Below the pieces are notes generated by a model. That model made no database searches. It was given only the letters and a program-made list of their open reading frames with translations, and was not told the origin of the DNA. A program made the position numbers and the translations under genes. This document shows positions 1 through 64,000 of a stretch of 64,000 bases of DNA, piece by piece. The stretch spans positions 131,593 to 195,592 of the forward strand of contig CAZWSC010000096.1 in assembly GCA_964636385.1 (NCBI GenBank). The letters are read 5' to 3'. This DNA comes from an uncultured bacterium. GTDB lineage: Bacteria > Eisenbacteria > RBG-16-71-46 > CAIMUX01. The number at the start of each line of letters is the position of its first letter. The first letter of the stretch is position 1.

Positions 1-113
1 TCCGCACCGTCGATGTGGGGACACCGGTGCTGGCCATGCACTCCAGCCGCGAGCTCGGCGGGGCGAAGGACCAGTTGTACATGATCCGCGCAATGGAACG
101 CTTCCTTGCCTGA
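1..113 (+). CDS. C-terminal fragment of an unidentified protein, running in from upstream of the window (...TVDVGTPVLAMHSSRELGGAKDQLYMIRAMERFLA*)
   Basis: Open frame from the window edge to TGA at 111-113 with a protein-like composition. No family recognised. Confidence 0.35.
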   Translation, partial: RTVDVGTPVLAMHSSRELGGAKDQLYMIRAMERFLA

Positions 114-933
114 GACGGGAGAGAACACGCCGGTGGAGGGAGCGCCGCCTTCGGGCCCTTTCGGAGAGCATCCCGCCGGACCCGGGGTTGTGAGGGCTTG
201 GGTCAGGATACGCAACCGGTCCGGGACCGCGGGGCCCCGGGAGGTCCGTGAACGCCCGAAGGCAGTCCTCTTCGATCTCTTTCACACCCTGGTTGATGTG
301 AACGACATTCCCGGGCCTTCATCCGCGGACATACTTGGTGTCGATCCGGATCTTTGGCGGGACACGGTCTTCTACAAGGCTGTGCATCACGCGCTCGGGC
401 ATGTGGTGGATCCGGTGGAGTCGGTCCGCAGGATCGCGCACTCAATCGATCCCTCGATTCCCGACGACCGCATTGTGCGGGCTGCAAGGGCCAGGCCCTT
501 ACGCTTCAGACGCGCCCTGCTTCAGGTGAGGCCGGAAGTCCTGGACATCCTGGGGAGACTGAAGGATTCCGGACTCCGCCTGGGCCTGGTCAGCAACGCC
601 TCGTACGACGAGGTTGAGGCCTGGCCCGACTCTCCCCTTGCCCCGTGCTTCGATACGGTCCTCTTCTCCTGTCGCGAAGGGGTGATGAAGCCTGACACGG
701 AGATCTACCTGAGGGCGGCGCGGAACCTGTCGGTGGAGCCTGATCTGTGCCTGTTCGTGGGCGATGGCGGGAGTTACGAACACGACGGGGCCCGGGAGGC
801 GGGTATGGCCACGGTCCTCTTTCTGGGGTTTCTGGAGAAGAGCCTCCCTGATGTCGCCGCGAAGCGGCCGAGGAACACCGACTGGGTTGTCTACACCATG
901 CGCGAACTGGCGGATCTCATCGAGTTGCTTTGA
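106..933 (+). CDS. HAD-superfamily hydrolase, haloacid dehalogenase-like subfamily IA
   Basis: HAD motifs are readable: motif I FDLFHTLVD (compare FDxYGTLxD of haloacid dehalogenases), motif II LVSNAS, motif III K in GVMKPD, motif IV FVGDGGSYEHDGAREAG. The ORF track starts at TTG 106 overlapping the upstream stop, so the true start may be later (no in-frame ATG before the DxxxT motif; GTG near 190 is possible). Confidence 0.7.
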   Translation: MPETGENTPVEGAPPSGPFGEHPAGPGVVRAWVRIRNRSGTAGPREVRERPKAVLFDLFHTLVDVNDIPGPSSADILGVDPDLWRDTVFYKAVHHALGHVVDPVESVRRIAHSIDPSIPDDRIVRAARARPLRFRRALLQVRPEVLDILGRLKDSGLRLGLVSNASYDEVEAWPDSPLAPCFDTVLFSCREGVMKPDTEIYLRAARNLSVEPDLCLFVGDGGSYEHDGAREAGMATVLFLGFLEKSLPDVAAKRPRNTDWVVYTMRELADLIELL

Positions 934-1550
934 GCCGTAGACTGCTGAAGCTCGCGATATGCCCATGCCATTGCAACCCAGGTTGTCGGCACCGTGATCA
1001 GGAGCCCCAGGCCGATGGCCATGGCGCCCAGGAAGTTGATTGCGGCCAGGATCAGTCCGAAGAGGAACAGGTTGCCTCTGCCGCCCTGTGTGAGATCTGA
1101 GCTTCGCCGGAGGGCCTCGATCGGCCCCAGCCCCTCGTCCAGAACAGCGAAGCGCGCATACCCGAACTGGATTCCCCAGATGAACGCCGGGACGATCAGC
1201 AGGATGAACCCGGCAGCGACGATGAGTCCGTAGAGGAGTTCCACCGCCAGGTAGTTCAGGATCCTGCGGCCACTGGAGAAGAGCCCGGCGTGGTCGTGGG
1301 CCTTTGCGTCGTGAACCCTCATTGCGGTCCAGACCCACAGCATCGTGACGCTGAACATGATGGCGAGCCTGAGAGGTCCGGCGAAAACAAAGGGTAGTCC
1401 GCCCCTGTCGGCGGAGTTGACGATCCAGTAGAGGAACGCGTACAGGATCATGATCACGAGCTGGAAGAGGATGAAGAATCCCAGATTGCGCTTCATCGCC
1501 TCCCAACCGTAGGAGATCGCCTCCGACTTGCGGAACTCCTTGCTGATCAT
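891..1550 (-). CDS. Polytopic membrane protein (DUF975/glycerophosphodiester-phosphodiesterase-membrane-domain-like), function unknown
   Basis: Five or six hydrophobic helices. Internal ATG at 1550 (MISKEFRK...) is preceded by GAGGAG about 8 nt upstream. The longer ORF to 1703 is probably a non-coding extension. The 3' end overlaps the convergent HAD gene by about 40 nt. Confidence 0.55.
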   Translation of the reverse strand: MISKEFRKSEAISYGWEAMKRNLGFFILFQLVIMILYAFLYWIVNSADRGGLPFVFAGPLRLAIMFSVTMLWVWTAMRVHDAKAHDHAGLFSSGRRILNYLAVELLYGLIVAAGFILLIVPAFIWGIQFGYARFAVLDEGLGPIEALRRSSDLTQGGRGNLFLFGLILAAINFLGAMAIGLGLLITVPTTWVAMAWAYRELQQSTAQSNSMRSASSRMV

Positions 1551-1716
1551 GCCGCTCTCTCCTCTCTGGTGACGCGTTCCGTAATCTCGCGCCCGGATTG
1601 CTTCCCCCTCACTGACCGACTGACCCCGACTGCAGTACGGCCCCAGGGGCACAGGTGTTGCTGATAGCACCGGCCACCCGGCCCGGATCCGTGAACCTGG
1701 CATGGCCCGATCGCAC

Positions 1717-4272
1717 TCATCCGGATTCAGTCCGCCTCAGTCCCTGACGCGCCGGGGTCCATCCCGGGCGCATCCGAAGCGCCATCCGGAACCAGTATCG
1801 CGCCTCGTCAGGTCTGCCCAGGGCTTCGCAGGTGAGGCCGAGATTCAGGACCGGTTCCGGCAGGCCCGGGGCCGTCTCGTGGGTCTCCCGAAACGCAGCC
1901 AAAGCCTCCTCCAGGCGGCCCATGTCGCGAAGTGTTACTCCCCGGTTGTTCCGTATCCATGGGTCTGCCGGATCGAGCTCGGCGGCGCGATCGAATGCCG
2001 CGAGGGCCTCCTCCAGCCGGCCGCGGGCGTGCTCGGCCTGGCCCAATCCTGCCCATGCGTCCGGGAGGTTTCGAGACCATTCCAGCGCGCTGCCATAAGC
2101 TTTGGCCGCCGCTTCTGGGCGATTTCGGAAGAGGCTCATGTCACCCCAGAGGACCCTCAGAAGCCCGGGATCCTCGTGCAAGAGGAAAGCGCCTGACAGG
2201 TACTCCGCAGCCCGTGGAGTAGCCCCGGCGGCCTTCAGCTCGAGTCCCGCCAGGTTTGCGAGGAACTGACCCGGCCTGATGAGGCGCCGCAGCGCCTGAC
2301 GGGAGACTGCGACTGCCGCAGCCGGCCCTTCGCCCTCCATCGCCGTGCGGAACAGCAGGTCCCAATGCACCTGCCGCAGAGGCCTGCGCTCGACGAGCCT
2401 GGCGGATGCTGCCAGGGCCTGTGGAGGTGGAGCAAGCCGCGCGGAGATGACATCCAGACGCTCGGCGCAGGCTGCGCCTCCGGGAATCGATGCCAGGCGA
2501 AATGCCGCCTCCTCCCGCCGTGCCTGGGTGGACAGGCCGGCGCCTTCCATGGCATGTACCTGGGCGATATCCCGCTCCAGGCGGATCACGGCGCTGTGAG
2601 TCGTCAGTGGATCATCGGGGAGGCGGTCGCGCAGCAGATCAGCCCGTCCTTCCAGGAACGCGGCCATGATCAACGCAAACACCATGAACACGAGAAGGAG
2701 CGGAGTATCGGGCCTCCTCATGCGCAGGGTCATGAGCGCCCCTGACAGTGCGAACAGAGCCGCGATCGCAGTGAAGGCAGGCCCCATGGGCAGAAGGGCC
2801 GGCGCCAGCGCGTACCCGGCAAGGACCAGCAGGGCAGTCCACCTGCGTGCGGCGTGAAACGGCAGCAGGGTTGCCAGGGTCATCACACCAGTCGCCGCGT
2901 CGCCCCTGCTGTCCTTCAGATCCTTGGCCGTGAACCCCAGCGTAATCCCCGCCAGCAGCAGCCACAGCACCCGGCGGGGGAACGCCCAGGCTGCCGCCTC
3001 TCCAGCCACCAGCGCGAACCCGGTCAAGGCCGAGAGCGCAGTCAGCGCTGCCAGGGTTGCGGTCGATATCCCGGGGATCCTCTTCAGGCGCAAAGGCGGA
3101 GCGGAGTAGAGCCAGGAGAGAAGGAGACACGCCGACATCAACAGCAGGGCCGGATAGGAGACGATCCAGGCGAGGTACAGGGCGATGCCGCAGCAGACGC
3201 CGGCCCACGTGCGGACGTGCCCATGTTCCAGCAGGCCGCTGACCAGGGGCCTTCCGGGATCGTTGATGCGGTCCGCCCCCGAGTCATGGAGATCGTTCCA
3301 GGCGATCGCCGCCAGGACAGCCGAGACCATTGCGGCCCACAGGGCGAGGACTGCGGCCCAGTCCAGCGGGTTGGCGAACAGTCCGGGCAGGTAATCACGG
3401 AAGACGAGGTACCCGAGGTAGCAACCCAGGGGAGCCACGGCCGAGTAGTGCAGCACCCGCGTCCAGGGAAGCCGGCGCACAACCGGGACGAAGAGGTCGG
3501 GGTGGAGCCTCCAAAGGAATACCGGGAGAGCGGCCAGGGCTGGAACAGCGAGCGAGACTGCCAGTCGCCTGCTCTCGCCTGTGACCAGGCCGCCCATGCG
3601 GAAGACCGACTCGTATGCCGGGATCTCCACCGGCTGCCATGGCGCGGCGAGGCGGGCCGCCAGCGCAGGCCACATCCCCAGCACTGCCGAGATCACGTAC
3701 ACGCCCAGCGCGGCGCCGACCGCGCGCAGGAGCGCGGCCGGGATCCCCGCACCGGGCACTCCGGGGGTGGCGCCCGGGGGAGCGCCGAAGGTGCGCGATC
3801 CTGCCCTGCTCCGCAGTGCAGTCCAGGCGTACAGTGCGGCCAGGAGGCAGGCCAGCGCGATCTCGACCCGCTGCCCCGGGCTGACCTCGTCAACAGCCCT
3901 CAAAGGGTTCCAGAAGTGGATGAGAAAGCCTCCGGGTCCGGTCAGGTAACGCAGGTCATACCCCGGGCCACCGGAGACGACACCGTCGATGACCGGCGCC
4001 AGAAGAAGAACGGCGTACGCGAGAGAGACGGCGCGCACCACCCTCGCCATCGGCCTGCCGGACGTCAGGTGAATCCAGAGTGAAAGAAACAGGAAGAGAG
4101 CCAGATAGAAGAACGGGAAGTGCAGGACCATCATGGCGAGGGAGACATCTTCCCTCCAGTCGAAGCCAAGCATGCCGGGCCGTTCGAGAACCCCTTCCAG
4201 AAGGTTCCGCAGGACAATCCAGGCCAGCAGGAGCGCCATCCAGCTCCATGGAAGCTTCCTGCCGCCCTCCAT
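1717..4272 (-). CDS. Large polytopic membrane protein with C-terminal TPR repeats (O-antigen-ligase/DUF2723/TMTC-like architecture)
   Basis: About 14 or more predicted TM helices followed by about 5 TPR-like repeats (AWAGLGQAEHARGRLEEALAAFDRAAELDP...). Start placed at ATG 4272 (MEGGRKLPWSWMALLLAW...) because a strong terminator hairpin (4438-4465) sits between this position and the ORF-track start at 4491. Start uncertain. Confidence 0.6.
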   Translation of the reverse strand: MEGGRKLPWSWMALLLAWIVLRNLLEGVLERPGMLGFDWREDVSLAMMVLHFPFFYLALFLFLSLWIHLTSGRPMARVVRAVSLAYAVLLLAPVIDGVVSGGPGYDLRYLTGPGGFLIHFWNPLRAVDEVSPGQRVEIALACLLAALYAWTALRSRAGSRTFGAPPGATPGVPGAGIPAALLRAVGAALGVYVISAVLGMWPALAARLAAPWQPVEIPAYESVFRMGGLVTGESRRLAVSLAVPALAALPVFLWRLHPDLFVPVVRRLPWTRVLHYSAVAPLGCYLGYLVFRDYLPGLFANPLDWAAVLALWAAMVSAVLAAIAWNDLHDSGADRINDPGRPLVSGLLEHGHVRTWAGVCCGIALYLAWIVSYPALLLMSACLLLSWLYSAPPLRLKRIPGISTATLAALTALSALTGFALVAGEAAAWAFPRRVLWLLLAGITLGFTAKDLKDSRGDAATGVMTLATLLPFHAARRWTALLVLAGYALAPALLPMGPAFTAIAALFALSGALMTLRMRRPDTPLLLVFMVFALIMAAFLEGRADLLRDRLPDDPLTTHSAVIRLERDIAQVHAMEGAGLSTQARREEAAFRLASIPGGAACAERLDVISARLAPPPQALAASARLVERRPLRQVHWDLLFRTAMEGEGPAAAVAVSRQALRRLIRPGQFLANLAGLELKAAGATPRAAEYLSGAFLLHEDPGLLRVLWGDMSLFRNRPEAAAKAYGSALEWSRNLPDAWAGLGQAEHARGRLEEALAAFDRAAELDPADPWIRNNRGVTLRDMGRLEEALAAFRETHETAPGLPEPVLNLGLTCEALGRPDEARYWFRMALRMRPGWTPARQGLRRTESG

Positions 4273-4437
4273 GAGGCCTAGAAGCCCGCCACCGCCCCCC
4301 GGGTCGGCTGCTGGAGCGTGTGCGCCATCCAATGGTTCGGTGTCATCCCTTGTCTGCACGACAGCTGTGTGTCTCCTCCCTCGTCTGCCCGCGGGATGGT
4401 TGGGATCCGCCTCCCCAGCCGGGTTCCACAACGAAAA

Positions 4438-4465
4438 CGCCCCGGGGAGGAATACCTCCCCGGGG
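4438..4465 (-). terminator. Intrinsic terminator-like hairpin downstream of the S8 peptidase gene
   Basis: Perfect 12-bp GC-rich stem GCCCCGGGGAGG / CCTCCCCGGGGC with a 4-nt loop. On the minus-strand transcript it is followed by GUUUUCGUUGUGG. Confidence 0.55.
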
Positions 4466-4502
4466 CATTTTCCGGAAAACGTGACTTCCAATCCAGTGAT
4501 TA

Positions 4503-6869
4503 CTACCTGCTGATCACCACCTTGGTCGTCGTCTTGTGCTCGCCTGCCTGCATGCGCGCGAAGTAGACGCCGTCCGCGACGCGTGCACCGGCCTGATCGC
4601 GGCCTTCCCAGGTGACGAAGTAGCTGCCTGCCTTCTGGCCCTTCGAGACCAGGCTGCGTACGAGACGCCCCTGAACGTCCACGATGTCGAGCTGGACCGG
4701 GCCGGAGAAGCCGGCCGGCACCTGGTAGTAAAGCCGGGTCATGCCCGAAACGGGATTCGGGCTGGCGCGGATCCCGGCAACTTCCGCCAGGCTCTCGGGA
4801 ACGGAGGACTGGTCATCCTCAGGCCAGTTGGCAAAGGCGCCGTTCATGGACACTGCGAAAGGCTGCGGGCCCTGCGGCACGTTCTGCCCGATGACCTCCA
4901 CGGTCCAGACACCCATCTGCGGGTTGGCGACCCTGACACCTTCTTCCACGTTGAGGTTGTCGTGGCTGCCGCCGGTGACCGAGAAGCCGCCGCTGAAGAC
5001 GTTCCCCTTGTACTGCTGGCCACCAGGTGCGGTTACCAGCAGGTCCAGGTTGTTCACCAGCTTGATGCCGCTTCCGGTAGCGCCCGGATAGTCAGTCCAT
5101 ACGAGGGTGATCACGAGGGGCTCGGCCGAGCTGTCGATCTCGAACTCATCGCTCCAGACCTGGCCTGTGGTCAGGCCCGGGGTGACGTCCTCAGCCATCA
5201 GCTCGCGGGTGTCGCCGGAGAAGTAGAGGGAGTTGTCCATCAGCATCCGGCCCCAGCCCTCGTCGTTGTTCGGGATGTTCGGAGTACCCATGTCAGCCGT
5301 GCTGGATATCAACACCGACTTGACCAGGGCTGCGCTGGGAGAGATCGGATCGCCTCCGGACTCGCCGAGGGGGTAATAGCCGTCCTCGAAGTACTGGCGC
5401 ACATTCAGGGCCATTCCGGCAACCGCGGGGGTGGCCATGGAAGTGCCCTGGAAGGGGCTTCCCTGAACATTGCAGGTGGGCGAGGGCGGGTTGCCGGTGT
5501 GGTTCTGCGCCGAAAAGATGAAGGTCGGAGACTCTCCGCCGGGGGCGGTCATGGTCGGCTTCAGACGTCCGTCCGCCGCAGGTCCACGGCTGGAGTAGCC
5601 GGCCATGGTGTCCTGCTGCGGGGCCTGGCGTGTTGAACCGACGGTGACGCAGTTCTTCGCCGTGCCGGGTGTTCCGACTGTGCCGCTGCCCGGGCCGCTG
5701 TTGCCCGCCGCGAAGACGATCAGGAACTCCTTGTTTTCCCACATCGCCCGGTCCACATCCCTGCTCATGGCGTCATACGAGTTGCTCGTACTACCCCAGC
5801 TGTTGGTGTGGACGCGTGCGTTCAGGCCGTAGGAGGCCACAAAAGCACCGTAAAGACTGGACGGGATGTTGACCGCACCAGTAGTGCATGACCAGGAGTC
5901 ATCTTCCCCGACGTCCTGGACCGTGAACTTGGCCTTGTAGGCCATCCCGTTATGGTCGTAGTTGCCCGGGTTGATGAACGACTGATCCCCCGCCATCGTT
6001 CCGGCAACATGTGTGCCGTGGCCCGGGCTGCAGCCGTCGTAGGGGTTGCCGCCGGTCAACGAGTAGTCGATCACCTTCCTGTGATCCGGGCCCGGGGGGG
6101 CATTGCCGACATCGCGGAACCAGCAGGAGTTGTAGTCCACACCGCTGTCCATGATTGTCGCGATCTGGCCTTCGCCGTTGATGCCGCGATCCCACAGCGG
6201 GGTTGACCCGCTGGTGTTCGACTGCACGACCCACTTGGTGACGTGATTCCAGGTCCTGTACTCGGGTCGCTCCTCGATCCACCATACCTGCTGCATGCGG
6301 GCGAGTTCGGGGATCAGCTCTTCAGGAGCCTGTACCAGCAGGCGGCGCACGTGGCCGTCATCGTGGACCTCGGGTACCTGGCCTCCCATGAGCCGGATTG
6401 CCTCGGCGACGCCATGTGGGTCCTCGAAGACCTGGACCAGCAGCGTGCGGAAGGGATCGGCCAGGCGCTGAGGCCCCAGCTCATGCAGCCCTATCATGGG
6501 GCAGATCTTGTATGCGGGATGGAAGTGGCCCATCCAGCGGACCTCGGGCAGGTTCCGGACCCTGCTGTGGGCCTGCGAATCCAGGCCAACGATGAATGCA
6601 TAGTCCGGGATGTATCCGTACAGGGTGGCCCCGGCAGACTCCAGGCTCTGCTTCCATTCCCCGGTGATGGGGGAGTCGGCCTGGACAAGGAAGTACCCGA
6701 AATCGGCGGTGTCACGGGTACCGAAGGTCAGGTCGTCGGGCAGCTCCGGTTCTCCCAGCACGGGATCGAATCGATAAGCTTCGAGGTCGATAATCACGGC
6801 TTGAGCTGAAGCCGCGGTCATGATCAGGAAAAGCAACGAGAGCGTGGCGAGAGTGATCCTCCTCAGCAA
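4503..6869 (-). CDS. Subtilisin-like serine peptidase (S8) with signal peptide and C-terminal FlgD/Por-type (T9SS-like) sorting domain
   Basis: Signal peptide MLRRITLATLSLLFLIMTAASAQA. S8 His motif GHGTHVAGTMAG and Ser motif GTSMATPAVAGMAL. C-terminal about 80 aa match the CTD pattern (LDIVDVQGRLVRSL...GVYFARMQAG...KVVISR). Confidence 0.88.
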   Translation of the reverse strand: MLRRITLATLSLLFLIMTAASAQAVIIDLEAYRFDPVLGEPELPDDLTFGTRDTADFGYFLVQADSPITGEWKQSLESAGATLYGYIPDYAFIVGLDSQAHSRVRNLPEVRWMGHFHPAYKICPMIGLHELGPQRLADPFRTLLVQVFEDPHGVAEAIRLMGGQVPEVHDDGHVRRLLVQAPEELIPELARMQQVWWIEERPEYRTWNHVTKWVVQSNTSGSTPLWDRGINGEGQIATIMDSGVDYNSCWFRDVGNAPPGPDHRKVIDYSLTGGNPYDGCSPGHGTHVAGTMAGDQSFINPGNYDHNGMAYKAKFTVQDVGEDDSWSCTTGAVNIPSSLYGAFVASYGLNARVHTNSWGSTSNSYDAMSRDVDRAMWENKEFLIVFAAGNSGPGSGTVGTPGTAKNCVTVGSTRQAPQQDTMAGYSSRGPAADGRLKPTMTAPGGESPTFIFSAQNHTGNPPSPTCNVQGSPFQGTSMATPAVAGMALNVRQYFEDGYYPLGESGGDPISPSAALVKSVLISSTADMGTPNIPNNDEGWGRMLMDNSLYFSGDTRELMAEDVTPGLTTGQVWSDEFEIDSSAEPLVITLVWTDYPGATGSGIKLVNNLDLLVTAPGGQQYKGNVFSGGFSVTGGSHDNLNVEEGVRVANPQMGVWTVEVIGQNVPQGPQPFAVSMNGAFANWPEDDQSSVPESLAEVAGIRASPNPVSGMTRLYYQVPAGFSGPVQLDIVDVQGRLVRSLVSKGQKAGSYFVTWEGRDQAGARVADGVYFARMQAGEHKTTTKVVISR

Positions 6870-7122
6870 GGGGTGCCTCCTTTCCTCTCCACCGGACGGC
6901 CCTGTGGCCGCAACGCAGGCGCAGGAATGGCGTCCGGAGTCCCCCGACGCCTTCCGGCAGACGGCAAACCACTTCCGGGACAGCGGAGTACTGCCCGTTG
7001 GACAGGATATGCGCAGGCCCGGAAGCGCAAGAGAATGACACGGTTATTATACAACGGCAGACCGGTGCGGTCAAGTTGGCCGTCAGCACAGGTGATGGTT
7101 GACCGCCTGCGATTCGGCCCGG

Positions 7123-8682
7123 CTAACCCCCTACGGCCCGCAGCAGGTCTGCGTTGGTCCTGTAGGTGTCCATCATCTTCAGGAGGCCGAGCATCGCTTC
7201 GTCCGCCTTCCTGTCGGCCAGGAACCTTCGCAGCAGATGGAGCCTGCTTATCGCATCCACCGGGTAGAGCTTCTCCTCCTTGCGGCTGCCGCTGGCAAGG
7301 ATGTCCACGGCGGGAAAGATCCTCTTGTTGGCGAGGTCTCTTGAGAGAACGATCTCGGTGTTTCCGGTCCCCTTGAACTCCTCGAATATCACCTGGTCCA
7401 TTCGTGATCCGGTGTCCACCAGGGCAGTGCCGACTATGGTGAGGCTGCCGCCGTGCTCGATCTTCCGCGCGGCGCCGAAGATCCGCCGGGGGCCGTACAT
7501 CGTGCCCGCGTCGAGTCCACCGGAAAGGGTGCGCCCCGAGCTGTCGGAGAAGACATTGTAGGCGCGCGCCAGGCGGGTGATCGAGTCGAGCAGCAGCACC
7601 ACATCCCTGCCTGCCATGACTTCTTCAGCCACACGGATCACCGTCTCCTCGGTGGTGCGGATATGCGTCTCGGGGGTCATGTCATTGGAGCTGGCCACAA
7701 CCTCGCAGTCGACGCTGCGGCGGAAGTAGGTGACCTCCTCCGGCCGCTCATCCACGAGAAGGACGACCACCTCGACATCCCTGTGATTGCGCAGGATCGC
7801 CTGCGCCATGGCCATGAGCAGCAGGGTCTTTCCCGCCTTCGGCGGAGAGGTGATCAGGCAGCGCTGACCCCGTCCGATCGGAGCGATCAGATCGATCACG
7901 CGGGTGCTGTAGCCATCCGGTTCGTTCTCCAGGATGAGCCGTTCATGTGGATCGATGCTGACTCCCCGATGGAGTGTTTTCAGCTCGTCCAGCAGACTGC
8001 GCTTCCGGCCGGAGTCGCGGCCCCCGTATCTGCCCCGGTGTCCCCGCCCGTTCATCCTGGATCGCGGATCGGACCTGTCCCGCCCTTCCTGCCTGCCGCG
8101 GTGGTCAGGCCGTCCGCGTCCCGGTCCGCGTGACGGCACGTCGCCCCTGGAACGGCTGTCTACCTGTCCACGATGTCCCGCACCGCGGAGAGGGGACTGA
8201 CCGCGGCCGGCCTGGGCCCTGTGCGGAGGGCGGGTGCGGTCGTTGTCCCTGGTTCGCCCCTGGCGAAGCGGCCTCATTGCCGGCTTTCCGGCCTCCCTGC
8301 GGGCCGGCAGGCTGCGGTTGTTCTGATCGGACGGGGGCGGCCCCGTCCTGGCCTGCTGCGCATCGACCGGGCCGATCCAATCGCCCCCGTCCGCCGCGGA
8401 ATCGCCCGGGGCCGGCTTTCTTCTCGTTGTCCGCGGGCGAATGGTCCTTGCCGGGCCGTCGGTCCCGGTGCCGGAATCCATGGCCGGCCCGGGGCGAACC
8501 TGCGGTTCGGGGTCCGTCGTCTTCCGTCCCCTGCTCCGTCGGGACGCGCCCCCTGTCCGGCCGGCCTTCCTCCCGGTCGTTCCTTCCGCCCGGCTGGGCT
8601 CAGTCCTCTTCTTCGATGCTGTCTTTCCGGCACGCGGAGTGCGCCCTGGTTTCTTCTCGTCGTCCGGTTGATCCTTGGACAT
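7123..8682 (-). CDS. rho: Transcription termination factor Rho with atypical N-terminus (RG-rich disordered segment instead of the canonical N-terminal domain)
   Basis: C-terminal 292 aa align to the Rho connector and ATPase: Walker A GRGQRCLITSPPKAGKT, LLDSITRLARAYN, Q/R loops GGLDAGTMYGPRRIFGAARKIEHGGSLTIVGTALVDTGSRMD, and C-terminus like E. coli Rho. Start placed at ATG 8682 (MSKDQPDDEKK...) because the ORF-track extension to 9339 overlaps trxA on the other strand. Residues 1-227 are Arg/Gly/Pro/Thr-rich with no OB-fold signature. Confidence 0.82.
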   Translation of the reverse strand: MSKDQPDDEKKPGRTPRAGKTASKKRTEPSRAEGTTGRKAGRTGGASRRSRGRKTTDPEPQVRPGPAMDSGTGTDGPARTIRPRTTRRKPAPGDSAADGGDWIGPVDAQQARTGPPPSDQNNRSLPARREAGKPAMRPLRQGRTRDNDRTRPPHRAQAGRGQSPLRGAGHRGQVDSRSRGDVPSRGPGRGRPDHRGRQEGRDRSDPRSRMNGRGHRGRYGGRDSGRKRSLLDELKTLHRGVSIDPHERLILENEPDGYSTRVIDLIAPIGRGQRCLITSPPKAGKTLLLMAMAQAILRNHRDVEVVVLLVDERPEEVTYFRRSVDCEVVASSNDMTPETHIRTTEETVIRVAEEVMAGRDVVLLLDSITRLARAYNVFSDSSGRTLSGGLDAGTMYGPRRIFGAARKIEHGGSLTIVGTALVDTGSRMDQVIFEEFKGTGNTEIVLSRDLANKRIFPAVDILASGSRKEEKLYPVDAISRLHLLRRFLADRKADEAMLGLLKMMDTYRTNADLLRAVGG

Positions 8683-9030
8683 CTGATTCACGAACGCTCC
8701 CTTCCGGCCCCGCCGGCACGTGCTGAGTTCGATAGGATTGAGATCTGTTAGGCCGGCACTATAGCATGGAGGCATGTGTACGGCCAGAAATGCAGGCCGG
8801 TTTAGAGTTGACGGCTGGCCGCGATCGACACCCCGGTCGGCCCCGGGAGCCCCCGGCCCGGAACACCTCCCGGTCGTGCCGGCGTCCTGATGTGGTAGAG
8901 TCTTTCGCACGCCCCGCCGACTCGCGCGGCATCGGGGCACTCGGATGGTCTGAAGACAGCAATCGATTCCGGAAGGTGTCCTCAGTGTGGCCTCCGGACT
9001 GGTGATCGATGCAAGGAAAGGAACACGGAG

Positions 9031-9351
9031 ATGGAACATGTGAACGACGCCGACTTTGCCGAGCGGATCAAGGCTGTGAAGCTCCCGCTGGTTCTGGACT
9101 TCGGTGCGACCTGGTGCGGCCCCTGCAAGAAGATCGAGCCCATTCTGGACGAGCTTTCCGGCGAGTACGAGGGCAGGGTGGAGTTCCTGAAGGTGGATGT
9201 GGGAGAAGCTCCCGAGACTGCCCGGTCGTATGGGGTCATGAGCGTGCCCACCGTCATATTCATGAAGTCCGGCGAGCCGGTGTACCGCTTCTCCGGGGTT
9301 CAGAGCAGGGAGAAGATTGTGCAGCTCCTCGGGGAACACTTCGGGATCTGA
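9031..9351 (+). CDS. trxA: Thioredoxin
   Basis: WCGPCK active site with typical thioredoxin length and flanking motifs. RBS AAGGAAAGGAAC upstream of ATG. Confidence 0.95.
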   Translation: MEHVNDADFAERIKAVKLPLVLDFGATWCGPCKKIEPILDELSGEYEGRVEFLKVDVGEAPETARSYGVMSVPTVIFMKSGEPVYRFSGVQSREKIVQLLGEHFGI

Positions 9352-9402
9352 ACCAGTCCTGACCGATCAGGCATGATCCGAACCTGATGGAGGGGTTCGC
9401 GG

Positions 9403-9840
9403 GTGTCGATCCACACATCGTGCAGGAACCTTACAGTACTGGTCGCTGTCTGTGTGTCTCTGGTTTCATGCGGGGGAACGGCCGAACAGGACTCCGCCCG
9501 CCCTCCGGGCACCCAACCATCAGACCAGCGATCCCCGTTCTCCGGGATGCGGCCCGGACCAGACGACACCATGGCGCTGCCCCGGCTCGGGTTCGTCTGG
9601 GAGTTCGACATCCCCGAGGCCTCCGTTCAGGGTGTCGAGGTGGAGGAGATCCGCTTCGTGGTCCATGTGGCTCATCCTTCCGGCGAACCGCATGACACGC
9701 TGGGGACCTGGCACAGCGAGGCTGTCATGAATCTGCACCCGGACTTCCGGCCCGGTGACTGCACATGGTGGGTTGAGGCGATTCTTCCGGACAGATCGGT
9801 CATCCAGAGCCCCAGGTCCGATTTCACGCTCGTGGAATGA
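9403..9840 (+). CDS. Small secreted lipoprotein, hypothetical
   Basis: GTG start preceded by GGAGGGG. Signal peptide with lipobox-like LVSCGG. No recognisable domain. Confidence 0.45.
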   Translation: MSIHTSCRNLTVLVAVCVSLVSCGGTAEQDSARPPGTQPSDQRSPFSGMRPGPDDTMALPRLGFVWEFDIPEASVQGVEVEEIRFVVHVAHPSGEPHDTLGTWHSEAVMNLHPDFRPGDCTWWVEAILPDRSVIQSPRSDFTLVE

Positions 9841-11156
9841 TGGAAGGCAGCCCCGGTGCAGACGGGAGCGGGATCATGAGCCACATTCGGCGCAGCAGTC
9901 CGGTCATAGTTGTGGGGGGCGGCGCGGCGGGCCTCCTGGCCGCGGGGAGTGCGGCACAGGAAGGGGCCCGGGTTCTCGTACTGGAGAAGATGGACCAGGT
10001 CGGACGCAAACTTCGCATAACCGGCAAAGGGCGCTGTAATCTCACCAATACCGCCGATCTCCCGGACTTCCTGAGCCATTTCGGCAGGGGGGGACCGTTT
10101 CTGCGCCCGGCTCTCTTCGCCTTCCCACCGGAACAGGTGGTTGAGCTGCTGGAGGGACTTGGCGTGCCCACGAAGACGGAGCGCGGAGGCCGCGTCTTTC
10201 CGGCAGAAGAGAGGGCGCAGGATGTCGTCGATGCCCTTCTGCGATGGGTCCGGGATCTCGGTGTTGAGTGCCGCACAGGCTGCGCGGTGGATTCCATCCT
10301 GGTGAGGGACGGCGCCGCTGTCGGAACCGGCATGCGTGACGGCAGCAGGCCGGATGCCGCCGCTGTAGTCCTGGCTGCAGGCGGGGCGTCCTATCCGGGC
10401 ACCGGATCCTCGGGCGATTCCTACAGGCTTGCCGAGGCCGCGGGACACACGATCGTCCCGATCCGCCCCGCGCTGGTGCCGCTGATCACGGAAGGAGATG
10501 CCGCCGGGCGGCTCGAAGGGCTCAGCCTGCGCAATGTGACCGCCAGGCTGATCGTGGACGGCAGGCGCGCTGCGGAGGCGTTCGGAGAGATGGTTTTCAC
10601 GGACAGGGGGGTCTCCGGGCCGATCATCCTGACCCTGAGCCGCGAGGCGGGTGATCTGCTGGACCGGGGTGTGCGTGTCGGCCTTCTGCTGGATCTCAAG
10701 CCGGCACTGAATGAGCAGAAGCTGGATGCCCGCATACTGCGCGACATCGGGAGCCAGAGCAGGCGGCGGGCCGGGACCTTTCTGCAGGGGTTGCTTCCCA
10801 GGCGCATGATTCCCATCTGTCTCGAGGCAACCGGGATCCCGCCTGACCAGGTGTGCAGCCAGATCACATCCGACCAGCGGCGGAGGCTCCGTCATTGGCT
10901 CAAGGCGGTCCCCTTCGATGTGAAGGCCGCGGGCAGTCTTGCGGAGGCGATCGTGACTGTCGGCGGCGTGGAGCGCAGGGAGGTGGATCCGAGGACAATG
11001 CAATCGCGCAAGCTCGGGAACCTTTTCCTCGCAGGGGAAGTCCTGGACCTCGACGCCGATACCGGGGGCTTCAACCTGCAGGCCGCATTCTCCACGGGGT
11101 GGCTGGCAGGAAGATCCGCGGCCAGGGCCGCCTGCGTCCCCGATCCCGCGGACTGA
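9837..11156 (+). CDS. HI0933/YhiN/BaiN-like NAD(P)/FAD-dependent oxidoreductase (aminoacetone-oxidase family flavoprotein)
   Basis: Rossmann motif VIVVGGGAAGLLAAG. Family-typical KxTGKGRCNLTN and GLGVPTKTERGGRVFP. C-terminal LFLAGEVLDLDADTGGFNLQAAFSTG. ATGA overlap with the upstream gene. Confidence 0.85.
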   Translation: MMEGSPGADGSGIMSHIRRSSPVIVVGGGAAGLLAAGSAAQEGARVLVLEKMDQVGRKLRITGKGRCNLTNTADLPDFLSHFGRGGPFLRPALFAFPPEQVVELLEGLGVPTKTERGGRVFPAEERAQDVVDALLRWVRDLGVECRTGCAVDSILVRDGAAVGTGMRDGSRPDAAAVVLAAGGASYPGTGSSGDSYRLAEAAGHTIVPIRPALVPLITEGDAAGRLEGLSLRNVTARLIVDGRRAAEAFGEMVFTDRGVSGPIILTLSREAGDLLDRGVRVGLLLDLKPALNEQKLDARILRDIGSQSRRRAGTFLQGLLPRRMIPICLEATGIPPDQVCSQITSDQRRRLRHWLKAVPFDVKAAGSLAEAIVTVGGVERREVDPRTMQSRKLGNLFLAGEVLDLDADTGGFNLQAAFSTGWLAGRSAARAACVPDPAD

Positions 11157-11196
11157 GACCGGTGGACCGGCTTCTGCTCCCTGCTACAATGGCCGC

Positions 11197-12924
11197 GTGA
11201 TCCTACCCACTACACCGGATGAGATGCGCGGACGGGGCTGGGATGCTCTGGACGTCATACTGGTCACAGGCGACACCTACATCGACAGCCCGTTCATCGG
11301 CGTTGCGGTGGTGGGCCGTGTTCTCGAACGCGCCGGATACCGGGTCGGGATCATCGCGCAGCCTGATACGGAGGGAACAGGCGACATCTCCCGACTCGGT
11401 GCACCCAGGCTCTTCTGGGGTGTGACCGGTGGTTCGGTGGATTCCATGGTGGCCAACCATACGGCCTCCCGCCGCCGCCGCAGGTCCGACGACATGACAC
11501 CGGGCGGCCTCAATAACCGCCGCCCGGACCGCGCGGTCATAGTCTACAGCAACCTGATCCGACGGGCATTCAGGCCTGCGGCGCCCATAGTCCTCGGAGG
11601 AGTCGAGGCGAGCCTGCGGAGGGTTGCGCACTACGACTTCTGGTCCGACTCGATCCGCCGCTCGGTTCTCTTCGACGCCAGGGCGGACTACCTGGTCTAC
11701 GGCATGGGTGAGATGCCGGTGGTCGAGCTGGCCCGCAGGCTGCAGCAGAAGAGATCCGTGCAGGGACTGCGCGGGGTCTGCTGGATCTCGAACGAGGTCC
11801 CGGAGGGATACCTGGTGCTTCCCTCCTTTGAGGCCGTGCGCAGAGACAAGAAGGTCTTCACGGAGATGTTCCGCGCCTTCTACGGGAACAGCGATCCGAT
11901 GACGGCCCGGGGGCTGGCGCAACTGCAGGACACGCGCCACCTCGTGCAGAACCCTCCCGCCCTTCCCCTCTCGACACGCCAGCTGGATGCGATCCATGCC
12001 ATGGAGTTCACGCGGGAGGTTCATCCCTTCTACCTGTCCCGGGGACCGGTGAAGGCGCAGGAGACGATCCGCTTCTCGATAGCCGCTCACCGCGGCTGTT
12101 ACGGCGAGTGCAACTTCTGCTCGATCACGGTGCACCAGGGGCGGACCGTGCAGTGGCGCAGCAGGGAGTCGATCGTCAGGGAGGCCCGACGGCTGGCCAG
12201 GTCCGGGGGGTTCCGGGGGATCCTGACGGACATCGGAGGGCCTACCGCCAACATGTACGGCTTCGAGTGCGCGAGGAAGCTGGAGAAGGGGGCGTGCGCG
12301 GACAGGCGCTGCATGTTCCCGCGCATCTGTCCGGGTCTCCGTCCGCGCCACCGGAACCAGATCCGGCTGCTCCGCGCGCTGAGGAAGGTCAGGGGCGTGA
12401 AGAAGGTCTTCGTTGCCTCCGGGATCCGTCACGATCTCGTACTGGCCGACCGTCTTCAGGGCGTTGAGTATCTGGAAGAGCTCGCAGCGCATCATGTCTC
12501 CGGTCAGATGAAGATCGCACCGGAGCACACAGATTCCGGAGTGCTGGAGCTGATGGGCAAACCGGGTCCTGAGTCCCTCGAGCGGTTCAGGAGGCTTTTC
12601 GGGCAGTTGAGCCGCCGCGCGGGGAAGGAGCAGTATCTGACCTACTACCTGATCGCCGCGCATCCGGGATGTACCGGTAAGGAGATGCGCAGTCTGGGCA
12701 GATACGCGGCCAGGCGCCTGCGACTCTCGCCGGAGCAGGTGCAGGTCTTCACGCCCCTGCCGTCTACCTGGTCCGGTGTGATGTACTACACGGAGACTGA
12801 TCCGTTCACGGGTCGACCGATCTTCGTTGAGAAGGATACCCGCCGCAGGGAGGAGCAGAAGCGCCTGGTGACCGGGCAGGCTGCCGATGGTCACGTTAGG
12901 CGCAGGAGGCGCGGGCCGGCTTGA
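11197..12924 (+). CDS. ygiQ: YgiQ-family (UPF0313) radical SAM protein
   Basis: N-terminus LPTTPDEMRGRGWDALDVILVTGDTYIDSPFIGVAVVGRVLERAGYRVGIIAQPD is nearly collinear with E. coli YgiQ. CxxxCxxC cluster CYGECNFCSI. GTG start. Confidence 0.9.
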   Translation: MILPTTPDEMRGRGWDALDVILVTGDTYIDSPFIGVAVVGRVLERAGYRVGIIAQPDTEGTGDISRLGAPRLFWGVTGGSVDSMVANHTASRRRRRSDDMTPGGLNNRRPDRAVIVYSNLIRRAFRPAAPIVLGGVEASLRRVAHYDFWSDSIRRSVLFDARADYLVYGMGEMPVVELARRLQQKRSVQGLRGVCWISNEVPEGYLVLPSFEAVRRDKKVFTEMFRAFYGNSDPMTARGLAQLQDTRHLVQNPPALPLSTRQLDAIHAMEFTREVHPFYLSRGPVKAQETIRFSIAAHRGCYGECNFCSITVHQGRTVQWRSRESIVREARRLARSGGFRGILTDIGGPTANMYGFECARKLEKGACADRRCMFPRICPGLRPRHRNQIRLLRALRKVRGVKKVFVASGIRHDLVLADRLQGVEYLEELAAHHVSGQMKIAPEHTDSGVLELMGKPGPESLERFRRLFGQLSRRAGKEQYLTYYLIAAHPGCTGKEMRSLGRYAARRLRLSPEQVQVFTPLPSTWSGVMYYTETDPFTGRPIFVEKDTRRREEQKRLVTGQAADGHVRRRRRGPA

Positions 12925-13110
12925 TCGATGGATGCCCGGCATGGTAGCCTGCGCCGCAGGAGTTGCGCTTGCGTCGTCCCGCACGCTCCCGCTGCTTTGC
13001 GTGACGAGTCCCACGGATGATCCGGACTGAGTGTCCCGCCGGGTACGGCCCGCAGGCCGCCGGGACGGATGACTATGAGGGGGCACCAGGCTTCCGATCG
13101 GAGGAGCGGA

Positions 13111-14108
13111 TGATGTCTGACAATGGCCATGACAGCAGGACACCCGCATGGCCGGCCGGCGGGAGGTCCCGGCTCCGGCTCTTCCCGGCGCCGCTGCTGC
13201 TCTCCGCCGCAGTCGGCATTCTTGCGGCAATGGCAGGAACCCCGGACGCCAGGGCAGCCCAGTGGCTCTGCCCCGGCTGCACTGACGAGATCGTGGAGCG
13301 TGCCCAGGATGCCCCGTCGCTCGAGTGCCCGAACTGCGGCATCGAGTACACGAGCTTCGAGCTGTCGCCCACCCTCGCGTTCATCAATGCGGCCACGCGC
13401 GACACCGAGACTGCGTGGGTCGTGCATGTTCACGACTGCGATCGCTTTCACACTGACGGCCTGCAGGCGTTCCTCCCGCAGGGAACCGTCTGGGTTCCGT
13501 GGTCGATGGTCGACTGGTTCATCCCAAGGATGCGCATCCTGAGACTGAGAGACGGGCGGGAGGTGGCGACAGACTATCCGCTCGACCGCGCTTATTGCGC
13601 CCGGCCGCCAAAGTTCCTCTACGAGCTCACCGACACTCTCGACGTGCCCGGGAGACCCTTCCAGATCCTGACCGAAGAGCGTGAGGCGAGCATTGCGGAG
13701 CTCTTCATCGTGGCGTTCTCCCCCGAGGGCCGCGATTCCGCCCGGGTCCGTTTCATCCGCGAGATTGAGGCCGGGCTTCATCCAAGGCTGCCCAGGACAT
13801 ATCCGAGGGTCTACCGCCATACCACAGTGCGGATACCGCCAGGGATCGTGGAGGACGGATGGACGGGGGAAGCGCTGTTCGATATCCGACTGCATGAACG
13901 CCGCGGGCTGATCCGCATGAACCTGCTCACCGGTACAGGGGACGAGAGGCTCGACGACATTGCCCGGCAGGCCTTGAGGCAGTCCTCGTTCGGGGTGGCG
14001 GGAGAGCTTGGCGTGGGGGTGCCGAGCTGGCAGAGAGTGCGCGTCTGTTTCGAGGGCGACTCGAGCCGCGTGGAGATCGAACCTGGAGACCAGGGTTTCT
14101 GGCGATAG
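13111..14108 (+). CDS. Secreted hypothetical protein with N-terminal CxxC...CxxC pair
   Basis: ATG 13111 preceded by GAGGAG. Signal peptide LLLSAAVGILAAMAG. CPGC...CPNC motif. No family recognised. First gene of a same-strand run with the two dacA paralogs and thyX-like. Confidence 0.5.
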
Positions 14109-14122
14109 GGTCTCGGTCGGGG

Positions 14123-15424
14123 ATGTTTCTACAGCCGATCAGGGAGGATCGCATGGGCCGTGGTGCCGTCTCGTCGCATGGAGGATGGTCATCGAAGCTT
14201 CCGGGGAGGGGGTCAATCAGGTGGAGACCCGGGGCGGTTTCGCTTCTCGTGTTCGCGCTCTGCTGCGCCGCTTCCTGTGGCGCAGACCGGGGGGAACAGC
14301 GTGAAGCCCGGGATATCGAGCCCGGGGAGCCTCTCTTTCTGTTCGTGGGAGCTCCCCTGCGGATAGATCCGATCCGCGCCGCATCCGCGATCCTTATCGA
14401 GCCTGAGACCAACGCCGTTCTGTACGAGCAGAATGCGCACGAGCCGAGATCTCCGGCGAGCCTGGTGAAGATCATGCTGGAGCTCGTGACACTCAACGAG
14501 ATCGAGGCCGGCCGGCTTTCCCTGGATGACTCGGTCGCCACTTCCGCCTATGCCAGCAGGATCGGGGGTTCGCAGGTCTACCTGGCGGAAGGGGAACGCT
14601 TCCCGGTAAGGGATCTGCTCAGGGCGGTCTCCATTCACTCCGCCAACGATGCATGCGTCGCCCTTGCCGAGCACATCACGGGATCCGCAGAAGGTTTCGT
14701 CATGCTCATGAATGCGACTGCCGATCATCATGGGTTGGAGGACACCCGATTCGCCAATGTGCACGGTCTGGACATCAACCCACAGGCGCAGAACGTGAGC
14801 ACAGCCCGGGACATCTCGCAGATGGGACGTGAACTGATCCGTTACCCCGGGGCATTGGAAAGATCCTCAACCGAGATGGCCCTCTTCAGGAACGGAGAGT
14901 TCGAGATGAGGAACCGCAACAGCCTGGTGGGCCGGTTTCCCGGGCTGGACGGGGTCAAGACCGGTTTCACGAACAGGGCCGGCCACTGCCTCTGCGCAAC
15001 GGCGGTGCGCAACGACATGCGTCTCATCTCCGTTGTGATGGGCGCCAACTCGAGCCAGGATCGCTTCAGGGAATCCGCGCGGCTCCTCTCCGCCGGATTC
15101 AGCAGTTATCTGCCGTACAGGTTCAGTGAGTTCGGAGACACCCTCGAGAGCTCTGTTGCGATTCCCGGAGGGAGTCCGGGTACCGTCGCCGCGATCGCCG
15201 ATCGCAGTGTGACGCTGCTGGTCTCCAGGCCCGACGAGCGCGACATCACAACTGAGTTTGTTCCGAGAACCGGTCTTGCCGCTCCGCTGGAGGCGGGCGA
15301 CACGCTGGGCATCTGCCTGGTGAGGTCGGGCGTAAACATCCTGGCTGAGATCCCGGCAGTGAGCCCCGAGCCTGTCGCCCGTACCGGCATCGGTCCTCTG
15401 GTCCGGCGCATCTTCGGCGGGTGA
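14123..15424 (+). CDS. dacA: D-alanyl-D-alanine carboxypeptidase (peptidase S11, PBP5/6-like), paralog 1
   Basis: SxxK (SPASLVKIM), SxN (SANDACVAL) and KTG (KTGFTNRAGHCL) motifs. Signal/lipoprotein-like N-terminus. Alternative ATG at 14153 has a better RBS (GGGAGGA). Confidence 0.85.
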   Translation: MFLQPIREDRMGRGAVSSHGGWSSKLPGRGSIRWRPGAVSLLVFALCCAASCGADRGEQREARDIEPGEPLFLFVGAPLRIDPIRAASAILIEPETNAVLYEQNAHEPRSPASLVKIMLELVTLNEIEAGRLSLDDSVATSAYASRIGGSQVYLAEGERFPVRDLLRAVSIHSANDACVALAEHITGSAEGFVMLMNATADHHGLEDTRFANVHGLDINPQAQNVSTARDISQMGRELIRYPGALERSSTEMALFRNGEFEMRNRNSLVGRFPGLDGVKTGFTNRAGHCLCATAVRNDMRLISVVMGANSSQDRFRESARLLSAGFSSYLPYRFSEFGDTLESSVAIPGGSPGTVAAIADRSVTLLVSRPDERDITTEFVPRTGLAAPLEAGDTLGICLVRSGVNILAEIPAVSPEPVARTGIGPLVRRIFGG

Positions 15425-16701
15425 GCATGACAAGGCCGATCCGCAACAACATGGATGGCATCGTGTCCGGCTGCAGACGCGGAGCAAGCCGTGCCTTCGA
15501 GTGTGGAACCACCGTGATCCGTTCGGGTGGTCTGGCTGTAATGCTGATTGCCGTGGCTGCCGCCCTTGTGTGCGTCCGGACATCGGATGCTCCGGCCTAT
15601 CCCTCGCGTGCCGGTGCCGCGCCGACGATAGTTCCTACCTGCCGCGGAGACTACGCCGCGGCAATCGTCGTGGAGGTGGAGACCGGCACGGTGCTGTCAT
15701 CGAGGAATCCGGATCTGGTGCGCTCTCCGGCCAGCCTGACAAAGCTGATGACCGGCCTTCTGGTCCTGGAGGCGATCAGGGAAGGCCAGGTCTCGCTGGA
15801 GGACTCGCTGGTTACGCCGAAGGAGGTCAGGGCGACATACGGATCAAGGGTTCATCTGTGGGTTGGGGAGAGGGTATCCATACACGATGCCCTTGCCGCG
15901 CTCTTCATCGCATCCGGAAACGATGCGGCCACCGCCCTTGCCTGTCATCTTGGCGGATCCGAGGAGGCGTTCGTGCGAAGGATGAATGAGCGTGCGGGCG
16001 AACTGGGGATGTACAGGACTCACTTCACGAATCCACATGGCCTGGACAACGGCCGGCACTCGACCAATGTGTCGACTGCCAGAGACATGGCGAGACTGTC
16101 CCGCGAGCTTCTGCGGCATCCCCTGGCCATGGAGATATCGGGAATGGAGACCCACACCATCCGCGGGACGCAGGCCATACGCAACACGAACAGGCTGGTC
16201 GGGCGGCTTCCCGGGGTGAACGGATTGAAGACGGGTTACACATCCAGGGCCGGCTTCTGTCTCGCCGCCGCAGCCGAGCGTAATGGCCTGCGGATCGTTA
16301 CGGTGCTGCTGGGCTCACCTGCGGGGAACACTCGCTTCAGCGAAGCGGCAGGTTTGATTACCAGGGCGTTTACCGAGTACCAGGTGGTTCCCATGGTGCG
16401 CGAAGGGCAGGACCTGGCAAGGATGCTGATGGTGCGCAACGGTTCTCCATCCCGCGTTCGCCTCATGGCCGGATCGGATGTCAGCGTTCTTCTATCCACT
16501 GAGAACAGGCTCGAGGTGCGCCTGGAGGTCGACGCGCCGCCGCTTGTGCATGCCCCTGTCAGGCCCGGCGCGAGGCTGGGTCACGTCCGGGTCTTCATCG
16601 CCGACAGCCTGGCGGCGGAAGGGCCTGCGGTGGCCGCGTCCCATGTCCGCAGGGCCGGCTTACTGGACCGGCTCGGCCGGCACTTCGGGCTGGGTGAGTA
16701 G
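15421..16701 (+). CDS. dacA: D-alanyl-D-alanine carboxypeptidase (peptidase S11), paralog 2
   Basis: SPASLTKLM, SGNDAATAL and KTGYTSRAGFCL motifs. Overlaps the stop of paralog 1 (GTGAGCATG). ATG 15427 is an alternative start. Confidence 0.85.
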   Translation: MSMTRPIRNNMDGIVSGCRRGASRAFECGTTVIRSGGLAVMLIAVAAALVCVRTSDAPAYPSRAGAAPTIVPTCRGDYAAAIVVEVETGTVLSSRNPDLVRSPASLTKLMTGLLVLEAIREGQVSLEDSLVTPKEVRATYGSRVHLWVGERVSIHDALAALFIASGNDAATALACHLGGSEEAFVRRMNERAGELGMYRTHFTNPHGLDNGRHSTNVSTARDMARLSRELLRHPLAMEISGMETHTIRGTQAIRNTNRLVGRLPGVNGLKTGYTSRAGFCLAAAAERNGLRIVTVLLGSPAGNTRFSEAAGLITRAFTEYQVVPMVREGQDLARMLMVRNGSPSRVRLMAGSDVSVLLSTENRLEVRLEVDAPPLVHAPVRPGARLGHVRVFIADSLAAEGPAVAASHVRRAGLLDRLGRHFGLGE

Positions 16702-16712
16702 GTTGCCCGGGC

Positions 16713-18311
16713 ATGAGTTTCGAGCCGATGGTCCGCGGGATCGGCAATGGGCCGGGATCTGAGGCAGCGGAGAGGATGGTGCCCTTGCGCGTCGAACTGG
16801 CCGGGTTCAACATCGATTCCGCGGTGCAGGATGAAGCCCGCCGGCATCTCGGGCGGTTTGCCGATCTGCCGCCATCCGGCGACCCTGAGGTGGAGAGCAT
16901 CCGCCGGGACGTGCAGGCCTTCCTGGCGCAGGACTGCTGGACTCCCGAGATCCTCGCGGCGGCTTACGCCCGGATCAGCCGCGATCCCGCCGCCGTCGGA
17001 GAGCTGCGCGCGAAGGCCCGCTCCGAGGTGGACAGGGCGCGCAGGAGCAATGAGACGATCGTCTTCGGCATGGGCCACAGCTCCGTGGCCGAGCATGCCG
17101 TCTTCAACTTCGATGTCACCGGATTGTCCCGCCTTGCCGTGGAAGTACTGGAAGGCCGTCGGCTGGCCAGCTTCACGGAGAAGTCACAGCGTTACATCCT
17201 GCTGGAGGAAGACTGGGTTCTGCCCGGGGAGATCCGTGGGACCGCCTGCGAGGCACTCTTCCGCGAGACCCTGGAGGCGCAGTGCAGATTCTACAGCGAG
17301 GCTTACGAGCGGCTCACGGGCCGTGCCGACGCTGATGAAGCCGGCGGGGCTGCCAGAGCGACGGAGGTGGCGAAGACTCGCCGCGAGATCGAAGGATCGG
17401 CCAGGGAGGATGCCCGCTACGGCCTCAGCCTTGCCACTACTGTTCAGCTCGGGATGACGGTGAATGCCCGGACTCTCGAGTCCCTGATCCGCGGGTGCAG
17501 GGCGCATGAGCTCTCGGAGTTGCGATCCCTCGGCGATGCCTTCTACGGTGCGTCAGGCGGACTGGCTCCCTCCCTGATCAAGTACACGGATCCCTCACCC
17601 TATCTGACGGGGGCAAGACCCCGACTGGCCGGCATTGTTGAGAGGGCCGGTTCTTCCGGCTGCGAGGATGCGCACGACGCGGCCGTCCGACTTGTCTCAT
17701 GCACGCCGGATGCCGACCGGGTACTCGCGGGGGCGATCATCTACTCCTTCGGCCATGGTGACTACGGGGCATCGATGCGGAAGGCGCGGCAACTGTCGCA
17801 GAGGGAACTGGAGGCGCTGGTCCGGGCTCATCTCGACCTGCTGGGTCCGCACGATGCGGTCCTGAGGGAGTTCGAGCATGTCGAGCTGACGTACGATCTG
17901 ACTGTCAGCGCGGCATGCTATGCGCAGCTCAAGAGGCACCGGATGGCCACGATTACTGCGCAGAACTACGATCCCTCCCTGGGCGTCACGATTCCCGACT
18001 CATTCCTCGATGCAGGACTCAACGAACCCTTCCTGGAGCTGGTGCGGCGGACCGAGGAGTGTCGCGAACGGATCGCGAGGGAATCACAGCCGGCGTCCGC
18101 GTACATTCTGACGAATGCCCACCGGCGGCGCGTGCTCCTGAAGGTCAACGCCCGCGAGCTTGTGCACATATCGAGATTGCGGGAAGACAGGCACGCCCAG
18201 TGGGACATCCGGCGCGTGGCGGCTGCGATGATCTCGCAGGCGCGGGGATGCATGCCCCTGACGATGTCGGCCGCCGGCGGCAAGGATGCATTCGGGCAGG
18301 CTTCGGCGTGA
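16713..18311 (+). CDS. thyX: Flavin-dependent thymidylate synthase ThyX-like protein with two tandem ThyX domains
   Basis: Domain 1 has GHSSVAEHAVFNFDV...EGRRLASFTEKSQRY and TVNARTLESLIRGCRAHE. Domain 2 has FEHVELTYDL...KRHRMATITAQNY and KVNARELVHISRLREDRHAQWDIR. Both match the ThyX RHRxxSxxxxSxRY and NAR...H..W.. signatures. N-terminus PLRVELAGFNI resembles mycobacterial ThyX (PLRVQLIA), so ATG 16776 may be the true start. Confidence 0.7.
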   Translation: MSFEPMVRGIGNGPGSEAAERMVPLRVELAGFNIDSAVQDEARRHLGRFADLPPSGDPEVESIRRDVQAFLAQDCWTPEILAAAYARISRDPAAVGELRAKARSEVDRARRSNETIVFGMGHSSVAEHAVFNFDVTGLSRLAVEVLEGRRLASFTEKSQRYILLEEDWVLPGEIRGTACEALFRETLEAQCRFYSEAYERLTGRADADEAGGAARATEVAKTRREIEGSAREDARYGLSLATTVQLGMTVNARTLESLIRGCRAHELSELRSLGDAFYGASGGLAPSLIKYTDPSPYLTGARPRLAGIVERAGSSGCEDAHDAAVRLVSCTPDADRVLAGAIIYSFGHGDYGASMRKARQLSQRELEALVRAHLDLLGPHDAVLREFEHVELTYDLTVSAACYAQLKRHRMATITAQNYDPSLGVTIPDSFLDAGLNEPFLELVRRTEECRERIARESQPASAYILTNAHRRRVLLKVNARELVHISRLREDRHAQWDIRRVAAAMISQARGCMPLTMSAAGGKDAFGQASA

Positions 18312-18379
18312 CACGAATCCGATCCGGCCCGATCATCCGCGTGCACTTCCGGTGTCAGGGGGTGCGCGAGTGATGCGGT

Positions 18380-18982
18380 CTAACGGATCAGCCTGCTCCA
18401 GGCCTTGAACTGTGCCGTTGCGCACACCTCGAGCATCTCGAAGATCGCAGTCTCCAGGTTCGTGATCTTCACACCCTCCTGCTCCATCCGGCGAAGCGCG
18501 GTCTCCTTGTGGAGGGAGCTCCGCGACGAGACCGCATCCGCGGCGAGGTGCACCTCGAACCCCATCTGAACGAGGTGCAGTGCCGTCTGCAGCACGCAGA
18601 CGTGGGACTCAACGCCGCAGAGCACGACCTCCCGGCGGCCCAGCGCCCGCAGTCTCTCCATGAAGGGGGGGTGGAGCGCGCAGCTGAAGCTGAGCTTGTC
18701 CATCGGGTCATAGCAGGCCCGGGGGTCCTCCGCGGGAATGCCGGCATCACCTGCGGCCTCCCCGAGCGGGTCCGGGCCGTCCAGGGCCTCGATCACACGG
18801 GGGTCGGTGGCTCCGATCCCTTTGGCGTACTGCTCGGTGATCAGGATCGGCGCCCTCAGGATCCGGAAGCCGAGGATGAGGCGGCGGATCGCCTCCACGA
18901 CCATGTCGGAGTCCTGCATCACGGGCAGGATGCGCTCCTGCACGTCTATGACCGCCAGAACGGCCTTTTCCCTGCTCAACAT
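18380..18982 (-). CDS. Isochorismatase-family cysteine hydrolase
   Basis: MLSREKAVLAVIDVQ start and the characteristic VVLCGVESHVCVLQTALHL (catalytic Cys) region. Typical 200-aa size. Confidence 0.78.
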   Translation of the reverse strand: MLSREKAVLAVIDVQERILPVMQDSDMVVEAIRRLILGFRILRAPILITEQYAKGIGATDPRVIEALDGPDPLGEAAGDAGIPAEDPRACYDPMDKLSFSCALHPPFMERLRALGRREVVLCGVESHVCVLQTALHLVQMGFEVHLAADAVSSRSSLHKETALRRMEQEGVKITNLETAIFEMLEVCATAQFKAWSRLIR

Positions 18983-19062
18983 GTTTCGAGTCCTCCGGGC
19001 GGTTGTCCGTCATGCCCTGCCGGCGGGCATCCGGCGGGGCGCAGGCTGCGATCCGGCAGAGT

Positions 19063-19800
19063 CTACCAGGTAATCATCTCCAGGAAGCCCCGCAACTGGG
19101 ACATGGTCCGGAACTTACCCAGGATGAGGCCCTGCTTCAATCCACAGCAGATCTCCTTCACGACCCGTGGCTGACGTGAGTAGTGCCCGGCTCCTCCCAG
19201 CACCTGATAGAAGACGTGGATGGCGTTGATGATGTCGGACTGACGGTTCTCGACCAGGGTCCCCTCCCAGCTGTATGGATCCAGGATCTTGATGTCGAAT
19301 CCCAGGCCAAAGCGCAGGACGATGACATTCTCCAGGTGCACATCGCCATGATACTCGTTCATCAGGTGAATGGGCTCCAGGCCCACCACGAGCGCGTGGA
19401 GCAGGTGCAGCGCTTCGAATGTGCGAAGCCGGTTCTTGGGAAATCGTTTCAGGAACTCGGGGAGCATCTCCCCCTCCACGAAGTCCGAGATCAGAACCGT
19501 TACCGGCTCCCGCCTGAACTGGATGGTCTCCTCGGCATGGTACTGGATCAGGATTGGGCAGTGGCGCAGCTTGTGCAGCTTCTTCGCGTAGATGATGGAT
19601 CTGCGGTGGCCGACATTGCGCTGCGGGAACAGAAGCTTGGCCGCGCGCTCGATTCCGGACCGCACTTCCACGATCTTGTAGACCTCGCCCTCGTACCCGC
19701 TGCCGAGGCGTGAGACAACCCTGTACTTGCGTGCGATCATGTGGCCCGGCTTGAGGCCGAAGAACTGGACTTTGCTCCTGGCTGGCGCCTTTGCGGGCAT
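19063..19800 (-). CDS. Small atypical protein kinase-fold protein (RIO/Kdo-kinase-like)
   Basis: Gly-rich loop LGSGYEGEVYK, VAIK-like ERAAKLL, catalytic-loop-like YHGDVHLENVIV and DFG-like region. ATG 19800 is preceded by GAGGGAGGG. The ORF-track extension to 19878 is probably not coding. Confidence 0.55.
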   Translation of the reverse strand: MPAKAPARSKVQFFGLKPGHMIARKYRVVSRLGSGYEGEVYKIVEVRSGIERAAKLLFPQRNVGHRRSIIYAKKLHKLRHCPILIQYHAEETIQFRREPVTVLISDFVEGEMLPEFLKRFPKNRLRTFEALHLLHALVVGLEPIHLMNEYHGDVHLENVIVLRFGLGFDIKILDPYSWEGTLVENRQSDIINAIHVFYQVLGGAGHYSRQPRVVKEICCGLKQGLILGKFRTMSQLRGFLEMITW

Positions 19801-19927
19801 TGTACCCTCCCTCTTCACGGCGGCTCCCCATGGACTCGGGGGCCGGTCTGGGTCGCGGAAAACAGGATAGCAGCCCAAAGTCTCCGCTGGTATCCTCCGG
19901 CGGTGTGAAACCGCAAATGGAGGTGCG

Positions 19928-20533
19928 ATGGGCTCCGTCCGGCTGATTCTGGCATCCTCCTCTCCCTATCGCCGGGAGCTCCTCCGGCGGCTTCGGACCC
20001 CGTTCGAAGCGGTGGATCCCGAATTCGTGGAGATCCCCCCCCCGCCGGAGCCGGCATCTGCGGCCGATGTCCAGAACGTTGTCCTCGAGAACGCCCGGGG
20101 CAAGGCAGGATCCCTGAGAGGCAGGTTCCCGGGGAGCCTGATCCTGGCCTCTGACCAGCTCGGGGAGTGCGAGGGGCGCGTGCTCAGCAAGCCGGGGACC
20201 AGGGAACGGGCTGTGGAACAGCTTGGCTTTCTCTCAGGCAGGGAACACAGGCTGCACGGAGGGATCATCCTGCTGGATACTGTTTCCGGCAGGGAGTGGG
20301 CGGAGGTGACTGTGAGCCGAATGCGAATGCGGAGGCTCAGCCCGGGACAGATCCGGCGGTACGTGGAGCTGGATGATCCCGTCCATTGCGCGGGGAGCTA
20401 CAAGTCGGAGTGCCTGGGGGTGGCTCTCTTTGAGTCTATGAAGGGAGATGATCCCACCGCCATAGTCGGGCTCTCGTTGTCGGCCACGTGCCGGCTCCTC
20501 CTGGAAGCAGGTCTGGATGTGCTGGAACCATGA
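19928..20533 (+). CDS. maf: Maf-like nucleoside triphosphate pyrophosphatase (septum formation protein)
   Basis: LILASSSPYRRELLRRL...FEAV N-terminal signature and SDQ motif. Typical 200-aa length. Confidence 0.88.
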   Translation: MGSVRLILASSSPYRRELLRRLRTPFEAVDPEFVEIPPPPEPASAADVQNVVLENARGKAGSLRGRFPGSLILASDQLGECEGRVLSKPGTRERAVEQLGFLSGREHRLHGGIILLDTVSGREWAEVTVSRMRMRRLSPGQIRRYVELDDPVHCAGSYKSECLGVALFESMKGDDPTAIVGLSLSATCRLLLEAGLDVLEP

Positions 20534-20551
20534 CAGTGTGAGGTCGTCCGT

Positions 20552-21667
20552 ATGAGCCGTCTGCAGTGCGATGACGCAGGGTTCTGCCGGAAGGTGCTTC
20601 CGGAGGTTTCGCGCACCTTCGCCCTGACTATACGGATACTGCCGCCGCGTCTGAGGGAGTCGGTCACCATCGCATATCTCCTCTGCCGTATTGCCGATGT
20701 CCTCGAGGATGCCACCGGCCTGGATGCCTCCCTGCGGATCGCCGGTCTGGAGTCCTTTGCCGGCGCCCTGGCGGATCCCCGCGCGTCGGCCGAAGAGCTC
20801 TCGGATAGCCTGGATCCGGCGGATCGGCTGCCCCTTCAGGACCCCTGCTCGCTGCGCCTGCTGAGGGGACGCCTGGCGGTTCTGCGGTCGTACTCCGGGC
20901 TTCCACAGGCCGAACGCGATGTGCTTTCGCGCTGGATCCAGGCGATGGCACTCGGGATGTCGACCTTCGTCGATCGGGAACGGCGTTTCATGGCGGCCGG
21001 GCATTCATTCGGATCCGGTGATGTCCTGAAACGACCGGCGGATCAGGTTCCCTATGTGCTGGAGACCCGGGACGAGCTTCGGGCCTACGCGTACTATGTC
21101 GCCGGGACGGTGGGGCATCTTCTGACCGAGCTGTTCACGCTCCATCTTGGGCCGAAGGCGCCTCCTCCCGGGAGGCTTCGGGATCTGGCGGAGCCGTTCG
21201 GGCTGGGACTGCAGTTCACGAACATCATCCAGGACATGGCGGAGGACCGCAGGCGCGGATGGAGCTATGTCCCCGAGGAGATCGCCAGATTCCACGGCAC
21301 CAGCGTGTGCCGTCTGGATGATCCGGAGGGGATGCCTGCCGCCCTGCGGGTTGTCGGCGACCTCGTGCACGAGGCGGCGGGGTACCTCGACAGGGCGATG
21401 GAGTACACGCTCCTGATGCCGCGGGCCGCGCCCAGGATCCGGCTCTTCTGCCTGTGGCCGACATTCTTCGCACTGCGCACGCTGGTGCGCCTGTGGGGCG
21501 AGGAGCAGGTCGTCAGCGGCGTGGCGAAGGTGAAGATCACCCGCAGGGAAGTCCGAAGGGTGATCGGATCAACCGTCCCGGCAAGCATGTCGGACAGCGT
21601 CCTGAAGAGGCTGTACAGGGCGGAACGCGAGCGGCTGCGCAGGCGGATCGAGCTGGCGCCGGTGTAG
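20552..21667 (+). CDS. sqs: Squalene synthase (farnesyl-diphosphate farnesyltransferase, eukaryote/FDFT1-type)
   Basis: VSRTFALTIRILPPRLRESVTIAYLLCRIADVLED parallels eukaryotic SQS ([35 protein letters not shown]). Second Asp-rich region YYVAGTVGHLLTELF and GLGLQFTNIIQDMAED (compare MGLFLQKTNIIRDYLED). Confidence 0.82.
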   Translation: MSRLQCDDAGFCRKVLPEVSRTFALTIRILPPRLRESVTIAYLLCRIADVLEDATGLDASLRIAGLESFAGALADPRASAEELSDSLDPADRLPLQDPCSLRLLRGRLAVLRSYSGLPQAERDVLSRWIQAMALGMSTFVDRERRFMAAGHSFGSGDVLKRPADQVPYVLETRDELRAYAYYVAGTVGHLLTELFTLHLGPKAPPPGRLRDLAEPFGLGLQFTNIIQDMAEDRRRGWSYVPEEIARFHGTSVCRLDDPEGMPAALRVVGDLVHEAAGYLDRAMEYTLLMPRAAPRIRLFCLWPTFFALRTLVRLWGEEQVVSGVAKVKITRREVRRVIGSTVPASMSDSVLKRLYRAERERLRRRIELAPV

Positions 21668-21753
21668 AAGCTGCGGCGGATCCGTATCCGGCCGGGAAAC
21701 GCCCGATCCGGCGGGATGAGCCTTGCCGGAGGTCGCCAGGCAGGAACGCCGCG

Positions 21754-22641
21754 TCAGCTCCTGCCCAGAAGGGCCAGGATCTCCGTTGCGGTGTCCTCCA
21801 CCGCCTTGTGCGTCACCTCCACCTGTGTCCACTGGGTCTTCGCGCAGACGTGACGGAACCAGCGAAGCTCCTCCCGGATGTGCAGCATGTCGGCGTAGAC
21901 GATCTCCCAGTCAGGCGCCATCCTGCGGCTTCGCTGTTCGCGGACCCCGTGCAGCCACTCCGGGTGGGCGGTGAGGGCGAACACGCGGGAAGGATCCAGC
22001 TTGTACAACTCGGGGGGTGGGTCGATGTCCAGGACTATCGGCACGTTGGCGACGCGCCAGCCCCGGTAGGCAAGGAGCATCGAAAGCGGGGTCTTCGAGC
22101 TGCGGGAGACGCCGACCAGCACGAGGTCGGCCATGTCCACCTCGTGGATCCTGCTGCCGTCGTCGTGCTTCACCGCGAAATCCACCGCGGCTATGCGCTG
22201 GAAGTACTCCTCGTCGATCTGGCGGAACAGCCCGGCCTGTGCGCGTGGTGACTCACCCAGCACGTCCGACAGGCGCAGCAGGATCCTTCCGAGTATGTCG
22301 ATCACCGAGACATCCCTGCGGCGGGCCTGCCGGATCAGGTGCCTGCGGTGCTCGACCGCAACGAGGCTGAAGAGAATCGTGGCGCCGCTGCGCGAAGCCT
22401 CCTCGACGACCTGCTCAATCATGGCGGTGCTTCTTACGTCGGGGACGCGCCGAACGGTGACGGAGTCAGGGTCGAACTGCGTCATCGCGGCCTGTACCAC
22501 CCGTTCGCCCGTCACGCCGGTTCCATCGGAGACTACGAGTACCTGGTGCGGGCGGTGCTGTGAATCCGGCGGGTCGTACATGTCGGGGTTCTCCCTTCGT
22601 TGCAGCCTGGTTCGCATGCGCCGCCGCGGCTGCAGGGTCAC
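21754..22641 (-). CDS. ppsR: PEP synthetase/PPDK regulatory protein-like bifunctional kinase-pyrophosphorylase (DUF299)
   Basis: VLVVSDGTGVTGE N-terminal motif and P-loop LVGVSRSSKTPLS. GTG start overlaps the trkH stop (GTGA). Alternative ATG at 22581. Confidence 0.82.
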   Translation of the reverse strand: MTLQPRRRMRTRLQRRENPDMYDPPDSQHRPHQVLVVSDGTGVTGERVVQAAMTQFDPDSVTVRRVPDVRSTAMIEQVVEEASRSGATILFSLVAVEHRRHLIRQARRRDVSVIDILGRILLRLSDVLGESPRAQAGLFRQIDEEYFQRIAAVDFAVKHDDGSRIHEVDMADLVLVGVSRSSKTPLSMLLAYRGWRVANVPIVLDIDPPPELYKLDPSRVFALTAHPEWLHGVREQRSRRMAPDWEIVYADMLHIREELRWFRHVCAKTQWTQVEVTHKAVEDTATEILALLGRS

Positions 22642-24098
22642 TTGCGCCAGTACGACGGCGCGAAAAGAACAAGCACCGTGAAAACCTCAAGCCGGCCCAG
22701 AAGCATGAAGAAGGCAAGCATCCACTTGGCGGCCGACGGCAGATGTGCGTAGTTGTCGGCAGGTCCGACGGAGCCCAGGCCCGGTCCGATGTTCCCGATG
22801 CAGGCTGCAACGGCTCCGAACGAGGTCAGAAGGTCGATCCCCGTGATCGTGAGGAAGATGACCCCTGCGACGAAGAGCATCACCAGAAGAACGAAGAACC
22901 CCACGACATTCTGCGCCACATCCCTCGGTATCACCATTGAGCCGACGCGGACCGGGATCACGCCGCTCGGGTGGATCAGTCGCTTGAACTCCACCCTGAC
23001 GAACTGGATCAGGATGAAGAGGCGGATCACCTTCATGCCGCCGGCCGTGCTTCCCGCGCAGCCCCCGATGAACATGAAGCAGAACAGGAGAAACTGCGAC
23101 GTCAGAGACCACTGCCCGTAGTCGGCTGTTGCGAAGCCCGTTGTGGTCAGGATCGAGACGGACTGGAAGAGCGACTGCCTGAATGCCGGTTCCGGGAGGT
23201 GAACGTGATTCAGGAACACGTCGAACCCCAGGAGGATTGCTCCGCCGGCGCCCAGGGCGAAGAAGAGGCGCACCTCCCTGCTCTCCCAGTAGGGCCTGGC
23301 GCTGCCGCGCAGGAGCCTGTAGTGGAGGCTGAAGCTCAGCCCGGCGGAAAGCATGAAGAAGATGATCACATACTGGATGAAGGGGCTCTCGAAGGCCCCG
23401 ATGCTGGCGTTGTACGTCGAGAATCCGCCCGTGGGCATCGTGGAGAAGGTGTGGCACAGGGATTCGAAGAGGCTCATCCCGCCAAGCATCAGAAGCACCA
23501 CCTGCAGGGCGGAGAAGATTACGTAGACGCCCCACAGAAGCTTCGCAGTCTCGGTCACCCGCGGGGTCAGCTTGTCGTAGATCGGTCCCGGCACTTCGGC
23601 CTTGAAGAGCTGCATTCCGCCCACACCCAGGTACGGGAGGATGGCCAGTGACAGCACGATGATCCCCATTCCGCCGATCCACTGCGTGAAGCTGCGCCAC
23701 AGCAGGAGACCGTGGGGAAGCGCCTCGACATCGGTCAGGATCGTGGCGCCCGTCGTTGTGAATCCTGACATCGTCTCGAAAAACGCGTCCGTGAAACTGC
23801 CGGCGTGACCCGTGAAGATGAAGGGGAGGCAGCCAAGCAGCGAGAACGACACCCAGCCCAGGCTCACAACGGCGAAGACCTCCCTCGGTCTGAACGCCGT
23901 TACGATGCTCGTTGACCTCCAGGCCAGGATGCCGCACCCGGACGTGATGAGCGCCGACCAGATGAACCCGGCCAGATCGCCCCCTCCGTGACGGATCGCG
24001 AAGGCGATCGGCAGGAGCATCGACACACCCAGGAAGACCAGGAGGAGGCCGAGGATGTGGACGATGTTCTGAACGCGCATCTGCCGGTTCCTTCGCAC
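22638..24098 (-). CDS. trkH: TrkH/KtrB-family potassium transporter subunit
   Basis: About 10-12 TM segments with repeated selectivity-filter-like motifs (SGFTTTGATIL, TTTGFAT). Confidence 0.9.
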   Translation of the reverse strand: MRRNRQMRVQNIVHILGLLLVFLGVSMLLPIAFAIRHGGGDLAGFIWSALITSGCGILAWRSTSIVTAFRPREVFAVVSLGWVSFSLLGCLPFIFTGHAGSFTDAFFETMSGFTTTGATILTDVEALPHGLLLWRSFTQWIGGMGIIVLSLAILPYLGVGGMQLFKAEVPGPIYDKLTPRVTETAKLLWGVYVIFSALQVVLLMLGGMSLFESLCHTFSTMPTGGFSTYNASIGAFESPFIQYVIIFFMLSAGLSFSLHYRLLRGSARPYWESREVRLFFALGAGGAILLGFDVFLNHVHLPEPAFRQSLFQSVSILTTTGFATADYGQWSLTSQFLLFCFMFIGGCAGSTAGGMKVIRLFILIQFVRVEFKRLIHPSGVIPVRVGSMVIPRDVAQNVVGFFVLLVMLFVAGVIFLTITGIDLLTSFGAVAACIGNIGPGLGSVGPADNYAHLPSAAKWMLAFFMLLGRLEVFTVLVLFAPSYWRK

Positions 24099-24110
24099 TC
24101 ACCCCGTCCT

Positions 24111-25448
24111 TCAGAAGAGCCTGTTCACTTCGTCCAGGGCCTTGCTGGTGCAGAAGACGACAACCCGGTCCCCGGGCCGGATCTGGGTGTCGCCCGTGGG
24201 GATGATCACCTCGTCTCCCCGGCGGACCGCTCCGAGGATGGCATTCCGGGGGAATGTGGTGTTCCTGAGCTTGCGCTTCGTGATGGCCGAGTGGTTCCTT
24301 GCCGAGATCTCCACTATCTCGGCAGCGACTCCGGGGATCGTGGCGATGCTTTCCAGCGCTCTCTTCTGTATGAACCTCAGGACGGCGTTGACAGTCAGGA
24401 GCTTCTTGCTGACTACTGCGTCCATCCCGATCGTGTGCGTGATCGGCAGGTACTCGGTCTTGTTCACGAGGGCGATCGTGCGCGGCACCTTGAGGTGCCT
24501 GGCCATCAGGGTGGAGATGATGTTGGCCTCGTTGTCACCCGTGACGGCTATGAAGGCGTCCATGTCGGCAATCCCCTCGAGTGCGAGGAGGTCCATGTCG
24601 GTGCCGTCCCCGCGGATCACAAGGGTGTGTTCGAGGTCGTCTGCGATCCTTTCCGACTTACCGGCGTTGCTCTCGATCAGCTTGAGGTTGTGCGAGCCCT
24701 GAAGCGCCTTTGCTATCATCTGCCCCACGAGTCCACCTCCCAGGATCATGATGTTGTGGAGGGAGATGTTCGCCTTGCCCATTATCCGGACGACGGCTCC
24801 CGAGTCCTCCTTCCTGCACATGATGAAGACCTGGTCGCCGGACGTGAGAATGTCATCTCCCCCGGGGATGAGGGTCCGCTGCCTGCGCATGATCGCAACG
24901 ATCCTTGCGTCAACCCCCTCGAACTGCTGCCACACTTCGCGGAGCGGGCGGCGCAGGATGGGGGAGCCCTGTTCCATCCTGAGCCCGATTAGCTGGATCG
25001 CCCCGCCGGAGAACTCCAGGACATCCGTGGCGCTGCTCTGCCTGATCAGGCGGATGACCGCATCGGCGGTCTCCTTCTCCGGGTGTATGAGCTGGTCGAC
25101 GCCGAGTTCCTCCTTGGTGAGGGGGAATCCGGGCTCGATGAACTCGCTCCTGCGGACGCGCGCGATCTTGTGGGGAATCCCCAGCCTGGCGGCATACCTG
25201 CACGCCAGCAGGTTGACCTCGTCGTTGTTGGTGAGAGCCGCGAAGACCTCCGTTTGCGCGATCCCGGCCTTCTGAAGGATCCGGAAGCTCGAGCCGGAGC
25301 CGCGTACGACGAGGGCATCCAGCTGCTCCTCGGCGAAGTGCGCCCTTTCCGGGTCGCTCTCCACGATTGTGATGTTGTGCTTCTCGGCTGCGAGCTGCCT
25401 GGTCAGGTGGAAGCCGATCTCGCCGGCGCCGACGATCAGGATGTTCAT
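24111..25448 (-). CDS. trkA: TrkA potassium uptake protein (tandem RCK/NAD-binding domains)
   Basis: MNILIVGAGEIGFHLTRQL Rossmann motif, with a second repeat IMILGGGLVGQMIAKAL. 445 aa as for TrkA. Confidence 0.9.
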   Translation of the reverse strand: MNILIVGAGEIGFHLTRQLAAEKHNITIVESDPERAHFAEEQLDALVVRGSGSSFRILQKAGIAQTEVFAALTNNDEVNLLACRYAARLGIPHKIARVRRSEFIEPGFPLTKEELGVDQLIHPEKETADAVIRLIRQSSATDVLEFSGGAIQLIGLRMEQGSPILRRPLREVWQQFEGVDARIVAIMRRQRTLIPGGDDILTSGDQVFIMCRKEDSGAVVRIMGKANISLHNIMILGGGLVGQMIAKALQGSHNLKLIESNAGKSERIADDLEHTLVIRGDGTDMDLLALEGIADMDAFIAVTGDNEANIISTLMARHLKVPRTIALVNKTEYLPITHTIGMDAVVSKKLLTVNAVLRFIQKRALESIATIPGVAAEIVEISARNHSAITKRKLRNTTFPRNAILGAVRRGDEVIIPTGDTQIRPGDRVVVFCTSKALDEVNRLF

Positions 25449-25465
25449 CCCGGCCCCTTCCGTCG

Positions 25466-26224
25466 TCAGCCGCGCAGCCGGCGGTGCGTTTCCCAGAGCC
25501 GGCCGCAGACCTCCTCGAGATGCCTCCCCAGGGCCTCCGGGTTGTCGGTCTTCTCCGGTTCGTTGTCGAACACCGCGTAAGGAACGCTGATACCGCGGGC
25601 ATAGAGCATGTCGGGGTCGGCGGATGAGAACTCATCCCAGTCGGAGGCCTTGTACAGCATCTCCATCTTTGTATCCTCCAGCGAGTGCTCCAGGATGCTG
25701 TCGGGCCTGTCCGGATTTCTGCGGCGGCGGTTCTTCCTGAGTGACTCGGGCCAGCTGACCTTGATGTAGATGGTGCCGGCGAGCTTCAGGACCTCCTCCG
25801 ACAGATGGGAGTAGGCGCCCCGGAACCCGCCGTGCTCGGAACCGCGGGCGAACTCGAAGATCGCCGTAGTCGACTTGTGATAGTCGGGCACATCGCGAAG
25901 ACGGCGGGAGTAGTTCAGGTTGAGCTTCTCGATCAGGAAGTCCCAGAAGAAGCGGTCCTTGAAGACATAGCCGTCGTAGGTCTGCCCCTGGTAGGTGAAA
26001 GTCCTGTTCGATATCAGGCGGGCCTTCCCGTGGCGCTCGTAGATGTCGTCATCCTCGAAACGTTCCCAGAGAATGGGGAAGTCGTCGAACTCCTCGAACT
26101 CCCCGATGTGGAACCGGCGGATCCGATCCTTCAGGGGCACCTTCCTGAGGTAGTCGATGATCTCCGATTTGCCGGCAGCGGGCCGGCCGTTGAGGATCAC
26201 AATGTCGAAAATGTTGCCTGCCAT
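25466..26224 (-). CDS. P-loop NTPase/kinase-like protein of unknown family
   Basis: ATG 26224 (MAGNIFDIVILNGRPAAGKSEII...) carries a Walker A motif and is preceded by AGGA. The upstream ORF extension to 26404 is Arg/Gly-rich and not protein-like. Sits immediately upstream of trkA on the same strand. Confidence 0.5.
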   Translation of the reverse strand: MAGNIFDIVILNGRPAAGKSEIIDYLRKVPLKDRIRRFHIGEFEEFDDFPILWERFEDDDIYERHGKARLISNRTFTYQGQTYDGYVFKDRFFWDFLIEKLNLNYSRRLRDVPDYHKSTTAIFEFARGSEHGGFRGAYSHLSEEVLKLAGTIYIKVSWPESLRKNRRRRNPDRPDSILEHSLEDTKMEMLYKASDWDEFSSADPDMLYARGISVPYAVFDNEPEKTDNPEALGRHLEEVCGRLWETHRRLRG

Positions 26225-26292
26225 CTGGGTGTGTCCTTTCTCTCGTCCGCGTTCATCAGGCCTGAGAACCGGCAGTGGCCGCCTCCTCCGTC

Positions 26293-27042
26293 CTACAGCC
26301 CCCCGCCCACGGTCACGGGTACTCTGAGGTCCCTGGCCAGGGTCGCCTCGATCCCCTGGCCTGCCTCCAGGACGATGTCGTTCCCCCTCGTGGCAACGGC
26401 CCACGCGCCTCCTGCGGCTCCGCCTGCGGCCCCGCCCTTGACCGCACCGTCCCTTCCGCCCAGCACTCCTCCGATAACAGCTCCGCCTACTGCGCTGCCG
26501 ACAACCTTCTCAACATCGCCACGGGCCGTCGACTCTCCCTCGAGCACGAGCGGTTCGGTGAAGATGCGGTAGCTCCTTCCATCCGGAGTTGTGAGCTGCC
26601 CGAACTCCAGGGTCATCTCTGCCTTCCCGCCGACCCGGGCGGCGGGCTTTGAGAGGACTACCTCCCCTTCCAGGACGCACCCCGCCGGAAGCGCCTGACC
26701 CGTCTTCATCATCAGGGGCTCGCGCATTGTGGCGGTGAACTTGTGGCCTGCCTTGTGGGTCTCGGTCGAAAGCTCGGAGTCGAGATGGGCGGTCAGGCCC
26801 ACCCCCTTGACGATGGGCATCATCCGGACTTCCGGTTCGGCCGGCATCTCCTCACGCTCTGCCCTGGCCGGCTGGGAAAGGTCGGCTTCCGGCTCCTGTC
26901 CTTCCTCGACAGCTTCCGCGGGCGGAGGCGTCCCTTCGGCCTCCGCTCTTCCCGCTGGTTCCGCCTGCTTCTGAGCGTCGTCGTCGGCGCAGCCGGCAAG
27001 AGCCAGCGCGAAGAACAGCACCAGGATCATAAGACTACGCAT
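26293..27042 (-). CDS. Lipoprotein with C-terminal glycine-zipper segment, hypothetical
   Basis: RBS AAGGAGGGAAC then ATG. Lipobox ALALAGC. C-terminal GSAVGGAVIGGVLGG...GGAAGGAAGG glycine zipper. Confidence 0.5.
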   Translation of the reverse strand: MRSLMILVLFFALALAGCADDDAQKQAEPAGRAEAEGTPPPAEAVEEGQEPEADLSQPARAEREEMPAEPEVRMMPIVKGVGLTAHLDSELSTETHKAGHKFTATMREPLMMKTGQALPAGCVLEGEVVLSKPAARVGGKAEMTLEFGQLTTPDGRSYRIFTEPLVLEGESTARGDVEKVVGSAVGGAVIGGVLGGRDGAVKGGAAGGAAGGAWAVATRGNDIVLEAGQGIEATLARDLRVPVTVGGGL

Positions 27043-27278
27043 GGTTCCCTCCTTGTTGTGTGCACGAGAATCTCCGAGGAATCACCGGCCTGCCGCCGGT
27101 GCGCGATAACCTGCGCCGTGCCCTCGTGCGCAGCACAGTGTATCCTGTCTGAACGCCGGGTCCATAGCGAATCGGGCCTGCGGGAGTTCGCGGTGGCAGG
27201 ACAGGGGGAAGCCATCCACAGCCTGCTGCTGCCGCCTTTTCCGTGGATAGCGGCCGAAGAGGTCGCTCTCAGGGGAGA

Positions 27279-29417
27279 ATGCAGATGAATGCTGCCGGTA
27301 ATGGCGTATGGAAAAGGTCGGTTCGGCTGGGAGATCACGAGATTTCGGTCGAGACCGGCCGTATGGCAAGGCAGGCGAACGGGGCGGTCCTGATCCGGCA
27401 GGGAGACACGACGATCCTGGTTACCGCGGTCTCAGCCGGGAAGCCGAGACCGGGGGCCGACTTCTTCCCCCTCACCGTGGAGTACCGCGAGCGCTTCTCC
27501 GCAGCGGGAAGGTTTCCGGGGGGATACCGAAAGCGCGAGGGCAGGATCACGGATCACGAGATCCTATCCAGCCGGCTCATAGACAGGACCGTCCGTCCCC
27601 TCTTCCCGGATGGATATCGCAACGAGGTACAGGTGCAGGCGACAGTACTCTCGTACGAGCCGGGGACTGATCCCGGAACCCTGGCGATCACCGGTGCGGC
27701 GGCTGCCCTGCATGTCTCGGACATCCCGTTCGAGGGGCCGGTTGCCGGCCTTCGTCTGGTCATGGATGCACAGGGAGAGTGGACGTCCATGAGACCGGCG
27801 GGCCAAGGCGCCCGCTGTGACCTTGCAGTTTCCCTGGGGGCGGCCGGCCTTGTGATGATGGAGGGGGAGGCTGATCAGATTTCGGAGAAGGATCTCGTTG
27901 ATGCTGTCAGGCAGGCGGGCGAGGCGGTCCAGCCTCTCCTCGGCCTCCTGGAGGACCTTCGCCGGGATCGTGGCGTGGAGAAGGCCGCATTCGAGGCGGA
28001 GGCGGCCGACTCCGCACTGACGGAGTGGGTGCGCGGGCACGCGGAGAGCGACCTGAGGGAGGCGCTACGCGTCCCGGGCAGGAAGGAGCGGGCTGCCGCG
28101 CTGGAGGCGGTCGCCGGACGCATTCGCGAACTGGCCGAAGGCACGGACACGGAGGGTGAGCCCGCCCCCGTCTCTGCCGAGCGGGCGGTGCGCGCCCTGC
28201 ACGCTCTGGAATCGGAGATCCTGCGCCGCATCATCCTGGAGGAGGAGCACAGGGCGGACGGACGGAACCCGAGGCAGGTCCGTCCCATCACCCCGGAGGT
28301 GGGCGTGATCCCGCGCGTGCACGGGTCGTCGCTCTTCACACGGGGAGAGACGCAGGCCCTCGCTGTCCTGACCCTTGGCACGGGCCGTGATGAGCAGGAG
28401 GTAGAGTCCCTGGACGGTGTCGGGCGGGACAGGTTCATGCTCTTCTACAGCTTCCCGCCCTACTCGGTCGGTGAGACACGTCCTCTGCGCGGGCCGGGCC
28501 GCCGCGAGATAGGGCACGGAAACCTGGCCCGTCGCGCGCTTGAGGCAGTATTGCCGTCGCCTGAGGAGTTCCCGTATACCATGAAGCTCGAGTCGGAGAT
28601 AACCGAGTCGAACGGCTCCTCCTCGATGGCGACCGTATGCGCCTGCTGCCTTGCGTTGATGGACGGAGGCGTGCCGGTGGATAAGTCTGTCGCGGGAATA
28701 GCCATGGGCCTTGTCTGTGACGGGTCACGGACCGTGATCCTGTCCGACATCCTGGGCGTGGAGGATCACCTCGGTGACATGGACTTCAAGGTGGCCGGTA
28801 CGGATGCGGGAATCTGCGCGGTTCAGCTGGACAACAAGATCGGTTCGCTGCCACTTGAGGTATTGGAGGCTGCACTTGCGCAGGCCAGGGAGGGCCGGCT
28901 GAGCATACTGCGGGAGATGGGCAGGGCCCTGTCTGCGCCGAGAAGCGACCTTTCCAGGCTCGCCCCCCGCGTGGCGATCATGAAGATCGCGCCCCACCGG
29001 ATACGGGATCTGATCGGTCCCGGAGGCCGGCACATCCAGGATCTTCAGGCCGACACCGGAACGAGGGTGGACGTGCAGGATGACGGCACGGTCCGGATCT
29101 ACGCCGCCGATGCGGGCGCGCTGCCTCATGCGCGACGGCGGGTGTTCGATCTGACCGGAGAGCCCGAGGTGGGGAAGTACTACCGCGGGATCGTTACCGG
29201 CGTGAAGGAGTTCGGCTGTTTCGTTCGCCTCTTCCAGGGGATAGAGGGTTTGGTTCACGCAAGCGAACTGGCGCCGGGTCCCATCCGGGATACCGCGCAA
29301 GTTGCGGCTGAGGGAGACGAGATGGTGGTGAAGGTCCTGGGGGTGGAGAACGGGCGCATCGCCCTCTCCCGCAGACAGGCCATGGATGTCGGAGCGTCGG
29401 AGACAGAGAACCCGTGA
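27279..29417 (+). CDS. pnp: Polyribonucleotide nucleotidyltransferase (PNPase)
   Basis: N-terminal RNase PH-like motifs (ETGRMARQANGAVLIRQGDTTILVTAV, FFPLTVEYRERFSAAGRFPGGYRKREGR), a second PH domain, and KH + S1 at the C-terminus. ATG 27279 is preceded by GGGGAG. Confidence 0.92.
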   Translation: MQMNAAGNGVWKRSVRLGDHEISVETGRMARQANGAVLIRQGDTTILVTAVSAGKPRPGADFFPLTVEYRERFSAAGRFPGGYRKREGRITDHEILSSRLIDRTVRPLFPDGYRNEVQVQATVLSYEPGTDPGTLAITGAAAALHVSDIPFEGPVAGLRLVMDAQGEWTSMRPAGQGARCDLAVSLGAAGLVMMEGEADQISEKDLVDAVRQAGEAVQPLLGLLEDLRRDRGVEKAAFEAEAADSALTEWVRGHAESDLREALRVPGRKERAAALEAVAGRIRELAEGTDTEGEPAPVSAERAVRALHALESEILRRIILEEEHRADGRNPRQVRPITPEVGVIPRVHGSSLFTRGETQALAVLTLGTGRDEQEVESLDGVGRDRFMLFYSFPPYSVGETRPLRGPGRREIGHGNLARRALEAVLPSPEEFPYTMKLESEITESNGSSSMATVCACCLALMDGGVPVDKSVAGIAMGLVCDGSRTVILSDILGVEDHLGDMDFKVAGTDAGICAVQLDNKIGSLPLEVLEAALAQAREGRLSILREMGRALSAPRSDLSRLAPRVAIMKIAPHRIRDLIGPGGRHIQDLQADTGTRVDVQDDGTVRIYAADAGALPHARRRVFDLTGEPEVGKYYRGIVTGVKEFGCFVRLFQGIEGLVHASELAPGPIRDTAQVAAEGDEMVVKVLGVENGRIALSRRQAMDVGASETENP

Positions 29418-30772
29418 GCAGGAAGCGCGGGCAGACCCTTCCGGCCTCTGATCTGGCCTCAGGCATACTCCTGTGGGCCTACCTGCTGCTGCTGGCGTTC
29501 GTGTGGCACGGGGCCCGGTATACACCCGATGGAGCGGTCCTGATACGCCTGGCTGCCGCGATCCTCTGCGATCTCGTCTGGATCCCCCTCGGGCTCGTGT
29601 TGTGGTCCTGTTTCCTGCACTGGTTGTTCGGGCTGATTCTGCGTCCGTCCGGAAGACTGGAACGGTTCTCGGCCGCATTGGCCGCCTTGCTCGGAGCGGT
29701 GGCGATTGTCCTCGGCTTCATGGACACAGCCTTTGCACTCCTGGCGATTCCGCTGCCGGTGTTTCTTGTCCGGTACTTTCTGAGGAGCATCCGCAAGGGA
29801 CGACTGCGTACACTTGCACAGAGGATGTTGACGGTTCACTCTCCTCTTCTCCTCATAATGCTTCTGACCGGCCTGCACTACGGACGCCAGCTCATCCCCT
29901 TGAGGGTCTCTCCGTATGCTGCCTCCTCCGTGAGGGTCATGACGTACAACATCCAATCCTGCGGTGACACGGGGATGCGAAAGCAGGCAGCCGCCGGGAT
30001 CCGGCGGGAGGCCCCGGACATCCTGCTCCTGCAGGAGCTGAGAGCCGGCGAGTGCGACTTCTTCTTCCGCCGGGAGCTGGGGGATCTGTATCCATACATG
30101 CTCACCACAGCCGACAGGGTCCGGTGGGGAGGCGATATCGTGGCGATAATGTCCCGGTACCCGCTGACTCTGTTCAGCCCTGAAGGGGTGGCACCCGGGG
30201 GAAAGGGGATCAGCGGGAGTCTCTTTGCGGTTCTCGAGGTCGGGGAGCGGCGAATCTGCGTTGCCTGCGTTCACCTTCAGTCAGGAGGCCGGAGGCTCGA
30301 GGACGCTGCCCGCCGTCGCCTGTCCCCCACGGAGACCCTGGAGAGGATCGGCCCGTTGGAGAGGTCCGTAGAGGCCACCCGCCGCAGGCATGCCGCCTGG
30401 CTGACCGATGCCACCGTTTCCGCCGGTCTGCCGGTGATAATGGCCGGCGACTTCAACGACACTCCGAACGGCCAGGTCTACAGGATGCTGGATGCACGGA
30501 TGGACAATGCCTTCGCCGTGCGCGGACGCGGGCTGGGTGCGACATTCGGGGAGTCGTGGATCATGGGCAAGAGACGGCTGCGTGAGATTCCCCTGGTCGG
30601 ATTGCTTGCCAGGGACATTCTGAGAATCGACCATCTGTTCGTGAGTCGGGATCTCCCAGTGCTCTCGGCACGAGTTGTGCGGGATGCCCGGGGTTCGGAC
30701 CACAAGCCGGTCCTGGCGGACATCGGTCTGGACCTGCCGGCCGCTATCGGGGACGGTTCCAGAGGCAGATGA
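29414..30772 (+). CDS. Membrane-anchored endonuclease/exonuclease/phosphatase (EEP) family protein
   Basis: Four or five N-terminal TM helices, then an EEP domain (VMTYNIQSCG...DILLLQEL...GSDHKPVLADI). ATGA overlap with the pnp stop. Confidence 0.72.
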   Translation: MSRKRGQTLPASDLASGILLWAYLLLLAFVWHGARYTPDGAVLIRLAAAILCDLVWIPLGLVLWSCFLHWLFGLILRPSGRLERFSAALAALLGAVAIVLGFMDTAFALLAIPLPVFLVRYFLRSIRKGRLRTLAQRMLTVHSPLLLIMLLTGLHYGRQLIPLRVSPYAASSVRVMTYNIQSCGDTGMRKQAAAGIRREAPDILLLQELRAGECDFFFRRELGDLYPYMLTTADRVRWGGDIVAIMSRYPLTLFSPEGVAPGGKGISGSLFAVLEVGERRICVACVHLQSGGRRLEDAARRRLSPTETLERIGPLERSVEATRRRHAAWLTDATVSAGLPVIMAGDFNDTPNGQVYRMLDARMDNAFAVRGRGLGATFGESWIMGKRRLREIPLVGLLARDILRIDHLFVSRDLPVLSARVVRDARGSDHKPVLADIGLDLPAAIGDGSRGR

Positions 30773-31241
30773 TCTCCGGGAACTCTCTGGCGAGGGATGC
30801 AGCACAGTTCGAATCGACCAGGCAGAACTCGCCGCGGACCAGGCCACCGGTGCGGACTACGGCGGCGTTACCTGAGTTGAGCCGACGCACGGCCTGGTCG
30901 TTCAGGTCCAGATATGTTATGCGGTCGCCATCCACCGTGAAGAAGTAGCGCCGGTTGCCGCCGCACGCGTCGCGGATCCAGCCCGTCCTGATCATCCGCT
31001 CCTTCAGCAGTTCCTTCTCCCGGATGGCTGCCTCTGTCCTTCTTGCGTGCTCGCGCTCCTGATCGAGCCTGCGCCTCTGTTCCTGTTCCTCCCGGAAGGT
31101 CCGGTCCTGTGCTTCCTTCTCGGCTGCGATTCCGTCATGACCGACTTCCTTGCGATGGATGCGCTCCTGGTGCGCCGCCTGCCGGGCCTTCTTCTTCGAG
31201 ACCAGGCCTGCCTTGAGGAGCTGTTCACGAATGTCGCCCAT
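30744..31241 (-). CDS. DUF2058-like basic/charged protein, hypothetical
   Basis: ATG 31241 gives MGDIREQLLKAGLVSKKKARQA..., resembling the DUF2058 N-terminus. Lys/Arg/Glu-rich coiled segment. The upstream ORF extension is not protein-like. Confidence 0.45.
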   Translation of the reverse strand: MGDIREQLLKAGLVSKKKARQAAHQERIHRKEVGHDGIAAEKEAQDRTFREEQEQRRRLDQEREHARRTEAAIREKELLKERMIRTGWIRDACGGNRRYFFTVDGDRITYLDLNDQAVRRLNSGNAAVVRTGGLVRGEFCLVDSNCAASLAREFPEIICLWNRPR

Positions 31242-31503
31242 TGAACCTCCGGCACCTCCGGGTGCTTCGTCCGATCCGGTTGTGGGAGGATAGCATAACC
31301 CGCGGTGCCCGGTCCTGCCGACGTCTGGTGGGACTCCCCCGCGCCCGGGTTTCCCGCAGTGGAATCGCAAGTGAAAACGCTTCATTGGCAACGTGTTGCA
31401 GCTCCATGGACGGGTGGGCCCGAATCGGCTATACTTGAAGATGTCTGGTCAACCAACTGCCCAGCCGAGCCTGCCCGGCCAGGCTTCGAGGAGGAACGAC
31501 ACC

Positions 31504-34050
31504 ATGCGCTACCCATTTCTGACGATTATTGCCCTGTCCATAACCGCCCTCTTGTCTCCCGGACAGACGGCTGCCGAGCTGGTCAGCCGTCAGGATATGG
31601 ACCAGGTCAGCCAGACCTGGTTGGCCCTCATGTCTGAGGAGCCTGATGGCTGGGGAGGGAGCCGGGATCCCCGGGTTGCGGCCGTGAGTGAGCTGGAGGA
31701 TGAGTTCGGCCTCCTGGCCCGCGTCTTCCACGCTGATCCTGAAGGGTTCATCATCGTCCCGGTCATCAGGGAACTCCCCCCGGTGCAGGCTTACTCGACA
31801 ACAGGGAGCCTGGATGTCACAGAGACAGATGGGTTTGTCCAACTGCTTCGCGAGGTATTGCGGTCCCGGCTGGACCGGTTCGTAGAACTTCACGGTTCCC
31901 TGGATGCCCGTGGGCCTGAGCCTGCCGGGCCGCAACGCCCTCGCGGTGACTCCGGGAGCAGGTTCATGGAAGGCGAGCCCAACCACCGCGCGACATGGGG
32001 CCTGCTCCTTCAGGGAGCGGAGCAGGTTCGCGCCTGCCACAAGGACGTCCAGAATCGAAGCACCATAATGATAGGACCGCTGATGACCACTTCCTGGCAC
32101 CAGAATGCGCCTTACAACAATCTCGCCCCGATGGGGGATGGAGGCCGGTGTCTGGTGGGATGTGTGGCCACCGCGGCCGCCCAGGTCATGAGATACTACA
32201 ACTGGCCGCCCGCCGGAACAGGAAGCAGGCAGTACTGGTGGAACGGTGACCAGTCGTGCGGCGGCAATACGCCGGGCCAGTACCTGTTCGCGGACTTCTC
32301 CGACCCCTACGACTGGGACAACATGCCAAACCACTGCAATCCGGCCTGTGGCCCGGAGCAGCAGGATGCTCTGGCAGAGCTCAACTATGAGGTCGGAGTC
32401 GCCTTCAGCATGAACTACGGCTTCTGCGGATCGGGAACCTATACCTCCTATGCCCTGACGGTCATGCCCCAGTACTTCGACTACAGCAGCCAGATGAATG
32501 CCCAGTACCGCAGCCAGCACAGTGTTGACTCGTGGTTCAACGTCGTGCGGAGCGAGGTCAATAACAGCAGGCCGATGCTGTACAGTTTCCGCTACGATGC
32601 ATCATCCGGGCATGCAGTGGTGTGTGACGGCTGGGCGGAAGTCTACGGCGAAAGGATGTATCACATTAATTACGGGTGGGGCGGAAACCACACCACCTGG
32701 TACACCATCGACAACATCTATCACTCCCAGGATCCGATGCAGGAGGTGCTGTACCGCCGGGTAATGCCCGCCACTCCCTGGACGGTAACCGTTGCCCCCG
32801 ACGGCTCGGGTGATTACCTGACCATCCAGGATGCGGTTGATGCCGTGTTCGGCGGATGTGTCGTCGAGCTTGCCGACGGGGTCTACAGCGGCGAGGGCAA
32901 CCGCGACATCCGGTTGGACGCCAAGGAGATCACGATACGGTCCCAGGGCGGCGATCCTGCCCTGTGCATAATCGACTGCGAGGGCGATGCAGAGAATCCC
33001 CGCAGCGGGTTCATCTTCGACTTCGGGGATCCTCCGACCACTGTGATCGAGGGGATCACCATAACCAACGGGTATGGGACAAGCGGAGGCGCGGTGAGGA
33101 TCGAGAACGGCAGTTCTCCAACCTTCGTCAACTGCGTTTTCCTGAACAACACAGCCACATCTGACGGCGGTGGTGTATTCGCATTGGACGGCTCCAATCC
33201 GCAGTTCATCAACTGCCGTTTCGAGGGGAATGCGGCCGGATCCGTGGGAGGCGGGCTTCGATTGCGCTTCGCCGGCGGCCTTGTTCAGTCCTGCGTGTTC
33301 CTCAACAACCATGCGCAGGGTCACGGTGGGGCGATGCACCTGAGGGCGTCCTCTCCGGACATCGATGGTTGCACCCTCTACGGCAACAGCACGGGCGGCA
33401 ATGGCGCCGGGATCACCATGGGCCAGTCCTCCTCGCCCGCGATACAGAACACGATCATCGCGTTTAGCACCCAGGGAACTGCGATGCACATCGTTGACGA
33501 AGGCAGCAGCCAGCCCGCGCTGACCTGCTGCTGCATTCACGAGAACGAAGGCGGCCCGGGTTCGGCAGCGCAGTTCATCGGGATGAGCGGCAACTTCGCG
33601 GATGATCCTCTCTTCTGCGATGCGGAGAACGGTGACTTGAGCCTGTGCGCCGACTCTCCCTGCCTGCCCGGAGGCGCATGTGCGGATCTCATCGGCGCAC
33701 TCGGCGAGGGATGCGGATCCTGTGGCGAGGGGGCATCTGTCGGGGAGATCGCTGCGAGGGCGGCAACCCTCTACCTGGCACCCTGCATGCCGAATCCGTT
33801 CAGTTCCAGTGCCTCAATAACCTTTGCCGTTCCCGAGAGTGCTGCGGGCAATCACGTTTCCCTGAGCGTCTACTCGGCTTCAGGCCGCCTGGTGCGAACC
33901 CTTGTCCAGAGAGAACTGGGCGCAGGCGTGCATCATGCGGAGTGGGAGGGAAGGGACGGCGATGGCCGCTCCGTTGCCAGTGGAGTTTACTATCTCAGGC
34001 TCGCCGCCGGCGGCGGAGAGATGACGCGAAGCGTCCTTCTGCTGAGATAG
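31504..34050 (+). CDS. Streptopain-like cysteine peptidase (C10) fused to parallel beta-helix repeats and a C-terminal T9SS-like sorting domain
   Basis: Signal peptide MRYPFLTIIALSITALLSPGQTAA. C10 catalytic Cys motif GCVATAAAQVMRYYNWP and His region SGHAVVCDGW...HINYGWGG. Beta-helix repeats (NCVFLNNTATSDGGGVF...). CTD tail (NHVSLSVYSASGRLVRTL...GVYYLRLAAGG...SVLLLR). Confidence 0.85.
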   Translation: MRYPFLTIIALSITALLSPGQTAAELVSRQDMDQVSQTWLALMSEEPDGWGGSRDPRVAAVSELEDEFGLLARVFHADPEGFIIVPVIRELPPVQAYSTTGSLDVTETDGFVQLLREVLRSRLDRFVELHGSLDARGPEPAGPQRPRGDSGSRFMEGEPNHRATWGLLLQGAEQVRACHKDVQNRSTIMIGPLMTTSWHQNAPYNNLAPMGDGGRCLVGCVATAAAQVMRYYNWPPAGTGSRQYWWNGDQSCGGNTPGQYLFADFSDPYDWDNMPNHCNPACGPEQQDALAELNYEVGVAFSMNYGFCGSGTYTSYALTVMPQYFDYSSQMNAQYRSQHSVDSWFNVVRSEVNNSRPMLYSFRYDASSGHAVVCDGWAEVYGERMYHINYGWGGNHTTWYTIDNIYHSQDPMQEVLYRRVMPATPWTVTVAPDGSGDYLTIQDAVDAVFGGCVVELADGVYSGEGNRDIRLDAKEITIRSQGGDPALCIIDCEGDAENPRSGFIFDFGDPPTTVIEGITITNGYGTSGGAVRIENGSSPTFVNCVFLNNTATSDGGGVFALDGSNPQFINCRFEGNAAGSVGGGLRLRFAGGLVQSCVFLNNHAQGHGGAMHLRASSPDIDGCTLYGNSTGGNGAGITMGQSSSPAIQNTIIAFSTQGTAMHIVDEGSSQPALTCCCIHENEGGPGSAAQFIGMSGNFADDPLFCDAENGDLSLCADSPCLPGGACADLIGALGEGCGSCGEGASVGEIAARAATLYLAPCMPNPFSSSASITFAVPESAAGNHVSLSVYSASGRLVRTLVQRELGAGVHHAEWEGRDGDGRSVASGVYYLRLAAGGGEMTRSVLLLR

Positions 34051-34123
34051 CCGCAGGGGTATGGAGCGGAATCCCCGGCGGTGCGGGTGCTCCGGTCCAG
34101 CTCCCGGGTGACCCGCAACCTGG

Positions 34124-34145
34124 TGCCGTCCCCCCGGGGACGGCA
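34124..34145. terminator. Short GC hairpin between convergent genes (possible bidirectional terminator)
   Basis: TGCCGTCCCC cc GGGGACGGCA, a 10-bp stem, lying between the C10 peptidase stop (34050) and the methyltransferase stop (34146). Confidence 0.3.
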
Positions 34146-34943
34146 TCAGCCTCCCGCGGTGATGTAGGCGATCCACCCCGGTGTCGTTTCGGCACGTTCC
34201 ACCCGCCTGAAGACGCCGTTTCCTTCTCCGGTGCTGCGATCCGTGCCCTCCCAGTAGACCCTGCTCCACTTGAAGCCGGCTTCAGCCAGGATCTCCCTGA
34301 CCTCCGGGATCGTCCAGAGGCGCCAGTCATAGGTGAAGGCGCGCCTTCGCATGGTTCCGTTGCGGAATCGGAAGTGTATGTGGAAGAGGGTCTCATGCGT
34401 GACCGGGTCGAAGCGTACCTGGTCCCATATGTACGTGTAGTTACGCTTGGGCTTCTCCTCCGTTTCCAGCGACTGCGCGTCCGATCCTCCGAATATGTCC
34501 AGCACCAGTATGCCGTCGTGTGTAAGCGAACGCCTGGCTGCCCTGAAGTAGCCGCGAAGCTCTTCACGGGTCTTGAAGGCGGAGTATGAGAAGTTCAGGG
34601 CTGCGACCACATCCACCCTTGGGCTGCGCACGTGCCGGACATCGTTGAGTATGAGACGCACACGATTCGCGTCCGGGCCCAGGGGTTCGATATGCCGCGT
34701 TCTGCCCCATTCCAGCGTAGACCGGTCCAGATCGACTCCCACGGCGAAATTGCTCCTGCGCCTCCTTACCCACTCGGCGCAGATTGCCGCAGTTCCACAG
34801 AAGTCCTCCTTCATTACCCTTGGGTGGCGGCCGTTGACTTCTCTGTAGAACCGGTCGATGGCCTGAACATCGGCCTCGGGACACTGGACGGAGTTCTCAT
34901 ACAGTTCATGGTTGCACATCTGCATGGGGTCTCTTCGCGCCAT
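34146..34943 (-). CDS. Class I SAM-dependent methyltransferase
   Basis: ATG 34943 (MARRDPMQM...). Motif I-like EDFCGTAAICAEWV, motif II-like VDVVAALNFSY and post-II ILVLDIFGG. The ORF-track TTG start at 35075 adds a non-protein-like N-terminus. Confidence 0.68.
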   Translation of the reverse strand: MARRDPMQMCNHELYENSVQCPEADVQAIDRFYREVNGRHPRVMKEDFCGTAAICAEWVRRRRSNFAVGVDLDRSTLEWGRTRHIEPLGPDANRVRLILNDVRHVRSPRVDVVAALNFSYSAFKTREELRGYFRAARRSLTHDGILVLDIFGGSDAQSLETEEKPKRNYTYIWDQVRFDPVTHETLFHIHFRFRNGTMRRRAFTYDWRLWTIPEVREILAEAGFKWSRVYWEGTDRSTGEGNGVFRRVERAETTPGWIAYITAGG

Positions 34944-34992
34944 CGTGTAAGTTTCTCCCTGATGCCTTCCCTGCTTCCTGCAATGGAAGGTG

Positions 34993-35952
34993 TCATGCCT
35001 GTCCGGGTTTCCGGTGAAGGTGTTGTTGGAATTGTCTGAAGTAATGTGAGGTGTGGGAGCTGCGGAAGCTGCCAACCACCTCGCTTGCCTCCAGGATGAC
35101 CTGAAAGGCGTCAGGATCCTCCTGCTTCACGATCTCCTCCAGTTCCTTTATCTCGCCCCTTGTCACCACGCACAGGAGGCCGACGATCTCCCTTCCGGTA
35201 AACGCGCCTTCGCCCCGGAAGACCGTCATGCCACGATCCATTCTGACCAGAACGGCTTCGCGGATCCTGTCGGGCCGCCTGGTCAGTATGAGGAAAGCCT
35301 TCCTGTGCCTGGGTGCGAGAATGGCGTCGACCGTCTTGCCGCTCGCGAATATGGCGACGAGAGTGTACATGGCGATCTCCGGGCTTCCTATCAGCCCGGA
35401 GGCGACAACGATGCATCCGTTGACCATCAGGAGCACCTCACCGACACCGATGCCGAAGCGTCGGTTGATGATTGTCCCCAGGATGTCGAGGCCGCCAAGG
35501 GATCCTCCGGACTTCAGCCCGAGCGATGTGCCGATTCCAGCGAACACCCCGCCGAATACTCCCGCCAGCAAAGGGTCGTCCGTCAGCACGGGCAGGGGAA
35601 CGTAGTCGACAAGGAGCCAGGTCCCCGCAACGGCCAGGGCCGAGTACAGGGCGAATCTCCTGCCGATCACCCGGAATCCGAGGATGAAGATCGGCACGTT
35701 GAGTGCGGCGATGGTCATCCCCACCGGGAACCGGAGGAGGTTGTAGAGAAGGAGCGATGTCCCCGCCACGCCGCCCGCCAGGAGCTGGTTCGGCTTGAAG
35801 AGGCAGCGTACGGCGGTGACGAAGAACGCGGTGCCGAGTGCAAGAAGGAGAAGCTGTCTGATCACGCTGAGAATGCGGCGAAGAATGGTCCTCTTCCCGG
35901 CATGGGGGAGAGGGCCGTCGGGATGCCTGAGCTCGTCCGGCAGATCCATCAT
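34993..35952 (-). CDS. YitT-family (DUF161/DUF2179) membrane protein
   Basis: ATG 35952 (MMDLPDEL...). TM core with the YitT pattern and a C-terminal DUF2179-like soluble domain (TVFRGEGAFTGREIVGLLCVVTRGEIKELEEIV). Confidence 0.78.
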   Translation of the reverse strand: MMDLPDELRHPDGPLPHAGKRTILRRILSVIRQLLLLALGTAFFVTAVRCLFKPNQLLAGGVAGTSLLLYNLLRFPVGMTIAALNVPIFILGFRVIGRRFALYSALAVAGTWLLVDYVPLPVLTDDPLLAGVFGGVFAGIGTSLGLKSGGSLGGLDILGTIINRRFGIGVGEVLLMVNGCIVVASGLIGSPEIAMYTLVAIFASGKTVDAILAPRHRKAFLILTRRPDRIREAVLVRMDRGMTVFRGEGAFTGREIVGLLCVVTRGEIKELEEIVKQEDPDAFQVILEASEVVGSFRSSHTSHYFRQFQQHLHRKPGQA

Positions 35953-35963
35953 CTCCTGTTTCC

Positions 35964-36878
35964 TCAGTGACGGGCGAATATGAGAGCGATGCCCGCCACG
36001 GCAAGGGCGGCACCCACAGCCGCCCGAAGGCTGATCCTTTCCCTGTGGACGAATGCCACCAGGGGAAGAATCAGCACCGGCATGGTCGAGGTCAAGGTGG
36101 CTGCTATCCCCGCCAGCGTGTATTTCACCGCGATCATCGACAGCCAGATTCCCAGCACCGGCCCCAGCAGGACACCGCACGCAGTTGCCGGAAGCACGCG
36201 CCGGTCCTCCATCAACCGCGCCAGCCCCAGGGGGCGGCGGGAAAGGATCCACACCACCCATATTCCGGCCGCTCCGGCAGCCATTCGAGTCGCCGTCGCG
36301 GGGAGAACGGGGACTCCGGCGCCCATTGCTTCCTTCGACAGGATGAGCCCAACGGACTGTCCAAGAGCTCCGAGCAGACCGAAGAAGACACCTGCCACAC
36401 GGGGCGTGCGGCCGGGAACCCTGCGAACTCCCGGCGGGAGGACTGCCGGCCGTTCCAGAACCACCCAGGTTACCCCTGCGACTGTCAGGGCCATACCCAG
36501 AAGGGCGATCAGGCGGGGGCGCTCATCCAGGTAGATGACTCCGAGAAGGATTGTGATGGGAGGGACGAGGGAGAACAGCAGGGTGGCCAGCCTGGGCCCC
36601 AGGATGTGCAGTGCCTGGTAGTAGGCCCAATCACCAAGGGTTAGGCCGATCAAGCCTGAGATGCCGAGCAGCGAGAGGTCGCGCAGGGTGGTGTCGCTGA
36701 TCCAGGTAGTGCCGCTTGTCACAACCGCCGCAGAGCATAGCAGCAGAGCCGCCAGGTTCAGGCGGATCAGGTTGAGACTGAACGAGCCGAGTCGGCGTAC
36801 CGCGAATCCGAAGATCAGCGAGTTGACGGACCAGAACAGGGCTGCGGCCAGCGCAGATATCTCACCCAGGTAGGCCAT
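35964..36878 (-). CDS. EamA/DMT-superfamily transporter
   Basis: ATG 36878 (MAYLGEISALAAALFWSVNSLIF...). Ten TM helices with a duplicated EamA pattern. Confidence 0.72.
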   Translation of the reverse strand: MAYLGEISALAAALFWSVNSLIFGFAVRRLGSFSLNLIRLNLAALLLCSAAVVTSGTTWISDTTLRDLSLLGISGLIGLTLGDWAYYQALHILGPRLATLLFSLVPPITILLGVIYLDERPRLIALLGMALTVAGVTWVVLERPAVLPPGVRRVPGRTPRVAGVFFGLLGALGQSVGLILSKEAMGAGVPVLPATATRMAAGAAGIWVVWILSRRPLGLARLMEDRRVLPATACGVLLGPVLGIWLSMIAVKYTLAGIAATLTSTMPVLILPLVAFVHRERISLRAAVGAALAVAGIALIFARH

Positions 36879-37323
36879 GCCCAGTGGACTCAGAACTGCA
36901 TCTTCTGCTTCTCCCGACACCATGCGTAGAAGCCCACAGCACAAATGGCCAGGGGCTTCGATCAGCCATGATCCCATCGGCTGCTTGTCGCCCGGGTATC
37001 TGTACCACGCTTTGCCCTCCCCGCAAACCCCAGGAGCCGGGCAATCGCCCGGACGCAGGCAGGGTGCTCGTCTCTGCGAAGCACGAACCGTCGGTTCTCA
37101 GGCAGCAGGTCCGGGATCTCCTCCACCAGATACCCCATGTCGCGCTCAACCGCCTTCGGGCCCGGCCGCCCATACGGCTTCCCCAACTGGGCCCGCTTCA
37201 GATCCGTGCGTCCCGGCTTGATGTCAGAGCAGAGATGCAGGCATATTCGTCCGGACACGACTGGCTGTATCCGCTGAACACAGGGGGCAGCCACCCCCGC
37301 ATTGCTGGACCTGGAGATCAGGA

Positions 37324-38049
37324 GTGGCACACAACCGGGAAGTGGAGACAGAGATCAAGCTGGCTTTGCCGGACGAGGCCGTCTACAGGAAACTGCGTGA
37401 CCTGCTGGGCCGTCCACTGCGTGCAACCCAGCAGGAGAACAGGTTCCTGGACGGGCCTGACGGTGATCTCCGCTTTCGCAAGGCAGTGTTGCGCCTGAGG
37501 CGGGAGCTGGAGATCCTGCCTGACGCGGCCTCGCCCGGTGTGCCGGCCGGCGAGCGCGTCTACCTGACCCTTAAGACTGAGGGGAGAGTGAGCGGTGCGG
37601 TTCACACCAGGGGCGAAATCGAGGCCGAGGTGACGCCGTGTTCCGGAGCTTTCCGGCCGGATCCCGGTTGGCTCATGACCCTGGACCTGGAACCGGTTCG
37701 AGTGGTGCGGCAAATGCTTCCGGGGCTGAAACGTCTCGTTGACCAGGGCGGCTTCAGCAACTATCGGGAGGTGTTTGCCGCTCCTGCCGGGTCCCGGCGT
37801 CTTTCGGACTCTCTTTGGGAGCTGGATCGAACCGAGTTCCCCGGCGGCATGGTGCATTACGAACTCGAGGTGGAGCTCGCCCGGTCTGCTCCCGGCAAGC
37901 CAGGTGCCCTTCAAGGCACCGAATGTGGATTGATGGAATCGCGGGCTGAACTGGAGCTGTACGGGGTCCTGCAGTCATGGAGCATCCCTGTCGTGGCCCA
38001 GCCGGCCTCGAAGTATGAACGCTGGCTCGGTTACAGATCTGCCCACTGA
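37324..38049 (+). CDS. CYTH-domain protein (triphosphate tunnel metalloenzyme; CyaB/ThTPase-like)
   Basis: N-terminal EVETEIKLAL matches the CYTH ExExK signature. Further acidic and Arg residues are spaced as in CYTH. About 60-aa C-terminal extension. Confidence 0.65.
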   Translation: MAHNREVETEIKLALPDEAVYRKLRDLLGRPLRATQQENRFLDGPDGDLRFRKAVLRLRRELEILPDAASPGVPAGERVYLTLKTEGRVSGAVHTRGEIEAEVTPCSGAFRPDPGWLMTLDLEPVRVVRQMLPGLKRLVDQGGFSNYREVFAAPAGSRRLSDSLWELDRTEFPGGMVHYELEVELARSAPGKPGALQGTECGLMESRAELELYGVLQSWSIPVVAQPASKYERWLGYRSAH

Positions 38050-38108
38050 CGCGTGCGGCACGGATCAGCAGGCGACCTGGAAGGTGGTCTCCATTTCGGA
38101 GGTGTCGG

Positions 38109-38894
38109 ATGAAGCACGGACTCCTGCTCTCAAGCTGGAACGTCAACTCGATAAGGGTACGCGAGGATCACGTCGCCAGGTGGCTCCGTGAGGCACAGCC
38201 TGATCTTCTGGCGATCCAGGAGCTCAAGGTGGAGAAGGATTCCTTTCCAGCGACCCAGTTTGAGGCGGCCGGATACACGGTGGAGGTGAATGGGCAGAAG
38301 AGCTGGAACGGTGTCGCCCTGATCTCCAGAGATCCTCTGACTCAAGTTGAGCTCGGGATACCAGAGCTTCCGGGAGACCCGCAGGCAAGAATCCTGTCCG
38401 TAACCTGGCGCGACATTCGTGTCTTCAACCTCTACGTGCCGAACGGGCAGGCCGTTGGAACGGAGAAGTACGTCTACAAGCTGGAGTGGTTGAGGGCACT
38501 CTTCCACCACATAGCCGGCCGGTACAGACCGCAGGACCCTCTGATTATGATGGGTGACTTCAACATCGCCCCCGAAGACCGAGACATCTATGACCCGGCC
38601 GGGTTCCGGGACCAGGTTCTGTTCAGCGGTCCGGAGCACGATGCCCTGAACCGCCTTCTGGATTGGGGGTTCGTGGACCTGTTCCGGCTTCACCACGATG
38701 ATCCAGGGCTGTACTCCTGGTGGGATTACCGTCAGGGCGCATTCAGGCGGAACCACGGGGCGCGGATCGACCTGATCCTGGCGACCAGATCCCTGGCGCG
38801 GATGTCAGTCTCCTCGGAAATCGACGTTGGGCCGCGGAAGTGGAGCCGGCCGTCCGATCACACTCCGGTGACAGCTCGCCTGCTTCGCGGTTGA
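38109..38894 (+). CDS. xthA: Exodeoxyribonuclease III
   Basis: MKHGLLLSSWNVNSIRVRE...LLAIQELKV, NGQAVGTEKYVYKLEWL, MGDFNIAPEDRDIYDP and a C-terminal SDHTPV motif. Confidence 0.9.
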   Translation: MKHGLLLSSWNVNSIRVREDHVARWLREAQPDLLAIQELKVEKDSFPATQFEAAGYTVEVNGQKSWNGVALISRDPLTQVELGIPELPGDPQARILSVTWRDIRVFNLYVPNGQAVGTEKYVYKLEWLRALFHHIAGRYRPQDPLIMMGDFNIAPEDRDIYDPAGFRDQVLFSGPEHDALNRLLDWGFVDLFRLHHDDPGLYSWWDYRQGAFRRNHGARIDLILATRSLARMSVSSEIDVGPRKWSRPSDHTPVTARLLRG

Positions 38895-39217
38895 ACTCCG
38901 TTCTCAGACCTGGCAGCAGTTCGTCCGAAGGTGGCCACTCCGCAGTTCACCCCTGCCGGCAGACTGCTCAGATAGCCCTGGAGCGGTTCGTTGCGTACAT
39001 CACTTCTCGATGGTGAAATGTAGACAGAGATTGCTGAGCCTTTCGGGGGTATAATGGAGGTGCGCCGGGGTGGAACTGAGGGTCCGCCAGGAGGGCGGCG
39101 GAACCGGCAAGGCCATGGGAGCGGCAGGACAGCAAAGGAAATCCCGTCGCTTTCATGGAACAGGCATCAGAGGAAGAACATCCTTGGCCGGACCGACCGG
39201 AAAGCGAGGCGAAAGCC

Positions 39218-39694
39218 ATGAGTACCGCCCAGACAATCATCAAGAACGAGGAGTTCCTCAAGGATCACCGCAGGATCCGCCGCCGGTTGCTGCGTCTGAG
39301 GGACCATTCGGGCCCGGATGCGGGCTTCCCCTCAGTACTCAGCTCGCTGGTTGCCTGCATGGTGGAGATCGAGGGCCTTCTGCCCGAGCTTTCCAGCCAC
39401 TTCAGCCAGACGCAGGAGCTCGTGCACGACTCCGCGTACTCCGCGGATGTGTCCAACGAGGCGATGCAGATTCTGGAGCAGACGATGAGCCGCCACATCC
39501 CCCACCTGAGGGAACTGCGCGCGTTGCTGGATAGCGGGCGGCGTCTGATCCAGGAGCTGCGGGCAGGCAGGGACGCGGCCTCCATGGGAGAAGCTCTGAG
39601 GATGTACCTGCACGCCTGTGCGCTCGATCTGCTGGACCAGGTGAGCAGGGAAGAGGTTCTGATCTTCTCTCCGGAGGTTTCCGGGAGCGCGTGA
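39218..39694 (+). CDS. Hypothetical helical protein (possibly hemerythrin-like), function unknown
   Basis: ATG 39218 preceded by GAGG. Several spaced His residues (HRRI, RDH, HFSQ, VHD, HIPH, YLHACALDLLD). Weak resemblance only. An alternative upstream ATG at 39155. Confidence 0.4.
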   Translation: MSTAQTIIKNEEFLKDHRRIRRRLLRLRDHSGPDAGFPSVLSSLVACMVEIEGLLPELSSHFSQTQELVHDSAYSADVSNEAMQILEQTMSRHIPHLRELRALLDSGRRLIQELRAGRDAASMGEALRMYLHACALDLLDQVSREEVLIFSPEVSGSA

Positions 39695-39710
39695 TCAACT
39701 TCGGGGACAG

Positions 39711-39752
39711 GGCCTTCCGCCGGAATCCATCCGGCCTTTCCGGCGGAAGGCC
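39711..39752. terminator. Stem-loop between convergent genes (putative bidirectional terminator)
   Basis: 13-bp stem GGCCTTCCGCCGG...CCGGCGGAAGGCC with a 16-nt loop, between the stops of the 39218 gene (39694) and the 39827 gene. Confidence 0.4.
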
Positions 39753-39826
39753 GCGACCCCGCCGGGGGGAACAACGGCGGGGCCGGGTGCGACTGCGTCA
39801 GCATCTGCATGGGCGAAACCGGATCG

Positions 39827-40090
39827 CTATTGGCGTGACTTCCTCCGTCCCCATCCCAGGTACCACCCGGCGGCCAGGCCCAGGCACGCCGCGGTTGCGA
39901 TGATCGTACCCGGATGCTCCTGGACGTAGGTTTCCGTCTGGCGGCTCGCCTTGTACAACCCTCCCATCATGCTCTCCCTTACTCCCTGAGCCCAATCTGT
40001 TGCAGTCGAAGTCCACGCCTGACCCTTTTGGAAGACCGGATCGTCCGGGGTCGGGCCATCGAAGACCCTAACACTCAGTTTCGGTGACAT
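39827..40090 (-). CDS. Small DUF883/YqjD/ElaB-like protein with C-terminal membrane anchor
   Basis: ATG 40090 with RBS AAGGAG 5 nt upstream. C-terminal EHPGTIIATAACLGLAAGWYLGWGRRK hydrophobic tail typical of ElaB/YqjD. The longer ORF-track extension to 40357 is not protein-like. Confidence 0.45.
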   Translation of the reverse strand: MSPKLSVRVFDGPTPDDPVFQKGQAWTSTATDWAQGVRESMMGGLYKASRQTETYVQEHPGTIIATAACLGLAAGWYLGWGRRKSRQ

Positions 40091-40109
40091 CGTGATCTCC
40101 TTCTGCTGG

Positions 40110-40146
40110 TCAGGACTCCCATCCTTGCGGCTCAGGACTCGCATCC
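40110..40146. repeat. Short tandem direct repeat in a lower-GC intergenic region
   Basis: TCAGGACTCCCATCC (40110-40124) and TCAGGACTCGCATCC (40132-40146), period 22 nt, upstream (minus strand) of the DUF883-like gene. Confidence 0.4.
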
Positions 40147-40442
40147 GGTGAGCCCGGGGCGGTGATTCACTTCGCCGGAGCTTCAAGCTTCGTGCCCTGA
40201 AGCCCGCGCCTTCGACAAATCTGAACGCGTGCAATGTGTCGGTTATCCCCATGTGATCAAGTAGATTGCCGGAGGGTGGCAGCCCGATGCGAAGATTCGG
40301 AGGCTTGTCCCGCCCTGGGACACCTGTTGGATGAGTGCAATCTGACGGATCTGCCATTACGGCAGGTGCACATTGCAGTTTCTTATGGGTGTACCAGGGA
40401 GGGGGTACCTTCCAGTCTGATCAGGCAGGGAATCTGCCGGCC

Positions 40443-41849
40443 TCAGTCGAGCCCGAACTCGGAGAGTGTGACCCCGATGCGGACCGGACCCCGCCTGTGT
40501 CCCATGGGCCATGCGAAGTCTATCTGGACGTAGGAGAGGATTCCGCTCAGGTCGACGCTCCTTCGAAGGCCGAATCCGAGATCCCAGAGGAAATCACTCC
40601 CCCTGGGCCCGCACAGGTCGGAGACGCGGTGAACAGGGCCGTCTCCCCAGACGGCCCCCCCTTCGATGAATGGAACCAGCGTGAGGTTGAGATCCCTGAC
40701 TACCGGTAGTGTCGTACGACTGATCAGCATGTCGGCCAGACGGTACTCCAGCCTTCCGAAGATGCGGCTTGTTCCCACAAGTGTGTCCGGCGTGTCGTGC
40801 CCGCGGGGAGGGAAGGCCTTCAGACCGGCACTGCCACCGAGATCTCCGAGTGCCTGGCGCGGAGCCCGTCCCGTGGCAAGTGTGGCCGCACCGCGAAGCT
40901 GAACCGTGTCTTCGGAGCGTACAGGCCTGGTATACCAGAGATCTGCCGAGAGACGGCCGTACTCACGGCTTCCACCCAGGATGCTGCCCCCATAGACAGA
41001 AGCCTCTGCATCCAGGATGAGTCCCCTGACCGAGGCCTCCGAGATGTACATGGGCTGCCGCATGAAGGAGATGCCGATCCCGTTGAGGGTGACCGGATCA
41101 GCCTGCTCGTTGACTGCCATCCAGCTGTCAGAACCGAAAAGCCGCCAGTCTGTAACAGGATCCACCGGCGTCTGCCGCATCCGGTTCCACCCCAGGCGGA
41201 TCCGGCTGTCGGGATCGAAGCTCCATGCGATGCCGGCTGCTCCCTTCCTCTCGTCCATGTAGTTTCCGGCATCATAGCCGGCAATCAGGGCCATCAGGGT
41301 TGTCCCATACGGGCTGTGGTTTCCGAATGGCCGAATCTCCGACTGTCCCTCCAGCCACAGACTCAGGCCTTCATGTCCGGGAACAGGGATCTCCAGTTCT
41401 CCCATGGCAGCCGGGCGTTCGCGGCCCGTATCGTAGCCCGCAATCAGGGTCAATCGCCTGATGAGGGCGACGCGCCATCCAAGTGTAAGACCACCCTCAA
41501 GGTGGAATCCCTCCGCCTTGGTATAGCGCAGCCCGAACTCGGGGGATATGCGCCGATGCGATTCCTGTGCAACCACGGCATCATAGGCGGCCATGACACT
41601 GTCCCACGTGTCGGGTTGAAACGCGGGTGTGAAATCCTCGTAGTCGCCGTCCTCGTCCCACTCCAGAAGGGATTTGTGGACAGGCGACGCAGGCTCCGGC
41701 GAGCCGGAAAGAACGGGCGTCAATGCCGGCGTCTGCTTGTCATCCTCTGACCCGATGGAGATCGACTGGGTAATGCCCAGGAGCAGAAGGCTGAGCAGGG
41801 CCGAAAGAGCTTTAACACCTGTCGTGTTCCCGAAACGGGGGGGTGTCAT
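40443..41849 (-). CDS. Secreted protein, probable outer-membrane beta-barrel, hypothetical
   Basis: ATG 41849 (MTPPRFGNTTGVKALSALLSLLLLGITQS) gives a signal peptide. Alternating aromatic/Gly-rich beta-strand-like composition. No family recognised. Confidence 0.5.
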   Translation of the reverse strand: MTPPRFGNTTGVKALSALLSLLLLGITQSISIGSEDDKQTPALTPVLSGSPEPASPVHKSLLEWDEDGDYEDFTPAFQPDTWDSVMAAYDAVVAQESHRRISPEFGLRYTKAEGFHLEGGLTLGWRVALIRRLTLIAGYDTGRERPAAMGELEIPVPGHEGLSLWLEGQSEIRPFGNHSPYGTTLMALIAGYDAGNYMDERKGAAGIAWSFDPDSRIRLGWNRMRQTPVDPVTDWRLFGSDSWMAVNEQADPVTLNGIGISFMRQPMYISEASVRGLILDAEASVYGGSILGGSREYGRLSADLWYTRPVRSEDTVQLRGAATLATGRAPRQALGDLGGSAGLKAFPPRGHDTPDTLVGTSRIFGRLEYRLADMLISRTTLPVVRDLNLTLVPFIEGGAVWGDGPVHRVSDLCGPRGSDFLWDLGFGLRRSVDLSGILSYVQIDFAWPMGHRRGPVRIGVTLSEFGLD

Positions 41850-42304
41850 CGGAGGGTTGTGGAAGGTGTCCGGTTGATTGATCAACGCCGTTTGCCTCCA
41901 TCCTCGATCGCCGGCTTCCCGGGCCCGGGCCGCGGCTCTGCCCCGGACCGCCTGCTGACAAGGCCAGCAGGATACCACACGCCGGGATCCCCGGCCTCGG
42001 CTACTCCACCTTCATCCTGCGGGCAGGTGACAAGCGGCAGGATCCCTGCACGGCGCGGAGGTGACGGTGCATGGCGGCTCCGGCAGCGGTCCCGCAGTTC
42101 CGGCGCGGCGCTGCCGGGCGCGGACCTCGTAACGAATGGTGTGTCAATCAGTTGCATCACGCAATGTGAGGCTTCGGGAGTCCCTTCCGCCCCGTGCCGC
42201 GTCCGCTCCCGATGCTTCGTTCTGATGTGTGAGAAGGGTGCTGACTAACTATGCCGTTGGGCCGGGCCGATACCTGACTCGGAGTTCGCCAGGCAATCAC
42301 TGGT

Positions 42305-44215
42305 GTGAACCGGTTCCGGACGTGCGGGAAGGACAGGCAGATCCAGGCGTCGAGGTTCAGTGCTCTTCATGAGTATGGAGAGAGGATGCCTGAATGGAGA
42401 ACCGCGAATATGAGCGTTGACTCGCTGGGGGCAGAGGAGATCATTGCCGACGAATCATCCTGTTCGGGCGATCGGATCGTGATGGACCCCGACGCGGATC
42501 GGGACAACAGGACCGCGGCCGGCCGCCTCATGTCATCCCTTGGCGTGCCCGTGGTGACCGCTTCCGTCTTCTTCGCGCTTGGCCTCTGGTGCACGAACAC
42601 GGGTCCGGCGTTGACCCCCGACTCGGTGCAGTATCTCAGCGCGGCTCAGAACATCGCAGCTGGGCACGGAGTGGTCACGTCAATGACGCCACTCGAGATA
42701 ACACCTCCGCGTGTTCCCTTCGCTGCCTGGCCTCCCCTGTATCCCCTTCTGCTCTCGGCGGGGAGCCTGCTTTCCGGTCAGGCGGGCGGGTTGCCTTCAG
42801 CACCGATCGAGTGGGCCAGGGTGATGAATCTCCTGGCCGCTGCGCTGGCCGTCTTCCCGCTTGCAGCGCTGACCCGCTGGTCGGCCGGATCCATATGGGT
42901 TGCGCCCGTTCTCATATTCTATGCAGTCTTCCTTCCAATCCATGTTGCGGCATCCTTCATCTGGTCCGAGAGCCTGTTTAACCTCCTCCTGCTCATCTCA
43001 TTGGCATGCCTGGTCCGCGGGCTCATCGAATCCCGTCGGCGGTGGCAGGAGCTTGTGCGCATATCGGAGCTATGCCCGCATGGGGATATGCACACATGGC
43101 CACCAGCCTCGCCCAGCAAAGTCCGCCGGGATCCGGCCTGGACGTGGTTCCTGGCTGCCGGGCTCGCCGCCTCGCTTGCCACATTGACGCGCTACCTCGG
43201 GTTGAGCATTCTGCTGGCGGGATCTGTCGCCCTGATCATAAGGTCGGAGACCTGCAGCATGCGCAAGATAGCCGGGCGTCTTGCGCTTTTCATTCTGCCC
43301 GGAGGGCTACCGATCGGTCTGTGGGTACTGCGGAACAGGGTGCAGACCGGCTACTTCTTCGGGGAGCTTCGGCCTGAATCCCATCTTGGTCTCGAGGGTG
43401 TTCTGCACGGCACCTTGCGGGCACTGGCGGTGGACTGGGCAGCGCCTTCGGCCTTCGCCGAGCCGGTTCTGGTCGTTGCGGGAGCCATTGCCGGGATGAT
43501 CGGGTTCACCTGGCTTCTGGGCACGGCTGTCCGCCGTTTCGGGCCCGGGACCACGGAAACGCATGACTGGAGGCTTACGACTGTCACGGTACTGATGTGC
43601 TTCGTCACATGCTACCTGGGCAGCATAGTCCTCTCGGCAGTCAGGGTTGTTTACGATTCCATGAACTCGCGCCTGCTGATGTCCGCCTATCCTGCGATGC
43701 TTGTGCTTCTGGCGGTTGCGGTGAAGGGGGCATATGAGCACCCTTCCACGGGCAGGGGGGTGAGGGTGTCACTGTGGGCGGCCGGTCTGGTACTGGTGCT
43801 TCTCAACCTGGGAGCGACCGTCCGATATGCTGCAGGTCCCAGGGAATCGAGAGAGATGAGCTGGCCCTACTGGCGCAGTGTTGTCTGGGGCAACCCCGCG
43901 TGGGCCGATGAAGCCGGATTCCGGGCCGTCGGGGCACTCCCGGAGGGGACGGTCGTCCTTTCCAACATATGGGAGGCCGTAACACTCCATACCGGCCGGC
44001 CCAGCAAGCCTCTGCCGCCTGTCCGGGATAACGGCTTTCCGGGGAACGTGCTCCTATACGAGGGCGCTTACATTCTTGTTGATCAGCACGAGCGGCACGA
44101 TGTTGTCGGCGTTGCGGAGATCGAGTCGATCGGCACCACGCCTCCCGGTATTGTGCCCGTCGGAGAGTGGGGGGCGATGCGCCTCTACCGGATCCGCCAC
44201 GAGATCGATCCATGA
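42305..44215 (+). CDS. GT-C fold glycosyltransferase-like polytopic membrane protein (ArnT/PMT, GT39/GT83-like)
   Basis: First periplasmic-loop motif PDSVQYLSAAQNIAAGHG resembles the DE-x-x-Y...A...G-x-G loop of ArnT/PMT enzymes. About 11-13 TM helices plus a C-terminal soluble domain. Alternative starts at 42386 (RBS GGAGAGAGG) and 42410. Confidence 0.55.
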   Translation: MNRFRTCGKDRQIQASRFSALHEYGERMPEWRTANMSVDSLGAEEIIADESSCSGDRIVMDPDADRDNRTAAGRLMSSLGVPVVTASVFFALGLWCTNTGPALTPDSVQYLSAAQNIAAGHGVVTSMTPLEITPPRVPFAAWPPLYPLLLSAGSLLSGQAGGLPSAPIEWARVMNLLAAALAVFPLAALTRWSAGSIWVAPVLIFYAVFLPIHVAASFIWSESLFNLLLLISLACLVRGLIESRRRWQELVRISELCPHGDMHTWPPASPSKVRRDPAWTWFLAAGLAASLATLTRYLGLSILLAGSVALIIRSETCSMRKIAGRLALFILPGGLPIGLWVLRNRVQTGYFFGELRPESHLGLEGVLHGTLRALAVDWAAPSAFAEPVLVVAGAIAGMIGFTWLLGTAVRRFGPGTTETHDWRLTTVTVLMCFVTCYLGSIVLSAVRVVYDSMNSRLLMSAYPAMLVLLAVAVKGAYEHPSTGRGVRVSLWAAGLVLVLLNLGATVRYAAGPRESREMSWPYWRSVVWGNPAWADEAGFRAVGALPEGTVVLSNIWEAVTLHTGRPSKPLPPVRDNGFPGNVLLYEGAYILVDQHERHDVVGVAEIESIGTTPPGIVPVGEWGAMRLYRIRHEIDP

Positions 44216-44253
44216 TGGCGTACGGGAACCATGCTTCAGGGAGGGGAGAATCC

Positions 44254-45849
44254 ATGATGAAGCGGCTTGCCGCTCTTCTCCTGCTGATCCTTCTGCAATC
44301 CGCAACTGCCCGGGGAGTCGACATCGATGGGATGCTTGAGCAGGCGCGCGAGGCATCGCACCGTGACGACCATGCGACCGCCATCGAGTTGTACAGGGAT
44401 GTCATCCGGGCGGATCCCGCAATGCATGACTCGGTGGCTGCCGGGCTCGCATCCCAGCTGACGTGGGCCGGCAGGTACGAGGAAGCCATAGGGGAGTTTT
44501 CCAGGCTGCTGGAGCGCAATCCCAACCGGATCGAGGCATGGCGGGGCCTTGCCCTGGCGCAGTCGTGGAGTGGTGATACGAAGGGGGCCCTGCGGAGCTT
44601 CGGGAAGATCCGCGAGCTGGACCCCGGGGACCGCGCGGCCCGTCTTGGCGAGGCCAGGATGAACTCGTGGCTGGGCAGATCGACCCGTGCCCTTCGCCAG
44701 TACGAGAGCCTCGTGCATGACTATCCAGGTGACCGTGACGCAGCCCTTGGCCTGGCCCAGCTGCACAACTGGCGCGGGGATCACCGGAAGTCCTGGAGGA
44801 TGTACGAGGAGCTGCTGGAGGCGGACTCCACAGGCGGGGGTAGCGGGCCCTGGGAGGGCCTCGCTCTCGCCAGGGACTGGACCGGGAGGGCGGATCTGGC
44901 CCTGGAGGCGTTGTCCGTCCCGCGCTCGCTTGGGCTTGAGAGCGAGAGCAGTATGAAGCTTGAGCGTCAGATCCTGAGACGGTGGCCTGTGAGGATCGAG
45001 ACTGCATCGGACTGGAGCATCGACTCGGATGAGTTCTCCTCGATGACTGTGCGCCTCGAAACGGAGGCCCCGGTGCGTCACAGAGGCAGGCTCCGGTTCG
45101 GATTCCAGCGGGAGCGCTTTGAGCAGCCTGGAGAACGGTCTCACACGGACATCTGGCTTCGCGCCTCGGGTGACTACAGGCCGGCGACATTCCTGGCCGT
45201 TCGCGGGGCGTTAGCCTCCTGCGTGGATCCGCCTGCCGGATCGGATCACACTCCGGTCCATGCCGATGCAGGAGCTACCTGGCTTCCGGCCGACCGCCTG
45301 CGGCTGGACCTGAGCTACTCCCGCTTCACGATCTTCACCTATCCTGTCTTTCCGGACAGGGTTTCTGCGGATCTGATCGGGGGCGCGCTGGACTTCCGTC
45401 CGCACTACCTCACGACCCTGATTCTGTCCGCCGACAGGATCTCGTACTCGGATGACAACAGCCGCTGGAGTCTGCGTGGATGGGGGAGGTGGTGGGTGCT
45501 TCACCGGCCGTTGCGTGCCTGGGTAATGGCCGGCGCGCACGCAATGGACTTCGATCGATGGACCGGCAACGGATACTGGAGTCCGCAGGACTACCGCGCC
45601 TTCTACGGCCGTCTGGAAATCGAACAGGATCCCATGACGGGACTGACACTTCTTGCCGGAACTGACGGAGGCTATGCCGCGGAAGGGAGCGGCTCCCTGT
45701 CGCCGTACTTCTCCTGGTACGGCGGCGCCGTATGGCGCTGGAGGGGGTTGAGGCTGGAAGGCAGGGCCGGGCATGCGGACTCGAACCTGGAGACCGGCCG
45801 TGGATATGAGAGGACCTACGCATCCATCTCGGCAGGCTTCTCCTTCTGA
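44254..45849 (+). CDS. TPR-repeat + C-terminal beta-barrel outer-membrane protein (PgaA/BcsC-like export porin architecture)
   Basis: ATG 44254 preceded by GGAGGGGAG. Signal peptide MMKRLAALLLLILLQSATA. About 5 TPR repeats, then about 280 aa of beta-strand-like sequence ending in a terminal Phe (...ASISAGFSF), the classical OMP C-terminal signature. Confidence 0.62.
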   Translation: MMKRLAALLLLILLQSATARGVDIDGMLEQAREASHRDDHATAIELYRDVIRADPAMHDSVAAGLASQLTWAGRYEEAIGEFSRLLERNPNRIEAWRGLALAQSWSGDTKGALRSFGKIRELDPGDRAARLGEARMNSWLGRSTRALRQYESLVHDYPGDRDAALGLAQLHNWRGDHRKSWRMYEELLEADSTGGGSGPWEGLALARDWTGRADLALEALSVPRSLGLESESSMKLERQILRRWPVRIETASDWSIDSDEFSSMTVRLETEAPVRHRGRLRFGFQRERFEQPGERSHTDIWLRASGDYRPATFLAVRGALASCVDPPAGSDHTPVHADAGATWLPADRLRLDLSYSRFTIFTYPVFPDRVSADLIGGALDFRPHYLTTLILSADRISYSDDNSRWSLRGWGRWWVLHRPLRAWVMAGAHAMDFDRWTGNGYWSPQDYRAFYGRLEIEQDPMTGLTLLAGTDGGYAAEGSGSLSPYFSWYGGAVWRWRGLRLEGRAGHADSNLETGRGYERTYASISAGFSF

Positions 45850-45974
45850 CGCCGGGCCGATCAGCCCCGATGCGACATGACTCAGCGGGCGACGTTCAGC
45901 CCCGACGCGACGCGGCTCCGCGCGCGGTCCGGCCGTCCCGCGCCGTGGAGCCATGTCGCATGCAGGCCATTCAC

Positions 45975-48900
45975 CTATTCAAGATGCAGCAGCTTCCTCA
46001 TCCCGGAGCGGCCGCCCGCATCAAGCCTGTAGAAGTATACTCCGGAGGGAACCTCGCCGCCGTGGTCATCCCGGCCGTTCCAGACAACAGTGTGAGCTCC
46101 GGCAGGCAGGGACCCATCAACCAGGCTGCGGACCCTGCGACCCTGCACATCGTACACGGTAAGCCTTGCCGACGATGCCTGCTCCAGCGAGAACCGTATC
46201 GCCGTATCCCTTGAGAACGGATTCGGCCGGTTCTGGAACAGCACGAAGGCGGACGGCGTGTCCGGATCCCCGACCGATGCCGATGCGGCACGGAACACCT
46301 CGATGCCGAAGTCGTCAATGGCCGCCTCAACAAGCCCGGGTGAGCCAAGGTCACATGCCACCCAGCGGAAAACCACCTGGTCGGTCAACTCGATGAACTC
46401 CGTCAGATCGAACGAGCGCTCCCTCCAGAAGTTCTCATGAGAATCGACACGTTCCAGTGGCACCCAGTCCAGGCCTCCATTGCCGGAGACATCGATTATG
46501 AAGGTGTCGTCCGCGCTGTTGCCCGTGATCGCCCACCAGCGCCAATAGGTGACGAAAGCCCTCTCCTGGCCGCTCAGGTCGAAGGTCGGGCTCATAAGTG
46601 TTGTACAGCCATCGTCGACATCGTTGTATCCCGGGCCCTGGCCGGCTGTGTGCTGTCCTGTGATGAAACAGATGACCCCGGGGTCGGGTGTGTGGTCATG
46701 ATCGGGCTGGACCGGATCGCCGTTCCACTCAGTTCCTATCGGATCGGCCCGCTCCCAAAGGCCAGCCGTGGCATCGTCTCCCGGCACCCCCGTGATCCAG
46801 TCGGTGTCCTCCGGGTCCTCCACGTCGTAGAAGTAGAACATCTCCGTGATCAGGAAGGTCAGGAAGTCCGCCGGAGCGCCGTGCGGGTAGACCGATTCCC
46901 AGCCCGCGTTGTCCCGTGCCTGGACGTAATAGTCGATCGTCATGCCGGATGGCAGGCCCGGGATCTCCCCGCTCCAGCCATCGAGTGAAAGCGTCATGGG
47001 GACGGGGATCCAGCCTCCTCCGTTCACCCTGTATATGACCTCAGCCGAAGCGATGCCGCTTGCATCGTATATGCTCGCGTCCACGACGTAGGGGCCGGTG
47101 TTGTCGGTGGTCCTCTCCAGCACCGTAACGTCGGTTATCTCGGGGCCGGCGATGTCGGTAAGGGAGAAGTTGAGCTGGGTTGTGGATGACTCGTTTATCG
47201 TGACCGCATGGGCGGTGTCCGGCTCAAAGCCGGCCGCGCTTGCCGTGATGTCGAAGGTTCCGATCGGTGCACTCCCCCCGTAGCTCCCGTCGGCCGAGGT
47301 GTAGAAGACGCGACCGCCTCCGAGTATGGAAACCTCCGCTCCCGGAATGGGTGCATTCATGTGGGACGCGTTTATGACCATCCCTTCGAGTACGCCGGTG
47401 GGCTGGGCGGCTATCGGCATGAACCGTATCGCGCGGCCTGCGGCCAGCGTGGCCGAACCGGGTGTGTAAAGGTTGAAGTAGGTGTAGAGCAGGCCGACTG
47501 TCTGGTCCCGGTTCTGGATCCCGACTGTGGCGTAGCCGTCAGTCGTGTCCACGTTGTTTACCGTGTGGTACTGCATGTCGATGATCCCGTCCCCGGAGAC
47601 GGTGGGGTAGTGGGCGGGATCGTGCAGGATGACCTGGAAGGTTTCGAGGTGGTTGCCGAAACGGTTGCGCATCCTGCTCCACTGGCAGATCCACCTGTTG
47701 TTCGCTGCATCGTACCGCTGGAATACGCCGGCGCCCCCGGACTGGTAGAGATCGTCCCAGAACACCGCCACGAGGTTCTGGGGCGATCCTGCGGACGGGA
47801 TTGTCCAGTTGCGGTAGTCGGTGAGATAGGTGTCTCCGAAGGCCAGCCAGCCGTTTGAACAGACAGTCACGCGGTCGAAGGTCTCCCCGTAGTACTGGAA
47901 GGTGAACGGCAGGTTGATGGTCCGTGACTTGTCCTGGTGCTCGCCGTAGTCGCCGAGAACTATCTCGGCGCCTGTTCCGCCGTAGTTGGGATCCACCTCG
48001 ATCCAGTCGTACGTCGGAGACTCCAGGTACGAGGTGTCCGTATTGTCGAATGCGTAGTAACCGTAGGCGTCAGGACCGGTGGGATCGGTTGCCGTGCGAA
48101 GCCCTATGACCAGGGAAAAACGGGTCGTGTCGATCACGCCGCCGTTGAACGTGGTGATGATCTCGAACGGGGCTTCATGGCCGGCAAAGGTCTCGTCGGA
48201 TGCCTCAACAGTGAAACGGTTGACGCTGTTCGTTTCGTTTCCGCCCATCGGTATGTTCGGGTAGGATCCTGACGGGTCGACAACCGTGATCCACGGGCTG
48301 GCGGAGGTCAGGACTGCGGTGATGCCCGAGGCGTTCTCGTCCCCGGTGTTGTTCAGGCGAACGGCCAGGTCCACCGTCTGGCCGGGATCGATCCTGCCGT
48401 TCCCGCCGTCTCCGTACAGCGTGACAGTACCCGCCACGAACTCGGCCGAGGAAACGGTGATCTCCACAATCGACTGCCAGTTGCTCATTCCCGACACGAT
48501 GTCGAGCCCGAAGCGGATGACATGCCCGTTCGGACACGCGGGATCGAGGGAGAAGACGTAGTCGCCGCTGCTCCACGCCGTCTGGCCGCCGGCGATGTTT
48601 CCGTAGGTCTGGTTGTCGCTGATGAGTGTGACGTACGGATCATCGGTCGTGAGCTCCGCCGAAACGGAGTTTGCAGTCTGGCTTCCGAAGTTCCGCAGGA
48701 GTATCGGGAGCCCGACTGTCTCACCGGGATTCAGCCGTCCGTTCCCGTTCCCCTGACTGTCGTCAAGCTCGTAGTCCTGGAAGCCGACGTACTGAAGCGG
48801 GATTGTGACCGGCATGTCGGCCAGGTAGGGCTTGTGGTCATACTTCGTTACCGTCACTTGCATTGTGCCTGTTGTGAGGGCACTGACCGGGAGCTGGCAG

Positions 48901-50864
48901 AAACCGGAAGCGTCCGTGTATCCCACCGACCAGGTTTCCGTCCCCTTCATGAGGCAGACCTTCGCGCCGGCCACCGGCATGAACCCCTGGCTGACCGTTA
49001 CGTTCACTGCGTTCGTGCCAACGGCTATCTGCGATGGATGCGACACCGTCATGGTGGCAGGGTATGCCGTCCATACCGGAACGGCAGGGTCTCCCATCAG
49101 GTTGTTCCAGTACGAGTTTCTCGAAACGGCATAGGTCTGTCCCGGGTAGTTGATGTACAAGCCAAGCTTGCCCATCGTGAGGGCGGCCCCCATCTCCCGT
49201 ATGTCCGCGTAGATGACCGCATGCCAGGTGCCCTTGGTCATCGCGTTGTTGTACCGTGTGTTGGTGCTGGAGGTGGCAGTGCCGATGCAGCCTATCGTGC
49301 CCTTCGGGTTTCCAACCGAACCTGCCCGGAGGAAACCCTCCGACCGCGTTTCGTTCTCGCTGGCGAAGTTTCCGGTTCCGCAGGTGCTGATGGTGCCGAA
49401 CGGGAGCCGGTAGCCATTCGTCAGCTGGTAGGTGTTCGAGTTGCTCCAGCCGCTCATTCCCAGCCACCCGCGGTAGCAGAAGACGGTGGATCCCTGGTTA
49501 AGCGATGCAGTCATCTGACTGGTGAAGCTGCCGCTGTATATGGTGTCGACTCTCGTGTAGTTCAGTTGGAGCAGGCGTGTCTTGACCCACTGCATCAGCT
49601 GAACACAACTGAAGCCGGATATGCTCGGATCCCCGGCGAGGGTTGCCGCCGTGAACCAGGATGGATCCTGCGTGTAGGGGTTCCTCTCGTACCCCATGAT
49701 CTTGTCGATGATGACGTCCAGATGCGTCGTGTTCTGAATGCTCAACCTCCCGATGTGGACATCGAGGAGTATGTCGTCTCCTTCCAGCTGGCCGTAGGGA
49801 TGGTCTCCCTCCCCGCCGCCGGAGTGGAACCATGTGGGTATTGCGTAGGAGCCGTTGTGGTCGCCGACGATCGCTATGTACTCGGGCGGGTACTCCCAGT
49901 TGTCGTAGGCGTTCTGTATGTAGTTCTTGATGCTGCTTGTCGTGGTGCCGGTCTCGGCGGTGGTGGCCAGGTAGACCCTGGTGCCGCTGCGCCTGCGCCA
50001 TTCCACCAGCGGTTCGAGCCGCGACGTGACAGCCGAGCTGTTCGGGCAGATGATGAGATACGTGCCGTCCTCCACGGCCCTGTCTCCCGCGAAGTCGTCG
50101 TAGTTGATCACGGCCTCTCTGTATATTCTGTCGAACGAACGGGGGATTGGGCGGGACTCGCCTGTTCTCTGGTTTGTGAGGTTCTCCCCCTCGAAGGAGA
50201 GTTCAACCCGGATCCGCCTGGCCACACGGATCTTTTCCATGGCAGGGTTGTAGCTGACCGGCTGGAACGTAAGCGAGGCCACCCGGAAGCCCCGCATGAG
50301 GGCGGGATCGCCCGTGATGACGGGATGAGCGTTGCCAAAAGAGTTGACCGCATAGGCGGCGCTGTCCAGGACCAGCGATGCCGCATCCCTGGGTTGAACG
50401 GGGAGAATGCGGTAGCCGTCGTACTCCTCCTCCTCCAGGACTGTGTAGGAAATGCGGACGTCCGCCCTGTCCGGAATCGCCACCAGACGGCCGAAGACGG
50501 GAAGACCAGGCTGCCCGATCTCGCCAGCATCGCCCCCTCCCGGGATGCTCAGGGTATGAAAGACCTTTCCGTCGATCATGTCCTCGGCAACGGCCAGCGT
50601 CGGGAGCTCGAACTCCATCTCCACGCCCTGCCTGCTGCTCGACAGAAGAGTGATCCCAGGGATTTCATCCGGCGCACCGTTTCCGAGGATGCGCAGCGTC
50701 GGCATGTCTGCCGATGCGGGAACGGCGAAGATCACTGCGAACAGCACTGCGGCGGCAGGCAGCAGCCTGCTGTGACGGGTGAGGCGATACAAGAGGCTCA
50801 TCAGTTCCCCCCAATATTCCTTGCTCATGTGACTGCAGGTCATGCGAAGAACCCCCAGGCACAA
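45975..50864 (-). CDS. Very large secreted gingipain-like (C25) cysteine peptidase with Ig/FN3-like repeats and C-terminal T9SS-like sorting domain
   Basis: Signal peptide (MSLLYRLTRHSRLLPAAAVLFAVIFAVPASA; TTG/ATG start ambiguity near 50801-50864). C25-like core (YLIICPNSS...YIAIVGDHNGSYAIP...ILLDVHIGRLS). CTD tail (ARLTVYDVQGRRVRSL...GVYFYRLDAGG...LLHLE). Paralogous to the CDS at 53190..56990. Confidence 0.8.
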   Translation of the reverse strand: MCLGVLRMTCSHMSKEYWGELMSLLYRLTRHSRLLPAAAVLFAVIFAVPASADMPTLRILGNGAPDEIPGITLLSSSRQGVEMEFELPTLAVAEDMIDGKVFHTLSIPGGGDAGEIGQPGLPVFGRLVAIPDRADVRISYTVLEEEEYDGYRILPVQPRDAASLVLDSAAYAVNSFGNAHPVITGDPALMRGFRVASLTFQPVSYNPAMEKIRVARRIRVELSFEGENLTNQRTGESRPIPRSFDRIYREAVINYDDFAGDRAVEDGTYLIICPNSSAVTSRLEPLVEWRRRSGTRVYLATTAETGTTTSSIKNYIQNAYDNWEYPPEYIAIVGDHNGSYAIPTWFHSGGGEGDHPYGQLEGDDILLDVHIGRLSIQNTTHLDVIIDKIMGYERNPYTQDPSWFTAATLAGDPSISGFSCVQLMQWVKTRLLQLNYTRVDTIYSGSFTSQMTASLNQGSTVFCYRGWLGMSGWSNSNTYQLTNGYRLPFGTISTCGTGNFASENETRSEGFLRAGSVGNPKGTIGCIGTATSSTNTRYNNAMTKGTWHAVIYADIREMGAALTMGKLGLYINYPGQTYAVSRNSYWNNLMGDPAVPVWTAYPATMTVSHPSQIAVGTNAVNVTVSQGFMPVAGAKVCLMKGTETWSVGYTDASGFCQLPVSALTTGTMQVTVTKYDHKPYLADMPVTIPLQYVGFQDYELDDSQGNGNGRLNPGETVGLPILLRNFGSQTANSVSAELTTDDPYVTLISDNQTYGNIAGGQTAWSSGDYVFSLDPACPNGHVIRFGLDIVSGMSNWQSIVEITVSSAEFVAGTVTLYGDGGNGRIDPGQTVDLAVRLNNTGDENASGITAVLTSASPWITVVDPSGSYPNIPMGGNETNSVNRFTVEASDETFAGHEAPFEIITTFNGGVIDTTRFSLVIGLRTATDPTGPDAYGYYAFDNTDTSYLESPTYDWIEVDPNYGGTGAEIVLGDYGEHQDKSRTINLPFTFQYYGETFDRVTVCSNGWLAFGDTYLTDYRNWTIPSAGSPQNLVAVFWDDLYQSGGAGVFQRYDAANNRWICQWSRMRNRFGNHLETFQVILHDPAHYPTVSGDGIIDMQYHTVNNVDTTDGYATVGIQNRDQTVGLLYTYFNLYTPGSATLAAGRAIRFMPIAAQPTGVLEGMVINASHMNAPIPGAEVSILGGGRVFYTSADGSYGGSAPIGTFDITASAAGFEPDTAHAVTINESSTTQLNFSLTDIAGPEITDVTVLERTTDNTGPYVVDASIYDASGIASAEVIYRVNGGGWIPVPMTLSLDGWSGEIPGLPSGMTIDYYVQARDNAGWESVYPHGAPADFLTFLITEMFYFYDVEDPEDTDWITGVPGDDATAGLWERADPIGTEWNGDPVQPDHDHTPDPGVICFITGQHTAGQGPGYNDVDDGCTTLMSPTFDLSGQERAFVTYWRWWAITGNSADDTFIIDVSGNGGLDWVPLERVDSHENFWRERSFDLTEFIELTDQVVFRWVACDLGSPGLVEAAIDDFGIEVFRAASASVGDPDTPSAFVLFQNRPNPFSRDTAIRFSLEQASSARLTVYDVQGRRVRSLVDGSLPAGAHTVVWNGRDDHGGEVPSGVYFYRLDAGGRSGMRKLLHLE

Positions 50865-51095
50865 TTCGGCAGATCCAGGTACGAGGGCGCGGGAGATGGA
50901 GGCACTGCGTTATGCGTAGACCAATTTCCCGCACGCAGGAAGATATCAGACAAATGATACACCATCATGGGGTTCCGATGGAAGCACAAGGTCGGTCCGG
51001 AGGCCGTAAAGTTCTTCTTCCGGAACTGCTGCAGGCACAGGATCAGCCTTCCATCCGTAAGGCCTTTGCCGGGGGCAGGTTCTTCGAGTGCACGA

Positions 51096-51124
51096 TGACA
51101 GTCACGCTTCCGCTGTGCTATACT
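51096..51124 (+). promoter_or_regulatory. Sigma70-like promoter candidate for the beta-helix cargo gene
   Basis: TGACAG (51096-51101), a 17-nt spacer, then TATACT (51119-51124), about 50 nt upstream of ATG 51176. Confidence 0.35.
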
Positions 51125-51164
51125 TAGGGTTGCTGTATCCAGCACTATGATCCGACAACCCTAG
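51124..51164. promoter_or_regulatory. Inverted repeat (candidate operator) overlapping the -10 and predicted start region
   Basis: TTAGGGTTG-N23-CAACCCTAG: 8-9 bp perfect arms with a 23-nt spacer. Overlaps the TATACT -10 and the expected transcription start. Confidence 0.35.
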
Positions 51165-51175
51165 GGGGATTCGCC

Positions 51176-52825
51176 ATGAAGAGCCTTCTCGTCGCCGTTA
51201 TCCTGGCCGTTCCGGTCCTCGCCCATTCAGCCCAGGCCGGGACCCTTCACGTTCCGAGCCAGTATCCGACCATTCAGGCGGCTGTCGACGTTGCCGTTCC
51301 CGGCGATGTAATTGTCGTTGCAGCAGGGATATACGATGACAACACAAACCAGTCCAGCCCAACCGACACGACCAGGTGTGTCGTCAGGATGAAGTCCGGC
51401 ATCACCATAAGGGGTGCCGGCATGGGAGAGACGATAATTGACGCCCTGAGCCGCGGCCGCGGGATCTACTGCGAGGAGGTGGTTGACGCCACTATTGAGC
51501 ACCTGACTGTGAGGGGGGCCTGTACCCCGAGCTATGGCGCCGGGATCTTCTGTTACAACGGTTCTTCTCCGGTTCTGAATGAGCTCGAGATCACCGACAA
51601 CGACGATGCCGCGCTCCTCATAATGAACAGCTCCTCTCCGCACGTGATCAACTGCATGGTCACAGGCAATCATTCCAAGCAGGGTGGAGGCATATCCATC
51701 GAGAATGAGAGCAGTCCCGTCTTTTCGAACACCACCATCACCGGGAACAACGCACCCGTGGGCGGTGGGGCTTTCATCCGCAACAACTGCAATGTCCTTT
51801 TCGAGTACTGCACAATCTCCACCAACCAGCTCGACTCTCCGAATGCAAGCGGGGGCGGTTTGGCGATCGTCAACGCCAATGTGACTCTCAGGCACTGTGC
51901 AGTCGAGAACAACTCCGGCACGGGCTCGGGGGGCGGCCTGGCCATACTCGACTACGCCAATCTGACCGCTGAGAACACCCGGATCGTGGGCAACTCGACA
52001 TCAGACCACTACGGCAGTGGAGGCGGCATCTACCTCGAGTTTGCCAATGCGACCCTGACAGAATGCCTTATCGCGGACAACACGACCTCCGGGATAGGCG
52101 CAGAAGGTGCGGGGATCTATGCGATCTTCGCATTTCAGCTGGACCTGACACAGTGCACCATTGCAGGAAACCTGGGCGAGGATTCGAGTGTCGTCGGGGG
52201 CGGTATCACGGCCTTCTGGGCCAACCCGGCGATCTCAAAGTGCATAATCGCGCTGAACTCCGGCAGGGGTCTTCACTGTCTCGACGAAGCCGTCCCGGTT
52301 GTCTCCTGCACGAACATCTTTGGCAATCCCGGCGGCGATGAGATCTGCGGGACCGACGCCGGTGGCAACTTCATCCTGGATCCGCTCTTCTGCGACGTCG
52401 GGGCAGGCGATTACCGCCTGCAGGATGCGTCCCCCTGCGCTCCCGGCCAGCATCCTGACGGCGCCGGGGTCTGCGATGGGGATCGCCTTGGTTCCGAGCC
52501 GGTCGGATGCGCCCCTGTCTCGGTCGAAGAGCCCATCGAGGCTTCCCGCGACCGGGTCCTCTGGAGCGAGCCGAATCCCGGGATCGGCGGTACCGCAGTC
52601 CACTTCACGCTGCGGAATCCGGCGGTAGTGCGTCTTACCGTGCACGATGTGACCGGCCGGGTTGTCCGCACACTGACAGAGGGCACCGCCGGGGTGGGAT
52701 TGCACCGCGTAGCCTGGGACGGCCGGGACGACACGGGCTCGCAGGTGCCGGCCGGCGTCTACTTCGGGAGGCTCACCATGGGAGGATCCCTTGCCGGGAC
52801 GCACAGGCTGGTCCTGGTTCGTTAG
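51176..52825 (+). CDS. Secreted right-handed parallel beta-helix repeat protein with C-terminal T9SS-like sorting domain
   Basis: Signal peptide MKSLLVAVILAVPVLAHSAQA. Repeated NxxSxGGG/GNxA beta-helix rungs. CTD tail (AVVRLTVHDVTGRVVRTL...GVYFGRLTMGG...RLVLVR). Confidence 0.83.
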   Translation: MKSLLVAVILAVPVLAHSAQAGTLHVPSQYPTIQAAVDVAVPGDVIVVAAGIYDDNTNQSSPTDTTRCVVRMKSGITIRGAGMGETIIDALSRGRGIYCEEVVDATIEHLTVRGACTPSYGAGIFCYNGSSPVLNELEITDNDDAALLIMNSSSPHVINCMVTGNHSKQGGGISIENESSPVFSNTTITGNNAPVGGGAFIRNNCNVLFEYCTISTNQLDSPNASGGGLAIVNANVTLRHCAVENNSGTGSGGGLAILDYANLTAENTRIVGNSTSDHYGSGGGIYLEFANATLTECLIADNTTSGIGAEGAGIYAIFAFQLDLTQCTIAGNLGEDSSVVGGGITAFWANPAISKCIIALNSGRGLHCLDEAVPVVSCTNIFGNPGGDEICGTDAGGNFILDPLFCDVGAGDYRLQDASPCAPGQHPDGAGVCDGDRLGSEPVGCAPVSVEEPIEASRDRVLWSEPNPGIGGTAVHFTLRNPAVVRLTVHDVTGRVVRTLTEGTAGVGLHRVAWDGRDDTGSQVPAGVYFGRLTMGGSLAGTHRLVLVR

Positions 52826-53189
52826 GGCAGACTTCACACACACATGTCTCTCGCGCTTCTTGCTCCGCGGGCTGCCGGATGATAGGGTCTTGATCGTCCC
52901 CGGCAGCCCGACACTGCTCTATCCCACGCTGTCCGGCCGGGGACGCCGGATGATCTCCATTGAGGGGGCAAACTACGCCGGCCCGGTGAGACTGCGGGGA
53001 GCCTGTCAGCCTTGGTCGTGAAGTGCGCGTGTATGCGCGTCTCGCGATCCCGCGGTGCTCAATCGGGCCTGGGAGGGAACCGTGTACAGGTTGTCGACTT
53101 CGGCTACGCATGCGTCAGGTTCGTCAACGAGGCTTTTCCGGACGGATCGTCCGGTGACAGGGCAGGCGATCAGTCTCCCGCGCCATCTC

Positions 53190-56100
53190 ATGAGATGGGT
53201 CGGTCCTTTGCTCGCATCGGTGCTGGTCCTGCTGGGTCTGCCGGATTCGGCTCCGGCGGCGCTGTCGCTCCGGCAGGCCGTGGATGCGGACCTCACGATC
53301 CGCCTTCAGGGGCAGATCGCCGATCTGCAGGAGTCCTCAGTCCGCCTGGCCATAGTGCCTGACGGCCGCAAAGCTGCCGGAGCCAGGGTGCTCCTTAACG
53401 GCACGGATGCCACCGGAGACGGCCTCGTGGAGGTCGGGCCGCCATTCACCGTTCGGGGTGTGCAGTTCGTCCCGGTGATCCAGCATCCCGCCGACCCGGG
53501 CAAGGGACTCGGCCCCGTCGAGATCGAGGTTGTCCTGGATACGGAGCCCGATGATGCATCGAAGCTCCTGGGTCAGAGCCGTGCCCGCCGGTTCAGCCGC
53601 GGGTTCTACAGGCCCCTCGCCAGGTTACTCGACGAAGAGCAGCTTGCCGCTCTCGAGTCGGATCTGCCCGGTTCCTACCTCATCATCTCTGCCCCGCAGT
53701 ACCAGGCCGCTGTTGAGCCCCTTGCGCAGTGGAAAAGGGAGAAGGGGTATGTGACCGAGCTCGTGACCACCGACCAGGCCGGCGGGAGCGTGGCCCAGAT
53801 CCGGGAGTTCGTCTCGGACCGCTATCGCAACGCCGATGTTCCGCCCCAGTTTGTCCTGCTTGTCGGTGATGTCGACGTGATGCCTGTGGGAACCTTCGAC
53901 GGCAGCGTCACCGACCACTACATCAGCATGATCGACGGTGACGACTTCCTGCCTGACCTCAGCGTGGGAAGGCTTTCCGGGACCGGCTTGGTGGACATCC
54001 AGACGTTTGTGGCTAAGATCCTCCGGCATGAGATGGATCCGTACCGCGAAGAAGGAGGCGAGTGGTTCAGACGCGGTCTGATGGTTGCAGCGAACTATGC
54101 CTCCACAACCCCCATTGCCACATCCCGATGGTGCAGGCTCCAGCTGCTGGATACCGGCTTTTCGCAGGTCGACACGCTGTTCCACCCGCCGTTGCCTTAC
54201 AGCAACGGCCACTTCTTCATCAACCCGAAGGTGAACGCGGGGGTGTCGATCATCGGATATCGCGGCTGGGCGCGAGGCCACCAGGGCTGGGAGCCGCCCA
54301 TCTACGTGCGGGAGCACGTTATGGCCCTGGAGAACGGGTGGAAGCTTCCCGTGGTGATGAGCTTCGTCTGCCGGAACAACGACTTCGGGCACCGCGAGCA
54401 GTGCTTCGGCGAGATCTGGACGAACGCCGGGAGTCCCGACGCACCGAAAGGAGCGGTTGCCTTCCTCGGCAACAGCCACCCCTGGTCCCACACCCGCTTC
54501 AACGATGCCCAGGCCTTTGGCACGTTCAACGCCATCAGGGAGGGGCGTGCCAGGACGCTCGGACAGCTGATGGATGCGGGCAAGTACGAGAACCTCGTGC
54601 AGTTCCCGGCGCAGTTGTACTACGAGGACTTCCGCAGCGCCGCAGTGGAGTTCTACTACTTCATCTACAATCTCCTGGGCGATCCCGAGATGGAGCTCTG
54701 GCTGGCGGAGCCCGTGGACATCGCTGTAGGACACCCCGCCTCGATCTACATCGGGACCGACCTTGTTGAGGTATCGGTTGAGGATTTCGCCACGCAGGGA
54801 CCTGTGGAAGGGGCGCGCGTCGGGATCTCCCAGGGCCGGTCGGTTCTGGCGCTCGGCTTCACTGATGCGCATGGGATGGCCAGGATCCCGATCTCGATAC
54901 TCTCGGGCGATCAACCTGTCAAGGTCACCGTGACCGGTGCAGGTGTGCAGCCGTATCAGGAGTCGATTCCGGTTTCGCAGTCTGCCTCGGCGATGCTTGC
55001 GGTCTCCGGGATGCTGATCGTGGACAGCGGCGAGGGCGAGAGCCGGGGCAACGGAGACGGCATCCCGAATCCGGGAGAGACGATCGAGTTGCATCCGGTT
55101 CTGTACAACCATGGTGCGGAGGCGTCCGCACCGATACCGGCCGGACTGTCCGCGGATACCGGCATCGATATAGTCACCGGCACTGCGAACTATCCCGCCA
55201 TCCGGCCGGGAGACGAGGCGCACCCGGACGAGCCTTTCGTGATTACCCTGGACAGGGATCTTGCGGACGGAAGACAGCTGCTCCTGCGGATCGCCGGACT
55301 GGGGCCGAGAGACGCCCATCCCGTGCTCAACGTACATGCACCAGCGCTTGTGTACGATGGGCACACCCTGGATGGAGACGGGCACCTGATGCCGGGCGGG
55401 CGCTCCCTCCTGAGCGTTTCCGTGCGAAACGGGGGGAACCAGGCTTCGGGCAACGTTGTGGCGGTCCTCCGTTCGCTCCTGCCCGACCTGGCGGTGGTCA
55501 CCGATTCCACAGCCGACCTTGCGCCCATCCCCGCAGGCGAGCGCGGCGAGTGTACACGGGAGTTCGAGGTCCAGGTTCTGGACGGTCTTGCCATCGGGCA
55601 GGCGGTGCCGTTCATGCTGACCCTGACCGCCCCGAACGGCCGCGTGGAGATGACTTCGTTCTCAATGCTGGTGGGCGAGGTCGACTACCGGGCGCCCATT
55701 GGCCCGGACGCCTACGGATACTATGCATACGACAACTGCGATACCGACTATCCCGACAGTGCGCCCGTGTATGACTGGGTGACGGCATCGACGGCTTACG
55801 GCGGATCGGGAACCCGTCTGAGCCTGAGGGACCAGGACCTGGTTCTGGTGGATCTGCCATTCACCTTCACCTACTACGGACGTGACTACGACCAGATCCT
55901 GGTAAGCGACAACGGGTGGATCTCCTTCGACACAACCCCCTACTACGACTGGTTCAACTGGAGCATGCCGAGCGCATACGGAAACGCCGCCAGGATCGCC
56001 CCGTTCTGGGACAACCTGAACCCGCAGTACAGGATCGACGGCGAGTTGGTGGGAGACGGGATCTACATCCTGCACGATGCGGAGAGTCACAGGTTCGTAG

Positions 56101-56990
56101 TGGAGTGGAGCCGGCTGGTCAACCACCGTTACGAGCCGAACCAGAATGAGGAGGGGCTGGAAGACCTGCAGACCTTCCAGGTCCTCCTGTTCGATCCCGC
56201 CTACAAGCGGAGCGCGACCACCGGGGACGGGGTCTTCCAGTTCCAGTACAAGCAGGTGGTCAACAACGATGCAGAGAGGATGTTCGCCACTGTGGGTATC
56301 GAGGACCACACGAAGACCATGGGGCTGGAGCATACCTACATCAATCTCTACCATCCTGCGGCCGCCCCGCTTTCTCCGGGACTCGCCATACGCTTCACCA
56401 CAGAGCCACCGGTCTACAGGCCTTTCAGCCTGTCCGGGTTCTCGGCCAGGCCCACGAATGACGGACTGATGCTGCATTGGGAGCCGGCCGACTCCAGGCC
56501 GCGGGGGGCATGGCGGGTGTTCCGCGTGGAGTCCGGTCGTGGAGATACTGCGCCCGTGCTGCTTGCCGAGCTTCCGGCCGGTGCCCGGTCCTTCCTGGAC
56601 GAGGGCGCCCACAGTGGCGATGACGTGTCGTATCTGCTGGGCTCCTATGATCCGTTCGGCCATGAGACGGTGCTCGGTCCGTACTCTCCGGTTGCGGAGG
56701 AGCAGCCGGGCTCGTCGCTGATGCTGGCGGCACGAGGCGGGAACCCCTTCCGCAACGGCGCGGAACTCGTGCTGACCCTTCCGGAGCGTGCGCAGGTCAG
56801 GCTCCTTGTGTACGATGTTACAGGCCGGGTGGTCCGGGTTCTCGAGGACCGGGAGATGGCTGCCGGCACGCACAGCGCTCAATGGGATGGCCGGGATGAC
56901 CTGGGCCGGATGCGTTCGAGCGGAATCTACCTGGCCAGGCTCGAGACGGGCGCGGAGACCAGGACTGTAAAACTGACGCTGCTTCGGTAG
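53190..56990 (+). CDS. Large secreted gingipain-like (C25) cysteine peptidase with C-terminal T9SS-like sorting domain (paralog of 45975..50864)
   Basis: ATG 53190 (MRWVGPLLASVLVLLGL) signal peptide. C25 core (SYLIISAPQYQ...FVLLVGDVDVMPVG...DHYISMIDGDDFLPDLSVGRLS). Shared DAYGYYAYDN...YGG...LPFTFTYYG module with the other C25 paralog. CTD tail (AQVRLLVYDVTGRVVRVL...GIYLARLETG...KLTLLR). Confidence 0.82.
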   Translation: MRWVGPLLASVLVLLGLPDSAPAALSLRQAVDADLTIRLQGQIADLQESSVRLAIVPDGRKAAGARVLLNGTDATGDGLVEVGPPFTVRGVQFVPVIQHPADPGKGLGPVEIEVVLDTEPDDASKLLGQSRARRFSRGFYRPLARLLDEEQLAALESDLPGSYLIISAPQYQAAVEPLAQWKREKGYVTELVTTDQAGGSVAQIREFVSDRYRNADVPPQFVLLVGDVDVMPVGTFDGSVTDHYISMIDGDDFLPDLSVGRLSGTGLVDIQTFVAKILRHEMDPYREEGGEWFRRGLMVAANYASTTPIATSRWCRLQLLDTGFSQVDTLFHPPLPYSNGHFFINPKVNAGVSIIGYRGWARGHQGWEPPIYVREHVMALENGWKLPVVMSFVCRNNDFGHREQCFGEIWTNAGSPDAPKGAVAFLGNSHPWSHTRFNDAQAFGTFNAIREGRARTLGQLMDAGKYENLVQFPAQLYYEDFRSAAVEFYYFIYNLLGDPEMELWLAEPVDIAVGHPASIYIGTDLVEVSVEDFATQGPVEGARVGISQGRSVLALGFTDAHGMARIPISILSGDQPVKVTVTGAGVQPYQESIPVSQSASAMLAVSGMLIVDSGEGESRGNGDGIPNPGETIELHPVLYNHGAEASAPIPAGLSADTGIDIVTGTANYPAIRPGDEAHPDEPFVITLDRDLADGRQLLLRIAGLGPRDAHPVLNVHAPALVYDGHTLDGDGHLMPGGRSLLSVSVRNGGNQASGNVVAVLRSLLPDLAVVTDSTADLAPIPAGERGECTREFEVQVLDGLAIGQAVPFMLTLTAPNGRVEMTSFSMLVGEVDYRAPIGPDAYGYYAYDNCDTDYPDSAPVYDWVTASTAYGGSGTRLSLRDQDLVLVDLPFTFTYYGRDYDQILVSDNGWISFDTTPYYDWFNWSMPSAYGNAARIAPFWDNLNPQYRIDGELVGDGIYILHDAESHRFVVEWSRLVNHRYEPNQNEEGLEDLQTFQVLLFDPAYKRSATTGDGVFQFQYKQVVNNDAERMFATVGIEDHTKTMGLEHTYINLYHPAAAPLSPGLAIRFTTEPPVYRPFSLSGFSARPTNDGLMLHWEPADSRPRGAWRVFRVESGRGDTAPVLLAELPAGARSFLDEGAHSGDDVSYLLGSYDPFGHETVLGPYSPVAEEQPGSSLMLAARGGNPFRNGAELVLTLPERAQVRLLVYDVTGRVVRVLEDREMAAGTHSAQWDGRDDLGRMRSSGIYLARLETGAETRTVKLTLLR

Positions 56991-57022
56991 TCTGCGAACA
57001 CGCACACTTACGGAGTTGAACC

Positions 57023-57067
57023 GAAACCGCCGGCGCAGAGGCCCGGGGCCTGGCGCACGGCGGTTTC
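57023..57067. terminator. GC-rich nested stem-loop between convergent genes (putative bidirectional terminator)
   Basis: GAAACCGCCGGCGC...GCGCACGGCGGTTTC with an inner GGCCCGGGGCC palindrome, followed by TCTCCTTTG on the plus strand. Lies between the C25 stop (56990) and the FGE-domain gene stop (57142). Confidence 0.4.
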
Positions 57068-57141
57068 TCCTTTGCGGCTGCTCACCCGTGAAGACGCGGT
57101 CTGCGTCGGCCGGGCCTGGGGCACCCGGACTCTTCTGCCTC

Positions 57142-59589
57142 CTACCGCGCGTTCCTGACTGCGCGGAAGCCCACGGTGTTGTCCCTGGAGTTCGGCCAAT
57201 ACTGATCGCGGGCGGCCGATCGGCACTCCCTGGCGAAGTAGAACCAGGATCCGCCGCGGACAACCTTCCGGGAGCCCGCGAACGGCCCTTCGGGATCCAG
57301 GGATCCGGCCGATGGGTATGGGCCGTACCAGTCCCAGCACCACTCCCGGACATTGCCGTGCATGTCGTACAACCCTGCGGAGTTCGCCTGGCCTGCGCTC
57401 ATGACCCCGCGCGTCGAGTTGCCGGAGTTGCCGCAGTACCATCCGATCGCGCTCAGTACCGGGTCGATCCCGCAGAGGGGTTCCGTCATCCCGCCGTTGG
57501 CGAAGGCGGTCGCTGACCCGGCCCTGCAGGCGAACTCCCACTCCGCCTCGGTCGGAAGACGCCAGCCGTCGGCATCGCGGTTCCATGTGACGCTGGCTGA
57601 GATGATGTGATCTCCGTCGTACTGCACCGAGGCCAGTTCATAGGCCGGGGCACGGCCGTCTGCGTCGGAGCGTCGGTTGCAGTACTCGATCGCATCGTAC
57701 CAGGTGACCGTCTCCACGGGCAGGTTGGCGCCCCGGAAGTGTGAAGGATTGAACCCCATCAGCGCCTCGAACTGGGCCTGTGTCACTTCGTGTTCCCCGA
57801 ACACGGCAAGGTGGCTGAATGCGACCGGGGTCCTCGTCTCGTCATCCCTGCGCCCCGGCTCGCCGGGCGGGCTGCCCATCACCGAGCTGGCCACTCCCAC
57901 GAACGGGCCATCCATAACAGTCGTTTCGACCTGATTGCCAAGGCCGTCATCGAAGGCAAAGTAGTGCCGGTATGAGCCGATGGGCAGGGTTGCTTCCACC
58001 CGGAAAACCGCTCCGGCCGGCAGATCCCCTTCTGCCCAGGTCATGGCTACAGGCTCGTCGTTAAGAACGAGGTCGGCCCGGCCAGGCGCATTTCCGTCGG
58101 GATCCCTGTAGGTCACCTGGAAGACAAAGAGTGTGGCGTCGGTTCCCACTACAGGCGAAACACCGGGGAGCCTCAGGGTCGGAGCACCCGTGGTGCGGCC
58201 CTGGGTGACATTCGAGAGACGGGAGATGTTACCCGCTTCATCCAGGGCTTTCAGCGCGACGTGGTAGTCGGTCTCCGGTTCCAGGCCGGTGAGAATGAAC
58301 TCCTCCCGGGATCCTGCAGACTGCGGGCGCGGCGGGTCCTGTGCCGGATGGGCGGCGTCCCAGTTGTCCTCCGTGATCGGACCGGTGGAGTAACGGATAT
58401 CGTATGCGGACGCCCTGCCGTGAAAGCTGTCATTACCCGGCGCGGTCCACTGAAGCGCCAGGCTGGTCCTTGTGTCGGGGAGTGCCTCAAGATCGCGGAC
58501 CGCTGAAGGCGGGGTCAGGTCCCGGAATGCGCCCGGACCCCCGAGCATCACCAGGCCCATGTCCCTGTCGCTGACGGCCACCACCCCGGAGTTGCACAGG
58601 GACAAGCCGGTGGCGTAGCTGGTGACGACCGTTCCCATGAGCTGGGGCAGGGCCGGATTGGACACATCCACGATGTGAACGCCACCGTCGCGCGCCGCCA
58701 GGAACACCGTCTGGTCGCGGTACTTCACATCCACGCAGAAACCGTCCAGGTGCAGACTGGCGACGGAGGCGGGGTTCTCCGGGTCGAGGATGTTCATGAC
58801 GTGCAGGCCTTCACGCCCGTCGGCGATGAAGGCGTGGTCTCCGCCAAGGGTGATGCCCTGGGCGTTGCCGGGGGTATCGACCCAGCCTGCGAGGCGTATT
58901 GAGCCCAGGACCGGCACCCGGACATCCATTACCGACATTCCCATCTCGTCGTCGGCCACGTATGCATAGCCGTCCCTGACCTCGATGTCGCGGGCCCATC
59001 CGCGCGTGCCTGCGAACGCACCGTTGTACACAAGGCGCCCGGGAGTGCCGGGGTCCTGCTCGAAGATGCGGATACCCTTCCAGCTCTCGGCGGCGTAGAC
59101 CATGAACGGCTCTGACGGGTCCTCGGGCATGTCTATGTAGATCGTGAAGAGATCGGTGGCAGTTGCGCTCTGATCGAAGGAGTAGATGCTGTCGGGCCTC
59201 GACACATCGAAGGTCGCAACCCCCTCGATTCCCTCGACTAGGAATGCAACGTCCATGATCCCCTGGAGGTAGGGGACGCTCATAACCTTGATCCAACGGG
59301 CGTATCGTGTGGTGTCGAGGGACTGGATGAGGACCGGATTCCGGGGGTTGCTGACGTCGATCGAATGGATCCCGGCCTGCCCGCCCGCAACGAAGGCGTA
59401 GTCGCCAAGGACGTGCACCCCTTCATTCGAGCTAGGCAGAGGGAGCACGCCGATCACCGAGAATGGTGACACCGGCGGCTTGTAGAGATCCTGCTCGCCG
59501 CATCCCCACGGGGTCAGTAGCAGCACAGCCATTGTGGCGGTGAGGAGCGAGGGGCGGCGCAACTGTATCGGTCTTGAACGCAGCATCAT
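57142..59589 (-). CDS. Multidomain secreted/lipoprotein: LVIVD-repeat beta-propeller + FN3-like domain(s) + C-terminal formylglycine-generating-enzyme (FGE/SUMF1) family domain
   Basis: N-terminal signal peptide. LVIVD repeats (GDYAFVAGGQAGIHSIDVSNPRNPV, YAYVADDEMGMSVMDV, HAFIADGREGLHVMNI...). FN3-like region (PSAVRDLEALPDTRTSLALQWTAPGND...). FGE-domain motifs (WRLPTEAEWEFACRAG, LYDMHGNVREWCWDWY, VVRGGSWFYFARECRSAARD). Confidence 0.8.
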   Translation of the reverse strand: MMLRSRPIQLRRPSLLTATMAVLLLTPWGCGEQDLYKPPVSPFSVIGVLPLPSSNEGVHVLGDYAFVAGGQAGIHSIDVSNPRNPVLIQSLDTTRYARWIKVMSVPYLQGIMDVAFLVEGIEGVATFDVSRPDSIYSFDQSATATDLFTIYIDMPEDPSEPFMVYAAESWKGIRIFEQDPGTPGRLVYNGAFAGTRGWARDIEVRDGYAYVADDEMGMSVMDVRVPVLGSIRLAGWVDTPGNAQGITLGGDHAFIADGREGLHVMNILDPENPASVASLHLDGFCVDVKYRDQTVFLAARDGGVHIVDVSNPALPQLMGTVVTSYATGLSLCNSGVVAVSDRDMGLVMLGGPGAFRDLTPPSAVRDLEALPDTRTSLALQWTAPGNDSFHGRASAYDIRYSTGPITEDNWDAAHPAQDPPRPQSAGSREEFILTGLEPETDYHVALKALDEAGNISRLSNVTQGRTTGAPTLRLPGVSPVVGTDATLFVFQVTYRDPDGNAPGRADLVLNDEPVAMTWAEGDLPAGAVFRVEATLPIGSYRHYFAFDDGLGNQVETTVMDGPFVGVASSVMGSPPGEPGRRDDETRTPVAFSHLAVFGEHEVTQAQFEALMGFNPSHFRGANLPVETVTWYDAIEYCNRRSDADGRAPAYELASVQYDGDHIISASVTWNRDADGWRLPTEAEWEFACRAGSATAFANGGMTEPLCGIDPVLSAIGWYCGNSGNSTRGVMSAGQANSAGLYDMHGNVREWCWDWYGPYPSAGSLDPEGPFAGSRKVVRGGSWFYFARECRSAARDQYWPNSRDNTVGFRAVRNAR

Positions 59590-59634
59590 ACTCTCCCTTG
59601 TCCGGGTTCTGCCCGAACCGGCCTGTTCGCGTAG

Positions 59635-60891
59635 CTAGAACGGATAGGTAAGACCCATCCAGGTCCTGTTGTTGGTGTAGTCCTTGTCCTCATCAATGCT
59701 GCCCGCTCCCACGTCGGTATACGCAGCAGTCGAGGTGCGGCGCGTGAACCGGTACCCGATCTCGGCCGTAACCGGGCCGTACAGGCTCTTCGTGGAGACC
59801 GAGGAGGTGAAGACGCCGATCTCATCCAGCCTGCCTGAGTGATACGGGTCGATGTGCGGGGACAGCGTACTTGTAAAGAAGAACTTCATGTATCTGCCGC
59901 CGACCGTTGCATCCGTGAGATACCTCAGGAAGCCCCCCCGCGGCCGGTAGCTGAAGTCCAGGCTGTAGTAATCCCGATCGTAGGAGTTGTCGCCGCCCCG
60001 GACACTGGCGGGGTCGTCATACGAGTTGCCGACTGTGTCTCCCACGCGGCCGTCGGAGTCGCTGTAGGTGTACTGGGCCCTTATGCGCCAGTTGCGCTTG
60101 AGTGTCACATATGCAATCCCCGAGTAGGACCACTCCCAGTTGTCGTTCTCCATGAACTCCCTGTTGTAGAAACGCCAGACCCGCTGAAGGTCTCCCCTCA
60201 GAAGGAGACTGGAGTTGACGCGCTTCCAGTAACTGAAACGTAATGAGCTTCGGGTGATGGTGAACGGCGTGTACACCATGGGTGCCACCCGGGATGCAAA
60301 GGGCGGCCGGTCCAGCATCTCCCGGATGTAGCCGTTGGGGGAGTACGAGAATGCGACCTCTGCGAAGTCGCGGCCCCAGGCGTACTGCCGGGCCCGTAGC
60401 AGCAGGGACTGGTTGGTCTTGACGGGATTGGTTGTGTACTCGTACAGCATGAGTTTCATCCAGAAGTTCGTGTCCTTGCCCCAGACAAGCCTGCGGCGAA
60501 GGTCGAGAGTAATGCTGGGGCTGATGATGAAGTCGTCATACGTCTTCATCTTGAACCTGCCCGGGTCCATACCACGTCGGAACCGGTCTATGTTGACGTC
60601 CGAGAAGCGGAAGATGTTGTCGTCGTAGATGAACTCAAGCCCGACGTTGCCGGAGTGTCTCCAGGGGTTTCTCTGTCTCCGGGCCGCCGGTCTCGATCCT
60701 GCGCTGCTCTGGGAGAGCAGGCCGGAACCGGGCTGCATGATCGAGAGCACCGTCTGTGCCGTGGCGGGCTTTGGCAGTGCGGTTTCCGCCGTAGAGGACG
60801 CTGGATCGATCCCGACAAGCAATCCCGTGAGGCCAACCCCGATTCCGAGCATTTTGAGCCAGTGCATGCGAACCACTCCACTACCCTTCAT
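59635..60891 (-). CDS. Outer-membrane beta-barrel protein, hypothetical (family not recognised)
   Basis: ATG 60891 preceded by GAGGAGG. Signal peptide, Tyr/Arg/Trp-rich amphipathic strand pattern, terminal Phe (...TWMGLTYPF). About 45 nt upstream of, and co-directional with, the FGE-domain gene. Confidence 0.6.
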   Translation of the reverse strand: MKGSGVVRMHWLKMLGIGVGLTGLLVGIDPASSTAETALPKPATAQTVLSIMQPGSGLLSQSSAGSRPAARRQRNPWRHSGNVGLEFIYDDNIFRFSDVNIDRFRRGMDPGRFKMKTYDDFIISPSITLDLRRRLVWGKDTNFWMKLMLYEYTTNPVKTNQSLLLRARQYAWGRDFAEVAFSYSPNGYIREMLDRPPFASRVAPMVYTPFTITRSSLRFSYWKRVNSSLLLRGDLQRVWRFYNREFMENDNWEWSYSGIAYVTLKRNWRIRAQYTYSDSDGRVGDTVGNSYDDPASVRGGDNSYDRDYYSLDFSYRPRGGFLRYLTDATVGGRYMKFFFTSTLSPHIDPYHSGRLDEIGVFTSSVSTKSLYGPVTAEIGYRFTRRTSTAAYTDVGAGSIDEDKDYTNNRTWMGLTYPF

Positions 60892-61009
60892 CCACCGGCC
60901 TCCTCGCCTGTGTGGAGATTGCTGTCCGGACTAGTCCTGGCCCCGTATCCGCCGAGGCAGGACCGGAGCAGGATACAGGATTCCACAGTCTGCGGCAATC
61001 GTTACGGGA

Positions 61010-62353
61010 TTGGAAGAGAAATCCCGGCCTGCGTACAGGGTCCTTGCGGGCCGAGCCTGCGTCGTGCAAGAATCTGCGGCGGCATCCGTGCGTCCCTGCC
61101 TGACGGAAGTGCCGGACCGGCAGGGCGATTGTCGGAAGGCGAAGGGGGACGGCGTGACCTCAGGACTGAGCCCGGGTGGCGGATCCACGAAGCTGAAGGC
61201 TGCTGAAGGCGGAAGTCCCCGGCCCAAAGTCGGCTCGGGAGCTCCGGGTGCACCACGGAAGAAGCAGCGCGTTGTCTTCATCGATCACTTCCGCGGCCTA
61301 GTAGGGGTCATGATGGCCCTGGGCCACAGCTCCTACTTCTTCAATTCCATCTGGCGAGTTCTCGATCCGGTGGATCCGTTCTTCGGGAGCCTCGGGCAGT
61401 TCATCCTCCGCTCCATCGGATACCTGTGCGCACCCGGGTTCCTGATGATGAATGGTGCCGCATCCTGGTTTTCCTACACACGCTACCGCGCACACGGGGA
61501 TTCGGCATGGAAGGCCAGGTGGCATCTGATACAGAGGGGGCTCTTCCTCGTTCTTATCCAGATGACCTGGGTCAACTCATCATGGGGGGGATTTGCGGAG
61601 TTCAAGCCCTGGCGCCTGGGGATCATCTCCTGTATCGGCCTGTCGATGGTCTTCATGTCATTCCTGGTTCACACCCGGTGGCAGATACGGCTCGGTATCG
61701 GCCTGGGCATCTTCTCAATACATCCACTGCTCCTGACCATTCCATATAGTCCCGACGGCGGTCCGGGCGCGTTCCTGATGCAGGTGTTCGTCGACTCGGG
61801 AGACTGGAACAAGTACCCGATGCTTCCGTGGTTCGCGCTTGCCGTCATGGGCTCGGTGATGGGTGCGGGATGGTTCCGGGAATGGAAGACCGCTGATAAG
61901 CGGATCCTCTACAGCATGATAATCGGGCTTCTGGCCATCGGTCTCGCCATCCTTGTCCGCATGGGGCGCGGATACGGGAACATATGGGACTTCTACCAGT
62001 TCGGGCACTACACGTTCTTCCTCGACCAGAAGTATCCGCCAAGCCTTTATCATAACCTCTGGTTCTTCGGTGCGGTTTCCTTCATGGTCGGTTTTGTGCA
62101 TCTCGTGGGGCGGATCTGGATGCCGCTGGTCTCCTGGCTGGGGATCGTGGGACGTGTGCCGCTCTTCTTCTACTGCATACACCTGGGTGTGCTGGGAGTC
62201 TTCTCCAGGCGGATCGGGCTGTACTACCGCGAGGGGGAGGTGATGGCGTCCATCATCGGGTGGCTCATCCTCCTGGCGGTGATGCTGCCCCTGTCGGTGT
62301 GGTTCGGGAGGATCAAGGCGAGGAGCAGGAACTGGTTCATCAGGATGGTCTGA
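61010..62353 (+). CDS. DUF1624/HGSNAT-like (heparan-alpha-glucosaminide N-acetyltransferase family) polytopic membrane acyltransferase-like protein
   Basis: RVVFIDHFRGLVGVMMALGHS resembles the DUF1624 N-terminal motif. About 10 TM helices. The first ~48 aa of the ORF-track product are not protein-like; a GTG at 61154 is a plausible true start. Confidence 0.5.
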   Translation: MEEKSRPAYRVLAGRACVVQESAAASVRPCLTEVPDRQGDCRKAKGDGVTSGLSPGGGSTKLKAAEGGSPRPKVGSGAPGAPRKKQRVVFIDHFRGLVGVMMALGHSSYFFNSIWRVLDPVDPFFGSLGQFILRSIGYLCAPGFLMMNGAASWFSYTRYRAHGDSAWKARWHLIQRGLFLVLIQMTWVNSSWGGFAEFKPWRLGIISCIGLSMVFMSFLVHTRWQIRLGIGLGIFSIHPLLLTIPYSPDGGPGAFLMQVFVDSGDWNKYPMLPWFALAVMGSVMGAGWFREWKTADKRILYSMIIGLLAIGLAILVRMGRGYGNIWDFYQFGHYTFFLDQKYPPSLYHNLWFFGAVSFMVGFVHLVGRIWMPLVSWLGIVGRVPLFFYCIHLGVLGVFSRRIGLYYREGEVMASIIGWLILLAVMLPLSVWFGRIKARSRNWFIRMV

Positions 62354-62356
62354 CCG

Positions 62357-62395
62357 GCAGGTCCGCCGGCGCAGTGCGCGCCGGCGGCGTCCTGC
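62357..62395. terminator. GC-rich stem-loop between convergent genes (putative bidirectional terminator)
   Basis: GCAGG-tcc-GCCGGCGC-agtgc-GCGCCGGC-...-CCTGC, lying between the stops at 62353 (+) and 62402 (-). Confidence 0.4.
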
Positions 62396-62401
62396 GGATT
62401 C

Positions 62402-63385
62402 CTACTCCAGACCGACAGAGTGTTTCATGAACTGCACCCTCTCGTAGGCCACGGGATTCCCGCTGCGGCCCTGGGACATGCGGCCGCGGAAGTCGTCTAT
62501 CGCGGTGAACCCGTGACGGTCCATCCATCCGGTCATCTCCTGGAGCATCCGGCCGAGGTGCCCGACCTCCTTCTGGTACAGGGCCGAGCAGACCTGCACT
62601 GCCCGGGCCCCGGCGAGCAGCTGCTTCACCGCGTCCGCGCCATCGTGGATGCCGGTCGAGGCGGCCAGGTCGCACTTCACCCTGTCCGAGAGGATGGAGA
62701 TCCACCTCAGCGGCATCTCCGCCTCGTCGGGATGGCTCAGGTGGCTGCCGGCGGTCACCGTCATCTTCTCTATGTCGAAGTCCATCCTGTAGAAGCGGTT
62801 GAAGAGCACCAGCGCGTCCGCCGTGAGGCCCAGGGTTTCGATGGTCTGTGAAAGCCCGGAGAAGTACGACCCTATCTTCAGGGCCACCGGAATCGTCATC
62901 TGCTTCTTCACTTCCCCGAGGATGTCGGCGTAGACCTGCTCGTTGGCCTGCCCGTCCCTCCTGGGGTCCGCCGGCAGCACGAAGACGTTGAGTTCCAGAG
63001 CGTCAGCCCCGGCATCCTGCGCATCCTTTGCGAACTGCGTCCAGGCTCCGGCCGAGACGCAGTGCACGCTGGCGATGACCGGGATCCGGACGGCCTTCCT
63101 GCACTCCCTTATCAGCTCCAGGTACTTGCCCACCGCGTCGTCCGTGCCGTACTGGGTGATGTAGTCGGCTGCCTCGGTATGCCAGAAGGACTTCCGGGTG
63201 GCATCCATCATCGAGTCGATCTCGGCCAGAATCTGCTCTTCGAATATGGACTTCAGCACAACGGCGCCCGCTCCCGCTTCGGCGCACCTGGCCACGCCCT
63301 GTACAGACTGCGTCAGCCCGGAGCTTCCCACGATCAGGGGATTGGGCAGCGAAAGCCCCATGTATGTGGTCGAAAGATCCGCCAA
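62402..63385 (-). CDS. Dihydroorotate-dehydrogenase-like (class 1 DHOD/DPD family) TIM-barrel flavoprotein
   Basis: TTG start at 63385 with AAGGAGG 6 nt upstream. N-terminus MADLSTTYMGLSLPNPLIVGSSGLT resembles DHOD 1B (GLxLxNPxxxASG). ALKIGSYFS and STGIHDGADAVKQLLAGARAVQVCSALY match FMN-binding DHOD/DPD motifs. The ORF-track extension to 63535 is Cys/Arg-rich junk. Confidence 0.72.
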   Translation of the reverse strand: MADLSTTYMGLSLPNPLIVGSSGLTQSVQGVARCAEAGAGAVVLKSIFEEQILAEIDSMMDATRKSFWHTEAADYITQYGTDDAVGKYLELIRECRKAVRIPVIASVHCVSAGAWTQFAKDAQDAGADALELNVFVLPADPRRDGQANEQVYADILGEVKKQMTIPVALKIGSYFSGLSQTIETLGLTADALVLFNRFYRMDFDIEKMTVTAGSHLSHPDEAEMPLRWISILSDRVKCDLAASTGIHDGADAVKQLLAGARAVQVCSALYQKEVGHLGRMLQEMTGWMDRHGFTAIDDFRGRMSQGRSGNPVAYERVQFMKHSVGLE

Positions 63386-63414
63386 CTTGCACCTCCTTGC
63401 GTACCGGCCCTCTC

Positions 63415-63478
63415 CGGGGCCGGCGCCTCTTCCTGCCTGTTTCGCGCCGACCCGGGGCCGGCACCTCTTCCTGCCTGT
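63415..63478. repeat. Tandem direct repeat (2 x 26 nt, 1 mismatch) upstream of the DHOD-like gene
   Basis: CGGGGCCGGCGCCTCTTCCTGCCTGT (63415-63440) and CGGGGCCGGCACCTCTTCCTGCCTGT (63453-63478), separated by 12 nt, in the 5' region between the 63549 gene stop and the DHOD-like start. Confidence 0.6.
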
Positions 63479-63548
63479 CCTGCAGCTTGTCCGGGTAACG
63501 CAGCATCCGCATACGTTCCGGGCGCAGGGGTTCACATCTCACGAATGA

Positions 63549-64000
63549 TCAGACCTGCAGCAGTGTGAATCTTCTTTCGGCTATGAGCATGTTCCCGAAG
63601 AGCCAGACTTTGAGCATGTACTGACCGGCATCGCGTGATCCCGGAGACAGCGACATGCTCCCGAAGACCGATGCCGTGCCGCCATCAGCCGGATCCACCT
63701 GGCTGGATCTACGGAATATGGTGCCGCCGTCCGGGTCGATCCACTCCAGGGTCACCTCCAGGTCCGCCTCTCCCCTGGCGGAAAGGCCGGTCATGTCAAC
63801 ATAAGCCCGGACCCTCTCGTCCTCCCCGATTGTGAAGCCATCCCTGGCATCCCTGTGTGCGCCCGTCCGTGGATCGGGGGCCTGACCTGCGAAGGTGATC
63901 TCCGCCTGGATGTCGTCCGAAGCATCTCCCGCCTCGAAGAACTTCCGGGCGATCAGCTCCCGGTGAAGGTAGACCTGCAGGGAGTAGCGGCCTGTCTGGC
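63549..64000 (-). CDS. C-terminal part of a hypothetical protein running in from the right window edge
   Basis: The frame is open from 64000 down to stop 63549 (hand translation shows no stop). ...GTIFRRSSQVDPADGG...YMLKVWLFGNMLIAERRFTLLQV*. No family recognised and no CTD tail. Confidence 0.45.
   Translation of the reverse strand, partial: QTGRYSLQVYLHRELIARKFFEAGDASDDIQAEITFAGQAPDPRTGAHRDARDGFTIGEDERVRAYVDMTGLSARGEADLEVTLEWIDPDGGTIFRRSSQVDPADGGTASVFGSMSLSPGSRDAGQYMLKVWLFGNMLIAERRFTLLQV

Follow-up and report, generated by a model that had tools for sequence, protein, structure and literature searches.

A Rho-family protein with a basic tail in place of the canonical N-terminal RNA-binding domain

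The window analyzed here, a 64,000-nucleotide stretch of DNA, carries a real Rho-family helicase gene that is maintained by selection. Its product begins with a basic N-terminal tail, which the Rho connector and ATPase follow immediately (Table 1). Neither the helix bundle nor the OB-fold with the primary RNA-binding site, which together make up the canonical N-terminal domain, is present in this protein.

Table 1. Position of the rho-family gene, its parts and its neighbors in the window.
Feature	Position	Strand	Remarks
rho-family CDS	7123..8691	-	522 aa + stop; stop codon 7123-7125
Putative expression signals	8697..8766	-	blocks invariant between window and relative L001
Extended -10-like sequence TGCTATAGT	8766-8758	-	putative
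GC hairpin CCGGCGGGGCCGG	8716-8704	-	putative
Shine-Dalgarno GGGAG	8701-8697	-	putative; invariant between window and L001
Basic N-terminal region, predicted disordered, residues 1-225	8017..8691	-	in place of Rho_N helix bundle and OB-fold
Most conserved part of the tail, residues 166-225	8017..8196	-	RG/GR-dense; adjoins connector
Connector helix, residues 226-242	7966..8016	-	helix predicted by AlphaFold2; equivalent to E. coli Rho ~127-140
RecA-type Rho ATPase/translocase core, residues 243-522	7126..7965	-	PF00006
Walker A / P-loop SPPKAGKT, residues 282-289	7825..7848	-	invariant in 83 homologues
Q-loop (secondary RNA-binding site), residues 380-394	7510..7554	-	SGRTLSGG vs E. coli SGKVLTGG
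R-loop (secondary RNA-binding site) DTGSRM, residues 426-431	7399..7416	-	invariant in family
Arginine finger R470	7282..7284	-	equivalent to E. coli R366; invariant in family
trxA	9031..9351	+	PF00085; divergently transcribed neighbor
S8 subtilase with C-terminal FlgD_ig domain	4503..6869	-	Pfam; downstream neighbor of rho

Motor, tail and the missing N-terminal domain

The region from residue ~226 to 522 comprises the Rho connector and ATPase in full, and none of the catalytic or RNA-translocation motifs is damaged; PF00006, the motif alignment and Foldseek agree here with the initial annotation, which had assigned the C-terminal part to these two domains. The alignment to E. coli Rho begins at Ec124, corresponding to residue 225 of the window protein, and the RecA-type core displays Walker A and B, the catalytic Glu, the Arg valve and the Arg finger. 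Residues K285, K288 and T289 align with E. coli K181, K184 and T185; E315, R316 and D369 with E211, R212 and D265; and T427, S429 and R430 with T323, S325 and K326. L312 corresponds to E. coli L208, from which sensitivity to bicyclomycin is predicted. The Q-loop variants K283R and T286S are the same in Rho of T. thermophilus, and both SGRTLSGG and TGSRMD, belonging to the secondary RNA-binding site that lines the channel of the ring, are invariant in the family. Foldseek retrieved the C-terminal domains of E. coli, M. tuberculosis and Thermotoga Rho with an rmsd of 1.5-2.0 A over ~284 residues. Among the NCBIfam models, NF006886 scored 380.8 bits (cut-off 315), a value reached on the ATPase alone, and TIGR00767 scored 367 (cut-off 509.45).

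The composition of the tail (residues 1-230) is 20% Arg, 15.7% Gly and 11.3% Pro, with a net charge of +32 and 7% of VILMFWY residues; it contains 24 RG/GR dipeptides and 4 RGR tripeptides. It had been described initially as RGG/RGR/PRT-rich with almost no hydrophobic residues, which holds for the RGR content and the scarcity of hydrophobics, but not for RGG, as no literal RGG tripeptide occurs in the tail. In the AlphaFold2 model, obtained with an 83-sequence alignment, residues 1-225 are predicted to be disordered, having pLDDT values of 39-58 and no secondary structure, and the fold starts at the helix formed by residues 226-242; the Rho C-terminal domain is predicted with confidence.

When the maximal ORF (738 aa) was searched against Pfam at E<=10, only PF00006 was found, with neither PF07497 (Rho_RNA_bind) nor PF07498 (Rho_N). 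The six frames of positions 7900-9030, with stops changed to X, contained no Rho domain according to Pfam, and a custom-built OB-fold HMM, run on every frame across the entire 64 kb, gave no match. As a control of sensitivity, this HMM was run on 80 loci fetched by a genome scan and matched 76 of them, 74 at E values of 1e-20 to 1e-34 (two weaker ones, 2e-24 and 3e-23, included), and in the corresponding control Pfam picked up OB-folds down to 16-36 bits in divergent Rho proteins. With phmmer, the alignment to Rho proteins of solved structure begins at E. coli residue ~127, the NCBIfam Rho models cover only profile positions ~128-413 (connector plus ATPase), and there are no AlphaFold2 helices ahead of residue 226. 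A frameshifted or hidden OB-fold was ruled out by the six-frame Pfam search and the whole-window HMM. The initial annotation had proposed that a disordered segment replaces the canonical N-terminal RNA-binding domain and that no frame upstream of the ATPase core encodes an OB-fold, and had suggested a Pfam search and a structure prediction of the product; both proposals were borne out by these two analyses together with the six-frame and HMM searches.

The OB-less clade and its possible mode of action

The architecture of the window protein is shared by its relatives. In the best 120 database matches PF00006 was the only domain detected, the OB-fold being absent and the Arg-rich tails of varied length, and none of the 83 aligned homologues (0/83) had a Rho_RNA_bind or Rho_N domain. 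Tails of at least 50 aa, present in 79 homologues, have 15-32% Arg, a net charge of +7 to +34 and a median of 7% hydrophobic residues; across the clade this composition (Arg-rich, net positive, few hydrophobics) is conserved, and sequence and length are not. The OB-less Rho proteins group as one clade in a neighbor-joining tree (bootstrap 89/100). We defined the main OB-less clade by a basic tail directly ahead of the connector motif (R/K)KR-LL--L--L(H/Q)-G-S-DP, an absent OB-fold and a core that groups with subclades A, B and C; the window protein fits this definition and is a member of subclade A, across which GRxRKRxLL is the sole part of the tail that can be aligned. On this evidence the OB-less Rho found here is no isolated case and belongs to a large clade. 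Few OB-less relatives have a source name, and among these it is mostly Candidatus Eisenbacteria.

A placement of the OB-less clade inside the Group B/Type 4 paralogues appeared in one neighbor-joining tree but had a bootstrap of 1/100, and was dropped. A search of genome contigs using the single protein as query gave no match; in a second contig search, for which the query was a connector/P-loop alignment, the matches listed were mostly canonical Rho, and these served as controls and not as a census. Our literature searches, which covered Rho proteins without an OB-fold and the Rho of candidate phyla, found nothing relevant, and we could not find the clade described in the searchable literature. 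Annotation pipelines label the OB-less proteins plain 'Rho' on the ATPase alone. Automatic gene callers also truncate OB-less rho genes; in-frame RG-rich tails were present even where the gene had been begun too late.

In subclade A, trxA is a conserved neighbor of OB-less rho, with a thioredoxin gene upstream in L001, L083, L084, L085 and L089, and the same S8 subtilase follows rho in L001 and in L084, a contig of 2.45 Mb (59% identity over 789 aa), giving the context trxA-rho-S8 peptidase. Synteny was found neither between distant OB-less loci outside subclade A nor between canonical Eisenbacteria loci and the window. Of the ~77 canonical loci searched, 55 show the rho-rpmE-prfA-prmC context, in which the OB-less gene was never seen.

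In canonical Rho, the OB-fold primary site reads YC-rich rut sites and is regarded as indispensable for the recognition of termination sites. As the OB-fold is gone here and a basic tail stands instead, RNA must be found in a way that departs from the textbook mechanism. We propose that the OB-less protein would assemble into the usual hexameric ring and would travel 5'->3' along RNA by means of its intact Q- and R-loops and ATPase chemistry, with six basic tails extending from the side of the ring that the OB-folds occupy in canonical Rho. These tails may constitute a low-specificity electrostatic RNA-capture module, possibly a condensate-forming one, that would bring naked nascent RNA to the ring and replace the sequence-reading primary sites; the outcome would be termination or RNA surveillance governed by RNA accessibility and not by C-rich rut motifs. 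Capture of RNA by the tail is what we infer from its sequence features, and the explanation as a whole, that is, a maintained OB-less Rho working as a hexameric motor with RNA-capturing tails, is the best one we can offer, with the chances evenly balanced. As a precedent we count the Arg-rich insertions of M. tuberculosis and M. luteus Rho, which raise RNA affinity according to the 2024 survey (PMC11347177); counted against the model, the same survey reports that RNA binding is abolished in E. coli Rho without its N-terminal basic residues, and it requires the OB-fold for a 'functional Rho' (PMC11347177). Since the survey requires the OB-fold, and deletion of the basic residues kills binding, a functional OB-less Rho would be unprecedented.

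The protein might instead be an RNA motor that descends from Rho, has given up transcription termination and acts as a general RNA chaperone, an R-loop remover or a decay/condensate partner, its tail working like those of eukaryotic RGG DEAD-box helicases. Such a role would fit the loss of the rut-reading domain with retention of the translocase, a tail composition typical of phase-separating RNA binders, and a deeply divergent family with its own gene context. We consider it unlikely, however, because all the Rho-specific motifs are under strong purifying selection and nothing in the gene neighborhood within the window points to RNA decay.

MAGs labeled Eisenbacteria also encode a highly conserved canonical Rho, in the rho-rpmE-prfA-prmC context, so that the job of termination may already be filled. 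Given this canonical Rho under the same label and the non-canonical context of the OB-less gene, we lean slightly towards the OB-less protein being a second, specialized Rho beside the canonical one, rather than the only Rho of the cell. With appreciably less confidence, one may consider that a lineage in the Eisenbacteria-labeled group uses it as its only Rho, the polycationic crown of tails, perhaps with RNA condensates, doing the initial capture; if so, termination would proceed without a sequence-reading primary site, and the lineage would be a natural experiment parting the motor from rut recognition. Co-occurrence was checked in six OB-less assemblies (GCA_036681025.1, GCA_030431975.1, GCA_020633975.1, GCA_020431765.1, VBOS01 and CALOCN01) and six canonical ones, including GCA_009612875.1, GCA_020847735.1, GCA_964609125.1, GCA_031360075.1 and JANMQY01; in this very small sample no contig or assembly was shared by a canonical and an OB-less rho, and the best-120 lists of the two kinds did not overlap.

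These data also bear on the idea of a second Rho subunit that works only with canonical Rho, either in mixed hexamers where OB-folds are supplied in trans or by titrating or regulating the canonical factor. It would agree with the canonical Rho of MAGs having the same phylum label and with the position of the OB-less gene outside the ancestral rho context, and hetero-hexamers have been raised as a possibility for second 'Group B' Rho copies in the 2024 survey (PMC11347177). Nevertheless, co-occurrence in one genome was never observed in the above comparisons, and the cores are only ~52-55% identical to Eisenbacteria-type canonical Rho, which argues against co-evolved subunit interfaces; we therefore judge a partner subunit improbable.

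Integrity of the gene and of its reading frame

Translation of rho most likely starts at GTG 8691, which is conserved, and not at the ATG at 8682, from which the initial annotation had derived a protein of 519 aa. This preference is based on the comparison with L001, a 95%-identical relative, where the GTG and the GGGAG located 5 nt ahead of it are both kept and ATG 8682 reads AAG; the JGI gene call for an identical protein (P0122) is 522 aa long. An extension of the ORF to 9339 overlaps trxA, as had been pointed out before. Upstream of the start, the putative expression signals are invariant between the window and L001, whereas the intergenic sequence around these blocks has diverged. The extended -10-like block may represent a promoter; a consensus scan of the rho strand found no full sigma-70 site, and Rfam gave no match to the whole 64-kb window.

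All 522 codons are kept in L001 with no indel. Over the 230 codons of the tail, window and L001 differ by zero indels at a dS of ~0.47; identity is 82% at residues 166-230 and 58-65% elsewhere in the tail, and dN/dS is ~0.45-0.53, compared with ~0.05 (0.045) for the core. The pN/pS of the tail is lowest of the six in the annotated frame (0.53, p=1.4e-5 vs neutrality). This pattern of substitution marks the tail as being under purifying selection in its annotated frame, a constraint that is weak at a dN/dS of 0.45.

The same comparison makes it highly improbable that the tail is untranslated and that initiation at an internal Met gives a ~285-310-aa core-only protein, the product predicted by several automatic gene calls. 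Proteins of 285-310 aa are indeed listed in the database (P0002, P0021 and P0024), chance long open frames arise at the 72-75% GC of the rho region, where several overlapping ORFs are present, and the GC3 signal is weaker in the tail than in the core. Yet the frame is intact without indels at the dS given above, pN/pS is lowest in precisely this frame, the GTG and its Shine-Dalgarno are kept while the sequence upstream diverges, and an in-frame Arg-rich extension occurs in every lineage despite its differing length and sequence.

That an assembly error or frameshift conceals a normal N-terminal domain can be dismissed, since the OB-fold was found in no frame, independently produced assemblies (NCBI, ENA, JGI and Logan) show one and the same architecture, and the codon-level comparison with L001 also excludes an artefact; the comparison of orthologues, likewise suggested initially, thus showed the OB-less architecture to be conserved.

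Comparison with known systems

Eukaryotic RG/RGG-tailed DEAD-box helicases of the LAF-1/DDX3 type combine an ATP-driven RNA motor with a disordered tail, rich in Arg and Gly, whose RNA binding is non-specific. They are unrelated SF2 monomers, in contrast to the RecA-type hexameric ring of Rho, and the resemblance would be one of analogy only, with no homology. Myxococcales Rho (the L052 and P0268 family) has a basic low-complexity N-terminal tail, there Q/G/R-rich, has lost RNP1 (GFGF), and in part of the family its OB-fold is at or below the Pfam detection limit. It differs from the window protein in keeping a recognizable OB-fold remnant, and two trees disagreed on where it stands with respect to the OB-less clade: L052, considered as a basal intermediate, was basal in the first tree and not in the second, thus we treat it as an analogous case only.

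With canonical Rho (E. coli; Type 1 in Moreira et al. 2024, PMC11347177) the window protein shares the connector and the RecA-type ATPase at 48.9% identity over 284 residues, with matching catalytic, Q-loop and R-loop residues and a predicted fold that superposes at 1.5-2 A. However, it has no equivalent of E. coli residues 1-~125 (PF07498 bundle and PF07497 OB-fold), and its gene lies outside the rho-rpmE-prfA-prmC context. Type 2 Rho proteins, which have an insertion or initial region (M. tuberculosis, M. luteus and Bacteroides thetaiotaomicron), have in common with it a long, basic, disordered segment of biased composition N-terminal to the motor; in those species a higher affinity for RNA or phase separation has been reported as an effect of such segments (PMC11347177, PMC12360218). 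In Type 2 the segment stands beside a retained OB-fold, whereas in the window protein it alone precedes the connector, and the definition of that type in Moreira et al. 2024 (disordered region plus RNA-binding and ATPase domains) includes an RNA-binding domain that the window protein does not have. The initial remark that the OB-fold is retained in Rho proteins with known insertions is in line with the survey (PMC11347177).

Group B proteins (Type 4, subtype 2d; NF041509 'paralog_Rho2') also have a reduced N-terminus, are often a second copy and sometimes have basic extensions, but they lack only the helix bundle and keep the OB-fold, the NF041509 profile starting within the OB region; the window protein scored 323.5 bits against its cut-off of 628, at profile positions 82-359 only. 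In the scheme of Moreira et al. 2024, the window protein falls in the single-domain 'Rho-like' bin, as only one Rho domain is detected; from a dataset of 2730 RefSeq genomes, such sequences are there taken as non-functional and are covered only in the supplement (PMC11347177). The existence of a large clade under purifying selection without the OB-fold suggests that the loading of RNA may be achieved in another way, and OB-less Rho would offer a ready test of how far Rho's function rests on rut reading, and how far on naked RNA simply being accessible or on contacts made with RNA polymerase.

Extent of the rho-family gene

The minus-strand frame that ends at 7123 stays open as far as 9339; beyond ~8700 it runs over a divergent thioredoxin gene, and therefore the part upstream of ~8700 does not code for rho, in agreement with the initial annotation, which had described this extension as overlapping trxA. 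The same annotation placed the start at ATG 8682 (519 aa), a choice we did not retain: when the upstream DNA was compared with that of L001, a ~95%-identical close relative (3.1-kb contig of GCA_036681025.1), AAG was found at that position, whereas GTG 8691, a GGGAG 5 nt upstream, a GC hairpin and a TGCTATAGT box were invariant; thus the gene was taken as 7123-8691. The JGI call for an identical protein (P0122) also has 522 aa, and the NCBI call for an identical protein begins at Met68 (P0001, 452 aa). The surrounding intergenic DNA has diverged from that of the relative, and the invariant blocks are possible promoter and leader elements; no clear -35 was found upstream of rho.

Coordinates of the rho-family gene and other features of the window
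Feature	Position	Strand	Description
rho-family CDS	7123-8691	-	522 aa; GTG start at 8691
Thioredoxin gene	9031-9351		PF00085; divergent from rho
Blocks invariant vs 95% relative	8697-8766	-	TGCTATAGT (extended -10-like), hairpin CCGGCGGGGCCGG, GGGAG before GTG
Predicted sigma-70-type promoter	7046-7074	-	near-consensus TTGACC-17-TATAAT, 11/12
UbiA prenyltransferase	1717-4491	-	924 aa; fused to C-terminal TPR repeats
S11 D-Ala-D-Ala carboxypeptidases (PBP5-like)	14123-16701	+	two adjacent genes
thyX-like ORF	16713-18311	+	532 aa; two separate Thy1 domain matches

A Rho motor lacking the OB-fold and carrying a basic tail

Profile, structure and alignment evidence identified the C-terminal 297 residues as a complete Rho motor. 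Pfam found PF00006 in the product, matches to the NCBIfam Rho equivalogs were confined to profile positions ~128-413, and phmmer against PDB sequences aligned residues 228-517 to E. coli Rho 127-413, the Thermus, Thermotoga and M. tuberculosis proteins aligning equally. Pairwise alignment gave 48.9% identity to E. coli Rho over 284 residues, with K181, K184, T185, D210, E211, R212, D265, S266, R269, G337, R353 and R366 being identical; the 419-aa length of the E. coli query and its alignment are consistent with the PDB matches. The Q-loop and R-loop changes relative to E. coli (K283R, T286S, K326R) are the same variants present in T. thermophilus Rho. An AlphaFold2 model built on an 83-sequence alignment was confident from residue ~243, and its fit to the C-terminal domains of solved Rho structures was 1.5-2.0 A over ~284 columns; core dN/dS between the window and L001 was 0.045. 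Domain match, PDB matches, motif identity and superposition agree on the connector and ATPase recognized by the initial annotation, and we conclude that the Rho translocase is intact and its core under strong purifying selection.

Pfam Rho_N and Rho_RNA_bind had no match at E<=10 in the maximal ORF and none in the six frames of 7900-9030, and an OB-fold HMM, built from E. coli residues 47-130 plus its own hits, returned nothing at E<=10 in any frame of the entire 64-kb window. As a sensitivity control, this HMM was positive in 76/80 Rho loci from GTDB species genomes; very divergent OB-folds of other atypical Rho proteins are still detected by Pfam (16-36 bits). The OB-fold and the helix bundle are absent, as had been claimed.

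Residues 1-230 contain 20% Arg, 15.7% Gly, 11.3% Pro and 7% VILMFWY, with a net charge of +32, 24 RG/GR dipeptides and four RGR; the earlier description as RGG/RGR-rich and poor in hydrophobic residues holds for RGR and for hydrophobicity, while RGG is absent. The AlphaFold2 model, a check suggested at the outset, showed no secondary structure up to residue 225 (block-mean pLDDT 39-58), ahead of the confident core. An assembly or frameshift error, which comparison with related Rho was meant to exclude, is contradicted by L001, which carries the same 522 codons gap-free and keeps the architecture. Between both sequences dS is ~0.5 in tail and core alike and tail dN/dS is 0.45; the annotated frame has the lowest pN/pS of the six in the tail (0.53; Fisher's test vs neutrality p=1.4e-5), and identity climbs towards the connector, from 58-65% (residues 1-165) to 82% (residues 166-230). 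On this sequence evidence the tail is real protein and no artefact: it is translated, polycationic, predicted to be disordered and compositionally conserved. Overall, the structural reading proposed initially was supported and the observation confirmed.

The OB-less family and its genomic context

PF00006 was the sole domain in 120/120 of the best matches among 5.8 billion proteins; Pfam detected Rho_RNA_bind or Rho_N in 0 of 83 aligned members, and the OB-fold HMM was positive in 0 of 135. At least 50 aa precede the core in 79/135 members, whose tails (50-357 aa) have 15-32% Arg, a net charge of +7 to +34 and a median of 7% hydrophobic residues, composition being conserved across the family but not sequence. 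In L085-L092, relatives of the subgroup containing the window's protein (subclade A), gene callers consistently choose an internal Met as the rho start (286 aa), and the tail-coding region (L085 locus positions ~7700-8000) is instead assigned a 78-99-aa ORF in another frame; translation of the correct frame gives an in-frame RG-rich tail, so that the 285-310-aa database lengths in the family are truncations.

Neighbor-joining trees of the core, which included 74 canonical loci and 149 cluster representatives (50% identity), grouped the OB-less set into one clade (bootstrap 89/100) with three subclades; nesting of this clade among 'Type 4-like' Rho proteins had a bootstrap of 1/100 and was not relied on. 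Outside the main clade, P0258 (L094 2305-3402), P0313 and P0378 (L095 8001-9098) have a 70-100-aa basic tail and no detectable OB-fold. P0258 is possibly a sister of the main clade (63/100), and P0313 and P0378 are probably independent losses, since their nearest neighbors in the tree are canonical sequences; this architecture probably arose more than once. One outside-clade gene, from a low-GC organism, is located between glmS and motAB. In Myxococcales-labelled Rho proteins (L052 4311-5738; P0268 family) a tail rich in Q, G and R precedes a barely detectable OB-fold in which RNP1 GFGF is replaced (GQGW or similar), and Pfam finds the domain in some members only.

Named sources were sparse among the best 120 matches (Candidatus Eisenbacteria x3, Saccharimonadaceae x1, 'bacterium' x1); in GTDB records OB-less loci L002 and L034 are labelled Eisenbacteria or Eiseniibacteriota. 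A canonical Rho resembling that of E. coli, strongly conserved and containing the three Pfam domains, is also encoded in MAGs with these labels (at least 120 clusters at 85-94% identity to locus L060 among the matches listed). Canonical and OB-less rho had no contig in common among the best 120 of each, and no assembly accession in common among the few loci looked up.

Subclade A has a conserved order, thioredoxin (divergent), (aldehyde dehydrogenase), rho, S8 peptidase or bactofilin, present on a 2.45-Mb contig among others. At 55/~77 canonical loci searched (L005-L082, GTDB genomes) rho is followed by rpmE, (DUF1385), prfA and prmC, an arrangement spanning Actinomycetota, Bacillota, Deltaproteobacteria and many other phyla; it was found in 0 of the OB-less loci examined. 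Two canonical Eisenbacteria loci had rpmE ~2 kb downstream, followed by prfA and prmC (L082), or YbbR upstream. In the window, the predicted promoter falls in the gap from the stop codon of rho (7123) to the S8 peptidase start (6869), which suggests transcription of the peptidase separate from that of rho. The unusually long thyX-like ORF may represent a tandem duplication of a flavin-dependent thymidylate synthase.

Possible mode of action and comparison with known Rho proteins

OB-less Rho would form a ring and translocate 5'->3' through its conserved Q- and R-loops, its six tails capturing RNA first, by charge, perhaps with RNA-driven condensation. This capture is proposed by analogy with the Arg-rich insertions described as increasing RNA affinity in M. 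tuberculosis and M. luteus Rho (PMC11347177) and the phase-separating disordered region of Bacteroides thetaiotaomicron Rho (PMC11347177, PMC12360218). Such a protein would not read YC dinucleotides in the manner of E. coli Rho, and its targets would be chosen by RNA accessibility, partner proteins or RNA polymerase contacts. In the cell it may serve as the only terminator, as a second, specialised Rho, or as an RNA motor that does not terminate transcription.

Moreira et al. 2024 (PMC11347177) describe four Rho types, of which 4/4 keep the RNA-binding domain, consistent with the initial claim that known Rho insertions retain the OB-fold. There 'functional Rho' is defined by RNA-binding plus ATPase domains, and single-domain 'Rho-like' sequences are placed in a supplement; the survey drew on 2730 RefSeq genomes, a set in which these uncultured lineages are probably missing. 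A 2025 review (PMC12360218) makes no mention of OB-less Rho, and full-text literature searches on candidate-phylum Rho, or on Rho without an RNA-binding domain, gave nothing relevant. The NCBIfam 'paralog_Rho2, short form' model covers the OB region and the window's protein falls below its cut-off; NF006886 is passed on the ATPase alone, so pipelines call these proteins simply 'Rho'. The family is a clade of Rho motors without the primary RNA-binding domain in which a basic disordered tail is kept.
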